64,000 bases of DNA from Cyanidioschyzon merolae (taxonomy: Eukaryota): assembly GCA_000091205.1 (NCBI GenBank), contig AP006492.2; one strand, written 5' to 3'. Both the position numbers and the translations under genes were made by a program. Each line of letters starts with the position of its first letter. Positions within the stretch are counted from its first letter, which is position 1. The notes under the pieces are model-generated. The model saw only the letters and a list, made by a program, of their open reading frames with translations, was not told the DNA's origin and did not search any database. Of this stretch, positions 1-64,000 are shown one piece after another.

Positions 1-1243
1 CATCAGAGGTGATAACGGTACGATCGTCACGCTGCCAGATGCACAGCATTACCCAGAGCATTTCGAAAGCCACTCGTATCTCAGCGTCAGTGCATTGCGC
101 GCTGTTTCGCTGCGCGCACTGTCGCAGGACTGCATATCCATATCGCCGGACGTGCACATACAACCACACGGCGCTCGCTATGGAACGCATGAAGACAGAG
201 CATCCATCCACGGCTGCCTCGGACCAGATACCATAAGGACAGGCCGACGACGCATGCCCAGCGTGCGCGGGACACGCGCTGTTTCAGTCTAGTGCTGAAC
301 CTTTCGCTGCCTTCGTTGACACCCTTGGCATGCAGCACATTCGCAGACTACCAATCGACGTGCCCCCGCAGACACCATTTCAGCGGATCCGCAGATTTAC
401 ATTCACGGTGAAGTGTTCAAGCTCGCATCCTTTTTCCGTGTTTCACTGTCGATGGCCACGGAACGTCTCACATCGACAGGTGCAAGCAGCATGTACCCGC
501 GCTCGATCGCTCCAGAGTCATGAAGCGCAGCGTCGCGTGCACGATATATCGCTTGGAGAAGTACCCATTTGCTGCTGGCTTTCAGAAATTCTGTTCACAG
601 AAACGTTATCGTCTGCAACCAGGAATATGGACAGAATGATAGCAAGTAGTTTCCTCTTGTATCGGGCCATTGTCGTCGAGTGCACTGCAGTGTGAAGCAG
701 AACAGGGTGTTCGCATCGTGTCGCGTCACGGACAGCGTACCAAGTCTCTGATGAACTTGCAGCGCAAACGCTTCATATTCCGCTGTCGAAGTCATGGCCC
801 ACGCGTTTATAGCAGAAGAGTAGCACCAAACCAGGTGAGCTGAGAGCAGTTTACATCCGAAGGGTGCCTACACTGCTGGCCGCAGTTTTACGACTTTTGA
901 GGCCTCGCTCGAGGCCAAAATACCCCGTTTCTGTGCTACACCTCTCATCATCGCACGCCGATATTCAAGAACGTCAAAAAAACGCTAAAGTCACCGAGTT
1001 TCAGTGCTAGTGCGATCCGCACCAGGTTGACTACGACTGCGGGTGCAGCTCGCTCAGCGCTCACCGCTGCTCGCCGCATATCAGTCGCTGCCAGCGCAGC
1101 GCTTGCCGGCGCATTCGACGTCTCGTTGGTTTTTCCCACAGCGTAACGAACGGGCGACAGCTGGTCAAAGCTGTAGCGCTTCGGCTACGAGCACACGACG
1201 CACAGACACTGGCCCACGGCTTGCCGAAGCGTGCGAGTGTGCC

Positions 1244-2131
1244 ATGGGTACGCATTCTGGGCATGAGAGAAACGGGGAGAGCGCACGTGGCGGGGCCCTG
1301 CAGCGTCTAGAGCGTCGCCTGGCTGCAGCCTGGGCCGAGCAGGACGCTTACCAAATCGAGCAGCTAGCTGGAATGATCTACGATAGGCTTGTACGCTCAG
1401 ATCCGTCAGCCGCTGCAACCGTGTTAGAACAGAATGCGCATCGCCTCGCGGTAGCGGGCAAACCAGCTGAAGCAGCGGAGCTGGCGACGCGTTTGATTCG
1501 GCACTGGCGCGAGCTCGAGCAGCGACCTTTCTACCTCGCGCGACTCCAGCAGATGGTGCTCGAACCGTTGCAAGCTCTGAGTGGAGTCGAAGCTGCGCGG
1601 GCGCGCACCATGGTTCTCGAAGCTGTCCTGGCCTGGAAACGAGCATCGGCGACGGTGGACACAGAAGAGGCGGCACCCGCAGAGCTCGCACCCGTACAGG
1701 ACGCACTCGTAGACGCGTATGTGCTCTGCGGTGAATGGGCACGCGCTCAATACCAAGTAGTCTGTCGAGGCGGACCTGCTGAACGCGATCTTGCCTTCAT
1801 CGACGAGCAGCTAGGTCCGCATCTTGCAAACGATGTGGAAAGGATGCTGGCTCGAACTCGTTTGGTTCTCTTCTACGTGCTGGCTGGCAACCTGAAAGCA
1901 GGCCGGGCATTGGTCGAAGAGATTCAGCGAAAGCACCCAACTGCCCCGATGACGAACTTTGTAGTCATCCTGATGCAGGTTCTCGAGCGCGCCCGAAACG
2001 TCGACAGCAGCAAACGCCGCCTATTGCGAAACTTTTGCGATGACCTCAAGCGAGTCTATCATTGGGCGTTTTCTCTGGATCCTGAGCTTGATGCCATGCT
2101 TGATGATGTGCTCAAAGCTCAAGGTTTGTAG
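1244..2131 (+). CDS. GET4: GET4/TRC35-family protein (DUF410), tail-anchored protein insertion cofactor
   Basis: N-terminal 'ERNGESARGGALQRLERRLAAAWAEQDAYQIEQ...' matches the GET4 opening block (GG.QR.E..L......Y......). Later blocks 'RLVLFYVLAGNLKAGRALVEEIQRKHPT' and 'PMTNFVVILMQVL' parallel the TRC35 segments '...[26 protein letters not shown]' and 'PLLNFIWFLLL' as recalled. The start was moved to the internal ATG at 1244; the track ORF begins at 1043 with a non-homologous Ser/Arg-rich stretch. Confidence 0.6.
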   Translation: MGTHSGHERNGESARGGALQRLERRLAAAWAEQDAYQIEQLAGMIYDRLVRSDPSAAATVLEQNAHRLAVAGKPAEAAELATRLIRHWRELEQRPFYLARLQQMVLEPLQALSGVEAARARTMVLEAVLAWKRASATVDTEEAAPAELAPVQDALVDAYVLCGEWARAQYQVVCRGGPAERDLAFIDEQLGPHLANDVERMLARTRLVLFYVLAGNLKAGRALVEEIQRKHPTAPMTNFVVILMQVLERARNVDSSKRRLLRNFCDDLKRVYHWAFSLDPELDAMLDDVLKAQGL

Positions 2132-5100
2132 AACATCACTCACGCGGGTTCAAAAAATGCGATATCCCGAAGATGGGTATCGTGGCGTGATCTGGGCGAG
2201 CGCATGTTTTCGTCCGCAGTGCAGGCTCGACGCCAACCAACAGGCATCATCGTCGTGCACGTCACGGGCGACGCGGGTTGTAGCCCGCCATAAAGAGCAT
2301 GTTGTAGATGCACAGCAATTCGGGATAAGTTTGAGCCCTTGAGCGATCGATGAGAGGGGTCCGGTGGAGAAGGTCGCATCGCCAGTATCGAGACCCTGAG
2401 ACGAACGTGTCGCCCTGGTATCTGATGATCTGCTCTGTGTGGAGACGCTGGGAGGTTGGTTGGGCTGCGCGGTGTCTCTCTGAGGGCACGTCACCGAAGG
2501 CGGAGTCTGAAACGATCGCACAACGCTGCGTTTTCATGGATGCAAGACTAGTTTTCCCGGTGCTGGAGCGCGAATCCTAGGCTTGCTGACCGCTGCAAGT
2601 CACCGCGCTTGAACGCGTCCTGGTGCTTTCTCCAGCCCGAGAGGTTCCTGTGCAAGTACCCTGGAAGTAGCCCATAATGTTTGCCACACAACGGCACACA
2701 GCGATAGGTATCCAATATCGCATCCATATTCCGATCAATACTGATCGGCTTGGTGTTGTGCTTGTACCAGCAATGTTTCGATTCCATGAAGAACGTCGCG
2801 AGTTGCTTCTCAGGCGTGCAGGTGCAAGGTCGGCGCCCCGGTTAAATGCAATCCATGGCAACTATTGAGGTATGCGCAGTAATATGGAATCATGGAATAC
2901 CCGGATCGTTCATGAATTGTCCAAAACAATCCCTTCTGATGTACGTAAACGGTCCTGCAGCCTTTTTTGGATTGATGAAGCGTTCCATACCAGGGTCTTA
3001 TTCGAGCGAGGAATGCAATTTGCTCTCTTCTGGCCACTGATCTATGCTTATCCGAAGTTTTTAGCGTTTGAGCACGCAGCCCGAACTACGCACAAAACGA
3101 TATTCTCGAAGCTTCGCTTGGCTCTACGCCGCTGGTCGCTCCGAAAGAACGAGGCATTTCCGGTCGTTGACTGAGGTACTGGATCCTAGGTGCAGAGAGT
3201 GCCAGCGTGCATTATTGCTCGTGGAATCATCCCATAGCAAGCCTCTAACCCCTAAATTGCCTCGTTACGTGACGTTCGGTTCGCATCCTATACACCCTCT
3301 CGTGTATCTGTCTCTGGATGGATCTCTTGCTCCCTGCGATTTTTCAGCGTGCATCCGCGCCTGCGATGCGTGTTCGTCGATCTGAACTTTTCCATACAAA
3401 TTTGGTAGAACCGATACCTACACGATTTGTAAGCGCTCGATGAATGACATGGGTGCAGCGCCTGTGCGCTGCTGTTCGTCAAGCGTCATGGGCTTCCACC
3501 GAACGACGCAATCTATCGCGTGTTCCCTTGCGAACTCTTTGAAAAAATGGCCAATGCACGCTTCTAGTCTCAATCGAATCGAAACTGCTCGTAACCCAAG
3601 CTCCACTTCATGCATTCGTGCCAGAGATCGTCCCGCGTGAAAGAGCAAGACGCTCATGTATGCTCTGAACGAAACAAAGAATGCAGCACTCTCTGCACCA
3701 TGTGGTGCTCAGAGCATCGAAATGGATTCTGACGTCGTCATTCCACTTAATGGTATGCGTCCTGGCGTCCACCATTCCCGACGCTCGATAAGACCGATCC
3801 CCCCGAAAACTTATAGATCACATCGCATCTCTTGCCTCGAGCATCCGCTGGGATGTCGCACTAGGATTTGCTCAAAAAGTTCCGGTGGAATGCGAACAGC
3901 TGGGTGCCCTGCATCCAGGGCTCGTCCGAGCAGTTGCTCGATGAGTTGTGTCAAGGCGAGGAAAGCTGGGCGAGCGCTCCTCAAGTAGGAGACGAAACCA
4001 TCCAAAATTGTACCTAGAAACTCGTTCTTTGAAAAATGCTCCCTGCTGGTCCGTTCTAGAGAGAAGGCCTTGACAACAGTTTCAGACTGATGTGTTCGCA
4101 ACGACACTTGATCGTCTTTGGCTTTCCTCATTCATTTTCACTGAGCATCTTGCTCTTCTTTGTCCGGCGATTTCTGCTCCCTCTCTTCAGATTGGCGGAT
4201 TGACGTGGATGTGATCGGTGTGACCCACATGCGTTCTTCCTCGGGATTCGGACACGCTGGGCGGACGGTGCCTCTAAACTCGCACTCTCGATGTACGTCA
4301 ATAATATTCCTCAAGTAAGTTTGTGTCTTCGTGCCCGACGCGAGCACGCTAGCGGTCTGAAGCGCGCCTCTCCGTTCCGCCCCCGTAGACGATCAGAGGA
4401 GCAAGGGAGCCCTGCTGGACTGGGGCAGGTAAAGAAAGACTCGCCAAAGAACGGTTCTACGGATGCGAACGACCCGCCGCTGGATTCTTTAGCATAGAAA
4501 TGGCATTTGACACCGGAGATGACGCTTTGGTCGGGTCTGTACCACGGAAAATAAGCTGGCATGCACAGCAACCTAACGAAAATTACAGCCTTGTTCTCTT
4601 TGACAGCCGTTGAGTCATGGAATGCGAAGATGTCTTAGACCGGAACGGAAGAACGCGGAACGGAACACCCACGTCGTAATGCGTCAGCGAAGAATGGGGT
4701 GCCAAACGATATCGTCCATTTAGTGAGATATGCAGGCGACCGTACAACGGCTACATCGCCAGGGCTGATTTGCTCGCCATGCTCGCTTATCTCTGCGTTA
4801 CGAACAGTTGCTCGCCCGTCATGAACTACCCTTGTATGGTTCAACCATTCCCCTCGACTACAGCCGCAGCGATTGAGACGATGTCCCGTGCCAGGTGGAA
4901 TACGTGCTCGCATCTCACGACGCGAACGATCGCGGGCTCCGCAATGCCCGACGCTCTCCGATAGAAGCGCGCTTTTTCTTTCCCATCTGAGTACTTTCAT
5001 CCCTGTGCGTATGGACGAGACGTAAGCGGCACATCCTATAGCTTCATTTGTAGTGTTTCGGAAAGAACGTATAGAGCGCAATAAATTGACTTCGAGACAT

Positions 5101-5580
5101 TCATTTCGACAGCGTTGGATATGTTCTCTCGTGGAGGCTTGGCACCCAGGATATGAACCACGGCATGCGTCATTCATCATCACCGTGCTGATCGTAGAAC
5201 GTCGGACGCTTTCATCTAATATGTTTTTCTGCAAGCAACTAGTCACAACGTAAAATCTTTCCGCAACCTCTCTCCAGTTCACATCGTACTTTTCTTTTAT
5301 TTTTTACCCTGGAAAAAATCAAACAAAGACGACAAATAAGATCTGGCACAGGTGTTCAAGAATCCGATCCCTCAAGTACCATACGCACGCTCGATACACA
5401 TCGAACGTGCTGCGAATGGAGTTTATTTGCATCGCACGGAAGCTCCGGGACGCCGTCGGCCGTGCTCGTGTTTGCACCAGAGGCCGCTGGGAAGCCCAAA
5501 ACGTCACCGAGTCTTAGTGGCAGTCACACGAGCACCGGTGGCAACTTTGAAGCAAATCTTTTATCAGTGATACGCTGACT

Positions 5581-5708
5581 GCACATGCACATGCACACGC
5601 ACATGCACACGCACACGCACATGCACATGCACATGCACATGCACACGCACATGCACACGCACATGCACACGCACACGCACACGCACACGCACACGCACAT
5701 GCACACGC
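5581..5708. repeat. Hexanucleotide microsatellite (CACAYG)n, about 21 units
   Basis: Direct read: cacatgcacatgcacacgcacatgcacacgcacacg... runs uninterrupted for ~128 bp. It lies ~150 bp downstream of the stop of the homeodomain-MBD gene. Track ORFs 5524..5706 (MCVCVC...) and 5564..5797 (VRVRV...) are translations of this repeat. Confidence 0.95.
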
Positions 5709-5858
5709 ATCAAGTGCGCGTCGCGGCCGCCAGTAGATCCTAGCCCTCGAGCCCTAAACGGCATACAGGGATGAATGCGCGTACCATCGAGGTACACGCA
5801 TCTGTCGACAGCTCATTCAACAAAGTGTGCTCATGGCTGCATGATTCATAGGCACATC

Positions 5859-8342
5859 TTATCGGTCAAGGAAGCGTGCAACCTCTTTCAGTGAACGGAA
5901 TTTGCGTCCGTCCGGGGATACATAGACACGATCGATGCGTCCGGCTAGGGATCCACCTTTGCGGATTTGCTCCTCGAGTCGCCAGCCCGGTGGGAGCGTC
6001 AGCGTCAGCGACGGTTTGCGTCCACCCCGATGACGACGGTCCGTCGCTCCAGCACCAACAACGAGGCCGTTCTGACCTGCCACGATCTCCGTCTGGTCAA
6101 GCATTCGGCGGGTTTCCTCATTCACCCTATGGCCAGTGCGGTGGCGTTTGCGCTTACGGGCAAGTGCACGATCACTGTCTTTTTTGATCACTGGCAGTGA
6201 CGATCGCGGAAATCGATGAGCGGGTTTCGAAAGTCTCGCAGCTGCACTTGCTGGCGATGTCAGCGGTGAGGTCGACGACGAACGCATCGCCGACGCGTTC
6301 CTGTTCCGAAGGGCCAAAGCCTCTTCCCGGGACGACCTGCGGGGGCGGCGGAGACCCTGCTCCGCATCTCGAGCTGGTTCTTCTGCTTCATCGCTCCATG
6401 CTTCCTCGGAGTCGTCTCCGTCGCTTAGCTCGTGGGTGTACCACGCCCGATGCGGATACATTTGCGCAGCCGGTGCGGCTATTGTCGACCGCGGGAGCGC
6501 ACGCGGTAGCGATTCGGAGACAGCGTGAGGAGCCCTTGCCGTGCTGCGCGACGCGTTCAGCGTCGCAAGACGCTGAGCGGCTTCGAGTGCTCTAAAGTTC
6601 GAGTCAGCTGCATTTGAATCCTCCGCTCTCGACGATTCGGCGGGAGGTGCGGCCCCGAGTGCGCGCCTCGTCACAGCGGGGGGTGCTTTGCTTTTGACCT
6701 GCCAGTGGTCCGCACCACGCCAGATGGCGTACGGACGAAGCTGATCCAGGTGGAACCATTCGTCACTGCCGTCCGCGAAAGCGACGAGAAAGCCCTTGCG
6801 TGCTAAAAAATTTCGAACTTGGCCAACAGTCCAACAGCAGCCGTGGCCACTGGTGGACGCAGTGCGCGACGGCATGTCCGTCGAGCTTGTGCTCTTTCCT
6901 TGGATTTGATCGACCGCTGCCTGTTCTGCAGTGCTTGTCGAAGCGGATGGTGTCGCTGATGTTCCCGCACGTCCATGAGACAGCGACAAAAGCGCCTCTA
7001 CAGCTTCGCCAACACCGGGACGCCATTCTGGCATTGGTGGCGGGGGATACGGCCTCAACCGTGCGCCCAGCACAACCCGGTGCGGGCCCTCGGGCATTGC
7101 TCCCGTTCCCCCAGCTGCAGCACCTTGAACATTTGCAGGGCATGCGCCAGCTGTTTCCGAGTTAGCACAAGCATCTGCCCGGATGCGGAGCACCTCGTCT
7201 GCACTGAGGAATGCAATTTCATAGGCGGTCTTCGTCAACGGTGAAACATCATCGTATTCGCACACGCGATTGATACCATCATCCTGCGCGATTTCCACCG
7301 CTGAGAGAAGCGACTCGGTGCTTGATGGCCATGAAACGTCCGCCGAGATAATCCGCGCCGGACACCAGGCCCGGGCTGCTCCCGCTGAATCTAACAGCTC
7401 CACAACCTCGCCCGGCTTGTAGACTCGCTGGCACTGAAGCCGCGGCGTGGGCGGTATGCCCATTGCCGTCGACCGATGTGGAGACTGTAGAATCGCTGGC
7501 GGCTCTGAGCGAACCGGAACACATCTCCAGTTCGAATCTGGAATCGCCGCTGGTTCCTTTTGCCCGTTGTCCGCAAAAGACCCTGTATTCGACCAGTCTT
7601 GCCCCAGGGCACCGTAAGCGGGCGAGATTCGCAGCACCGAATCCGGTCGAGGCGATATCAACGGCGACGATTGCGACTGGCCCCCGGCGCCCGGTTTCGC
7701 AGCTCGACCACGTTCGTGAGGCCGCTTTGGACGTCTACGCGGCGCCGCATCCACAGTGGAATCTTGTTGCGAAGCGGAGCTTTGCATCGGCCCTAAATCC
7801 TGGGCAATCGATACAGGATTGTACATCCTTGCCTCAAGCTGGCTATCGCCTGATGGTGCCTGAGCATTCCAGGCACTCGTTGAGCGAGGCAAACTTGCGT
7901 TGGACGAGACTGCGTCGGTGGTCCCCGATGGCCCAGCGGCACGCAGCCCACGAGACTCTGAGGCCGTGCGCTTCCCCGGGGTCCGTGCGCGGCGATTCTT
8001 GAACCATAAGCGACAGGAGCGAACTGGAACGCCACTTGCCGAAGACAGCGCCTGCAACTCCGCTGTGCTCGGCATTGGATTCTGCTCGAAGACGGTTTTC
8101 AGCATCTGCATCTGCTCTGGCGTAAAGCGATGCCTCTTCATTCGTGACGCTTCTTCGGAAGATCGTTCGCTTTGAGTCGCTGCTCGGCCATCCGAGTGCG
8201 AGCCCTCAGTGCCACGAGCCAGAGCGTCCACTGCGTCCGCTGTTCGAAACTCGTGCTCAGCGGGTGCCCACGTCGGCAGCGGTGAATGCACCAAACTGTG
8301 ACCGGCAACGTCCATTGGCCTCTCACAACAAAAGGGTAGCAC
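5859..8342 (-). CDS. Chromatin-associated protein with homeodomain, two Tudor/Agenet-like modules and a C-terminal methyl-CpG-binding domain (MBD)
   Basis: Homeodomain: 'KRHRFTPEQMQMLKTVFEQNPMPSTAELQALSSASGVPVRSCRLWFKNRRAR' carries the WFxNRR recognition-helix signature. MBD at the extreme C-terminus: 'LPPGWRLEEQIRKGGSLAGRIDRVYVSPDGRKFRSLKEVARFL' aligns almost residue-for-residue with MBD2/MeCP2 (PxGW...R..G.SAGK.DVYY.SP.GKKFRS...A.YL). Two internal barrel-like blocks, 'VYKPGEVVELLDSAGAARAWCPARII' and 'WTVGQVRNFLARKGFLVAFADGSDEWFHLDQLRPY', look like Tudor/Agenet/PWWP folds. Low-complexity Ser/Ala/Pro linkers sit between the domains. Confidence 0.7.
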   Translation of the reverse strand: MLPFCCERPMDVAGHSLVHSPLPTWAPAEHEFRTADAVDALARGTEGSHSDGRAATQSERSSEEASRMKRHRFTPEQMQMLKTVFEQNPMPSTAELQALSSASGVPVRSCRLWFKNRRARTPGKRTASESRGLRAAGPSGTTDAVSSNASLPRSTSAWNAQAPSGDSQLEARMYNPVSIAQDLGPMQSSASQQDSTVDAAPRRRPKRPHERGRAAKPGAGGQSQSSPLISPRPDSVLRISPAYGALGQDWSNTGSFADNGQKEPAAIPDSNWRCVPVRSEPPAILQSPHRSTAMGIPPTPRLQCQRVYKPGEVVELLDSAGAARAWCPARIISADVSWPSSTESLLSAVEIAQDDGINRVCEYDDVSPLTKTAYEIAFLSADEVLRIRADACANSETAGACPANVQGAAAGGTGAMPEGPHRVVLGARLRPYPPPPMPEWRPGVGEAVEALLSLSHGRAGTSATPSASTSTAEQAAVDQIQGKSTSSTDMPSRTASTSGHGCCWTVGQVRNFLARKGFLVAFADGSDEWFHLDQLRPYAIWRGADHWQVKSKAPPAVTRRALGAAPPAESSRAEDSNAADSNFRALEAAQRLATLNASRSTARAPHAVSESLPRALPRSTIAAPAAQMYPHRAWYTHELSDGDDSEEAWSDEAEEPARDAEQGLRRPRRSSREEALALRNRNASAMRSSSTSPLTSPASAAARLSKPAHRFPRSSLPVIKKDSDRALARKRKRHRTGHRVNEETRRMLDQTEIVAGQNGLVVGAGATDRRHRGGRKPSLTLTLPPGWRLEEQIRKGGSLAGRIDRVYVSPDGRKFRSLKEVARFLDR

Positions 8343-8713
8343 GGGCTGTACGATAAAATGCCCACTGGCTAGTGTTCAGGGCGGCCAACGCAAGCGGCCC
8401 CGGTGCCGCTGGCTTCCGCAAAGCCAAGCGTTCTTCCGAACACACGCGCACCAGAAAGTGCCGTTCGCAAGCGTTCGTTGCTAACTTCCGTGACTTTTCT
8501 ACAGTCACTCAGTGATGGCAGGCTCGAAAAAGCCCACTGGAAAACTGCGGTTTCCGCGCGAGGCTGCACGCAACGGAGCTGAGCGTCGCAAGCAGTAGAG
8601 ACCGGCTACGTTGATTTGCAGCGTCTCGTGGCGATCGCCGAACACGCAGCGAATCTCGGGCTTTGCAGTTGGCTTGCGGAGGTTGGCGCGCTGCGCACAC
8701 GCCGAACGCCTGG

Positions 8714-8737
8714 CAGCAGCAGCAGCAGCAGCAGCAG
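8714..8737. repeat. (CAG)8 trinucleotide repeat
   Basis: Direct read: cagcagcagcagcagcagcagcag. It sits ~370 bp upstream of the ATG of the homeodomain-MBD gene. It explains the poly-Q, poly-A and poly-C artefact ORFs in that region. Confidence 0.95.
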
Positions 8738-8805
8738 CCTGCCACATGCCATCGCGCTGTGCGTGCGCCGGCGGTGCGCTCATTGTGCGCGTTTCCCGCG
8801 CATGC

Positions 8806-8823
8806 CGATCGATCGATCGATCG
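8806..8823. repeat. (CGAT)4.5 tetranucleotide repeat, which creates four tandem GATC sites
   Basis: Direct read: ccgatcgatcgatcgatcgg. It lies in the same upstream region as the CAG repeat. Confidence 0.9.
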
Positions 8824-11041
8824 GCAGCGTCGGCACGCATCGGCAGGCTGGGTCGGATGCTGCTGTAAGGCATTGTATACACACGAGTCGTGATCTCCGT
8901 AGATGCGTACGGATGGTGATAATGGTAATGGTGATGATTCGCGGCGCTGGGCGGTCGTCGTGCGAATGAACCACTGCTGTCCTTGATGCTGTTAACGAAC
9001 GCGCACTCTGAGATCCGTGGTAAGACTGGACGACTCTTGAAGTTGAAGGAATTGCGGGTGGAAGGCCGATCGCCTGGGGCCCCAGACGCAACGTCGCTGC
9101 GCTGCTCTACATCCACGCCAGGCTAGAATGGGGAGCTTTTTCAAAGCAGCTTTGGTGTACAGTGCAAAGATTTCGATTATTCCGATAGTTATCAGAATCG
9201 ACTTTTCGGGATCTTTTTTCAATTGGTTTTCTTTCTGCTCCCCGTCTTTGAATACGCAGGTCTCTGCTATCAATCAAACACAATTATTGGCAGTGGCAGG
9301 GTATTGATGACAGCGTCATGGTCTAGATTTCGTTACTTGTCGCTGTTATGCTCAGACTTTTGATGTGCAGGTAAAAGTTGCGATGTGCGCTTCGTTCGCT
9401 ATGTTCATCTTGGTCGTAGACCGCCTTGGTGTGCGTTTCGCAGCGTGAAACTCAACTGCGTTCAGATAGTTGCATATGTGTGCGAGAACCCCTCCTATGA
9501 AGGTCACTATGTCATGCAAGAAAGCTTGCTTCATCGCTCGGCGCATGCCCCTCACGAGAATAGAAGGCCCGCTGTGATGCCCGGCTCCATTTTCGCGCTC
9601 GTTGCAGTACCTGACCGTGACCGGCTTCGGCTGAGCGATCCCTCGGCGAGTGCGGTGTCCGCTGCACGTGCAAGCGCATGCTGTTGGATTCAATGGGGGA
9701 TTTGTGGAGCGCCATGATGTTCTTGATCAGAAAGCACCAGCGGGATAATTCAGGATGGAAACCAAGTCGGGAAATTTCGATCCATTTACGCGTCCTTCTT
9801 CCAGAACGGTAACGAACTCTCCACCGGAGGCTATAGAGTCCGAGTAGAAAACCCTTTCCAAGCAAACGGAAGAGATAGCGAGCCTCTGGGAGCGTATCCT
9901 ATCAGGTTGTATGCTATGGGGGAATGCATTTTCGTCGATAGCTATTTAAAGAGGATGATTTATCTTTTCAAAGGCGCCGATTATATAGCGTGGCCAGTTG
10001 CGCGAGCGTTCCGCTTGAGCATGTGTAGAAGTTTTCAAGGGACGACGTCGAAGGCGTTTCGTCCCCAATCCAACGGTACGAGTTGCTGCGCCCAGAAGTT
10101 GCGTTGGAGCAGAAAAATACAACACTTAAAGAATGCGTGATTTGATTACTCCACACGTAAGGAACAGAGAAGCGTGGAGATTTTATTTATGAACCGGATA
10201 CTAATATCGGTTAGTTTACGGATCCTTGTTAAAGGGGGCGTCGCATATCACCTGGGTTCTCGAGGTGTCACGAATTTCAGCGACAGCGCGTCGAGCGAGC
10301 CACTCCGAAACAGCGCCAGAGAATCCAAAAACTACACACGAACCCGTAACATCTTATTACTGTACCTCGAGCGTCGAAGCACCACATCTGAGACCAGTGT
10401 CGGAAATAAATGCTAGGCCCAAACATGGGCACTACTCCCGTGCGCCATTTTCATCAGAGACGGATACAGTCGAGCGCGATCCAAGATGCCGCATCGGCTG
10501 CAAGTTGGCTGCGTTTGCCGGTGGAGCGTCAAGAACGTAAACATCAAGATATTCCTGGAACGCGCATGCGTCGCATACATCTCCGGGGAAACGGATGTCT
10601 TTCGAGTGCACCAGCACCAGGCAAGCTGAATATACCTTGGATCTTGGAGACTGGTGTGCTCAAAGTTGATAACTCCGTGCCACATGTGCTGTCATGCGCC
10701 ACGTGTGAGTCTGAGCTTTTCGTAGAGCATTTTATGCATACCGTCGGAGTGCTATGTCTATAGCATGTAGAGTGCTACTAAATCACGCTGTCGCAATCCA
10801 CTCACCAACAAGTAGTTTCGAGACATGTCTTACAATTCAGTTGCACTATGCCAAAGTTCTCACGTGCCAAAAACTCATAGCTAGCGACTGAGGTATTCTT
10901 GACAGACGGATCGACAGAGAGACCTAGTTTGCTATACGAGTGCGACTCACACCTTGAACCGTGTCTCGATCAAGGTTGGCACGGTTCGATGCAACTACCA
11001 ATCAAATGCACCGAATCATCATAGGGCGCGCGCGTGCAGCT

Positions 11042-11202
11042 GCGGCGATAGCCCGTGCAATAACAGGACGGCTCGCAGAAAAAGTACAGTTCTATACAAA
11101 TTGGCCATCGGCCGATGCCGGGCGGCGGCAGCCCGTGCAATTAATGGACGGCTCGCAGAAACTGCACACTTCTACACAAATTGGGTGTCGGCCAGTGCCG
11201 AG
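11042..11202. repeat. Tandem direct repeat, 2 x ~80 bp at ~85% identity, in the 5' region of the ABC-F gene
   Basis: Copy 1 is gcggcgatagcccgtgcaataacaggacggctcgcagaaaaagtacagttctatacaaattggccatcggccgatgccgg. Copy 2 is gcggcggcagcccgtgcaattaatggacggctcgcagaaactgcacacttctacacaaattgggtgtcggccagtgccgag. The ~80-bp period is not a multiple of 3, so the two copies translate differently; the repeat is non-coding. Confidence 0.9.
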
Positions 11203-11352
11203 CCCTGCGGCCGTACCCTCGTGTGCGCCCAGACTGATGCCGAGATAGCGGCTGGTATCGCTGCTCGTGCCGGGCGGCTTTAGAACGCTGCCGATTCACG
11301 CCCGTTTAGGAAGCAGGAAACCACTTTACTGAGAAGTTTATCGACGTAGACC

Positions 11353-13368
11353 ATGTTCGTAGCAACCACGCCCTTGAAACTGCCGTTGGTTGGTTCCCAC
11401 GCTACGGTTGCAAGCAGGGGCCGGCGGTGTGCTTTCCTTGGCGACGCAGTGGTCAGCGTTGCTGCTGCGTCGCTCCGAGGCGAACGCTGTCGCGGACTAC
11501 CCATCGCCGGACGTTTGCACGTGCGCATGGGCTTGAATGCATCGAAACTTAAAAAACAGCAGCAACAACAGCAGGGCAAGAAGAAGAACAAAGTCTCAAC
11601 GAAACAAGAGGAGGCCTCCGATGCCCCAAGTCAGATTGACACGAACCGACGCGATTACATGTTCCAAATGCTTAGGGTCAGCAAAATCCTTCCTAATGGA
11701 AAACAAATTCTCAAAGACATTTCCCTCGCCTTCTTTCCGGGGGCTAAAATTGGTGTTGTAGGGCCCAACGGCGCCGGGAAGTCGACGTTGCTTCGTATCA
11801 TGGCCGGTGTGGATAAAGAGTTCGAAGGCGAGGCCCGTCCCATGCGTACCGCTTCCATCGGGTACCTGGCGCAGGAGCCTCAGCTCGATGATGGCGAGAC
11901 AGTTATGGATAATATCATGGCGGGCGTGAAAGAAATACGAGATAATTTGCACCGGTTGGAGACGCTGTCTCAGCGGCTAGCGGATCCCGCTTGCTCAGCA
12001 GCCGAGAAGCAGGAAATTGCCCAAGAGATCGACCAGGTTCAAGCCCAAATTGAAGCCGCTGATGGATACAACCTCGAGTCGATTTTGGAAAGGGCAATGG
12101 AGGCGCTTCGGGTTCCTGCTCCCGAGACGCCGGTTAAAATTCTTTCGGGCGGTGAGCGCCGACGGGTTGCACTCGTTCGTCTCTTGATTCGTCGCCCTGA
12201 TCTACTGCTCCTGGACGAACCAACAAATCACTTGGATGCAGAGTCCGTGTTGTGGCTCGAACAGTATTTGTCCAAGTATTACACGGGAACCGTTGTTGCA
12301 GTAACACATTCGCGCTCCTTCCTCGAAAACACCTGTGAATGGATCCTAGAGCTGGAAAACGGCCGCGGCATACCGCACCAAGGCAACTACTCCTCCTGGC
12401 TTGCCGCGAAACAGCTTCGTCTGGAGCAGGACAAAAAGGAGGCGGATGCGCGGCGACGACTCATTGACGCCGAGTTGGAGTGGATCCGAGCAACGCCCGC
12501 GGCTCGAATGACGAAGAACAAAGCGCGTATCGATCGCTTCGAGGAACTTTACCAAACGCAGCAAGAGACGGCGGAGAGTCGTTCGCAATCCCTTTCAATG
12601 AATCAGATTCGCATCCCCGTCGGGCCGTACCTAGGCGAGCAGGTCATCGAAGCCGAAGGTCTCTTCAAATGGTATGGAGATCGATGCCTTATCAGTGATG
12701 CGACGTTCTCGATCCCGCGCGGCTCAGTGGTCGGTATCATTGGTGGCAACGGTGCAGGCAAATCGACGCTCTTCCGCCTGATCACCGGACGGGAGCAGCC
12801 AAGCGCTGGCACCTTGCGCCTAGGCGAGACCGTCAAACTCATGTACGCTGATCAAGACCGAGAGACACTGGATCCCAACAAGACCGTATTTGAAGAGATC
12901 TGTGGCGACGCCCATGTCGATACAGTGACCCTGGGCAATCGCACATTGAATGCTCGGGCGTACTGCGCGTGGTTCAACTTCAGGGGCGCCGACCAACAGA
13001 AGAAAGTCGGCGTGCTGAGCGGTGGCGAGCGCAACCGCCTGAACTTGGCCAAAGCGATTTTGAACCGAGAACACGGCGGTGCAGGTAACGTGCTTCTGCT
13101 GGACGAGCCTGGCAACGACCTCGATACAGCCACGCTAGCGAATTTAGAGCAAGCAATTCTGGACTTTCCCGGTGTTGTTCTGGCGATCAGCCACGATCCG
13201 TGGTTTCTCAGCCGCGTCACCACCCACATTCTCGCGTTTGAAGGTGACTCGCAGGTGCGCTTCTTCGTGGGCGGTTTCGATGCCTATCAGGAGTACCGGC
13301 GGGCGCGCTTTGGTGATGAGTTTATCAATCCTACTCGTTTGAAATTCCGACCGCTACCCAAAATGTGA
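11353..13368 (+). CDS. ettA: ABC-F family ATPase of the bacterial EttA/YjjK type (translational throttle) with an N-terminal ~100-aa extension (putative organelle presequence plus Lys/Gln-rich linker)
   Basis: From 'MFQMLRVSKILPNGKQILKDISLAFFPGAKIGVVGPNGAGKSTLLRIMAGVDKEFEGEA' onward the protein is colinear with E. coli EttA along its length. It has two ABC cassettes with Walker A motifs GPNGAGKST and GGNGAGKST, signatures LSGGERRRVAL and LSGGERNRLNL, and Walker B motifs LLLLDEPTNHLD and LLLDEPGNDLD. The extension 'MFVATTPLKLPLVGSHATVASRGRRCAF...KLKKQQQQQQGKKKNK' is absent from bacterial EttA. Confidence 0.85.
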   Translation: MFVATTPLKLPLVGSHATVASRGRRCAFLGDAVVSVAAASLRGERCRGLPIAGRLHVRMGLNASKLKKQQQQQQGKKKNKVSTKQEEASDAPSQIDTNRRDYMFQMLRVSKILPNGKQILKDISLAFFPGAKIGVVGPNGAGKSTLLRIMAGVDKEFEGEARPMRTASIGYLAQEPQLDDGETVMDNIMAGVKEIRDNLHRLETLSQRLADPACSAAEKQEIAQEIDQVQAQIEAADGYNLESILERAMEALRVPAPETPVKILSGGERRRVALVRLLIRRPDLLLLDEPTNHLDAESVLWLEQYLSKYYTGTVVAVTHSRSFLENTCEWILELENGRGIPHQGNYSSWLAAKQLRLEQDKKEADARRRLIDAELEWIRATPAARMTKNKARIDRFEELYQTQQETAESRSQSLSMNQIRIPVGPYLGEQVIEAEGLFKWYGDRCLISDATFSIPRGSVVGIIGGNGAGKSTLFRLITGREQPSAGTLRLGETVKLMYADQDRETLDPNKTVFEEICGDAHVDTVTLGNRTLNARAYCAWFNFRGADQQKKVGVLSGGERNRLNLAKAILNREHGGAGNVLLLDEPGNDLDTATLANLEQAILDFPGVVLAISHDPWFLSRVTTHILAFEGDSQVRFFVGGFDAYQEYRRARFGDEFINPTRLKFRPLPKM

Positions 13369-14165
13369 AATGCGAGTTGTGCTCCACCGAATAGACGGCC
13401 ATAAGAGCAGCAGTATGAGAGCAGGCCCGCGCACGAAGAATGGTGTCTCCATGCGATGACGCTGGTGTATTCCTGCATGCGTCTAGCGCTGCAGCAATGC
13501 ATTCGCAAGCACCAGGTGTATCCTTCTAACTAGGGTTCAATGGCCGCACTTGTACCTTTGCTAACGATTGCCGTTGACTTTCACTGACGCGGTAACGCGC
13601 ACTCTAAACAGCAGATGACGTTCGCCGTCTACTGGAAAGGGGATACTCCCGCCGGCGCGACTGCCTCCGCAATGCGTTCATATTCAGAAAATGCGAAACG
13701 AGTGCGAACTTGCTCGCGAACGAGGCCATTGCATGCGCTCTATTTTCTCGAAAGAATTACTCGCACGATCCAAAAAGGGATCGGGGATTCTTTCCGCTGA
13801 GCGCGAGCACGAGCGAGCAGCGCTGCGGTTTGCCCTTCGCGCCCTCCACTTTCTATCGGTGGTCGTTTGAAGGACCCTGGGTCATGGTGCGTTGTTTTGG
13901 TGAACCCGCCTGACTCGACGACGCACGCGGCGTGCTAGCTTCGTGCCCACGGAAGAAGCTGTTTGCGGGGCTTGATCTCGGCTCTGTCAGGCAGTCATCA
14001 GGCATAGTCGTTCTGTCTTTTTGATGAAGAACAAGTTCAAAGAACTGGTGTGCCGCAAACCCCCTAAACAAGCTTGATTTTTTCTATGGATGCAATTGCT
14101 CTCATACGTGCAGAGATACGTTTGCTGGATGCATCTGCGAACATCATACAGAATCGTGGATGCGC

Positions 14166-15449
14166 TCAGAGTTTGCCGAGCGCGAGAAGTGCTTCAATAA
14201 TGCCAGCAGCACCCTTTTGTGATGCCTTCACCACCTGGCAACGATCTGGTGCGTTAAAGTTAACCGCCACGTCACCAGAAGCGCTTGGTAACAGAACCAG
14301 CGTTCCACGATTGGCGCGCTCGGCATTCGCAGAGCCCGTTGCACCAGGTTTGAGGTCCGTCCACTGGGATTTTCGAACGTCGGGTGCGAGCGCTTCGAGT
14401 GAGGCCACCGGATCGCTGGACTCAAACACCTGCACAGCATCCTGTAAGAGTGCACTGGATTCCGACCCTACCAGCACCAGGTCGGCGGTAGTTAGTCTCA
14501 TCATCAGCATGATGAACTGAAGGCACTTGCTCATTCTCGCTTCGTCTGGAATCAGGACCAGGTTTCCAGCCAGCGGTGAGACGATACATCGGGTAGCCTC
14601 AAACCCCATCTCTTTCATTTTGCCTTGCACAGACTCGATCAGATGTGCACGGTCAATGGCCTCGTCCGGGTCGCTTCGCCAGGAGTACTCGAGATACGCC
14701 ACTTCTCTTGCGGAAGGATCTGTTAGTAACTTGCGCTTACTCAGCAGTTTCTCATCAAATTCTGGCGTAAGCCATTTTTCAAATGACTCGCGCATCATCC
14801 AAGCGATCGGCTTGGGATCGAAACCAAGGCCGACAGCTGCCATTCGCTGTTCCCAGTACGGATCTGGTGCCACGTAGCCGCGTTGGTAGATCTCAGTGCC
14901 ACAGAGCGTGCAAAGCACGTCAGGCTCAGCCATGATGGGGAAACGCTCAAGAAGCTCCCGTGCTTCCTTGAGAGTTCCCTCAAAGAAATAAACCAGTACA
15001 ATCTGTTGCTTCGTTACTGAGACATGAACCCGTAGGCGTTCGAAAAAGTCAGCAAGGCTCGGATCCGGGCTCGGGCGCTCTTCGTCGTGGTTGTTCGCAC
15101 CGCCAGGGGTGTCTCCGAAGGGCACCATAGCGCCAAGCTCAATGCATAGGAGGCAGCGCCCTGTCCATGGCAATGACCTGGCCTCGGAAGAACCGTCGCT
15201 GGCTATCAGTTGCAAGGCGGACGCGCTCGCTCTCTTTCGCGGCTCAACTAGGCACTTCGCGCAACCATCCGTACCGACCGAAGGTCGCTGGAGCCAAGAT
15301 GCGCTGTTTGCAGGGAACGGCTTCGTCCAGCGCCTCGTTCGAGGTTCGACGTCTCGGTCAGTCCAGTAGTGTCCACTCTGCTTTGCACAAAACGGCGGAA
15401 CAAAGCCCCCTACGAGCTGTTGCGCAGGGCTCCAGCAAAGGCGAGTCAT
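14166..15449 (-). CDS. Sucrose-phosphatase-like HAD-IIB family protein; catalytic motif I appears degenerate (possible pseudo-phosphatase)
   Basis: C-terminal 'NAPDRCQVVKASQKGAAGIIEALLALG' matches the SPP cap/C-terminal signature (...ERCAAGIIQAIGHF.LG). 'PDVLCTLCGTEIYQRG' matches SPP 'PDITIMSVGTEITYG'. 'LVYFFEGTLKEARELLERFP' parallels 'LVFSTGRSPTLYKELRKEKP' (motif II). At the expected motif I position, SPP has 'RLMIVSDLDHTMV' and the ORF reads 'RCLLCIELGAMV'; the nucleophile Asp becomes Glu and the second Asp becomes Gly. The true start is uncertain; the first ~100 codons of the track ORF are low-complexity. Confidence 0.5.
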   Translation of the reverse strand: MTRLCWSPAQQLVGGFVPPFCAKQSGHYWTDRDVEPRTRRWTKPFPANSASWLQRPSVGTDGCAKCLVEPRKRASASALQLIASDGSSEARSLPWTGRCLLCIELGAMVPFGDTPGGANNHDEERPSPDPSLADFFERLRVHVSVTKQQIVLVYFFEGTLKEARELLERFPIMAEPDVLCTLCGTEIYQRGYVAPDPYWEQRMAAVGLGFDPKPIAWMMRESFEKWLTPEFDEKLLSKRKLLTDPSAREVAYLEYSWRSDPDEAIDRAHLIESVQGKMKEMGFEATRCIVSPLAGNLVLIPDEARMSKCLQFIMLMMRLTTADLVLVGSESSALLQDAVQVFESSDPVASLEALAPDVRKSQWTDLKPGATGSANAERANRGTLVLLPSASGDVAVNFNAPDRCQVVKASQKGAAGIIEALLALGKL

Positions 15450-16832
15450 TTGGGGAGTCCTTGACTACGACTCCCGACGCTGCCCGCCTGGAACGCTAGA
15501 GCGCCTCCGTGTGCCCTACGCAACGTTGCCTCGCACGGGTCCAGTGCTCGGCTGTGCTGTATGTGCTCAGACGCCAGGCACAGCAGGCGTCGCGTCCAAG
15601 GGTCCTCCCCGAGACCTCTGTAGCGTTTAAAGCTCAGTTTACCGAAGCGAAACAGACTTCGCAGCGATGGTGCCTATAACAGTGTTCAAAGAGACGCGTT
15701 TCCACCGTACCTGCAACGAGGTCGCATCCGACAACCTCCGTACATCCAGGGGAGTACTGACAAGCGCCTCCGTGTGCCGCACCGCGTCCCTAGCGTCGCG
15801 GCGATTTCTTTCGATGACAATGCGTTTCCGTGGATCAGGGATCCCGGCTTGCGGGATGGATGGGTATTGGCATTCGGGAGAGTTTCGATAATGCAGTGCA
15901 ATACTCCCGAGTTCCATGACCTGTTCTCGGGTGCACCGGTCGTTTTGTGGATTCTACGGTGCGCGGAGCAGCTGCATTACTGCACCCGCCTTGGTGCCTA
16001 AACCGCATGCGCGCATGCATCATGGTGAAAGAGCGGCTTTGCGGTACCAGTGGGAGCGTTGGCTCGAGGCGCTGGATCCATCAGTAGCAAGGCAGTGCCT
16101 GACGCAAAAGGGCGTCTTGCGAGCAACGCTCTCGCAGTGTATTCGCAAATGATGGCCTCGGTCACCGGCACTGCATGTCTTCGCGCGTTTGCAGCCGGTG
16201 AATATGCATGGAAATGGATGAGCGCGTATCTATCGATTTCTGGTGGGCCGAAACGTACACGATTTTCAGGGTACTCATCTATGCAGGCTTTCCAGTATAT
16301 TCTGAGAAGCTTTACAACGGGCGTGTTCTAGGTTTATGCTTTTGAGGTCATTAGGGAGCACGGAGTATCTAACACCCATTTGCAGAGCGGGAGGAGCGGA
16401 ACGTGGTGCACCTGTGTGTGTGCAGCTTTCGCCATTGGATCGAGATTTGTCGTTGCACCCAGATACGTAGCGCTGCTGCAGCGTTCTCTTTGATGACGTT
16501 AGGCGAATTCGCGCATCACGAGCGTGCTACTTATACCTGGAATGTCGTTGGCGGTGAACGACTTGTGCGCCGGCCGCGTCACTAACGCACTTTGCTGCTG
16601 CAGAACGTCACCTATACGCGCAGACGCTGCCTCCTCCTTGAATCTCTGGTCTATTTGCAGGAGTGACTCGGTGCGCTTGCTGCTCAGCACGCGTCGCTGG
16701 TGTCCGCCTCAACGATGCAGAAAGGACGCAGTTTGGACACTTCCTCTGACGTCTGAACACCGAGCGCTCTATCGAGGCACCATGGATCGCGGTCAAGCGC
16801 AACAGCTGCTTTCAGCATGTCATCGAGCGCAC

Positions 16833-17048
16833 GGACTGCTTCTCTCATGCTATGTCTATTCGGGTACATGAACGTTGTGTACACTTCATCCAACTGTGGA
16901 GTGTGCGGACTGCTTCTCTCATGCTATGATCATTCGGGTACATGAACGTTGTGTGCACTTCATCCAAGTGTGGAGTGTGCGGACTGCTCGTCGCAACCTG
17001 TGATCATTCGGGTATGTGAACAATGCGGCTACGTCATCCAAGTCAGCC
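16833..17048. repeat. Tandem repeat, ~74-bp unit x3, with the third copy diverged
   Basis: Unit: ggactgcttctctcatgctatgtctattcgggtacatgaacgttgtgtacacttcatccaactgtggagtgtgc. Copy 2 differs at a few positions and copy 3 is ~70% identical. The repeat lies ~420 bp upstream of the Asp-tRNA synthetase ATG. Overlapping track ORFs are artefacts of the repeat. Confidence 0.9.
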
Positions 17049-17469
17049 CATCCGTGTCCATGACCGAATGCTTGTGCGACTGTGACGAAGTCCGCCGCTG
17101 CGAACGCCTCCTCAGCTGGCACGACGCAAGACTTCACTCACGGGTGCGGCATCATGAACACGATCTCTGGATACCCATTCGGACTAGGCATATGAACGTC
17201 CGGGAGCGCGTTGATCACGCCGCACCTCATCTTCAAGTTCCATCTAAAATCAACAGCACTACCAACAACCATACTTTTCTTCAGTAGTACTGGATCGTTC
17301 ATTCGATCCTTTATGTGTGTCGAGCCTGGGATGAGCGTCGGTGGCACGCAGCCCCACTGGATCGGCGCAATGGACGACGACGACGACCGCAGCCCTCATC
17401 CACGCGCTTTCGCGAACGGCACGTCGTCGGCCTGCTCCGTAACACGGGCTCGTACACGTACGCCTTCTG

Positions 17470-19167
17470 GTGAGCATGGACGTTTCAGCTATCGCAGAAT
17501 CTGTACGTCGGAAACTGGATGAGCGGATCCCTCGTACAGAATGGACGGAAGAGGAGCGCACCTGGTACAAAGAAGATAAGAAACGGCGAAAGGAGGCGGA
17601 GGCAGCCCTGAAAAAGCACGTCGATCTCGAGGGAAACGTTCCGTCGCCCAGTGAAGAAGCGGTTCTCTCTGCGCAGCTAGAGTCCCTGAAAATGGACGCT
17701 GACGCGCCCGCGTTTGGCCGCTATACGTTAAAGGCGCTGACGACGAGCTCTTGTGGCGATGACTCTGTGCGACGCACCTGGGTAGAGGCTGGAACGCTGG
17801 GTGTCGCACATCCGGCGTGTGCCACGAACCAGGAGGTCTGGTTGAGGGGACGTGTTCAGACCGTGCGCGCCCAGGGCTCCAAGGTGGCCTTCTTGGTGCT
17901 TCGTCACCAGTACGCCACTGTGCAAGTAGTTCTCGTGGCTGACTCAGTACCATCCGTAACCCGTGACATGGTTCGCTGGCTGGCACGCTCCGGGGAAGTG
18001 ACCCCCGAAAGCGTTGTGGATATCTGCGGCATCTTGGTGCCTGCACAGGTCAAGTCGTGCACACAGAACGATGTCGAAGTTCACGCCCGACGCATTTATC
18101 TAGTGAGCCGGGCGCGAGTCCCGCTTCCGTTTGAAATCGCTGACGCTAGCAGGAGGGCGGATGAAGATGGCCCCCATGTACACCGGGACACTCGACTAGA
18201 CCACCGTTTTATGGATTTGCGAGTTCCAGCGCACCAGGCGATTTTGCGTTTGCAGTCCGGAGTTTCGACGCTATTTCGTGAATGGCTCGTTGCACATGGA
18301 TTTACGGAAATCCATACGCCCAAAATCATCGGTGGATCCAGCGAGGGTGGCGCAGAGGTATTCCGTCTACGCTACTTCGACGAAAATGCGTGTCTATCGC
18401 AATCGCCCCAGCTGTACAAGCAAATGGCGATTTGCGGAGACATGCGTCGAGTATTCGAAGTAGGGCCAGTCTTTCGAGCGGAGAACTCAAATACTTACCG
18501 CCACCTTACCGAATTTGTAGGTCTTGATATTGAAATGGAGATCCAGGAAAGCTATCACGAGATCCTGGACGTCCTCGAACAACTCTTTCAGCACATTTTC
18601 GAAGGTCTGGAGCAGCGCTTTGGGGCGGAGCTTTCTAGCATCCAGCGCCAATATCCGTTTCAACCGCTCCGTTATAAGCGAGGTCGCGGTCTCCGCTTAA
18701 CCCATCGCCAGGCAGTGGACCTGTTACGTGAGCACGGCGAGCAAGTCGACGATCTGGTCGACTTTACCAGCGAGCAGGAAAAGGCACTCGGCGAAATCGT
18801 GAGCAAGGAGTTTCAAACGGACTTTTATGTGATTGACCGGTTCCCCGCAAAGTGCCGTCCTTTTTATACAATGCCTTCGCCCGACGACTCGCGGTACAGC
18901 AACGCTTTCGATGTTTTCATGCGGGGCGAGGAAATCGTCTCGGGTGCACAGCGTATCCATGACGTCGACCTGCTCCGACAACGCATCACCGAGAAAGGCC
19001 TCGACCCCGCCACCTTGCAGAGCTACGTTGAAGCTTTTCAGTATGGAGTTTTTCCCCATGGCGGTGCTGGTATCGGTCTAGAAAGGGTGGTCATGCTGTA
19101 CCTAGGAATCGGAAACATTCGAGAGTGTTCGATGTTTCCTCGTGATCCGAAGCGCCTCTATCCTTGA
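17470..19167 (+). CDS. DARS1: Aspartate--tRNA ligase, cytosolic eukaryotic/archaeal type (class IIb)
   Basis: Lys/Glu-rich N-terminal helix, then an anticodon-binding OB fold. Class II motif 2 is 'FRAENSNTYRHLTEFVGLDIEMEI'. Motif 3 is 'GGAGIGLERVVMLYLGIGNIRECSMFPRDPKRLYP'; the C-terminal RDP.RL.P is typical of eukaryotic AspRS. The ORF is uninterrupted for 565 aa. Confidence 0.9.
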   Translation: MSMDVSAIAESVRRKLDERIPRTEWTEEERTWYKEDKKRRKEAEAALKKHVDLEGNVPSPSEEAVLSAQLESLKMDADAPAFGRYTLKALTTSSCGDDSVRRTWVEAGTLGVAHPACATNQEVWLRGRVQTVRAQGSKVAFLVLRHQYATVQVVLVADSVPSVTRDMVRWLARSGEVTPESVVDICGILVPAQVKSCTQNDVEVHARRIYLVSRARVPLPFEIADASRRADEDGPHVHRDTRLDHRFMDLRVPAHQAILRLQSGVSTLFREWLVAHGFTEIHTPKIIGGSSEGGAEVFRLRYFDENACLSQSPQLYKQMAICGDMRRVFEVGPVFRAENSNTYRHLTEFVGLDIEMEIQESYHEILDVLEQLFQHIFEGLEQRFGAELSSIQRQYPFQPLRYKRGRGLRLTHRQAVDLLREHGEQVDDLVDFTSEQEKALGEIVSKEFQTDFYVIDRFPAKCRPFYTMPSPDDSRYSNAFDVFMRGEEIVSGAQRIHDVDLLRQRITEKGLDPATLQSYVEAFQYGVFPHGGAGIGLERVVMLYLGIGNIRECSMFPRDPKRLYP

Positions 19168-20948
19168 ACGAGCTGAATGTCACACTTGGATACGTCCGAG
19201 CGCACCCCGATTGGTGAGGCATTCGTGTGTGCGGCCTGGATGCGGTGCAGGAAGCGCTTTAAACGTACCGCTGTTCGAATATGCGGTCACTGTCATCGAC
19301 TCGGAATGTAGCGCTGCCGTTGGTAGCACGGATCGCTACAGCGTTTAGCGCAATTGCTTCGCTTGACGTTCAAAGCCGTCCCACAGAAAACAGTGCTAAT
19401 TCGAAGATCGCAGGCACAGGAGAGGAAGCTTTTCAGAGCGTGCGCGAGAAGAGCAAATTCTGCCTAGATTGATTCCAGTCCTTGTCGTGGTAGAGTCTCG
19501 AATAGCGCTCGGACTGCTGTGCACATTGTGTCCACAAGCAACGCTTCATAAAAGCCGAGTCAGTTCCGAGCACCTCACTCGCACGTATTGTGCGTGAGGT
19601 GGTTATCAGCGCGTTGGGCCAAGTTGAAAAGTCTGGCGGAGGTCGCTCGACTCCATGGGGTCAGGGGTTTTCGTGGCCGTCCATGTCCACCACTGCAGGT
19701 ACCCGTGCAACGCCGCATTGCATAGACATTGATTGTTCCGGTTTTGTGATGTTACATGGAACGTTCCAGTAGAACGGTACGAGTACACGGGCCGCTTCAA
19801 GGTGAAGGGAATCACCGCTTACCGACGAGTTTGGTCCGTGGCCAACTGAGTGAACGGGTGCCGCACACTGCACGCGTGTTCAGCGTCATGTGCCCTGTAG
19901 TACGGCACTGTGCAGACTTGAGCGCATGTGTGCAGTTTTTATCCAGTGCCGAAGTTTGAACGTCTCCATTACGAGCTCGATGGTGCGCGAAACCGCACCG
20001 TTGAGAAGCTGGTGCTTCCTGCCCTGCGGCGAGCTGCCTTCATCTACTTGATACAAGTACTATGCTGCTGTCGAGTACAGCTTTATGGATGATTGGAAGA
20101 GAGGAGCTTATTTCTTTCAAATGGACTCGTTAATCGTACTACGTGACAAGTACAGTGAGGTTCTCGATGAGCTTGTCAGCAAGTTGGCAAGAGACGACAT
20201 TGCGTATTCGCTTCCTTGTTAGAATAGCAGCCCGCATTGCTGCGTTCACTTGTCCCATGGACACAGGAAGATCGGAAACTTGAAGCTTGCGTGATTTAAG
20301 CGCGTGAAATGTTAGCAAAGGAGAAGTGTGGATGCTTGTACGTATACATTGGGTAATGATATCGGTTATGTAACGAACGCTGATTCGTATGCGTCGTGAA
20401 TGAACTCGATTCCTTTGCCGTAGCGAATACCAGCGGCAAATACTCTATGGAGATACTCGGAAAACAAGACCAAGCATCGTAAACCTACACATCGATCCAC
20501 AAGCGCTTGTCGCTGCATTTGGCATGTCGAGGCTGTGCATCTGAAAATTTCCGAAAGACATCGACAAGGCAGGAAAAGAGCGAGTACTTCAGTGTCCCAT
20601 GTCAGGTTGACGTGGGTGTAGCGCACCTTCATATAATAAGGTAATCTTTGTTCCAGTCGCTGATAAACCAGAGACACCTGCGCTCATGAGAGAATCGAGT
20701 GAGCGACTTGGTAGCCCTCAATGACTATGAGCGATTTTTTGCGTATCGTATGGTTTTTACGGAACAAGAACCCCGCTGCCGATCATATGATTGACGCATT
20801 GTCGTTCTGCGGATCGTTGGTCTCCACAAGAAACACGCGGAAACCGGGATACGTGCACAGGTGCAGTGTTTCACCATGGCGGCCGAAAGTTGAGCCCACA
20901 ACGAGCTCTATACGCTACTGTGTTTCAATCGCTCGTTCTGGCTCCGTG

Positions 20949-23363
20949 ATGACGTCTGAGAAAAGCGCAACTGGTGCGGCTGACCGAGCCCGCGCGTCGC
21001 TGCCACAGCTGCTCCACCAAGCCAAAAGTCTCCGAGCTGCAACCGGTGAAGCGGAGCGCGTATCCGAGCAACAGCTCCAAGAGCAGTTAGCAATATTCTA
21101 CGAGCAAGTTCCGAAAGATTTCGCTCGAGTTCAAGAGGCGTTGCGGCTCCTCCTCCAAAGTCGGAGCGAGTTCTTCGCACTGCTTACTTTAGCCAAAACA
21201 CAGGCAGAACGTTTATTCTCGGACACGACGGAGCTGCGACGGTTCGATGGACACTTGCGCAAGGTAGAAACGGCGTTGAAACTAGTGGAAGACTTGTTGG
21301 CCCTCCGGCAGACAGCACAGACGCTGCAGAAGCTCCTTCAAGCGCCGGACGTTGATACTGAGCGAGCAGCTGCGCTTATCGCCGAGTTTCACGTTCGCTT
21401 GCAGCAGTCTGCGTTCCATTCTCAAATGGACCTCTTCGGTTCCGCTGAAGTAGCTGCACTACAGCAGCAAGTCGAAGAAGCTCGACATCAACTGCGTGCG
21501 CTCGTTGTGTATCAAGCTGAACAGGTACTCAGCAGCGCAGCTTCAGCACCAGAGGTGCCTGCGACATCCGAGCACCCAATGCAGGCTCACATCATGCGTC
21601 TGCATGCGCTGGGATATGTAGACGACGCTCGACGGCTGCTGGTACAGCACACCAAAGCGCAGGCACTCTCTCGCATGAGCCAAAGGACGGCATCAGCGCT
21701 TGAACCAGAGACAGCGCACTTGGAGGAACTGACCGCGCTCTACGAGGCGATTGCGGAGACCATCGCGTATACGGAGCGTTCCGCGCAACGCTTCGATTCG
21801 GATGATGGAAAAGTCATTCTTGCCCTAGAAGAACTAGCGAATGAACGAGGGGCTGAAATACTACAGCGTTTCTGCGATGCAACCAAGCTCGCCGAACGAT
21901 GCCGTCAGCTGAACCGCCGTCGAGAGGCGAATGTCAAAGCAGCAACGGAGTCTGTGTATCGCTCACATGCGGGTCCTGTTTTCGATATAGAGTACGCACC
22001 GCTGAGCAATATGGCTGCAATCGGGGACTCACGAACCGGAGCTACCGCGCATGATTTTGATATGACTCGGGAGCAAAGCGAAACGAATGAACTTGAAGCG
22101 CTTCTGGAACAGATTGTGGTCATGAGCCGTCGCACGGCCATGTTTCGCCATTTCATGATGACTCGTCTGGGACTCGGAAATGATTTTGAACAGGAGCGTC
22201 GGCGTGAGGGTGCTCTTTACCTCAAAATGCAGGAGGTCATGGGGATGTACGTGCTTCTGGAGCGGGCTCTCCTGGACAGCGAATGGAAGCTTGCGCAACG
22301 CCTGGAAGCGCTACCCGCCTCGGGGTCTGCCGGTGAGCCTCCAGCAGCCTCGTCGGAGACAGTCTCACGAGCGATCGACTACACGTTCTACGCGATCAAA
22401 CGCATCATCGGTCGATCGTTGCAGGCATTCGATCCGGACGCTTTGTGTGCATCGCTGAACCACGTGCAGGCGCTGCTCGCCGGACCGCTCCTTGAACATC
22501 TTCGCCGAAGCCTTCCAACGCATGCCGCGTTGCCCAGTGTCTTCCCGTCGGCGCAAATGGTGTTCGGATCCAGTTTCAGAGCTGAAGCACTTGAAGGTTT
22601 GATCAAGGTGGCGAATGATGCACGCACCAGCGGAAGCTACCTGCGACACTTGGTAACAGTCAGTGTGTCTCGGGGACTAGCGGAACAGCAGCTGCCCCGC
22701 TCGGCGGCGCTAACAGCAATCATTTCTGATTTAGAAACGACCATCGAGGAGTTACGATGCGTAGCGAGTCAAGGTGTCCGACGAATCTTTCAGACACTCG
22801 TTTCAAATGTTCTGGAGCAAGCTGCGACACACGCTGAGCGCCTACTTCTGGGCGCTTCGCCGACTTCTGGAGCATCCAATGGCTCGCCGTATCTCGTCTC
22901 CGAATCCAGCTTTCAACCAGGCCCGAGTGCTTTTGTTACCGAACTATTCGAGCAGATGTACCGTGGCGGCTTGGACAGGATCCTCGCGCAGTTAGAGCCC
23001 GAAAACACCGCTGAACTTGTCTGCCTCGTTTCCGAATGGACACGGGATCGTCTGGATCAGGCGATACGAAGCCGTTCGCTGTCCATGAATGCGCTGGGCG
23101 GTCTCATATTCGATGCCGATGTGCGTTACCTAGTGAACCGATTCGCGGGCCTGGTGCTAGAGACCCAGCGCGCCAATATACGCGCTATTTTTCGGCCGCT
23201 CTTCCACATGGCGTTGGTGTTGACAGTTGATCGACCCGCCGAAGTCCTAGATCTCTGGGAACAAATTCGAGAGACGCAGATTCCGGACCGTGTCCGACAA
23301 CTTCTACGGATGCGGGTTGAATTTCGTGCAGAAACTATCGCGTCTCTAGAGCTCCCGACGTAA
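20949..23363 (+). CDS. Large alpha-helical protein, probably conserved oligomeric Golgi complex subunit 4 (COG4)-like
   Basis: The C-terminal block 'FDADVRYLVNRFAGL...IRAIFRPLFHMALVLTVDRPAEVLDLWEQ...IPDRVRQLLRMRVEFRAETIASLELP' parallels the COG4 C-terminus as recalled ('...ATILNLERVTEILDYWG...[26 protein letters not shown]'). The rest is predicted helical, typical of CATCHR tethering subunits. The start was placed at the internal ATG at 20949; the upstream 76 codons of the track ORF look non-coding. The family assignment is from memory and tentative. Confidence 0.45.
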   Translation: MTSEKSATGAADRARASLPQLLHQAKSLRAATGEAERVSEQQLQEQLAIFYEQVPKDFARVQEALRLLLQSRSEFFALLTLAKTQAERLFSDTTELRRFDGHLRKVETALKLVEDLLALRQTAQTLQKLLQAPDVDTERAAALIAEFHVRLQQSAFHSQMDLFGSAEVAALQQQVEEARHQLRALVVYQAEQVLSSAASAPEVPATSEHPMQAHIMRLHALGYVDDARRLLVQHTKAQALSRMSQRTASALEPETAHLEELTALYEAIAETIAYTERSAQRFDSDDGKVILALEELANERGAEILQRFCDATKLAERCRQLNRRREANVKAATESVYRSHAGPVFDIEYAPLSNMAAIGDSRTGATAHDFDMTREQSETNELEALLEQIVVMSRRTAMFRHFMMTRLGLGNDFEQERRREGALYLKMQEVMGMYVLLERALLDSEWKLAQRLEALPASGSAGEPPAASSETVSRAIDYTFYAIKRIIGRSLQAFDPDALCASLNHVQALLAGPLLEHLRRSLPTHAALPSVFPSAQMVFGSSFRAEALEGLIKVANDARTSGSYLRHLVTVSVSRGLAEQQLPRSAALTAIISDLETTIEELRCVASQGVRRIFQTLVSNVLEQAATHAERLLLGASPTSGASNGSPYLVSESSFQPGPSAFVTELFEQMYRGGLDRILAQLEPENTAELVCLVSEWTRDRLDQAIRSRSLSMNALGGLIFDADVRYLVNRFAGLVLETQRANIRAIFRPLFHMALVLTVDRPAEVLDLWEQIRETQIPDRVRQLLRMRVEFRAETIASLELPT

Positions 23364-25050
23364 ACCAAGAGGCTACAGTGCGTTGCGAATGCATGGCTTA
23401 CGGGCGCATGCTCCACTGGTACTATCCTTGGCGAAGCTCGTTTTCAGCGATTCCATGGCCACTAGTCGACGCGGTGGTATCGAATATGTGGCAAGTGCCG
23501 AGACACACGACAAGAAACACGACCATTGGGAAACGCGTTCGGCAGACGCGAGCCTTTCCTGGCAATCACCCACGGGCACCGTTTCGACAGACGTGTTGGA
23601 GACGACGTCGGGTGTCGACCGTGTCGGTGTGCGGGCTAGCGACGTCCGAAGCAGCAACACGCTTTTTAGCGGACAGTCAGTTTTTGTTCATGGGCATTGC
23701 AGGCGCTGTGCGGTGGTATGTTCATGGGCCTCGCTGAGACGCAACGTCGATCCCGAATCGATGCCTGGTGTCTGGAATGAGGCTTCAACTCGTGCGTTCA
23801 CTAGACAGGTTTCGATATGCTCCAAAAGTGATATTCTACATGCTCGATATGATCTAGAGAACAGCGTACGTTGAAGATGCCTCGTATCACGAGTACATCT
23901 GCAACACACTTGGAATGTATTGCAGCTTTGTGATTCATTCAAAACACGGTCAGCAAAGCGAGAAAAGATTTCACGACTACGGAGTGTATATACACATCCA
24001 CTCGCAGACGCCTCTCAGGTTTTTTTGAACGGCCGCCTGTTATCGGTATCAGTTTATCCTTTTGCAGATTGAGAGCCTCAGACGCTAATCTACACAGATG
24101 GATCGCGTCAGCTCAGCGGGTCTCGGCTTCAACAACGCACAACATCTGATACGAAAGGCAGTGTTGAATTCTCGGTTCATGAACTCCATGCGTCTATTAC
24201 TTCTGATGGAACTCACCGTTTCAAGGAATCCTCGAACTCGTGCCCTCTGTGCCGTTTGTTGCAGAGTCAGCTCTCAGAACTTTTCGATCGCCAAAGCGCG
24301 CCGATGTCTTCTCTTCATCTCGACTTTTTGAAGTGTACGCCCCGGCGCATCCATTAGGTTTCTTATTTTTGAAAATGAATGCACTTTTTTATGCTCATTG
24401 TGAAAACCTTCCTGGAGCGAGAAGGATTTGCGGAAGAAACACAAAGCAAGGGGAATGGTGAGATGTCACATTGTCCAATCGAAGTTTGTCGGTAGGCTTC
24501 AGGGGAAAAGTCTGCAATGCTTCGAAGAAGTGGTTGTTGCTGCTGTATAAGCCTTCTGGACGCGCGAAACTTAGGCTGCCAGATGAGTCCACTGCAGCTA
24601 GAACAGATGATGATGTCGTCGCTCTCCACGAATTCGATCGCATATACAACGGATTCCTTCTCCGCGAATACCCATATACGCTCCGACCGTTTCGTCTGGA
24701 GCAAATCTCATCAACTGAGAAAAAAAACGACGTCCCTGTGCTTCATACGGATGGCGACGTTCGAGGAACGTCAAAGCACCGATTTCCGTCCAAGATGGCC
24801 GTGGGTAAACTAGGAATCTTTTTTCGCGACTGAATCCCAACGTACTCAGGCCCGCACAAACGAGCTGTTTGAAAACCTAGGCCGGAGTAGAGCATCAGTC
24901 CTCTTTTTCAACCTTCCAAGGTAGATGAAGAGCTACGTTTCGTGGATGGCGTCGATCCCGAGCTGAAGGACCTGATCGCCGTCACCCTAGATGTATGTAA
25001 AATAGATGGTGGTAATGACGCTCAGTCAAGCAGATGAAACTGCTCAACTG

Positions 25051-25175
25051 TCCCAGGGTTCTATATTATCGAGAGCCGGGCATGACAGACGCCAGGAGGC
25101 ATTGCAACAAGTGGAACGACAGCGTCAGAGCCCTTCTCGACACCCTGAGCGCCGTATTGAGCAGAGTCTGATGCT
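25051..25175 (+). repeat. Dispersed repeat, copy A (~125 bp), related to copy B at 63656..63785
   Basis: Core 'tattatcgagagccgggcatgacagacgccaggaggcat' matches 63670-63710 'tattatcgagattcgggtatgacagacgccaggaggtat' at 35/39. The flanks still align at ~70%, e.g. gacagcgtcagagccc / gactgcgccagaatcccc and gagcagagtctgatgc / gagcagagcgacatgc. Both copies are in the same orientation. Confidence 0.8.
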
Positions 25176-26337
25176 TTGAATGCTTCTCTCAGAGAGTACA
25201 TGAGAACGCGCTGGGCAGTCAGCAACAATTTCGGGAATACAAAGGCAAGAAACTCGCCTTCACCAACTGTCTCAATGAGTTGGAAAAGGAAACGACCGAT
25301 AGGTCGGCTCGTTTCGAAGCAGGTTATAGCGCAAACAGTGCTATAGCCGACAGGAGCTGCACTGCTGCTCTTTCGAAAAGAGCGTACAACGAATGCTGGA
25401 ATCGATGCTATTCGATACGTTCAGGACAACATATTAGCATCAAGAGCACTCGTACGAGTTGAAGCTTGTAGAGCAGCAGCGCATGAGACAGCATCGGAAG
25501 CACGCGATATTGCATGGTACGCTAACCGATCGTCATATGGAAAGGCACTCGATATTGAGAAGCACTTTGTGGAATGATCCCAGCAGCCATAATGCGGGTA
25601 AGCGCTTTCCGAACCAGGAAATCAAAGCGTCAATCGACATCCGGGTCATGTATCGCGCCGTGGAAACTTGCATCGCCTTTGCATCGAGCGAACTCTCCAG
25701 GAAATCGTTGAATTTCAGTATTCGCTTCGTCCTGAAACGCTGAAGACTTTCGATGAAACAATATCAGCGACCAGAAGAGAGGCGGTATCGCATTCCCATC
25801 TGGATCAAGGCAATCGTATGGTACGATCCATCAATCCAGAACGTCTGGATTGCCAGACACCTGCACCGGTAACGATTTTCCTGGGCAATGAATACACCAT
25901 AATGTTATTGCAATACTCGATACGACGAAGCATACTAGATATGATGACGGCACTGCTTGAGATTCACAGCTATGAACCACAACGCGTAGCACGAGACTTC
26001 AGCTACCCAGTCTCTCGAAAACGAAAAATTCCAACTCGACAACTTGGAGCATCGACCTCCTGCAGGGCATATCCGGAATGGACTCGGACGCGTAGTCCCC
26101 AAGCGCCCGCCAGCACGGTCATGACATTTCGTACATCACGAGTGCCGATGCAGTCGCGCGTTCCAGGGTCCTGCTGATCAACACGTGCGCTGCATACCAC
26201 GAAGCGCAACTGTACGCCAAACTGAAAGCATTGTCACCATTGCGCCGTAATAAAATAAATGAGTTTCCTGCTGCATTCCGGGTGATGTATCTAAAACTCA
26301 CTGCCTCCGCAGCTGCTTCTAATACCCACTTGCTGGA

Positions 26338-27018
26338 CTATCGCAGGTCATCGGACGACGCGGGTACCGCGTCGAAACTGGCGGCTGTAGGAGCCACCGC
26401 AACCCCATGCGGCGTCGACTCGGAGCACGCTGACGCCAGTGCCTCGAGTTCAGCTCGTACACCGAATACCAATTCATCCACATGTTCATCTCGGACACCG
26501 ATTTCATCAAGACTTTCCTTTAAGCGGAATAAATAGGTCGCGTTATCACCGGATGGACCACGAGCGCGGGCAATAATACGACAAAGAACGGGTATCTGCC
26601 GCTCGTCCGCGGCTCGCACAAAATGCGGGTTATCCTCTCGAGCGATATAGACTAGAGCATGCTTCGTTATCTGCTCAGCGCTACGCGCATCATACACAGG
26701 TAAAGCGAGTCGAGAGTATCCTTGTTTCTCTCGTTCGTCCAGGTACGCCAGAACGTCAGCGGCCGCTTCGTTATCGACGCGGTACGCGCGGCCGTAGCAG
26801 CGCTCTCCTGGCTGCTCTGCTAGCACCAGCGTCGCAACGCGTCCCGGGTACGATTCCGTACCCCGGTGGTCCGTCGAGTGCTGCCAGAATCGTCTCCTCC
26901 AACCGGTTATGAACGCATCCCGACACTCCTCGAACGGAATGTCTGGCTTCCAGATCAGACTCCCAAACCCGAAAACCCAAAAGTCAGCACCGTCCCCAGT
27001 GCCGAGCGTCACGTTCAT
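26338..27018 (-). CDS. CHAC: ChaC-family gamma-glutamylcyclotransferase (glutathione-specific)
   Basis: 'FWVFGFGSLIWKPDIPFEE...ITGWRRRFWQHSTDHRGTESYPGRVATLV...CYGRAYRV' follows the ChaC/GGCT signature (W.FGYGSL.W...........G..R.F.Q.S.DHRGT...PGRV.TL....G..C.G.AY.V). Confidence 0.75.
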   Translation of the reverse strand: MNVTLGTGDGADFWVFGFGSLIWKPDIPFEECRDAFITGWRRRFWQHSTDHRGTESYPGRVATLVLAEQPGERCYGRAYRVDNEAAADVLAYLDEREKQGYSRLALPVYDARSAEQITKHALVYIAREDNPHFVRAADERQIPVLCRIIARARGPSGDNATYLFRLKESLDEIGVRDEHVDELVFGVRAELEALASACSESTPHGVAVAPTAASFDAVPASSDDLR

Positions 27019-27342
27019 AGCCGTCCTACGAGGTGCCTGTACCTACGTTGCTATGCAGCGCATTCGCTTGCTCTTGGTACGCACAGGGCGTGCCTGCAGC
27101 ATGTCCAACGTACTGTCCAATCATATCCAGTTTAAACCATAAATATCCACTCATAAGTATTCTTGTACAAGCTGCCTCATGGATCCATCGCATTGCTGCG
27201 CAGCCGCGCCAGAAGAGGCCGATTCGCGCCCTGCGCCTCAACGTACCGCATCCGCTTCATGCAACAGCGCGTTATAGGTAACGCTGCGCGCTATCGTTTG
27301 CTGCGGCGTTGCAGGTAGGCTCGTCACATCGGTTCTGCCCGG

Positions 27343-28185
27343 ATGATAACCGGTGAAACCGAACCTGCCTGTGTGGAGGATGCGAGTCAGCTGGCGGAGC
27401 AACGTAACGGGGCACCGGTGATGGAAGCCGGCTGCGCTGCCGTACCCGTGGAAGCCAACGCTACCAAGCGAGGGTACTGGCGCCAGCGGACCCTTCACTC
27501 GTGGTTTATAGGCCGAAAACCACAGCGAACCTGTATAGCTGTCGATATTGATGAAGTGCTGGCGTTTTTTGTACCGGAACTCTGTGCTTTTCATAACAAG
27601 CGGTACGGAACGCGGCTGCAAGCCACTGATTTCCACAGTTATCGCTTTGCGGAGGTCTGGGGCGGTACCGACACGGACGCGATTCGAAAAGTGCACGAGT
27701 TTTTTCGCACGCCTGCGTTTCAGGAGCTCCAGCCGATACCAGGTGCAAAGCAGGTCCTTCAGTCGCGGCTGGCTCGCTTTCGCTTCGTCGTGGTGACCTC
27801 TCGTCAGTTGGTGATTGAGCAAGAAACGCGCGCATGGTTAGACAAGCACTTTAGCGGTATTTTTGAAGCAATCTACCTTGGTAATCAATGGGCGCTACAC
27901 CCCAATGGTGAACACGGTACCGGAGTCGGTAGCGCTGCACAGGAACCGCAGCGTCTCTTTGCGAACAGGCGCCGCAAGTCCCAAGTCTGTAAGGCCTGCG
28001 GCGCGGCCGTCTTAATCGACGACTTGCCCCACAATCTGCTGGATTGCTCGGAAAATGGTGTGTTTGGTGTTCTTTTTGACTTTCAGGGGCAGTACGGATG
28101 GAGTAAATCTCCTGCATTCGAGTCAAAGGATATCGCCGTTGTGCATTCATGGGAAGCGGTAGGAGAGCTCCTTGACCGGCTCTAG
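27343..28185 (+). CDS. HAD-superfamily hydrolase, 5'(3')-deoxyribonucleotidase (NT5C)-like
   Basis: Motif I is 'IAVDIDEVLA' (DxDxV/T). There is a downstream 'VVVTSR' (motif II Ser/Thr) and an acidic 'AVLIDDLPHN' (motif IV). The layout resembles NT5C-type small HAD nucleotidases. It is transcribed divergently from the ChaC gene across a 324-bp intergenic spacer. Confidence 0.45.
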   Translation: MITGETEPACVEDASQLAEQRNGAPVMEAGCAAVPVEANATKRGYWRQRTLHSWFIGRKPQRTCIAVDIDEVLAFFVPELCAFHNKRYGTRLQATDFHSYRFAEVWGGTDTDAIRKVHEFFRTPAFQELQPIPGAKQVLQSRLARFRFVVVTSRQLVIEQETRAWLDKHFSGIFEAIYLGNQWALHPNGEHGTGVGSAAQEPQRLFANRRRKSQVCKACGAAVLIDDLPHNLLDCSENGVFGVLFDFQGQYGWSKSPAFESKDIAVVHSWEAVGELLDRL

Positions 28186-29105
28186 GTTGTGAGGGAATGA
28201 TCAAGGTCCCTAGTTCGCTATGCAGCTTGTACTCGGGACACTCTTGGGCCGAGTGCTGTTTGAAATAGTGCGGTTGCGACGTGTAACGCGACGTGTCTGC
28301 AATGTACAGCATAGATGGCTTTCGCACCAGGTAATTTTATGGTGCAGATTCGATGAAGTCTCTCATGCTCGCGCGACCTAGGTCATGAAGCGTCATACAG
28401 GATGTGCGAGTCTTTCTATTTAATTAGAGATTATCCATTGATGCTTGAACATAGCCAGAGCAGCGAATGCGCGGAGAGTCCGGCAGCAGCGACACGGTCG
28501 TCGTCGCATACATAGACTTGTCAAAATGTCGATTCTGTTTCTAGACGCCTTGTGCACCAAGCCTTGCTCTTGGTCGATATAGGACGAGTGTACTGGACCG
28601 AGGTCCGCATCGGCGCAGTGAAGCCGCACGAACATCGGCCGGACGAGCCGCTTTGAGGACGTCCAGCCTGACGAGTACCTATCCATCTTCGTAACAGCGG
28701 TTCCCGGCGTAGAGCGTTGTTCATTAATGAGCACCATGACGCTCCGTTCAGGAAAAGGGAGCATATGCGACGTAGACGACGATATCTGTGAGTGTAGTCT
28801 TGGATAAAACGAACCGTGCTAATGGACCGGCATGGTAAATCGAGTGTTTGTCAAAAATTTGTTTATTGCTGTCGAGCAGCGAATTCTAGAGCCATCCGTT
28901 GTCACATTTTAAGAAGCAAATGAAATTCTGATCAATAAGAAGCGAGGCCTTCCAATGGATGCGCGATGGACTTTTGCTCCGATTTGTTTTCGTCGGCAGC
29001 AGGATCGTTTCCATGAACCAGGGATTCCAGATGAAGCGATTACGACCGACATCCGGGGAGCGGGGCATCCACCATTCCGCACCATATCTTCAATTGGGAC
29101 CAGTG

Positions 29106-29180
29106 ACCGCCGCTGCCACCACCACGACCATCATCATTACTACTACCACTACCACTACTACCATCCATACTTCCATTCGA
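29106..29180. repeat. Imperfect trinucleotide repeat (CCA/CTA/CAT)n
   Basis: Direct read: ccgccgctgccaccaccacgaccatcatcattactactaccactaccactactaccatccat. Both strands translate as low-complexity His/Tyr/Thr runs. It is not part of any supported gene. Confidence 0.85.
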
Positions 29181-30236
29181 ACTACGGCGCTGCGGACAGT
29201 GTGCGCTCAGGGGATCATTCGGATTGCGCAGCGGCTCCTCCATGTAGGTCATCGATGTTGTGGTCTAAAATGCACGATGCCACGTTCTCGATGATCTGGC
29301 ATCCATGCATCCAGTCAGATGTACCCCGGTGCTGTGCAAACGCGACCAGCAACAGGAGCAGAGCGCTCAGCTCACACGCATCTCTTTCTGCGCTCTTTTT
29401 CGAGTCCAGAACAGTGCACTCCTCCAAAATAGAGACTCGACAAACTCAGCGAAGTTCTTGATGAACAACTTAACACAGCATCGCGGTTGCGTTTTATATT
29501 ACAGGCCGTCCCTTCTTCATAGACACTCGATAGATCCAGCAGGCTTCCGCGAGTGCAGCGTAACACGGTGTTGCAGTTGCGTCCACGTTACATGGAAGTA
29601 ACCGACGAGAGGTACCGCGCCCCGTTCGACCAACTGACCCGTTCAGACGTACCACATTTTTCTGCGTAGGCATGGTTGCCACGGACGCAAGGGCCATGTT
29701 CACGGACAAAGTGTATGATACACAAACCAAAATCCCGCTTCCGCGTCTCGAAGACGGGAACAAGCGTCTCGATGCTGACTAGCGTCTCAGCGGCCGATAC
29801 AGCATGCGGATGCGAGCAATGCGACCGCCACCGATACAAACTAGCACCGGTTGTTTGCTCTGCAAACACGTGTCCGGGTCAAGGCGATGGCCCTTCGTGC
29901 AAAATTTCACATAGGCGGCTAGCCTTGCAAGAGGATACGAAAAGACACTCGCATGAGGCTGCAGCCTCAACGTCCATTCCAGAGCGACACGACATCACGC
30001 CTCGCAAAAGGAAACGCGCACCACTACTGCTGCGTCATGACGACGGGTCCTGCACCCGTGCATGCTCCAAAGCTTGGATTTGGACGTTCGATACCTCTTC
30101 AGATAGCGAAAAGCAACAACAGTAGCTATGATTCATTGTCGATGGGGTTGCAATGGGTCCAACTGCTTGCCATCTCTGAAGGCGCCTCGTCCCCCGAATA
30201 AGCATTGCAGATGGCAGTCGCCAGACGCCAGGTGTT

Positions 30237-31151
30237 TCATGGGCAGCGATCCTCTAGAATCGAGGGAGGTGATGCCTCCCAATCGGATCGAGATACCCAT
30301 AGTTGATGAAAAACGCCGAGCGTTCCACAGAGACTTGCACCCACCCAGGCGGCCGACACACCTGGATGAAACAGCTGCTCATTAGAGGCGTTCACAACTC
30401 GTGGGCGAAAGAGATGTGGGCAGACCTCTCCCAGGGTTTCGTCAAGTCGCTGCACCAGTGCTTGCTCCTCGAGCTGCGATAGGCCATCTCCCGTCACGAT
30501 TACGTTGTAAAAGAGCTCACGACGCACATCAATATCGGCGGCCATAATGGCATCAAACACCAGTCGCGTTAAACGGGGAAAAAGCTTCGCTTCGACTTTC
30601 TTCAGCGGCAGTCTGGTCTCTTCGGCAGTGGACGAGTCTCGCTGAGGCCACGGAAGGCCTACCAGAGGATCGGAACGCAAGCAGTTTAGTAACAAGTAGC
30701 CCTCAAGAACCGGTGCGGCGACTGCCCCGACTCGATCGATGTGCAAGACGAGGGCAGTCTTCCGGGCCCAGGCGAAAGTCGTAGCCACCGCTGAGCGCAT
30801 GAGGTATACGGCAGGCACGTGCAGCGTCTCGAACGCGAAGCGAACGAGTTCTTGGCGGGTCTCCTGCTCCCAGGGTTGCGCAGGCTCCACGAGCAGCAAC
30901 GGTGTTCGTTCGCTGCCCAATGATTCGGACTCGGCGGGCCTATTGTCTTCGGACATGGCTTCTCCAGCGCCGAAGATAGACACCAGTGACCCTCTCCAAG
31001 CGTCCTGGATAGAAGCGAGACTCTCTGGCCCTGTGGTCAGCTCAGGCAGAAGACGAACGCACGATGGACACGCACTACCCGCAAAGCCAGCACGGACCCG
31101 GTCCGAGGTAGTTTCGAGCACCACCGCCGACACGTCGTCGACAGCAGTCAT
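30237..31151 (-). CDS. Divergent short actin-related protein (ARP)
   Basis: N-terminal 'AVVLETTSDRVRAGFAGSACP' matches actin '[21 protein letters not shown]'. 'FETLHVPAVYLMRSAVATTFAWARKTALVLHIDRVGAVAAPVLEGYLL' matches actin '[48 protein letters not shown]'. C-terminal 'LCGTLGVFHQLWVSRSDWEASPPSI' matches actin '[23 protein letters not shown]'. At 304 aa it lacks most of subdomain 4, similar in size to Arp10/Arp11. The start was set at the internal Met 'MTAVDD'. Confidence 0.65.
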   Translation of the reverse strand: MTAVDDVSAVVLETTSDRVRAGFAGSACPSCVRLLPELTTGPESLASIQDAWRGSLVSIFGAGEAMSEDNRPAESESLGSERTPLLLVEPAQPWEQETRQELVRFAFETLHVPAVYLMRSAVATTFAWARKTALVLHIDRVGAVAAPVLEGYLLLNCLRSDPLVGLPWPQRDSSTAEETRLPLKKVEAKLFPRLTRLVFDAIMAADIDVRRELFYNVIVTGDGLSQLEEQALVQRLDETLGEVCPHLFRPRVVNASNEQLFHPGVSAAWVGASLCGTLGVFHQLWVSRSDWEASPPSILEDRCP

Positions 31152-32136
31152 GCCCAAACAGAGAACGTAGATGGAAATGTTGCGTTTGCCAGGCAGTAAG
31201 TGCGCAACCACCCGAGATAAAACCAGGGCGTGACCCGATGCCGTAGACCAGTGGCAGCGCCGGCGAGTACCGCCGTCTCGACTGACAGTCTTGTTCTGTA
31301 AAAGGCCAGGACCCCAGACCAATTAGGCGAAAAGGTGCAGGTAGGGATCAACTTCTAAGGAAGATAGCCACTCGAAACTTTCTGGCTCCACACTGGCTAT
31401 GTCGTACTGATGTATGCCGATAGTTTATGAGGCTTTGCAAGTAGGTTGCACGCAGATTTCAAATGAACTGTGCTCTACCAAGGCACGTCTATAGTTCATG
31501 AAGCGTTACCAGCAAACAGTAGGCACTCTGACTCCAATCTAACTGTCCGACGCTTAGGTACGTATGTGAATCTTGCGTCCTCGCAAGCAGTAGGCACTCC
31601 CTGTGTAGCTGCTGCCAGCTCAAGTCCAGCATATACCACCCAAATAGCGTCCCTGCACGGAAACGCAAACCATACGAAACCTATGCCTCATTGAACGTAT
31701 CTGTCAGTCGAACGACCATGCCTCAGTTGCCTTCGGGCACAGACTCCTGCCCTCCTGAGCACTGGGGAGACACACACACACAGGATCCCTCAAGTCTCTC
31801 ACTTGCGTGCTGCTCTCAGTGCCGCTGCGGCCTCCTGCAACCGTTCCGCCCAACGCGTTCGTTGGTCCCGCTCCAGTCCAGACCAGTAACCCATCGGTCG
31901 ACTTTCTAAAGCAAATCCGTTCCACTATGGTCTTATTCAGCAGTGTTCGTCGCCACTCGTCTGGTGACTAGTGCTGCCGCTACGAACACCCGGGCGACGC
32001 GACGCCTGCGGCTGGAGGCGGAATGCGGCGACAGTGACTTCCCAGTGCCTGCCGCAAAGCTCACTGCTGCAACGCACCCTGAGAGCGTCCAGCGACCTGG
32101 TTACCCAGAACGTTGTGAAGTGAAGGGTAGCTCGAT

Positions 32137-35100
32137 ATGAATGGTCTCTGTGCTGCACTCATGAAGCCGCCCATGGTTTGGTTCGTGCCGCCTGCTGGAC
32201 GGCTTCGGAGAGCGCCCGGCTGGACTCGGGTCGCAGCAAGTGCAACGTCGCACCACCGAAGTGAGCAACTGCAAAGGTGGCGAAGACACCGGCACGACGC
32301 TCTAGGCTTGAAAGCGCTGCGTGCCTCTGCAGATGAAACAGCACCAATGCCTTGGGATGCAAGCAAAAGCGGTGTCATTCCGTACCAGAAACCGCCGAAG
32401 GAAATTCAAGCGTTGGTGGACGCTGACCTTGATCCCGTCTTAGCCCTGTCGCCAGGAGAAGAGATTCGCTACATATTGGAGCTTAAGCGACCTCCACGCT
32501 CTCCTATTCGGAACTTTGCCCTGGAGGAACTGCGACTGGCTGGCATCCGATTCTACCCGGCAACCTACACTCCTGCGCGTATGACGTTCTTCTGTGGAAT
32601 CGGTGTTCGCGAGCTGGACGCTCCCGACCGGACGGCATGGTCATTTACTGGACTTGCCTCCGGACAACTCGATATAGGCTACGTCAAGTGGTCACCAGAT
32701 GGGGCACAGGTCGCGTTCTGCACCTTTGATCGAGAGCGTGGCTTGGACCTCTGGTTGGCCGACATCGCCACGCGCTCCGCGCGTTGTCTGCTGCAGAGTG
32801 GTATCAGCCTCGCACGTGAACTTGGAATAGAGCGTCAACAGACAACAGATATCACGCAACCGGCCTTACCCGAGCGACTCCGACTGAACGGTATCGTTTC
32901 CGACCCATTTGCGTGGTGCGGAAACACCGGATACCTCCTGGTGAACCTCGCCGTCTACGACGAGGCACAGGACCAAACGGCGGATCCGCTGAAGACACAA
33001 CGTTGGCAGCAAGCGAAGCGTCCGACAGTTCCCCTCGGACCCACAGTTCAGGTCTATGAAGCGGGTCGAGCTGCACCTGCGCGAACCATTCCGGACCTTC
33101 TTCGCGACGAGTTCGACATGGAGATCTTCGAGCTGTACACCACGACTCAGCTGGCACTTTTGGACACACGTACCGGCCGAATGCACAGCATTGGTGGCGC
33201 TGGCGTCTTTCGATACGCGTCTCCTTCTCCAGATGGCAAATACCTGTTGGTGGAACGAATTGAACGGCCCTATAGTACGAGCGTACCAGCGTCGCGCTTT
33301 CCGCGGACAGTCGAGATCTACGACCTAGTGCACAGGGCTCTTACACGAACTGTTGCCCATATTCCGGCACAGGAGCACGTACCACTCGCGTTTGATGCGA
33401 CGGTAAGCGGTCCCAGAGCGTTTGGCTGGCGCCAAGACGATGTCCAACGTGCAACCCTGGTCTGGGTAGAGGCACAGGATCAGGGCGACCCAGAGCAACA
33501 AGTATCGGTTCGTGACGTCGTCTACTGCCTCCGGGCACCGTTTAGTGACACAGAGGAGCGACCGCGTCCCCTTATTGCCCTAGCAAAGCGCTTTGGTGGC
33601 ATCACATGGGGTGACAATACCACCGCGGTTGTCTCGGAGACGTGGTACAAGTCGCGCTCGATTCGCACATACCTCTTCGAGCCGGCTGCGTCATTGGGAG
33701 GCGAGTCAGCACCATCGATTAGCGAGCCGACGCAGCTGCAGTGCTTGTTCGATATACCCGACTGGGAAGATGCGTATCGCAACCCTGGCAATCTGGTTGT
33801 GAAGGCGACGCCCTCAGGCAAACTCGTCTTACATCTCGTGGGTCCCCGCCGGCGTCAAGTCCTGCTCACTGGCAGTGGGGCATCCGACCAGGGTAATAGG
33901 CCATTTCTCGACCTCCTGGACTTGGACACTCGAGCGCGATGGCGCTTGTGGCAGTCTGCACCACCGTACCTCGAGTACTTTCTGAAGGTTTTGGAGCCAC
34001 GGTCTTCGGAGCGGGTCCCGCGTCGCTTGCTGATCTCGCGAGAGAGCCCAACAGAGCCCTCGAACTGCTACATCATTGAGTGCATGGATCCTGTGCCGTT
34101 ACCGTCTGGCGTGTCTATGGATGCGTGGACGGCACACACGGACCAAGCACTCAGCTCGGATAACGGCCAGCAGGAGTCGCCAGTGGACCAAGCGCAAGGC
34201 AACGGAGACGTGGCCCATGATCATCACCATGCAGTGCGTAGACGCTGGCGGCAGCTGCGGCAAGTCACGTGGTTCCCACACCCGGCACCATCGCTTGCCT
34301 CGGTGCAGCGACAACTGGTACGCTACGAACGCAGCACCGACCAGGTACGATTGAGCGCATCGCTCTATCTCCCGCCAGGCTATGACAAAACCCGCGATGG
34401 GCCGTTGCCGTTCTTTGTGTGGGCGTACCCGCGTGAGTTTCTCTCAGCGGACTCTGCTGGACAGTTGCGGGACTCACCCTACGGTTTTACACACCTGGCG
34501 AGGGTACCACTGTATTGGTTGACCCAGGGATTCGGGATCCTGGAGGGTCCCAGCATGCCCATCATCGGCCCCAGCGGGGAGGATGCGAACGACACCTTTA
34601 TCGAGCAGTTGGTTGCTTCCGCCCGGGCCGCGGTAGCATTTCTGGTGTCGAACGGTTACGCTGATCCACAACGGATCGCTATCGGTGGTCACAGCTATGG
34701 GGCGTTTATGGCAGCGAACCTGTTATGTCATGCCCCGGATCTATTTCGTTGCGGGATCGCGCGCAGCGGTGCCTACAACCGCACACTGACCCCGTTTGGC
34801 TTCCAGAATGAGCAACGAACGCTCTGGCAAGCACGCGATGTTTACGTGCGCATGTCGCCGTACCTGTATGCAAACCAGATCCAAGCCCCGTTGCTCTTGA
34901 TTCACGGCGAGGATGACGATAATCCCGGAACGTATCCACTTCAAAGCGAGCGCTTTTTTCAAGCGCTGAAGGGTCAGGGCAAAATCGCTCGGCTGGTGTT
35001 GTTGCCGCTCGAATCGCATTCCTACCAAGCACGCGAGAGTGTTCTACACGTACTCGCTGAAATGGATGCCTGGTTGAAGCGTTGGTGTGCCCCAGCGGCA

Positions 35101-35250
35101 TCCTCGTACACGTCAATGTCGCCAGCGAGCATACCGACAGAGATGAATACCCACAATACTGCCGCTGCGGATGCCGGTCTGGGGCTTTCGCGCACACCAA
35201 CAGTGCCGACGCATCACGAAGGTGATACCCAAGGCCCCGGGACCTTGTGA
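32137..35250 (+). CDS. S9-family serine peptidase with an N-terminal beta-propeller, of the chloroplast 'glutamyl endopeptidase' (GEP/S9D) type; Arg-rich N-terminal presequence
   Basis: Catalytic nucleophile elbow 'IGGHSYGAFMAANLL' (GxSxG). Downstream 'LLIHGEDDDN' and 'LLPLESHSY' supply the Asp and His of the triad. The N-terminal half has TolB-like propeller repeats ('VKWSPDGAQVAF', 'SPSPDGKYLLV'). 'PPKEIQALVDADLDPVLALSPGEE' resembles the conserved start of plant chloroplast GEP. The first ~60 aa are Arg/Ser/Ala-rich. Confidence 0.8.
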   Translation: MNGLCAALMKPPMVWFVPPAGRLRRAPGWTRVAASATSHHRSEQLQRWRRHRHDALGLKALRASADETAPMPWDASKSGVIPYQKPPKEIQALVDADLDPVLALSPGEEIRYILELKRPPRSPIRNFALEELRLAGIRFYPATYTPARMTFFCGIGVRELDAPDRTAWSFTGLASGQLDIGYVKWSPDGAQVAFCTFDRERGLDLWLADIATRSARCLLQSGISLARELGIERQQTTDITQPALPERLRLNGIVSDPFAWCGNTGYLLVNLAVYDEAQDQTADPLKTQRWQQAKRPTVPLGPTVQVYEAGRAAPARTIPDLLRDEFDMEIFELYTTTQLALLDTRTGRMHSIGGAGVFRYASPSPDGKYLLVERIERPYSTSVPASRFPRTVEIYDLVHRALTRTVAHIPAQEHVPLAFDATVSGPRAFGWRQDDVQRATLVWVEAQDQGDPEQQVSVRDVVYCLRAPFSDTEERPRPLIALAKRFGGITWGDNTTAVVSETWYKSRSIRTYLFEPAASLGGESAPSISEPTQLQCLFDIPDWEDAYRNPGNLVVKATPSGKLVLHLVGPRRRQVLLTGSGASDQGNRPFLDLLDLDTRARWRLWQSAPPYLEYFLKVLEPRSSERVPRRLLISRESPTEPSNCYIIECMDPVPLPSGVSMDAWTAHTDQALSSDNGQQESPVDQAQGNGDVAHDHHHAVRRRWRQLRQVTWFPHPAPSLASVQRQLVRYERSTDQVRLSASLYLPPGYDKTRDGPLPFFVWAYPREFLSADSAGQLRDSPYGFTHLARVPLYWLTQGFGILEGPSMPIIGPSGEDANDTFIEQLVASARAAVAFLVSNGYADPQRIAIGGHSYGAFMAANLLCHAPDLFRCGIARSGAYNRTLTPFGFQNEQRTLWQARDVYVRMSPYLYANQIQAPLLLIHGEDDDNPGTYPLQSERFFQALKGQGKIARLVLLPLESHSYQARESVLHVLAEMDAWLKRWCAPAASSYTSMSPASIPTEMNTHNTAAADAGLGLSRTPTVPTHHEGDTQGPGTL

Positions 35251-35328
35251 CATGTTCCATACGGTTATTGTTGCCGGTGCAGGTTTTGCCGATGGACTGA
35301 ATGCCGATGTCGAGAAAGCGACACCTAA

Positions 35329-35462
35329 TACGTTTCCTATTTGTGCAACTGCTCTGTTGCGTTGCATTTTCCTGAGTTGATGCCAACCTTCTCTTCGATA
35401 AAACCTGAACTGGATGCGTTTCCTGTTCGTGCAACAGCATTGTTGGATTGCGTTCTTTTTCG
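35329..35462. repeat. Two ~45-bp direct repeats separated by ~45 bp, in the 3' flank of the S9 peptidase gene
   Basis: The two copies are cgtttcctatttgtgcaactgctctgttgcgttgcatttt and cgtttcctgttcgtgcaacagcattgttggattgcgttcttttt. The short overlapping track ORFs reflect the repeat as FPICATALLRCIF and FPVRATALLDCVLF. Confidence 0.8.
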
Positions 35463-37452
35463 TAGATGCGAATGCCCGGGTATCGGCGAACGAGCAACTC
35501 GCATACCTCTATTTCTTTTGTCATTCATGACATTGGATGAAGCGTTGGTAACTCGTCTCGACGCTCGTGCTGCAGAATTTGGAGCGATGCTCGCAGTGCT
35601 TTCCGTAATGAAGCGCTGCTCCAGCGGAAGTGCTCGTTCACTGCATACTGGCAACAATGGTAGTGCATGGTTCGGCAAATGCGTCGTGATCTGGACTCTA
35701 CCAGAATCATGAACCAAAACTAAGTTTCAATCTCTGGGCAAAGTTCGTGTTTAGGAACACTACACTGGACACCCGTCGCGTGCCTGGTACCTTCTCTCGA
35801 ATAGCAGCGAGCACGATCAACGCTCTAAGCAAGTGCCTATCCATGTGAGTGTATTCTTGTCGGTAATTTTCAGAGACTTGGATCTATCCGTGAGCAGGTA
35901 TTCCTTTCTACCAGCTTTCATGATACGCTTTCTACATTCGTGCTGGGCTGAAATGGAAAACTGAACTGCACTCTCTGATAAGAAAAGATTTTTCGAAATT
36001 TTTTTCAAGTGTCCAGCCTCGACATTTCGAGTGCCGCATCACGGGCGTCCGGATTCATAGGTAGGTTTAGGATTCTCCATCGTTTCTGGGCTGTGGCTCC
36101 TTCGACACGTTGCCGCTGGAATTCGGTATGTAACCGGAATCAAGAACATTCGCGACGTAACCAAACCAGAATTTGTAAAGTAACCGATATGATTATCCAA
36201 TACATGGGCACGAGCCTTCACTCTTCTCCTCTGCGTACCGTGGAATGACCTAATCACTCTTTCATCAATGTTTTCATGTTTAGCTCTCAAGAGAACGTGT
36301 GAGCACTGCACCTAGCACCACCGGATTGGTGATGGAAACGATTCGATGTCGTGCCTTGACGACTTGCTCGCAAGTTCATATCAAAAGTTCACTCTGAGCT
36401 TTTCGCGTCAAACCATCGGTCCCGTTTGAACGTCGAATCCCGCTTTCTCTATGGCCATCAGGAAACGAGATGCGACAGCAGCATAGAACCTCTCATGAAA
36501 GTGCTCCAAGAGGCACCCGTCTCTCATGTTTGCATGCTCAAGGGTCACGGGCTAGAGTTATTGCGGCAAACTCGTCGACGAAAGCGTGCGTCACCGTGTT
36601 CCACCATGCAAGCGTAGACAGATCCGACGTTCTCGACTTGTCCTCCAGTCTGGCCTCTGCTTCCTTTACGTGTTTCATAATGGGAAACATGGCGTTCCAC
36701 AAAACCTGTATCGAATGGAACAGCTTGCGTTTGCATGTGTACCAGATGAAATACTTGCAGAGGGATCGCCCTGAAGAAGCCGGTGATCCTAAGGTACGGT
36801 ATCGGGTATGGAAACGGAGAATGACGTCGATGGGAGCCTTCTGTGCCCGTCGAGGCCATATACGAGGCAATGAAGCAAGCGTCGTCGCGCACAGAGGGCG
36901 GCCCGAGGATGACGAAGCGTGGAGCACGTAAGAAAACAAGCGAACGCAGCCAAGTATCACAGCTGCGAAGGGCGCACAGACACCGTATACAACGAAGTTG
37001 ATCATGGTAAGCGACGCGTGAGCGCTACTTCTGACTGTCCGTGACACGCGTCGACATTAGCCGGCAACGACGACATCCGGAGTTGAAAGCTTCCACTAAT
37101 ATCCTTCGTCCGGTGATGGCAGAGCTGGAGGCGCAGCACAGGTCCGCATACTTAAATTCGGAGATCAGAGAGAGGAGACGAAGCTGTCACAGAAAAAGTA
37201 CGCAATGACTTGTCTTGACGACAGTGGAATTCATCTAAAAACTTGAGCAAGTGCCCGGGGTTGAACGTCCCTTTCCATGCTATTCTGACTCGGTCTCTCG
37301 AAAAATGTCGTGCACATATCGTCACCTGATCGCCAGAGTTCGCCTACCGCGGATATTCGCGCTTCTGTTGAACGTTGCTACAAAGCAAACTGTCCCCAAG
37401 CCTAATCTTCTGTGACGGAACTTGTCTCTATATCGAATTTCGCATGTGATAC

Positions 37453-38562
37453 ATGATAGACGATAAGCTTCAAACCGTCCTCGTGGACTTGGCGGCGCGG
37501 TTTCTGCTGAACCTGCCGGCTTCGGAGTTCGAGTCCTTCGAGCGACTCTTCTTCACCGTGGAGGAAGCGCACTGGTTTTACTTAGACTTTTATCGAGACC
37601 ACGACAAAAAGCTTCCGGCACTGTCTCTTCCAGAGTTCGCCTCTGAGCTATTTCAGCAGGTTGACTTTCTTCGACCGTACGTGCAGTACCTGGAGAAACA
37701 CTTTGCCGACTTTCAGGCGTACAAGCGCGAAGTACCAACTGCTGGGGTCATCGCACTTAACCAGCGAATAAGCAAGGTGTTGCTGGTACGTAGTTGGCAG
37801 CGGCAGCACTGGAGCTTTCCCAAAGGCAAAATCGCCAAGGATGAAACGCACCTCCAGTGTGCAATACGTGAGTTCACTGAGGAGACTGGCTTCGATGTAT
37901 CGCACTATGTGCTTGCGGATACCTACATCGACGCCCAGTTGCACGGTCGTCCTTGTCGGTTGTTTATCGCTGTCGGGGTGCCCGAGTCAGCCAAGTTTGA
38001 GCCTCTGGCGCGGAAGGAAGTATCAGAGGTCCGCTGGTTTCCGTTGCTAAAGCTCATACGCCATGTCCATGCCCGCAGTGAACAAGACCTTCAAGCAGAC
38101 TGGCCTGCACCAGCACGCTTTCACGCAGTACGCCCGTTTCTGGCTTGGATAAGAGAACAGTGCAAAAGGCTACGATGCACTTATGGCGTTAAACAAGGAG
38201 CAGGATCCAGTGATTTGGCTACAAGAGCCGCGTGCATACATCCTGGGTCAGTTAGGGACCCCGTGCCTGCACCGGTATCTCTTCCCGTACAGTCACGGAT
38301 ATCCGGTACTGAGCACGGTCACTCGGGGTATGCTGCAGATGCCCAAACGCATGTCAGGATATCGGGAGCATCTGCCCCCTTTTTTACCGCGATGACAACG
38401 ACAACCGTTGGTTCGAGCGATACGCGGTGGACAAGTTCAGCACCCGATACGGAGGTCGCTTGGGATCCACTGGAGCATTTTCAACTAGATCAGCAGCAGC
38501 TACTGGCAATCGTGGACGAAGCCTTTGGGACAGTTCCACGTATCACTGCAGACACACGCTGA
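37453..38562 (+). CDS. DCP2: mRNA-decapping enzyme subunit 2 (Dcp2): Box A domain plus Nudix hydrolase
   Basis: Box A: 'FERLFFTVEEAHWFYLDFYRDHDKKLPALSLPEFASELF' matches the Dcp2 block 'ERICFQIEEAHWFYEDF...LP.L.L..F...LF'. Nudix box: 'GKIAKDETHLQCAIREFTEETGFDVS' (GX5EX7REUXEEXGU). The C-terminal Ser/Thr-rich tail is low-complexity. Confidence 0.75.
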   Translation: MIDDKLQTVLVDLAARFLLNLPASEFESFERLFFTVEEAHWFYLDFYRDHDKKLPALSLPEFASELFQQVDFLRPYVQYLEKHFADFQAYKREVPTAGVIALNQRISKVLLVRSWQRQHWSFPKGKIAKDETHLQCAIREFTEETGFDVSHYVLADTYIDAQLHGRPCRLFIAVGVPESAKFEPLARKEVSEVRWFPLLKLIRHVHARSEQDLQADWPAPARFHAVRPFLAWIREQCKRLRCTYGVKQGAGSSDLATRAACIHPGSVRDPVPAPVSLPVQSRISGTEHGHSGYAADAQTHVRISGASAPFFTAMTTTTVGSSDTRWTSSAPDTEVAWDPLEHFQLDQQQLLAIVDEAFGTVPRITADTR

Positions 38563-40348
38563 TGCGCGCAGCGAATGACACTGGGTCCGCGCCTGCCAAA
38601 GCGACAATGGGACTGGCATCGAGACGCCAGACCTGCATGAATCGCTATGATGACGACATGGACGAGAAGTTTTTGCGACTGCAACAGCGACGGCAACGGC
38701 ACGGTGTGGCTCGCGACGCCCCCCTTCGTGTTGATACGGAGCGAAAGACAGAGCACAAGCTTGGCAGGGCTTTGGTTTCCAAAAAAAGAAGCACACCTTT
38801 CCGTTTGATGGGCACCGCTTTTCACCCCAGATCGACGCGAGCGTCAATGAATGTACCCCGTTTGCGGGACAGATAGGTTTGCGGGGGTCTTCTGGCGTTA
38901 GCGTCAGACGTTATTTAGCGACTTGAACTGATTTCCTGGTTGCGCTGTGAGCACACTGCATCCTTTGAGACTCACATTGTTCCGCAGAATCGTTTATCCA
39001 TTGTACCTGCAAAATCCTGCAGAACGAACTATTGGAGTTTGTTTGCGTCCGTGCGCGCACCGTACCGTTTCCGCCGGGGTGCTTGTTGTGGTGTCAAAAG
39101 ACGTGAAAAGCGAGTCCATCGAGCGTTGCCCGTATCGAGAATCACCTTTATGATCAGAGAGGCTCCATCATATACAAGGAACCCGAGTTCCTGATACGAA
39201 CCGCGGCTATGGCAAAATGCTTGATCGCTATGATCGGGATCGAGCAACGCAACGTTTCACTAATGGATCCTCACGTAGACATGGATCCAGCCTTCAAAGA
39301 GAAACCGATGTTCCGGGGTCATCTCAAGCGTCACGTGCAGCGCCTCTTTTTCGGATAATCATTCCGGAGTTCACGCCCTGGCCTGGTGTCCGACGCTATC
39401 CAGACAGCATCGATCGTCGGAGAACGGCATAAAGCGCTCAGCATCATCGGATACTTTCAAAGCACAGCTTGACTATGGACCAGAAGGCTCGTACGCGACA
39501 CCTGCACCTGCATTCAGGGTACACTATTGCCCTGTTCGATGGGCGTTGTGACAATCCGTATCCGTGGCATTCGAGTTGTCGATATAGCAGCGACGGCGAG
39601 AACGAGCATCACTAGCGAGTGGAATCATGATCCCTCAGTGCCGCGCCCGGCTCGCTTCTGGATCAAAGTGCTGCTACGTCGCAATGCGTTCAAGGACAGC
39701 TTCGCTACGCGTCTGGGTTCAGGGTCCAGAAACGTCACGAGACGAGCGCGACAGCATCCGGCACGCTCCAACGGAAAGGCGTTGTTCTGATCGTGCCAAC
39801 ATTCGTACCGCACGCGTGTCATGCGATACGGGACGACCTCGTACCCACCATCATGAGAAAAGGGAACGTTCACGCACCACACACAACTCCAGCTGGAGGT
39901 CCAGAGATGGACCCTGGCATGCGTATTCGTGCATGTTTTCTATCGAGAACACGATTGCAAGCGCTGGTCCAATACTTTCCCCAGATGCAGCGCCTCTGCA
40001 GGAGCCGAGCTCGAATGAGCATTCAAACCGGCTTTCTCTTTCGCTTATATGAAGATGCATACGTGCATATGTTGGCCGAAGAAGCCTAGCCCAGAAGCGT
40101 GCTGTGCATGAGAGCCTCATCATGCTCTATGATCGCTGACTCGCATCCCACGAAAGTGTTCCTTTCGTCGGTGAAGAACTCGCCGTCGCCGCATATGCTC
40201 TTCGTGTAAGCGAGATGGACGCTGCACCTTGTACGACAACCTCTGCTGTTGCTGGCGCAGTTGCAGGTGCCACAACCCCCGGCTATTCAAGCTTAACTCC
40301 TTCAACTTGCAAAGGTGCTCCTTCTATGAAACGACTGGTTTGGTGTCG

Positions 40349-41470
40349 ATGAGCGTAGTGTTCACGTCCACGAGACCGTCGAAGGGAGCAGCCGCACCCG
40401 TCATCGACTCCAGTCTGGGTCTGCGTGCACCGGTGCCGACGGTGGTACCCTTTCGCAAACTACCACGTGCAGCGCTCGCTGGAGGACTTGCTGGAGCTAT
40501 CGTCAACAGTGTGCTGCACCCCATCGATACAATCAAAAGCGTACGTCAGGCAGACACCTGGCGACGAAGCCAAAGTACCTGGTCGGTGTTCTGGCAGCTG
40601 GTTCGCGAGTCAGGACCGGGAGCGCTGTACCGCGGAGTTGTCCCGGCAGTTCTCGGTGCTGCCACCAGTTCCGCGGTGTATTTCGGAACCTACGAGAGTG
40701 TGCGGGCGTTGCTTGTCTGGTATGAACAGCAGCGACACTGCCGAGCCAAAACAGGCTCACAAGCAACGCACTCGGCGAGGGATGCGCACCTGGTTGCTCG
40801 CTCCTTGAGCAAGCGTGGTCTCATCCATATGATTGCTGCTGCCAGCGGCAACGTTGTCTCTTCGTTTATTTTCGTACCCAAGGAAGTGATCAAGCAGCGA
40901 CTCCAAACTGGGCGCGAGAGTACCGTCCGTGAGGTGTTCGCGCATCAGCACCTGCGGGGTCTCTACTGGGGCTACCGAGCAACCCTGCTAAGAAACGTTC
41001 CCAATGCCATGTTGAACTTTGTGCTCTATGAAGAGCTCAAGTTACGAATAGGTCAATTACGGACAGCGGTGCAGCAGTGCATGGGTGGCTCTCGAACCCA
41101 AACGACGCAAACAACGGAAGCGTTCCCCACACTGGATCTGTTGATGGCGGGCTCCTTGGCTGGGGCACTTTCGTCTACACTGACGACACCGTTTGATGTA
41201 CTCAAGACTCGTTTTGGAACAGCGTCTTCATCGGCTGTAGCGTCGCGAAGTCTGATGTCGTTAGCAGCTGAAATCCTTCGGCAAGAGGGCCTCGGCGGAC
41301 TGTTTCGGGGCGTCGGTACCCGAGCGGTCTGGGCTGGAATGTTCAGTGCGATCGGCTTTACAACTTACGAGCGGTGCAAAGACTTGCTCGTTTCGCATGC
41401 GAGCAGCTCGAAACGCAACGCGCACCTGCAGCTTTCAACAGGAAGACGACGACGACAACGGCAACAATAG
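40349..41470 (+). CDS. Mitochondrial carrier family (SLC25) protein; substrate unknown, possibly an S-adenosylmethionine-type carrier
   Basis: Three Mitochondrial-carrier repeats; clearest signature motifs are 'HPIDTIKS' (repeat 1, with LAGGLAGAIVNSVL just upstream) and 'PFDVLKTRF' (repeat 3), with a hydrophobic-helix periodicity. The start was set at the ATG at 40349 (the track ORF begins at 40229). The C-terminal 'RRRRQRQQ' tail is encoded by an imperfect (GAC/GCA)n repeat at ~41443-41514. Confidence 0.75.
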   Translation: MSVVFTSTRPSKGAAAPVIDSSLGLRAPVPTVVPFRKLPRAALAGGLAGAIVNSVLHPIDTIKSVRQADTWRRSQSTWSVFWQLVRESGPGALYRGVVPAVLGAATSSAVYFGTYESVRALLVWYEQQRHCRAKTGSQATHSARDAHLVARSLSKRGLIHMIAAASGNVVSSFIFVPKEVIKQRLQTGRESTVREVFAHQHLRGLYWGYRATLLRNVPNAMLNFVLYEELKLRIGQLRTAVQQCMGGSRTQTTQTTEAFPTLDLLMAGSLAGALSSTLTTPFDVLKTRFGTASSSAVASRSLMSLAAEILRQEGLGGLFRGVGTRAVWAGMFSAIGFTTYERCKDLLVSHASSSKRNAHLQLSTGRRRRQRQQ

Positions 41471-41537
41471 CGACGACTGCGGCAGCAGCATCAACATGGT
41501 CGTCAGCAGCAACGCTTACCTGCAGTTTGGTGACGAT

Positions 41538-42137
41538 TCACTCGAACATGCACGCTGAGGGAACGAAGGGCAACTCCTCAAGCACCCGTTTCGTAGACGC
41601 TATATCATGTTTGATTTGGGCAACCAACGCATCTATGGCGACAAACTTGCGCTCTGGTCGCAAATAGGCAAGCAGGACGAGGTGCATCTGAGCACCGTAA
41701 AAATCTTCGGAAAACTCATGTAGTAGATGGGCTTCAATGGAGAGCTCTCGGTTGTCGAAACTCGGTACATACCCGACGTTCACCGCGGCTCTATACCAGT
41801 CGGTGACGCTCTCACCAGGCCATGGTGCACCCTCTGGACGCAACACTGCAGCGTACCCCGCATAGACACCGGGCGTCAACGTTGCCAACACCTCTGCGAC
41901 TTGAGGAGCCCTGGTGTCCAGATTCGCGGTCGGGAACCCCAGTTTCCTTGCACCCCGTCCAAAGCCCCGTATAACAGGTCCCGCAAGGTGCCGTGGACGT
42001 GACAACAGGTTCCACTGGGGCGGTTCCTCTGTGAGCTGCAAAAGTGGCCGCTTTCGACTCGGACGGTAGCGGTTCACTTGACGTTCGGGAGCGCGTTCGT
42101 TTGCACCTGCTCTTGGCTGGGGTATACGGAGAAACAT
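41538..42137 (-). CDS. FMN1: Riboflavin kinase (flavokinase)
   Basis: 'GPVIRGFGRGARKLGFPTANLD' matches the riboflavin-kinase GxVxxGxxRGxxxLGxPTANL motif. 'YAGYA...VNVGYVPSFDN' and 'IEAHLLHEFSEDFYGAQMHLVLLAYLRPERKF' follow the family pattern. About 60 aa of N-terminal extension precede the domain. Confidence 0.8.
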   Translation of the reverse strand: MFLRIPQPRAGANERAPERQVNRYRPSRKRPLLQLTEEPPQWNLLSRPRHLAGPVIRGFGRGARKLGFPTANLDTRAPQVAEVLATLTPGVYAGYAAVLRPEGAPWPGESVTDWYRAAVNVGYVPSFDNRELSIEAHLLHEFSEDFYGAQMHLVLLAYLRPERKFVAIDALVAQIKHDIASTKRVLEELPFVPSACMFE

Positions 42138-45100
42138 GACCCGGTGGTTCGTTTAAACGATCCTAAACCCCGACAAAGGCACTCCGTCGTATCGTATACG
42201 GCGCACAGAGTTGGTTACAGGTACCGCAGGTATCCTGTTTGGTCCCGCGGTCGTCCGCAATCTTCCCGTAGCCAGTTCTGACAGGTCTTTTGCCAAGACA
42301 AGCGACAGCGGCCGGTATAGAAACGGCGAGCCGGCTTCGCGAGTCGTGACCTGTGCCTGGTATGCACTTGGACGCTGGACCCGTCGGTTTTCCGCGTCCG
42401 ATGCCAGGACGTCTGTACGGTGACCCTTGGAGTGTGTCTCGTGGCGTTTCCTTGCAGCTTCCCGGTTCGCAACGTGTCGCTGTCGACGAAAACATGCCCT
42501 AAAACTCCATACGTATAAGGTGTGACGGTGGCATGAAACGGGCGTTTCGCTGCGTGTGCACTGCACAGAACGTTCGTTTGCCTTCGCTGGGGAAACGCTC
42601 ATCAGGGTAAAAGGTTCTTCAGCGATAGCGCCCCTGTCGGTACTGAGGTGCTGGCGGTACCTCTGGCAGGCGTTGTAAGCAGGATGCTCGCTGTGCACTA
42701 GATGAAAACCAGCTTCTCGTTCATAGGAACCAGTAAAAATGCCGTGAACATATACTAGTCTGGAGATGGGGGCGTCACGGTTGGCGCAAAGACCTGCAAA
42801 GCAAAGACGTATGGGTGTTAGGGTGCGGTTCACTGCATCTATCTAGACAACGAGCATGTTTCGTTTCGTCAGCATTATCGCATAGTGCAGCACTCGAAAT
42901 ACGCAGAAACATCGAATAACGGAATACCATGATCGCTCAACAAGTGCCTGAAAGCATCCTTCTTAGAGTGTCTGTCCGGTGCTGCAGCCTTTCCGGATTG
43001 CTGAACGGGGTATCATACCAGTACATGGCTCCAGCAGGGGCATCCGACGCCCTCTATCCCAACCACTGACTTCGACTCTTTGAAAGTCTTCAGGGTTTCA
43101 GCACAATGCACACACTGCATACCAGACGATTCGCGCGAGAGTTCGTTCGACTCAAACCCGCTGGAAGCTCCCCAAGCCCGAGACATTTCCGGTTGTTCTT
43201 GACCGCGGTGTCCAGGGCTCGTTGCGGAACGTTCTTGTGTGCACGGTTACTGGTGAAGTGATACCAGCGGAAGCCTCTCATCAGGGTTCGTGTCGCTATC
43301 TGGCCTTCGATCAGCTCGACGAACGTCATTGAAGGTACTTGCTTCAAGTTTACGCTCTGGTTGCCTACCAGTTTCAGCGTGCATGCGCGCTCCTGATCTG
43401 TTTATGTTATCTTGAACTGTTCGACTGGAATCGTCCAGAATCGATCGCTAGACTCGCTGTACGTTCTCGTCGACTGCGCAGGAGTGCTCTCATGGCGCGC
43501 TGTAGAGCGTCCAGCGCCACAGGCGATCCCCCGAACGCCGCGAATCACCAGTCATTTCCTACTCCAGCTCATAGAACAGAATGGCAAAGGCATGCTACCT
43601 GGTTCCGTACTACCGGATCCGTTGCCAACCCAGGTACGGTCTCGCAGACTCCGGGAGACATCATTCGTTTATGGAAATTGGAGACGCACATGCTCCCTGT
43701 ATGAAGCATAAAAGTCATTACGATCCGCTGGTTGCGGAGCGCATCACCTCGAGGTCGTTCCTGATGCCACCATTCCACCGGTTGGTATGCGTTCGGGGGG
43801 AGTCAAGCATGCCTGAATCTCGATGAAACCGAGCACTAGCAAACATGAGCAGCTTCATCTGCTTTCCTTTTAGACATCCGGCTCGGTCGTCTTGATTGAC
43901 GGGAACGGCGATGGCCATCGTGGTCGTAGACTCGGTAGCTGCGCGCACCACCAAGTGTTTCTGATTATTCACATTGAACGGTTGAAAATGAGTCTCGCTG
44001 CTCGACTTTGGCCCAGGTTTCACAAAAGTGCAAGCTGATGCATGTTTCGTAGGTCCCGATCGCCCAGGTATGATTCGTTCCAGTCGGTCCCTGGAAGCGA
44101 GAAGCCTTGTATATCGTCTGCGAATGCACTTGTCTCTGATTTCCTCGAATGTTTCGTACCTGCTCGCGGAGACCAGCTGTAGCCCACTGTGGAGGCAATT
44201 CAGTACAGAACAATGCATGAGAGTCTCTGTGATGTACCCGCACATGACGCGTGCTATGAGCACTACGTCGTATAGACGAGTGGGGAGGATCCAGTGCTCG
44301 CCGGCAGATGTGTAGTATGCTTCGCTCTTGTGGGTTCTGTTCTGGAACGCTTTGCACCACAAGATGGAAGGAAGACATGCGTCACGATTCAATTATTTTT
44401 GGCTTAAGGCCTCGGTAGGTCCAAGGCTTGCACGAAAACGATCAGCGCGCACAACCTGAAGCTGCTCTCGCTTACAATGCAACATCGCTTCCGAACGCGT
44501 GACCACCATGAGGTCTTTCGCCACCAGCTCGTCATTTTCTGCCATCGACATCCCAGAAGATTCTTCCATCAGTCCCGGCGGTTTGAGACCGGTAAGATGA
44601 GCGCATAACGCTCACCGGGAACGCCTCGAGAAGCGTCCGACACTGATCCGTATATGCATTTGGTTTCTGAGGTGCGTTTGATACTTTTTTGGTACCCGCG
44701 CTTCAGATCATTTCCAATCGCCTCGGCGGCACGACGATGTGTCAAGGCATTCTGGAAGCATGTGCGAAACTCTTGGATCCTATAACAAGGCCGTTCAGCA
44801 TCATCTGTTGCGAGCATCATTTGTGCTGTCGCCCGAGGCTTTGATCGAAAACCTCCAGAGAGATATGGACAGCTAGCAGGTCTGCGTCCGAAACTCGGAC
44901 GAACGGTTACTTGACGATTTGTGTCGAGGCTGGGTTACAGAATGCCTTGGCGACGAACGGAGTCACAGATGCGAACGACGCGTCTACGAATCCGTTCGCG
45001 TCGACACGACAGTCGACAACACACGAGACACTTCCGACAGGATTGAACCGAGAAAGATCTGCTGGCATGATGTGCAGTTCAACGTCAATTTCATCTGCGT

Positions 45101-47222
45101 ATTCCTTGACCACTTTTGAGTGCAGGAAAGCGACACTGTCTGAGATCATGACAGTGGGATGCGGGACGCACTAGCCACCAGGCGTCCTTCAACGCAGGAT
45201 GGTGTTTTAAACGATGTTGTCCGCTCGGCGATGTGTAGGCGACCATTCGATAGCATCACCGTTGCGGCTGATGTGTTCGTTATGAGCGCTTTTTTCTTCT
45301 CTACGAACAGCAACTAGCGCGTCTTTGAGAACCCATACACAAGTTGAAACTTCTACATGCACGGATTCTCATCGACTGAGCTGAACAAGTGTCCGTCCTT
45401 TGATGAATATTCGCGTATCAGAACGGAATCGATCGTGCATCTTTCTATGCGCAGCACTCTACAATACGAGCGTGCTTTTTTCTGTCCATCCGTATCTACA
45501 CATCACCGTTCAAATGAACTGGACGGGCACTTTATATCCAGGAGGTTCTTCGAGAGTGTTTATCAGAATTTATGCAGCGGAATGCATTGATGAGGAGACT
45601 ATTGAGTATATTGGTACTTTCGAGTTTGTGTGCATGACGATCAGGATGGGGGCTTTGAGAAGATCGATTCATCCACTCGTGACCGTCGAATGACGGGCTT
45701 GTACCACTGGCGAGCAAGAAACCTAGCAGCGATAGCATAGAGCGTTTCCGTTGCTTTCCTTGAATCTACAAAATACATACCTTCTATTCAACACCTTCAC
45801 GACAAGCGGAAGAAAACGATGTGCCTGTGCAGGTATTCCAGAATTTGCTGCCTTGAGGAAAACAAGCTGATGCCTGCACCCGTGCATTTGTCGCCATCAG
45901 TTTCGTTACGCTTTACACCTGCACGACATCGTCGAACAAACTCGTCCCTGATTCTGAGATGAGCTGGCGCAGGGAATCAGCAGTTTCAAGTTGGCTCAAG
46001 GACTCCCTTCAGTTCATGTCGAGGAACGAGAAACTTAATTCGAGTAACCCGACCCCAAACTCAAAGCTCAAGTGAACGACCCCGCTCGAGCGCATCCGCC
46101 TTGAATGGTAAGGGTGTAACAGATTCCCATCGTTTGCGCAGGGTTTGTCTTCTCTGGAGGCTGAACGAGCTTCGTTGATTAGTCCCTCGCCCCCCGCCCT
46201 GCCCCACAGCGTCATTGCCCTCGGGGTACCCGCATCACCCGCTTGAGGCCAATGGCGACCGTGTCGAACAATACATCGCTTCACTAGGCGACGCACTGAG
46301 CGATTCGTGTCTTGGGTCCGTGGTGACAGCGCGGCAGAGGGCGCTTCGGGCCGGCGCCCGCCAACGCACCGCACAGCCATCCTGTCTCCTTCTGGTGATT
46401 GTAGTGGCGCTAATAGCTCCAGCGGTAGCGCCAGCAAACAGTACAGTTTGGCTTGACAAGCCATCAAGGATCGTCATCCCTGAATCGATCGAATCTCTAT
46501 CCTCGACGACGAGAAGGTTACGATTCGGGTCAGCGACGCACAGCGGTATCCGGAGTGCGCGCCCGAAGCCCTCTCCCTATTGACTCCCTATAGCATTCAG
46601 GTATCCGGAGCGGTGTCTCTATTTCAATGCACTGATCTTGCCGGAGCCAGGAGGGCTCATGGCGTGCTGCACCTACACCAGCAGCAACTGCAGGAGCAGC
46701 ACATAGAAAAGTGCATACGCTCGCCGTGGACGTCTGCAGAGAGCCTTGTCCCCACGCGCAGTGTTTCCGTGCCCATCCGCATGCATGCAAGGACACGCTG
46801 CGAAACAGTCCACAGCACTTTCGACCCGGATCTCCTTGGTGGCATACCTGAAAAAGACAAAAATTGTTCTACATGACCTCCGCAGACACCAGATCACCAG
46901 CTGTCTCTGCTTCGTTGAGTGCCAGCACCAGATGCAGCAATGCATCGCAGTAGACGTATGTGCACCACCACCGCAGCGTGCCTGAAACCAGAGCCGTCGC
47001 ATCTCGCCATCGGCTTCATTGTCTCGGAAGGCGAGGATATAACGCCTTGACGAGAGAGAGAGGGCGGTTTCGAGGAAGCCCCCACAGCGTATCCCTCTGA
47101 TCGATAGAACAACAACCACGCTGGATGCCACGTCCCAACGGAGACGCGTTCGATCCAGGATGCACTGCAGTGATCAGAAAATCCTCAAAGACGCTGCACG
47201 AGTCGCGGTGAAGCTCAGCGCG

Positions 47223-48791
47223 TCAAGCGCTACGGTCCAGGTCCTCGAAGAGCTCCGTTACCGTTGAACTGAGACGCTTGCTGACGTTTCGCACAACGCT
47301 GCCTACCGTCTCAAGGGTCGGGGTCCTTGGTGAACGACTCGGCGTTGCACGCGCCTGTGAAGACACCGCCCAAGCAGCGTTGTTGCCGGAGATTCGAGCT
47401 GGCCCTGCCCCAGCTGCGGAAGCGGAAGTATCGTCAGCAAGCTGTAAGACCATCATTCGATCGCTTTGACCACGAACGTCTGCCGCTGAGACTGCTTTCG
47501 CGTGACGAAGCTTGTCTCTCCAGTCAGCGCTTGACGCCATGGATGTTTGCGGCGACTCACAAGCGGCTCGTTCGACACTCTGCTTGGCGATCTGTGCGGA
47601 ATCGCGAGTCGGCTGAACTGCAAGAGGAGGCCCCTTGGCTTCGATATCCAGCTGTCTTTGAGGCGGATCGCCTATGCCAGCACCTTGTCGTGTTGCAGTT
47701 ACAAACCCGGAAACAGCAGTCTCAGTGACAACCGTTCCTGTCAAAAGCGATGCCCTTGGCGGCGTCGTCCCAGTGCGCTGTGCTTCAAACACTGGCGTAG
47801 AGGCATCTCTGCTGCTTCCTTGGGGCAGCGCAGCGCTTCCGCTCGCAGAGCACGCCATGGCGGTACCAGCGCTGACTGATCCACCGGATGGACGCTCTAT
47901 CTGAACGGCATTACTCATGTTCGTACTCGTATTTTTGCAGCCAGCACTGAAACTTGGCCCGAGTCGTCGAGCACCCAACCCATGAGACCCGGTTCGTCGG
48001 GGCGCTGCGGACCTACTTGTCCAGTTTGGTGCCCCATTCATGGACGCACCTGTTCTCGTTTGCGACAAATTCCCTGCCACTGACGCTGTGACGAACCGCG
48101 TGGCATCATCGGACAAAGTGCTTGCAGTCGACTGCGAGAAACGCTCTTCAGTTCTTGCCCCAACAGATGTGCTACTCGACGGCTGCAATGGCACGGCGTC
48201 GCGATCTCCGCTTCCCGCACCGTTGGTAGTCGCCGTTCTCAGCTCCGTCTGGGTTGCATCCACTGTTTCAGGGACTACCTGCCTGGCAACTGCAGCCTCT
48301 CGTTGGCCTGAGCGCTTTGATTGCAGCGGCTGCTCCGGTGCGCTGGGCGTTGACGGTGCGGGTTCCGGAGCGACACCGACGCACCCCAGGGTGTCCTGGT
48401 GTGCCAAACGAACCTGCTCTGCTTCGCGGCTGAGCCGCTCTCTATACAGGTACGCTGCTCTTGATGAGTATTTTTGCGAGAGCGAACCACTCATTGGCGC
48501 TTGGTGCGCCTTGAAAAAGCTGCGCGCTCGTTCGTTACCGCCTGCAGTCATGCGCCACAGCTGTTCAGGCGTCCACGAGTCCATAAGCGTCGATCGAACA
48601 AAGCTCAGGTGCGTCCCGAGGTTTCTATGGAGTCCGGCACAGTCTATGCAGAGAAATATGCCATACGAGGTTGACGCCCAAGTCGGGTGGTGTGCCTCAC
48701 AGTCGAAGCAGAACCTGTTCTCCGGTCTCGCTCGCAGCCGAGTCAAAAGCGCCCTACTCTCCGCCAGAGGTAGAGGTTGTGCGGACTCCAT
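47223..48791 (-). CDS. ADP-ribosylation factor GTPase-activating protein (ArfGAP domain) with a long low-complexity C-terminal region
   Basis: C4 zinc finger and arginine finger: 'NRFCFDCEAHHPTWASTSYGIFLCIDCAGLHRNLGTHLSFVRSTLMDSWTPEQLWRMTAGGNERARSFF' (CxxCx16CxxC ... R ... SxxxD.W). The remaining ~380 aa are Ser/Thr/Ala/Pro-rich. Confidence 0.8.
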   Translation of the reverse strand: MESAQPLPLAESRALLTRLRARPENRFCFDCEAHHPTWASTSYGIFLCIDCAGLHRNLGTHLSFVRSTLMDSWTPEQLWRMTAGGNERARSFFKAHQAPMSGSLSQKYSSRAAYLYRERLSREAEQVRLAHQDTLGCVGVAPEPAPSTPSAPEQPLQSKRSGQREAAVARQVVPETVDATQTELRTATTNGAGSGDRDAVPLQPSSSTSVGARTEERFSQSTASTLSDDATRFVTASVAGNLSQTRTGASMNGAPNWTSRSAAPRRTGSHGLGARRLGPSFSAGCKNTSTNMSNAVQIERPSGGSVSAGTAMACSASGSAALPQGSSRDASTPVFEAQRTGTTPPRASLLTGTVVTETAVSGFVTATRQGAGIGDPPQRQLDIEAKGPPLAVQPTRDSAQIAKQSVERAACESPQTSMASSADWRDKLRHAKAVSAADVRGQSDRMMVLQLADDTSASAAGAGPARISGNNAAWAVSSQARATPSRSPRTPTLETVGSVVRNVSKRLSSTVTELFEDLDRSA

Positions 48792-49003
48792 GTCTACGTG
48801 CTCCGCTGTACCTGTTTACAGCTCAACAAACTAGCGCCTCAAGGGTAGCGTTCACAGAGTCGCCCTGGGAAGCGGCGGACGCTATCGTAAAAGCACAGCA
48901 CAGCCGCTGACGCAAAGCCAAGCGTCGATGACGCTGCATGTGATGATTCTCGCCTAGCGTTCCCGAAGCCCTAAAGCCCCTGCATAGCGGTATTCGGGGG
49001 AGG

Positions 49004-50398
49004 TTGTTTCCTTGGTACCCAGCGCATCGTTGCATCCGAAAGACGCTGACTGAACACATCAATCACATCTCTTTCGTAGAGCCGCAGCTGGCTACCGCAG
49101 TGCAGCGGTCTGCGAGCAGGGAATGCGTACGCTGTGCAGTCCGTCGACGCGTCATGTGGATTTCCCTCGCAGGTCCTGCAAAGACTTTACCAGCGCTCAA
49201 CGGACAAGCCAGAGTGCATACACGAACGTTCACCCAGCAGAGGCGAGACGGGCAGCGTCGGTTGGCTCCAGTGCCGCCTCGGGGCGTCAGTGCCGCACGA
49301 TGCCCACTCAGCATGGACGAGCGTCGCCTTCACGCGTCCGACAGGCACGACGCCAAAGCGTCTGCTTCGTTTCGCCCCAAACTCGAGTGCGTACCGAGTC
49401 AGTGCTTTCTACCGGCAGCAGAGGTAGCTGCCATTCGTGACGAACGAGCGCAGCGGCTCATACAGCGGCTGCAGCGCGTCGCTGCCGACGAGACTATCTG
49501 CTTTTACACGAACGAGCCGGCGAACCTTGAGGACACGAAAAAGCCGGCTTTGGTGTTGATTCACGGTTTCGACTCATCTTGTTTGGAGTTTAGAGCATTG
49601 CTCCCGGAACTCGAGCGGCTGTTGGCACCCTGGGTTCGTCTCTTTGCTGTAGATGTGTTCGGCTGGGGCTTCGGCGCTCGGCCTTCTGGGTTAGACTACG
49701 GTCCTGCAGGAAAACGAGCTCACTTGAAGCGCTTTTTGCTGCATGTTGTCGACGGTGGTGTCGAGAACCTGCAGACGCCGCTGGTGCTAGCAGGGGCATC
49801 ACTCGGCGGTGCAGTGCTGACGGACTACGTTCTACATGCGGATGCTGCGGAGCGGGAACGCATTCGAGCTGCTATCTTCATTGACGCGCAGCTCTTCGTA
49901 GATGGGAAGGGGTTTCGTTTCCTGGTACCCCCGTTGGACTATGTGGGGTTGTGGGTCCTCCGATCGGCGGCACTTCGCCAGTACGCGAATAAACTAGCGT
50001 TTTATCGACCTTCGGAACACGCGACGGAGGATGCGCTGCGTATCAGCCGTCTTCCTTGCCTCATGGCGGGTTGGATGGAAGCGTCTCGAAGCTTCCTGCG
50101 CGCGAATGGGTACACGATCTCCGAAGAGGTTGCACAGTTGGCGTGCTTTCGCCTACCGGTGCTGGCTATCTGGGGAGCGGAGGATCGCATCGTCCCGCTC
50201 AGTACGGTAGAGCGGCTGCGGGGCTTTTATCGAGACCAAAGCTGTGCGGATCTCGTACAAGTGGACGTTATCCCTGAGTGTGGTCACCTACCTCACTTGG
50301 AACGACCCGAGCAAGTCGCGAGCATCATGGATCGCTATGTGCGGGAGAAGCTGCTCGCGGGAGATAGCGCAACCGTCCATCGGTCCCAGCTCAGCTAG
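49004..50398 (+). CDS. Alpha/beta-hydrolase fold protein with an N-terminal extension
   Basis: 'PALVLIHGFDSSCLEFRALLPEL' is the HG oxyanion region. 'LAGASLGGAVLTDYVL' is the GxSxG nucleophile elbow. 'IWGAEDRIVP' precedes the acid residue and 'PECGHLPHLERPEQV' carries the catalytic His. The first ~170 aa are Arg-rich, so a later start is possible. It is transcribed divergently from the ArfGAP gene across a ~210-bp spacer. Confidence 0.6.
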   Translation: MFPWYPAHRCIRKTLTEHINHISFVEPQLATAVQRSASRECVRCAVRRRVMWISLAGPAKTLPALNGQARVHTRTFTQQRRDGQRRLAPVPPRGVSAARCPLSMDERRLHASDRHDAKASASFRPKLECVPSQCFLPAAEVAAIRDERAQRLIQRLQRVAADETICFYTNEPANLEDTKKPALVLIHGFDSSCLEFRALLPELERLLAPWVRLFAVDVFGWGFGARPSGLDYGPAGKRAHLKRFLLHVVDGGVENLQTPLVLAGASLGGAVLTDYVLHADAAERERIRAAIFIDAQLFVDGKGFRFLVPPLDYVGLWVLRSAALRQYANKLAFYRPSEHATEDALRISRLPCLMAGWMEASRSFLRANGYTISEEVAQLACFRLPVLAIWGAEDRIVPLSTVERLRGFYRDQSCADLVQVDVIPECGHLPHLERPEQVASIMDRYVREKLLAGDSATVHRSQLS

Positions 50399-51184
50399 GT
50401 ATTGATGTGAGGGGTAACGGCAAGACGAATGGGTTCTATGGGTGAAACTCGAACAAGGTGCTTGTTTCGGAGCGACGTGGATATCCGCTTGTAGATGAAC
50501 TGCGATCTATGCGTGGTCGTCAGGAAAGGAAACTTGAATGGAAAATTACGTGGACCTTGGGGAGAACGATTCTGTCAAGCTGATCTCGATCAAAGCGGTC
50601 ATATCCTCTTAAATTGTTTACGATCGCTACAGGTTTTTCAAATACGTGCACACTTCCTGGGTATTCCCGATGCATTGGCGGCAACCCAGCTTCCCTGCGA
50701 GCGTTTGCGGCACCATCCGGTGTATCGCTCGCTGTATGTTTTGCTGGTCACGATAGCCAGCAACTAGGACTTGCTGACTGATATGCAATACGAACGATTG
50801 AAAGTTCTCACAGTGCCCCGAGCAGACGCCCGTTAAACGCTCCGGTGTAGTTGTTCGGTCTCCGTATGCCGCTGACCGTAGTCGGCTTCTATTTCATTGG
50901 ACGCAAACGAGTGACCGTTGTTGACCGGGATACCGGCACGAGCGCATCACTTGTACGTCACGAAAGCGCTTGCAGACGCTCTTGCAGGGTCTGCTGCTCT
51001 GGTTTCGAGACCGGTCATCGCTAACGCCGGAGAGCCCACGCTGCGCCCAACGCAGGAGCAGCACGGGCAGCCTTTCAAGCCCGTGTCTCCATAGGGGTAA
51101 CGCGGGGCTGCGTTTCCCTGCAACGCCTGCTGGCTTCGTGGACGTGCCTCGGCACCGCTTCACTGAGCGAAGCAGACCGAATCT

Positions 51185-52336
51185 ATGCGACGATCGGTCA
51201 CGCGTACCAAGAGAGGTGTCGTCTCCACCTCTGGGGCAACGTCTCCGTTGCGAACGGCGCTGGAAGCTGCGGGAACGTCACCGAGGGTGACCCCGGCCCC
51301 TGGCGACAAACCAGAGGCGTTTCAGGGACCGAGAAACCGCCGAACGATCTGCCACCGTTTACAGGAATCTACCAAAGAAGCTAGCGCCGGCATGCTGCCG
51401 GTGTCAACGGGGGCAACCCGACCGCCAACGGCAGCGGATCCAAGGGGGCAGCTTCCCAGCGCGACTGTGGCGAGCGTATGTTTGGACCGAAAGCCTCAAC
51501 CTAGACGCCGTCTGAAGCGAGCCGTGGACGAACTGGACTCCGCGCAAACGCAGTCAGAGCGGACGGACACCCTGTCCATGGACCGATCGAGACAAAGTGA
51601 GGAGATTTCACCGAAGCGATCGAATCGAGATACCAGACAAACCGATGATATCCTCAGCCATGTTACGACTGATGACGGTATGCACGTCCCGGGTACGCGT
51701 GGCGTAACTCGTGTCGACCTGCATCCGCAGAGGCTGCCCTCTGGGCCTGGACTTCAGTGGAACATGCCGTCACTCGAGAAAGCCGCACCGACGACGAGTC
51801 CAGACGCTGCCTCAGCCGCAAACGCCGCCTCGAGTGGTGCAACATCACAAGAACTTGTGCGGAAACTGCTTGAACATGAAAGCGGCTGGATTCGGCTTAC
51901 GCTGGGGCCAACGCTTCCCCTCAGTTGTCAGTATCTGCCGCTGCACGGTACGGCGAAACTGGGCCGGGTGGAAAAGCTAGCTTCTGGGCGTTATCGTTTG
52001 GTCTTTGGCCCCGACGACAAAGTGAATGACGACGACGAGAACGATCATGATCGTACTAGTGGTGGTGGTGATGCAACGAGTTCCGCTTTTTACTGGCTAG
52101 AGCTCGGCAAGTTGATTGCGCACCCACAGCGCTGGTGGAAACTGGTCCGAGAACGAAACAAGAAACCTGCAGAGGACGGGAATTCGGAAGGGCAAGCACC
52201 ACAACAACATCTCATTGAAGCCGGTGAGGTGGATACGGAACACGCTGGTCGTTTAGAAGCGAACGTGGAGGTAACAGGGCCGTATACACTGATTGGAGTA
52301 CCCGATTTGGCACATCTCTATACGACAAGTCGTTGA
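51185..52336 (+). CDS. Hypothetical protein: disordered N-terminal half, structured C-terminal ~150 aa, no recognised family
   Basis: The 383-codon ORF is the only long ORF in this interval. The C-terminal region ('LVRKLLEHESGWIRLTLGPTLPLSCQYLPLHGTAKLGRVEKLASGRYRLVFGPDD...SAFYWLELGKLIAHPQRWWKLV') has a globular-like composition. The N-terminal 200 aa are Ser/Thr/Pro/Arg-rich. In GC-rich DNA this could be a chance ORF. Confidence 0.3.
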   Translation: MRRSVTRTKRGVVSTSGATSPLRTALEAAGTSPRVTPAPGDKPEAFQGPRNRRTICHRLQESTKEASAGMLPVSTGATRPPTAADPRGQLPSATVASVCLDRKPQPRRRLKRAVDELDSAQTQSERTDTLSMDRSRQSEEISPKRSNRDTRQTDDILSHVTTDDGMHVPGTRGVTRVDLHPQRLPSGPGLQWNMPSLEKAAPTTSPDAASAANAASSGATSQELVRKLLEHESGWIRLTLGPTLPLSCQYLPLHGTAKLGRVEKLASGRYRLVFGPDDKVNDDDENDHDRTSGGGDATSSAFYWLELGKLIAHPQRWWKLVRERNKKPAEDGNSEGQAPQQHLIEAGEVDTEHAGRLEANVEVTGPYTLIGVPDLAHLYTTSR

Positions 52337-53788
52337 CGTATGCAAGAGAGGCGCACCAGCTGAGCTCAGCGCAGCTGCGTGCATTGCTCTTCAACGGGTG
52401 CCCTCGCGAAGCATGTCGATGTTCAGGAGCCTGTCTCTCTCTCTCTCTTGTTCCGAAATGGATGCAATTCTGCTGCAGGTGTGATGCACGCGCCCGGAGG
52501 ATGTTGTTGGTGTGCGCATGCTCCCGTGGCCTCCAGAGCGGCCCGCATGGCAACTCGGTGCTGCACGTTGGTCATCGAAGGTACCTTCGGACATTCACTC
52601 GTTCGCTCGCTCGTTCCAGGAGGAAAACTCGCCATACACGCAGCGTTCATGCGCAGTGGATGCTGCATTCCATTCATGGATGCCGCAAAACCGTCACTGG
52701 TTCCATCGATGCATCGCGTCTAACGATGGGGTCGATGCATAGTTTGCAAAACTTGCGGCTCATAAGCGGGAAAGGCTACCTGCCGCCTTTTGTGCAGAGT
52801 TTGATCTAGAACGCTGGCTGCACAATTTACTCTTTTTGTCGTTTGGTCCGGGAACGGCGGGCGTGGAGCCTCTCAACAGGTGCTTAAAACCTGTACGCCT
52901 AGTGTGTCTACTGTTCGTCTAGTCAGACAACTGGGGCACAAGTCTTACGGTCATGAAAATATCCGTTTCCTGATGCTGAATGACGATACTGGACGGGCCT
53001 CGGCTGCAAACACGTTCGGCGCATGCGAGCCATATTATCGCATTTTTAGCCGACCACGATGCTTCGCTGTGCTTCCGAGATTTATTCAGCGAATGCAGAG
53101 CTGTTGCCAATTACAACCGGGATACTGCTCGTAATAGAGGTCCAGGAATGCTCTCTCTACGAGTCACAAGAGTCAGCACTTGGGCCGGTCCCGGCCGGTA
53201 ACGAGGCACCCGCGGTTGCCCTGTGGTGCGTCCGGTGTGTGCCAACGTCGCTGTTCTAATGCCTACCTTCACATCCATATGCAACGATCTCTCTGTAATG
53301 TATCTAATCAGCGTATACATATCGCTACTCCAGAGCCTCTTGTGACGAACACTTCGTCCATGGGAAACGGATGCGTAACAAGGGAAACGATCCTAGGGCC
53401 GCTCTCGCACGATACACCACACAAGCGTCCTGTTTTTTCAACCATCAAGAGCCGCGCGAATCCCATGCGCGTCGACACCGCGTGTCGCACCGGTGACCCA
53501 CTCCGACACGCCCGAGACCTTCCACGTCCAGTGCAATTCGCGGACGCTCTCGACTGGACCACAGACTAGCGCATAGATAGGTTGGCGTCCTGATCACCGG
53601 CGTGATGCACGGGCAGGCGTCACCTGAATTGTCGACACGTGAGCGATCAGAACTAGTCTCCAATCACGCTAGTCCGCTGCGTTGCAATCCGTTTTGCAAT
53701 TGCCCACTCAAATAAACGGCATCGTTGCCGGTACCCTCACATCCGTGAGCGCCATCATGATCATGGACGCACCAACCTGGTCGAGGCA

Positions 53789-64000: not shown

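Follow-up and report, generated by a model that had tools for sequence, protein, structure and literature searches.

Organization of the locus

The analyzed window comprised 64,000 nucleotides of the Cyanidioschyzon merolae contig AP006492.2 (assembly GCA_000091205.1). On the minus strand the ORF list contained an ORF of 827 aa at 5859..8342, a length that is reached when counting from a GTG, as had been done in the preliminary description. The first ATG of this ORF is located at 8315 and leads to a CDS of 818 aa (5859..8315, minus strand) that ends with the TAA at 5859-5861. The 818-aa protein was 100% identical to the database protein P0001, and according to the alignment the orthologues share the start methionine within an N-terminus of the form MD..GHS. 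By chance, 827 stop-free codons would be expected with a probability of about 7e-12 at the given GC content. Since the GC content at the codon positions gave a weak coding signal only, we judged the coding status on the length and the conservation of the ORF.

The neighbouring ABC-F ORF (11353-13368) matched CMJ216C, which is annotated next to CMJ215C. Based on this gene order, the gene is most likely CMJ215C of C. merolae, annotated as a single gene for an "unknown homeobox protein". The locus is best explained as one intron-less nuclear gene of a C. merolae-type red alga. A tRNA scan of the window revealed no tRNA genes.

Within the deduced protein, a homeodomain, two Tudor-family barrels of the Agenet type and a C-terminal methyl-CpG-binding domain (MBD) were found in one polypeptide. 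This arrangement had been proposed before and was confirmed by Pfam, by the family profile and by the orthologues.

Three repeats flanking the gene were recovered with Tandem Repeats Finder largely as initially described. Upstream, (GCA)8.7 (8713-8738) and (CGAT)4.5 (8806-8823) are located 400-500 bp from the ATG, inside an ORF (8505-9116) for which no Pfam match was obtained. Downstream, a (GCACAC/GCACAT)n microsatellite of 129 bp (5581..5709; score 188-218) lies approximately 150 bp beyond the end of the CDS, within the 3' UTR or intergenic sequence. The repeats are all situated in untranslated or intergenic DNA, and we found no reason to tie them to the function of the protein.

The homeodomain

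The homeodomain (aa 57-116 in the 818-aa numbering; 7968..8147, minus strand) reached 49.3 bits with Pfam PF00046 (cutoff 22.9; E 4e-13). It is a non-TALE homeodomain of 60 residues without insertions, in which the canonical residues F8, L16, F20, W48, F49, N51 and R53 are all present. Position 50 is occupied by a lysine (K106 in the motif WFKNRRAR), and this lysine as well as the canonical residues were invariant in the alignment of the family. Sequence matches in the PDB were DUX4, Engrailed, Pitx2, Otx2, Gsc and CRX.

Homeodomains with K50 typically prefer TAATCC-like sites. The algal domain has the Lys50 in WFKNRRAR and the length of 60 residues in common with the K50 paired-like homeodomains (Otx, Pitx, Gsc, Crx, Bicoid), whereas the co-domains are wholly unlike; the likeness to these animal classes is one of sequence similarity rather than of demonstrated orthology. 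Affiliation to the TALE class (KNOX/BELL) was rejected, since Homeobox_KN scored 14.7 bits (cutoff 24) and the spacing from F20 to W48 corresponded to the standard 28 residues. The SAWADEE homeodomain class (SHH1) was rejected as well: the domain carries no 10-residue insertion between helices 2 and 3, and no SAWADEE domain with conserved Cys/His was present. At the level of architecture, Arabidopsis SHH1/DTF1 (SAWADEE homeodomain homologue 1) likewise has a homeodomain with a tandem Tudor-like module for histone tails behind it in the same protein. In an earlier survey, two non-TALE homeobox genes of C. merolae were left "uncharacterized" (Mukherjee et al. 2009).

Next to the homeodomain a first linker was delimited by model, composition and alignments (aa 117-296; 7428..7967, minus strand). 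Ser, Ala and Pro are abundant in it, its conservation is low, and disorder is predicted (pLDDT <50 in the full-length model). Its end is formed by a conserved SPHRST...PPTPRL motif directly before the first barrel.

The tandem Agenet cassette

Agenet domain 1 (aa 297-425; 7041..7427, minus strand) bears a helical insertion, SLLSAVEIAQDDGI, that is specific for the Cyanidiophyceae, and ends with an LRPxPP linker between the barrels. Agenet domain 2 was delimited by the model and by profile matches (aa 426-530, with an extension to aa 555; 6651..7040, minus strand). It contains a loop insertion of approximately 50 residues and is followed by a family-specific extension of a beta-hairpin and a helix with the signature LRPYxIWRGxDxWxVKSKAP. 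In the alignment the residues W431, W495, K507, G508, W520, R527, W532, W538, K543 and P545 were invariant throughout the family.

Scanned by itself, the C. merolae protein gave only 12 bits for Agenet in Pfam and thus remained below the threshold, so that the Tudor-like barrels noted initially could be assigned at the family level but not from this protein alone. As the single-protein score was insufficient, the two-barrel assignment was settled by the family data. Agenet was detected in 19/23 relatives (best E 3e-15) and exceeded the Pfam threshold in seven of the ten relatives that were scanned individually. Compared with the PDB, the family profile matched plant tandem-Agenet structures only (AGDP3, AGDP1, ADCP1), with a best E of 8e-12, and the model of the cassette had a pLDDT >90. 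Two barrels, the LRPxPP linker and homology by both sequence and fold therefore identify a tandem Agenet.

The homologous plant cassettes belong to the H3K9me2 readers AGDP1/ADCP1 and AGDP3 (PDB 5zwx, 6ie4/6ie7, 7yta/7yt9). These consist of repeated Agenet pairs and have neither a homeodomain nor an MBD, whereas the red-algal family adds the large loop insertions and the conserved beta-hairpin extension. In RsAGDP1 the methyl-lysine cage of Agenet domain 2 is formed by Y122/W127/F144 with E149 as an acidic cap (PMC6208443). The corresponding residues of the C. merolae protein in hmmalign are L/T/F/S; one of the three aromatic residues (F) is thus kept, according to a remote profile alignment (~15-20% identity) that concerns Agenet domain 2 only. 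Other Cyanidiophyceae showed V, T or I, F and a variable residue, while the florideophyte-type members had x/F/F/E-D-Q, i.e. two aromatics and an acidic cap (hmmalign). The AGDP1 segment with the H3K4me0 and H3A7 contacts, located in Agenet domain 1, fell into insert states of the profile alignment. The invariant W431, W520 and W538 could build a different aromatic pocket.

A second linker, delimited by alignments (aa 556-766; 6018..6650, minus strand), has a high content of Ala, Arg and Ser and is largely unconserved. Towards its end the sequence contains RKRKRHR (aa 720-726; 6138-6158, minus strand), which resembles a nuclear localization signal, and a basic patch RRHRGGRKP (aa 760-768; 6012-6038, minus strand) just before the MBD. 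Judged from their sequence, these stretches may serve as a nuclear localization signal and in an AT-hook-like manner.

The C-terminal MBD

The protein ends with a C-terminally truncated MBD (aa 767-818; 5862..6017, minus strand), which scored 46.9 bits with Pfam PF01429 (cutoff 21; E 2e-12). Hence the homeodomain and the MBD of the preliminary description were both found above threshold. The match covered profile positions 4-54 of 77 only, because the stop codon follows right after ARFLDR. The beta-sheet and helix alpha1 are present, but the C-terminal hairpin, which corresponds to the last 23 positions of the profile, is missing, and the fold is therefore incomplete. A continuation of the MBD past the stop via an intron was rejected, since the stretch from ARFL to the TAA lacks a GT donor. 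Furthermore, every relative in the alignment, including the transcript-derived ORFs, ends 0-15 residues past the MBD helix, which likewise argues against splicing beyond the stop. In the full-length AlphaFold model, calculated from a 5-sequence alignment, the mean pLDDT was 37; the homeodomain alone was folded and the MBD had a pLDDT of ~50.

Among the PDB sequence matches (MBD2, AtMBD6, MBD3, MBD1, MBD4 and MeCP2), MBD2 structures were the closest (E 2e-11, ungapped over 44 residues). From this alignment R785 and R807 were recognized as Arg fingers 1 and 2, R793 as position 30 and D795 as the conserved Asp; R785, D795 and R807 correspond to R22, D32 and R44 in the numbering of MBD3. The DNA-contacting Arg and Asp residues were strictly conserved in the four Cyanidiophyceae sequences, whereas florideophyte-type relatives have lost the Asp and sometimes carry a Lys instead of the second Arg. 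At the position of the methyl-selective Tyr (MBD2 Y178, MeCP2 Y123, MBD3 position 34) the C. merolae protein has V797 (DRVYV vs DVYYF). The relatives have Phe or another residue here, and a Tyr was found in no family member. Of the residues contacting 5mC, both Arg fingers are thus kept and the Tyr is not, and the term "near-canonical", which had been applied to this MBD, goes too far in view of the missing hairpin and the Val.

Position-34 Tyr confers methyl selectivity in MBDs, and the Phe of MBD3 leads to an approximately 5-fold weaker binding of mCG, which MBD3 nevertheless still binds (10.1101/338061). The algal MBD shares both Arg fingers and the Asp with animal MBD2 and MBD3, and its selectivity Tyr is replaced as in MBD3, by Val rather than by Phe. 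Unlike MBD2/MBD3 it stops after helix alpha1, without a coiled-coil or NuRD-binding region, and it shares the polypeptide with a homeodomain and Agenet domains. The stretches that are best conserved in the family, GPDGLPxGW and YVAPDGxRxRSLKEAxRY, are not the base-contacting residues. In several relatives the MBD was below the Pfam threshold, yet the C-terminal segment was retained.

Distribution of the family

The same order of domains was present in ~20 representative proteins; distant red algae contributed at least 10 full-length relatives in which it was collinear. Relatives with this architecture include proteins of Cyanidiococcus yangmingshanensis, Cyanidium caldarium (KAK4536755.1) and Gracilariopsis chorda (PXF49516.1) as well as a Trinity transcript of Gracilaria changii with an ORF marked as complete. 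A subgroup (P0007, P0010, P0012, P0018) is characterized by the motif VERAAGIL...FYVAPDG. When 1.84 billion representative proteins were searched, the best 150 matches showed homeodomain and MBD together in this red-algal family only. Profile searches of a word-indexed set of 5.8 billion proteins yielded 2 and 5 proteins and left the taxonomic range unchanged.

Our literature search found no paper describing a homeodomain-Agenet-MBD family. Two relatives carry the JGI label "Homeodomain/Methyl-CpG binding domain". As far as could be found, the combination in one protein is therefore undescribed in the literature searched, as had been supposed, but already named in databases. Tudor-family barrels and an MBD are also combined in a single polypeptide in animal SETDB1/Eggless (triple Tudor, MBD and SET), the most familiar example. 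Its Tudor structures were among the fold matches of the Agenet cassette; however, the likeness is weaker than that to the plant Agenet pairs, and SETDB1 is a SET-domain enzyme without a homeodomain.

Epigenetic marks and expression

In C. merolae the principal repressive mark is H3K27me3. Bisulfite data of the haploid strain 10D showed nuclear 5mC not above the organelle background, and a SUV39-type H3K9 methyltransferase is missing in this species (10.1101/2022.10.24.513474). The observed/expected ratio of CpG in the window was 1.16, i.e. CpG is not depleted. Within the red algae, DNA methylation has been reported among multicellular forms (PMC8566409).

The Cyanidiophyceae are now known to have a sexual cycle (PMC13353863). 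According to the data sets of this study, they have a single Dnmt3, CMR026C in C. merolae, with diploid-dominant expression, and CMJ215C is expressed at ~125-140 TPM in the haploid and the diploid phase. The Cyanidiococcus orthologue was higher in haploids (~2-fold for mRNA and ~7-fold for protein), its protein having been detected by proteomics (PMC13353863 data sets).

Putative function of the protein

We consider the gene and its homeodomain-Agenet-MBD architecture to be real with very high confidence. The best overall explanation, to which we assign a probability of roughly 0.55, is that the protein acts as a chromatin-associated K50 homeodomain transcription factor that is tethered by mark-independent or weakly selective contacts. 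It would consist of three modules for binding nucleic acid or chromatin, namely homeodomain, tandem Agenet and minimal MBD, on long disordered linkers. The homeodomain would provide the sequence specificity, and the two Arg fingers and the Asp of the MBD may add a second DNA contact at CpG. Because of the exchange of Tyr to Val and the missing hairpin, the methyl selectivity of the MBD is expected to be weak or absent. The docking partner of the Agenet pair would be a histone tail or some other chromatin component, contacted with a surface other than the methyl-lysine cage. The outcome would be multivalent tethering and not a strict reading of 5mC and H3K9me. For this mechanism we see about an even chance; the DNA motif, the CpG contact, the histone docking and the nuclear localization are predicted from the domains and motifs of the protein.

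The preliminary description had suggested a factor that reads both 5mC and methyl-lysine. In this case the MBD would recognize 5mC made by Dnmt3 and the Agenet pair methyl-lysine on H3, directed by the homeodomain, and the protein might act mainly in diploids. The reader folds are indeed present. With ~47 bits and MBD2 as its closest counterpart, the MBD has retained the two Arg fingers and the Asp; the Agenet cassette has its homologues among the H3K9me2 readers, and florideophyte-type relatives still possess two cage aromatics and an acidic cap. Since these Arg and Asp residues are conserved and MBD3 with its Phe34 still binds mCG, binding of mCpG may occur, e.g. in diploids, in which the one Dnmt3 of the Cyanidiophyceae is expressed. 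However, the reader residues themselves are eroded, as Val takes the place of the Tyr, which is found nowhere in the family, the hairpin is absent and the cage of C. merolae reads L/T/F/S. Haploid C. merolae has 5mC at background, no SUV39-type enzyme and no CpG depletion. In addition, expression of the gene does not follow that of Dnmt3, changing in the opposite direction in Cyanidiococcus, and the most degenerate MBDs of the family occur in the multicellular forms, where red-algal methylation is reported (PMC8566409). We therefore regard a dual reader as rather unlikely.

Somewhat less probable still is that the short MBD serves chiefly to bind other proteins. It would then bring a deacetylase or a remodelling complex to those sites that the homeodomain selects, the DNA contact being secondary. 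A precedent would be MBD3, whose MBD interacts with subunits of NuRD. The family-wide conservation of GPDGLPxGW and YVAPDGxRxRSLKEAxRY instead of the base contacts is consistent with such a role, as are the losses at the Asp and the second Arg in florideophyte-type members and the retention of a C-terminal segment in relatives with a sub-threshold MBD. On the other hand, the perfect conservation of the DNA-contacting Arg and Asp in the Cyanidiophyceae fits DNA binding.

Equally speculative is a broader view of the family as an ancient red-alga-wide factor that couples sequence-specific binding to the state of the chromatin. The hairpin-less MBD might sense CpG methylation and a pocket of W431, W520 and W538 a mark such as H3K27me3; the protein may then act as a reader for, or a recruiter of, Dnmt3 or PRC2 when Cyanidiophyceae change between the haploid and the diploid phase.

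Finally, that the long ORF is an artefact of separate genes or pseudogene read-through, with homeodomain and MBD never in one protein, is extremely improbable. The domains are indeed set apart by long, low-complexity stretches of poor conservation, but the 818 codons are uninterrupted (chance ~7e-12), the collinear distant relatives include the complete Trinity transcript ORF, both the gene annotation and the transcript quantification treat CMJ215C as a single unit, and the Cyanidiococcus protein was seen by proteomics, in line with the single gene assumed at the outset.

Significance

Much is known about homeodomains, Agenet/Tudor barrels and MBDs individually, but their union in one protein is not described in the papers found. 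As the family spans early-diverged red-algal classes, the fusion of a DNA-binding domain with two reader folds is old and has been selectively maintained. In C. merolae the reader residues are eroded and the marks are apparently absent in haploids, so that the protein offers a natural setting in which to study reader folds without their marks. The alga is genetically tractable and nearly intron-less and, with a sexual cycle now described, a functional study of CMJ215C in both phases is realistic. Such work would show whether red algae link the binding of transcription factors to DNA methylation or to H3K27me3.

Gene structure and identity

The single ORF of 827 aa in the preliminary description was confirmed as an uninterrupted reading frame on the minus strand (5859..8342), comprising 827 codons from a GTG. 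At the GC content of the window, the probability of such a stop-free run by chance is approximately 7e-12. The first ATG at position 8315 leads to an 818-aa protein, which is 100% identical and equal in length to the database protein P0001. The N-termini of the orthologues start with the same 'MD..GHS'. Among named homologues, F1559_001380 of Cyanidiococcus yangmingshanensis is the closest, with 52% identity over the full length.

An ORF for an ABC-F type ATPase (11353-13368, plus strand) is located next to the homeodomain gene and corresponds to CMJ216C, annotated as the neighbour of CMJ215C. According to Data Sets 7 and 8 of PMC13353863, Cyanidiococcus has the same gene order. Based on this gene order rather than on a direct sequence comparison, we identify the gene as CMJ215C of C. 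merolae. No mention of CMJ215C was found in the literature searched. Six homeobox genes were reported for C. merolae, including two 'uncharacterized' non-TALE genes (Mukherjee et al. 2009, PMC2775110).

Domain architecture of the family

Approximately 20 relatives sharing four blocks in unchanged order were retrieved from a library of 1.84 billion representative proteins. The named members represent two red-algal classes, the Cyanidiophyceae (Cyanidiococcus, Cyanidium) and the Florideophyceae (Gracilaria, Gracilariopsis). Among the best 150 matches in the representative library the combination of homeodomain and MBD was confined to this family. The preliminary description was aware of no described homeobox-MBD architecture. 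In the literature searched, no description of a homeodomain-Agenet-MBD protein was found, but databases already tag relatives with both homeodomain and MBD, and two carry the JGI name 'Homeodomain/Methyl-CpG binding domain'. The architectures that come closest are SHH1 (homeodomain plus tandem Tudor-like SAWADEE domain) and SETDB1 (Tudor domains, MBD and SET domain). The protein does not belong to the SAWADEE class, a defining feature of which was tested and found lacking.

The homeodomain with the motif WFKNRRAR was recovered by Pfam (PF00046, aa 58-111, 49.3 bits versus a cutoff of 22.9). Counted back from W48 it spans the typical 60 residues (aa 57-116). Since F8, L16, F20, W48, F49, N51 and R53 are present and loop insertions are lacking, it is of the non-TALE type; the feature tested for TALE membership was missing. 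Position 50 is a lysine, invariant across the family. K50 homeodomains such as Bicoid, Otx, Pitx and Gsc prefer TAATCC-like sites, and because of this shared lysine the same preference is predicted here.

Tandem Agenet cassette

This protein alone reached only 12 bits with the Pfam Agenet model. When scanned individually, 19 of 23 aligned family members contained Agenet (best E 3e-15), and 7 of 10 relatives exceeded the Pfam threshold, among them Gracilariopsis chorda PXF49516.1 and Gracilaria changii. When a profile was built from aa 265-565 of 18 members, its matches in the entire PDB were limited to six sequences, every one a plant tandem-Agenet protein (AGDP3 8e-12, RsAGDP1 7e-9, ADCP1 2e-7). 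Hence the two proposed Tudor/Agenet-like barrels are a tandem Agenet cassette, with plant AGDP/ADCP1 as nearest relatives.

The H3K9me2 cage of RsAGDP1 consists of Y122, W127 and F144 with E149 as cap (PMC6208443). These positions were mapped by hmmalign of the family with RsAGDP1. C. merolae carries L, T, F and S, and other Cyanidiophyceae V, T or I, F and a variable residue. The 'VERAAGIL' subgroup (P0007, P0010, P0012, P0018) has no aromatic residue at any of the three cage positions and S, T or V at the cap. Florideophyte-type members show a non-aromatic residue, F, F and E, D or Q. A full cage was found in no family member. Canonical methyl-lysine reading by the Agenet pair therefore appears disfavoured, though the alignment is remote and the mapping is evidence rather than proof.

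W431, K507, G508, W520, W538, K543 and P545 are family-invariant in or near Agenet domain 2 and its C-terminal beta-hairpin (6651-7040, aa 426-555). The plant AGDP alignment shows no equivalent of the tryptophans and lysines among them, nor of the hairpin extension after this domain; together these could make up a binding surface of non-canonical type.

A shortened MBD

The MBD (5862-6017) was found by Pfam (PF01429, aa 767-817, 46.9 bits versus a cutoff of 21), covering only profile positions 4-54 of 77. A stop codon directly follows helix alpha1 ('...SLKEVARFLDR*'), no GT donor was found ahead of it, and all relatives, among them a Trinity ORF flagged as complete, end 0-15 residues past this helix. 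From these termini we conclude that the whole family lacks the C-terminal hairpin found in canonical MBDs. The label near-canonical goes too far. A weak, sub-threshold match to DUF7028 (PF22970) overlaps the MBD (aa 777-814) in 14 of 23 family members.

MBD2 and MBD3 are the nearest relatives. The ungapped MBD2 alignment (E 2e-11) places both arginine fingers (MBD3 R22 and R44) at R785 and R807, position 30 at R793 and D32 at D795. Position 34, a tyrosine in MBD1, MBD2, MBD4 and MeCP2, is V797; relatives carry Phe or another residue here, never Tyr. Thus, of the 5mC-contacting residues the arginines are kept and the tyrosine is lost, and the domain is not a canonical methyl-selective MBD. In MBD3 the Tyr-to-Phe change weakens mCG binding approximately 5-fold, and binding persists through the arginine fingers (10.1101/338061). 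The short MBD should therefore contact a CpG, with weak methyl selectivity expected.

The MBD is most canonical in Cyanidiophyceae (45-47 bits, both arginine fingers and Asp), whose haploid cells show only background 5mC. In florideophyte-type members D32 is also lost, R44 is replaced by Lys in some and scores drop to 16-27 bits; Gracilaria/Gracilariopsis-type members are the most degenerate (16-20 bits). This pattern is opposite to that predicted for a simple 5mC reader.

Marks and expression

Bisulfite re-analysis of C. merolae found nuclear 5mC not above organelle background; a SUV39-type H3K9 methyltransferase was not found, and the repressive mark that stands out is H3K27me3 (10.1101/2022.10.24.513474). 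The CpG observed/expected ratio of the whole window (1.16 versus 1.18 for GpC) shows no depletion, in keeping with heritable cytosine methylation being scarce or missing.

Dnmt3, the only predicted DNA methyltransferase, is expressed mainly in diploids (PMC13353863). According to the data sets of that study, Cyanidiococcus Dnmt3 reaches approximately 63-65 versus 4-6 TPM, with protein in diploids only. CMJ215C is similar in diploids (~125 TPM) and haploids (129-138 TPM). Its Cyanidiococcus orthologue shows ~54 and 127 TPM, respectively, and its protein occurs in both phases, approximately 7-fold more in haploids. The putative reader is therefore not co-regulated with the sole writer and is abundant where 5mC is undetectable.

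Flanking repeats and neighbourhood

The repeats noted in the preliminary description are all present outside the coding sequence: (GCA)8.7 at 8713-8738, (CGAT)4.5 at 8806-8823 and, downstream of the gene, a hexamer microsatellite of 129 bp (5581-5709). No link between them and the protein was found. The first two lie within a 203-aa ORF (8505-9116, minus strand) without Pfam match. Approximately 3 kb (8316-11352) separate the divergent CMJ215C-like and ABC-F genes, and none of the ORFs scanned there had a Pfam match; our impression is that this stretch looks long for so compact a genome. Further tandem repeats were located approximately 150 bp upstream of the ABC-F ORF (80-bp unit x2, 11042-11200) and upstream of a class II aminoacyl-tRNA synthetase ORF at 17470-19167 (74-bp unit x2.9, 16832-17043). 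A GET4-like ORF (1043-2131, plus strand; 23.9 bits, under the cutoff of 30) and an ORF with a partial sucrose-6F-phosphate phosphohydrolase match (14166-15449, minus strand; 64 residues, 27.9 bits versus 20.3) look like ordinary housekeeping genes.

Interpretation

We favour a nuclear homeodomain factor bound to chromatin through several contacts, with a probability of roughly 0.55 for gene, architecture and mechanism together. The gene and architecture are close to certain; for the mechanism the odds are even. The K50 homeodomain would provide sequence recognition, the minimal MBD would contact a nearby CpG, and the Agenet pair may bind a histone tail or another partner. Both long linkers are predicted to be disordered, and the second contains an 'RKRKRHR' motif resembling a nuclear localisation signal.

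The coupled reading of 5mC and methyl-lysine proposed earlier is unlikely in its strict form, and would be most plausible in diploids. The three domains do occur in one protein, and the retained R785, D795 and R807 may allow mCG binding as in MBD3; V797, the missing MBD hairpin, the incomplete cage, the expression data and the distribution of canonical MBDs speak against it. Somewhat less probable still is an MBD acting in protein interaction. A gene-model artefact behind the ORF joining homeodomain and MBD is very unlikely, given the collinear relatives.

The protein belongs to the homeodomain, Agenet and MBD superfamilies; these components are familiar and a new mechanism is not demonstrated. 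For specialists it is of interest through its domain combination, its conserved MBD that lacks the hairpin and the erosion of its reader residues, and because it occurs in a tractable model organism.
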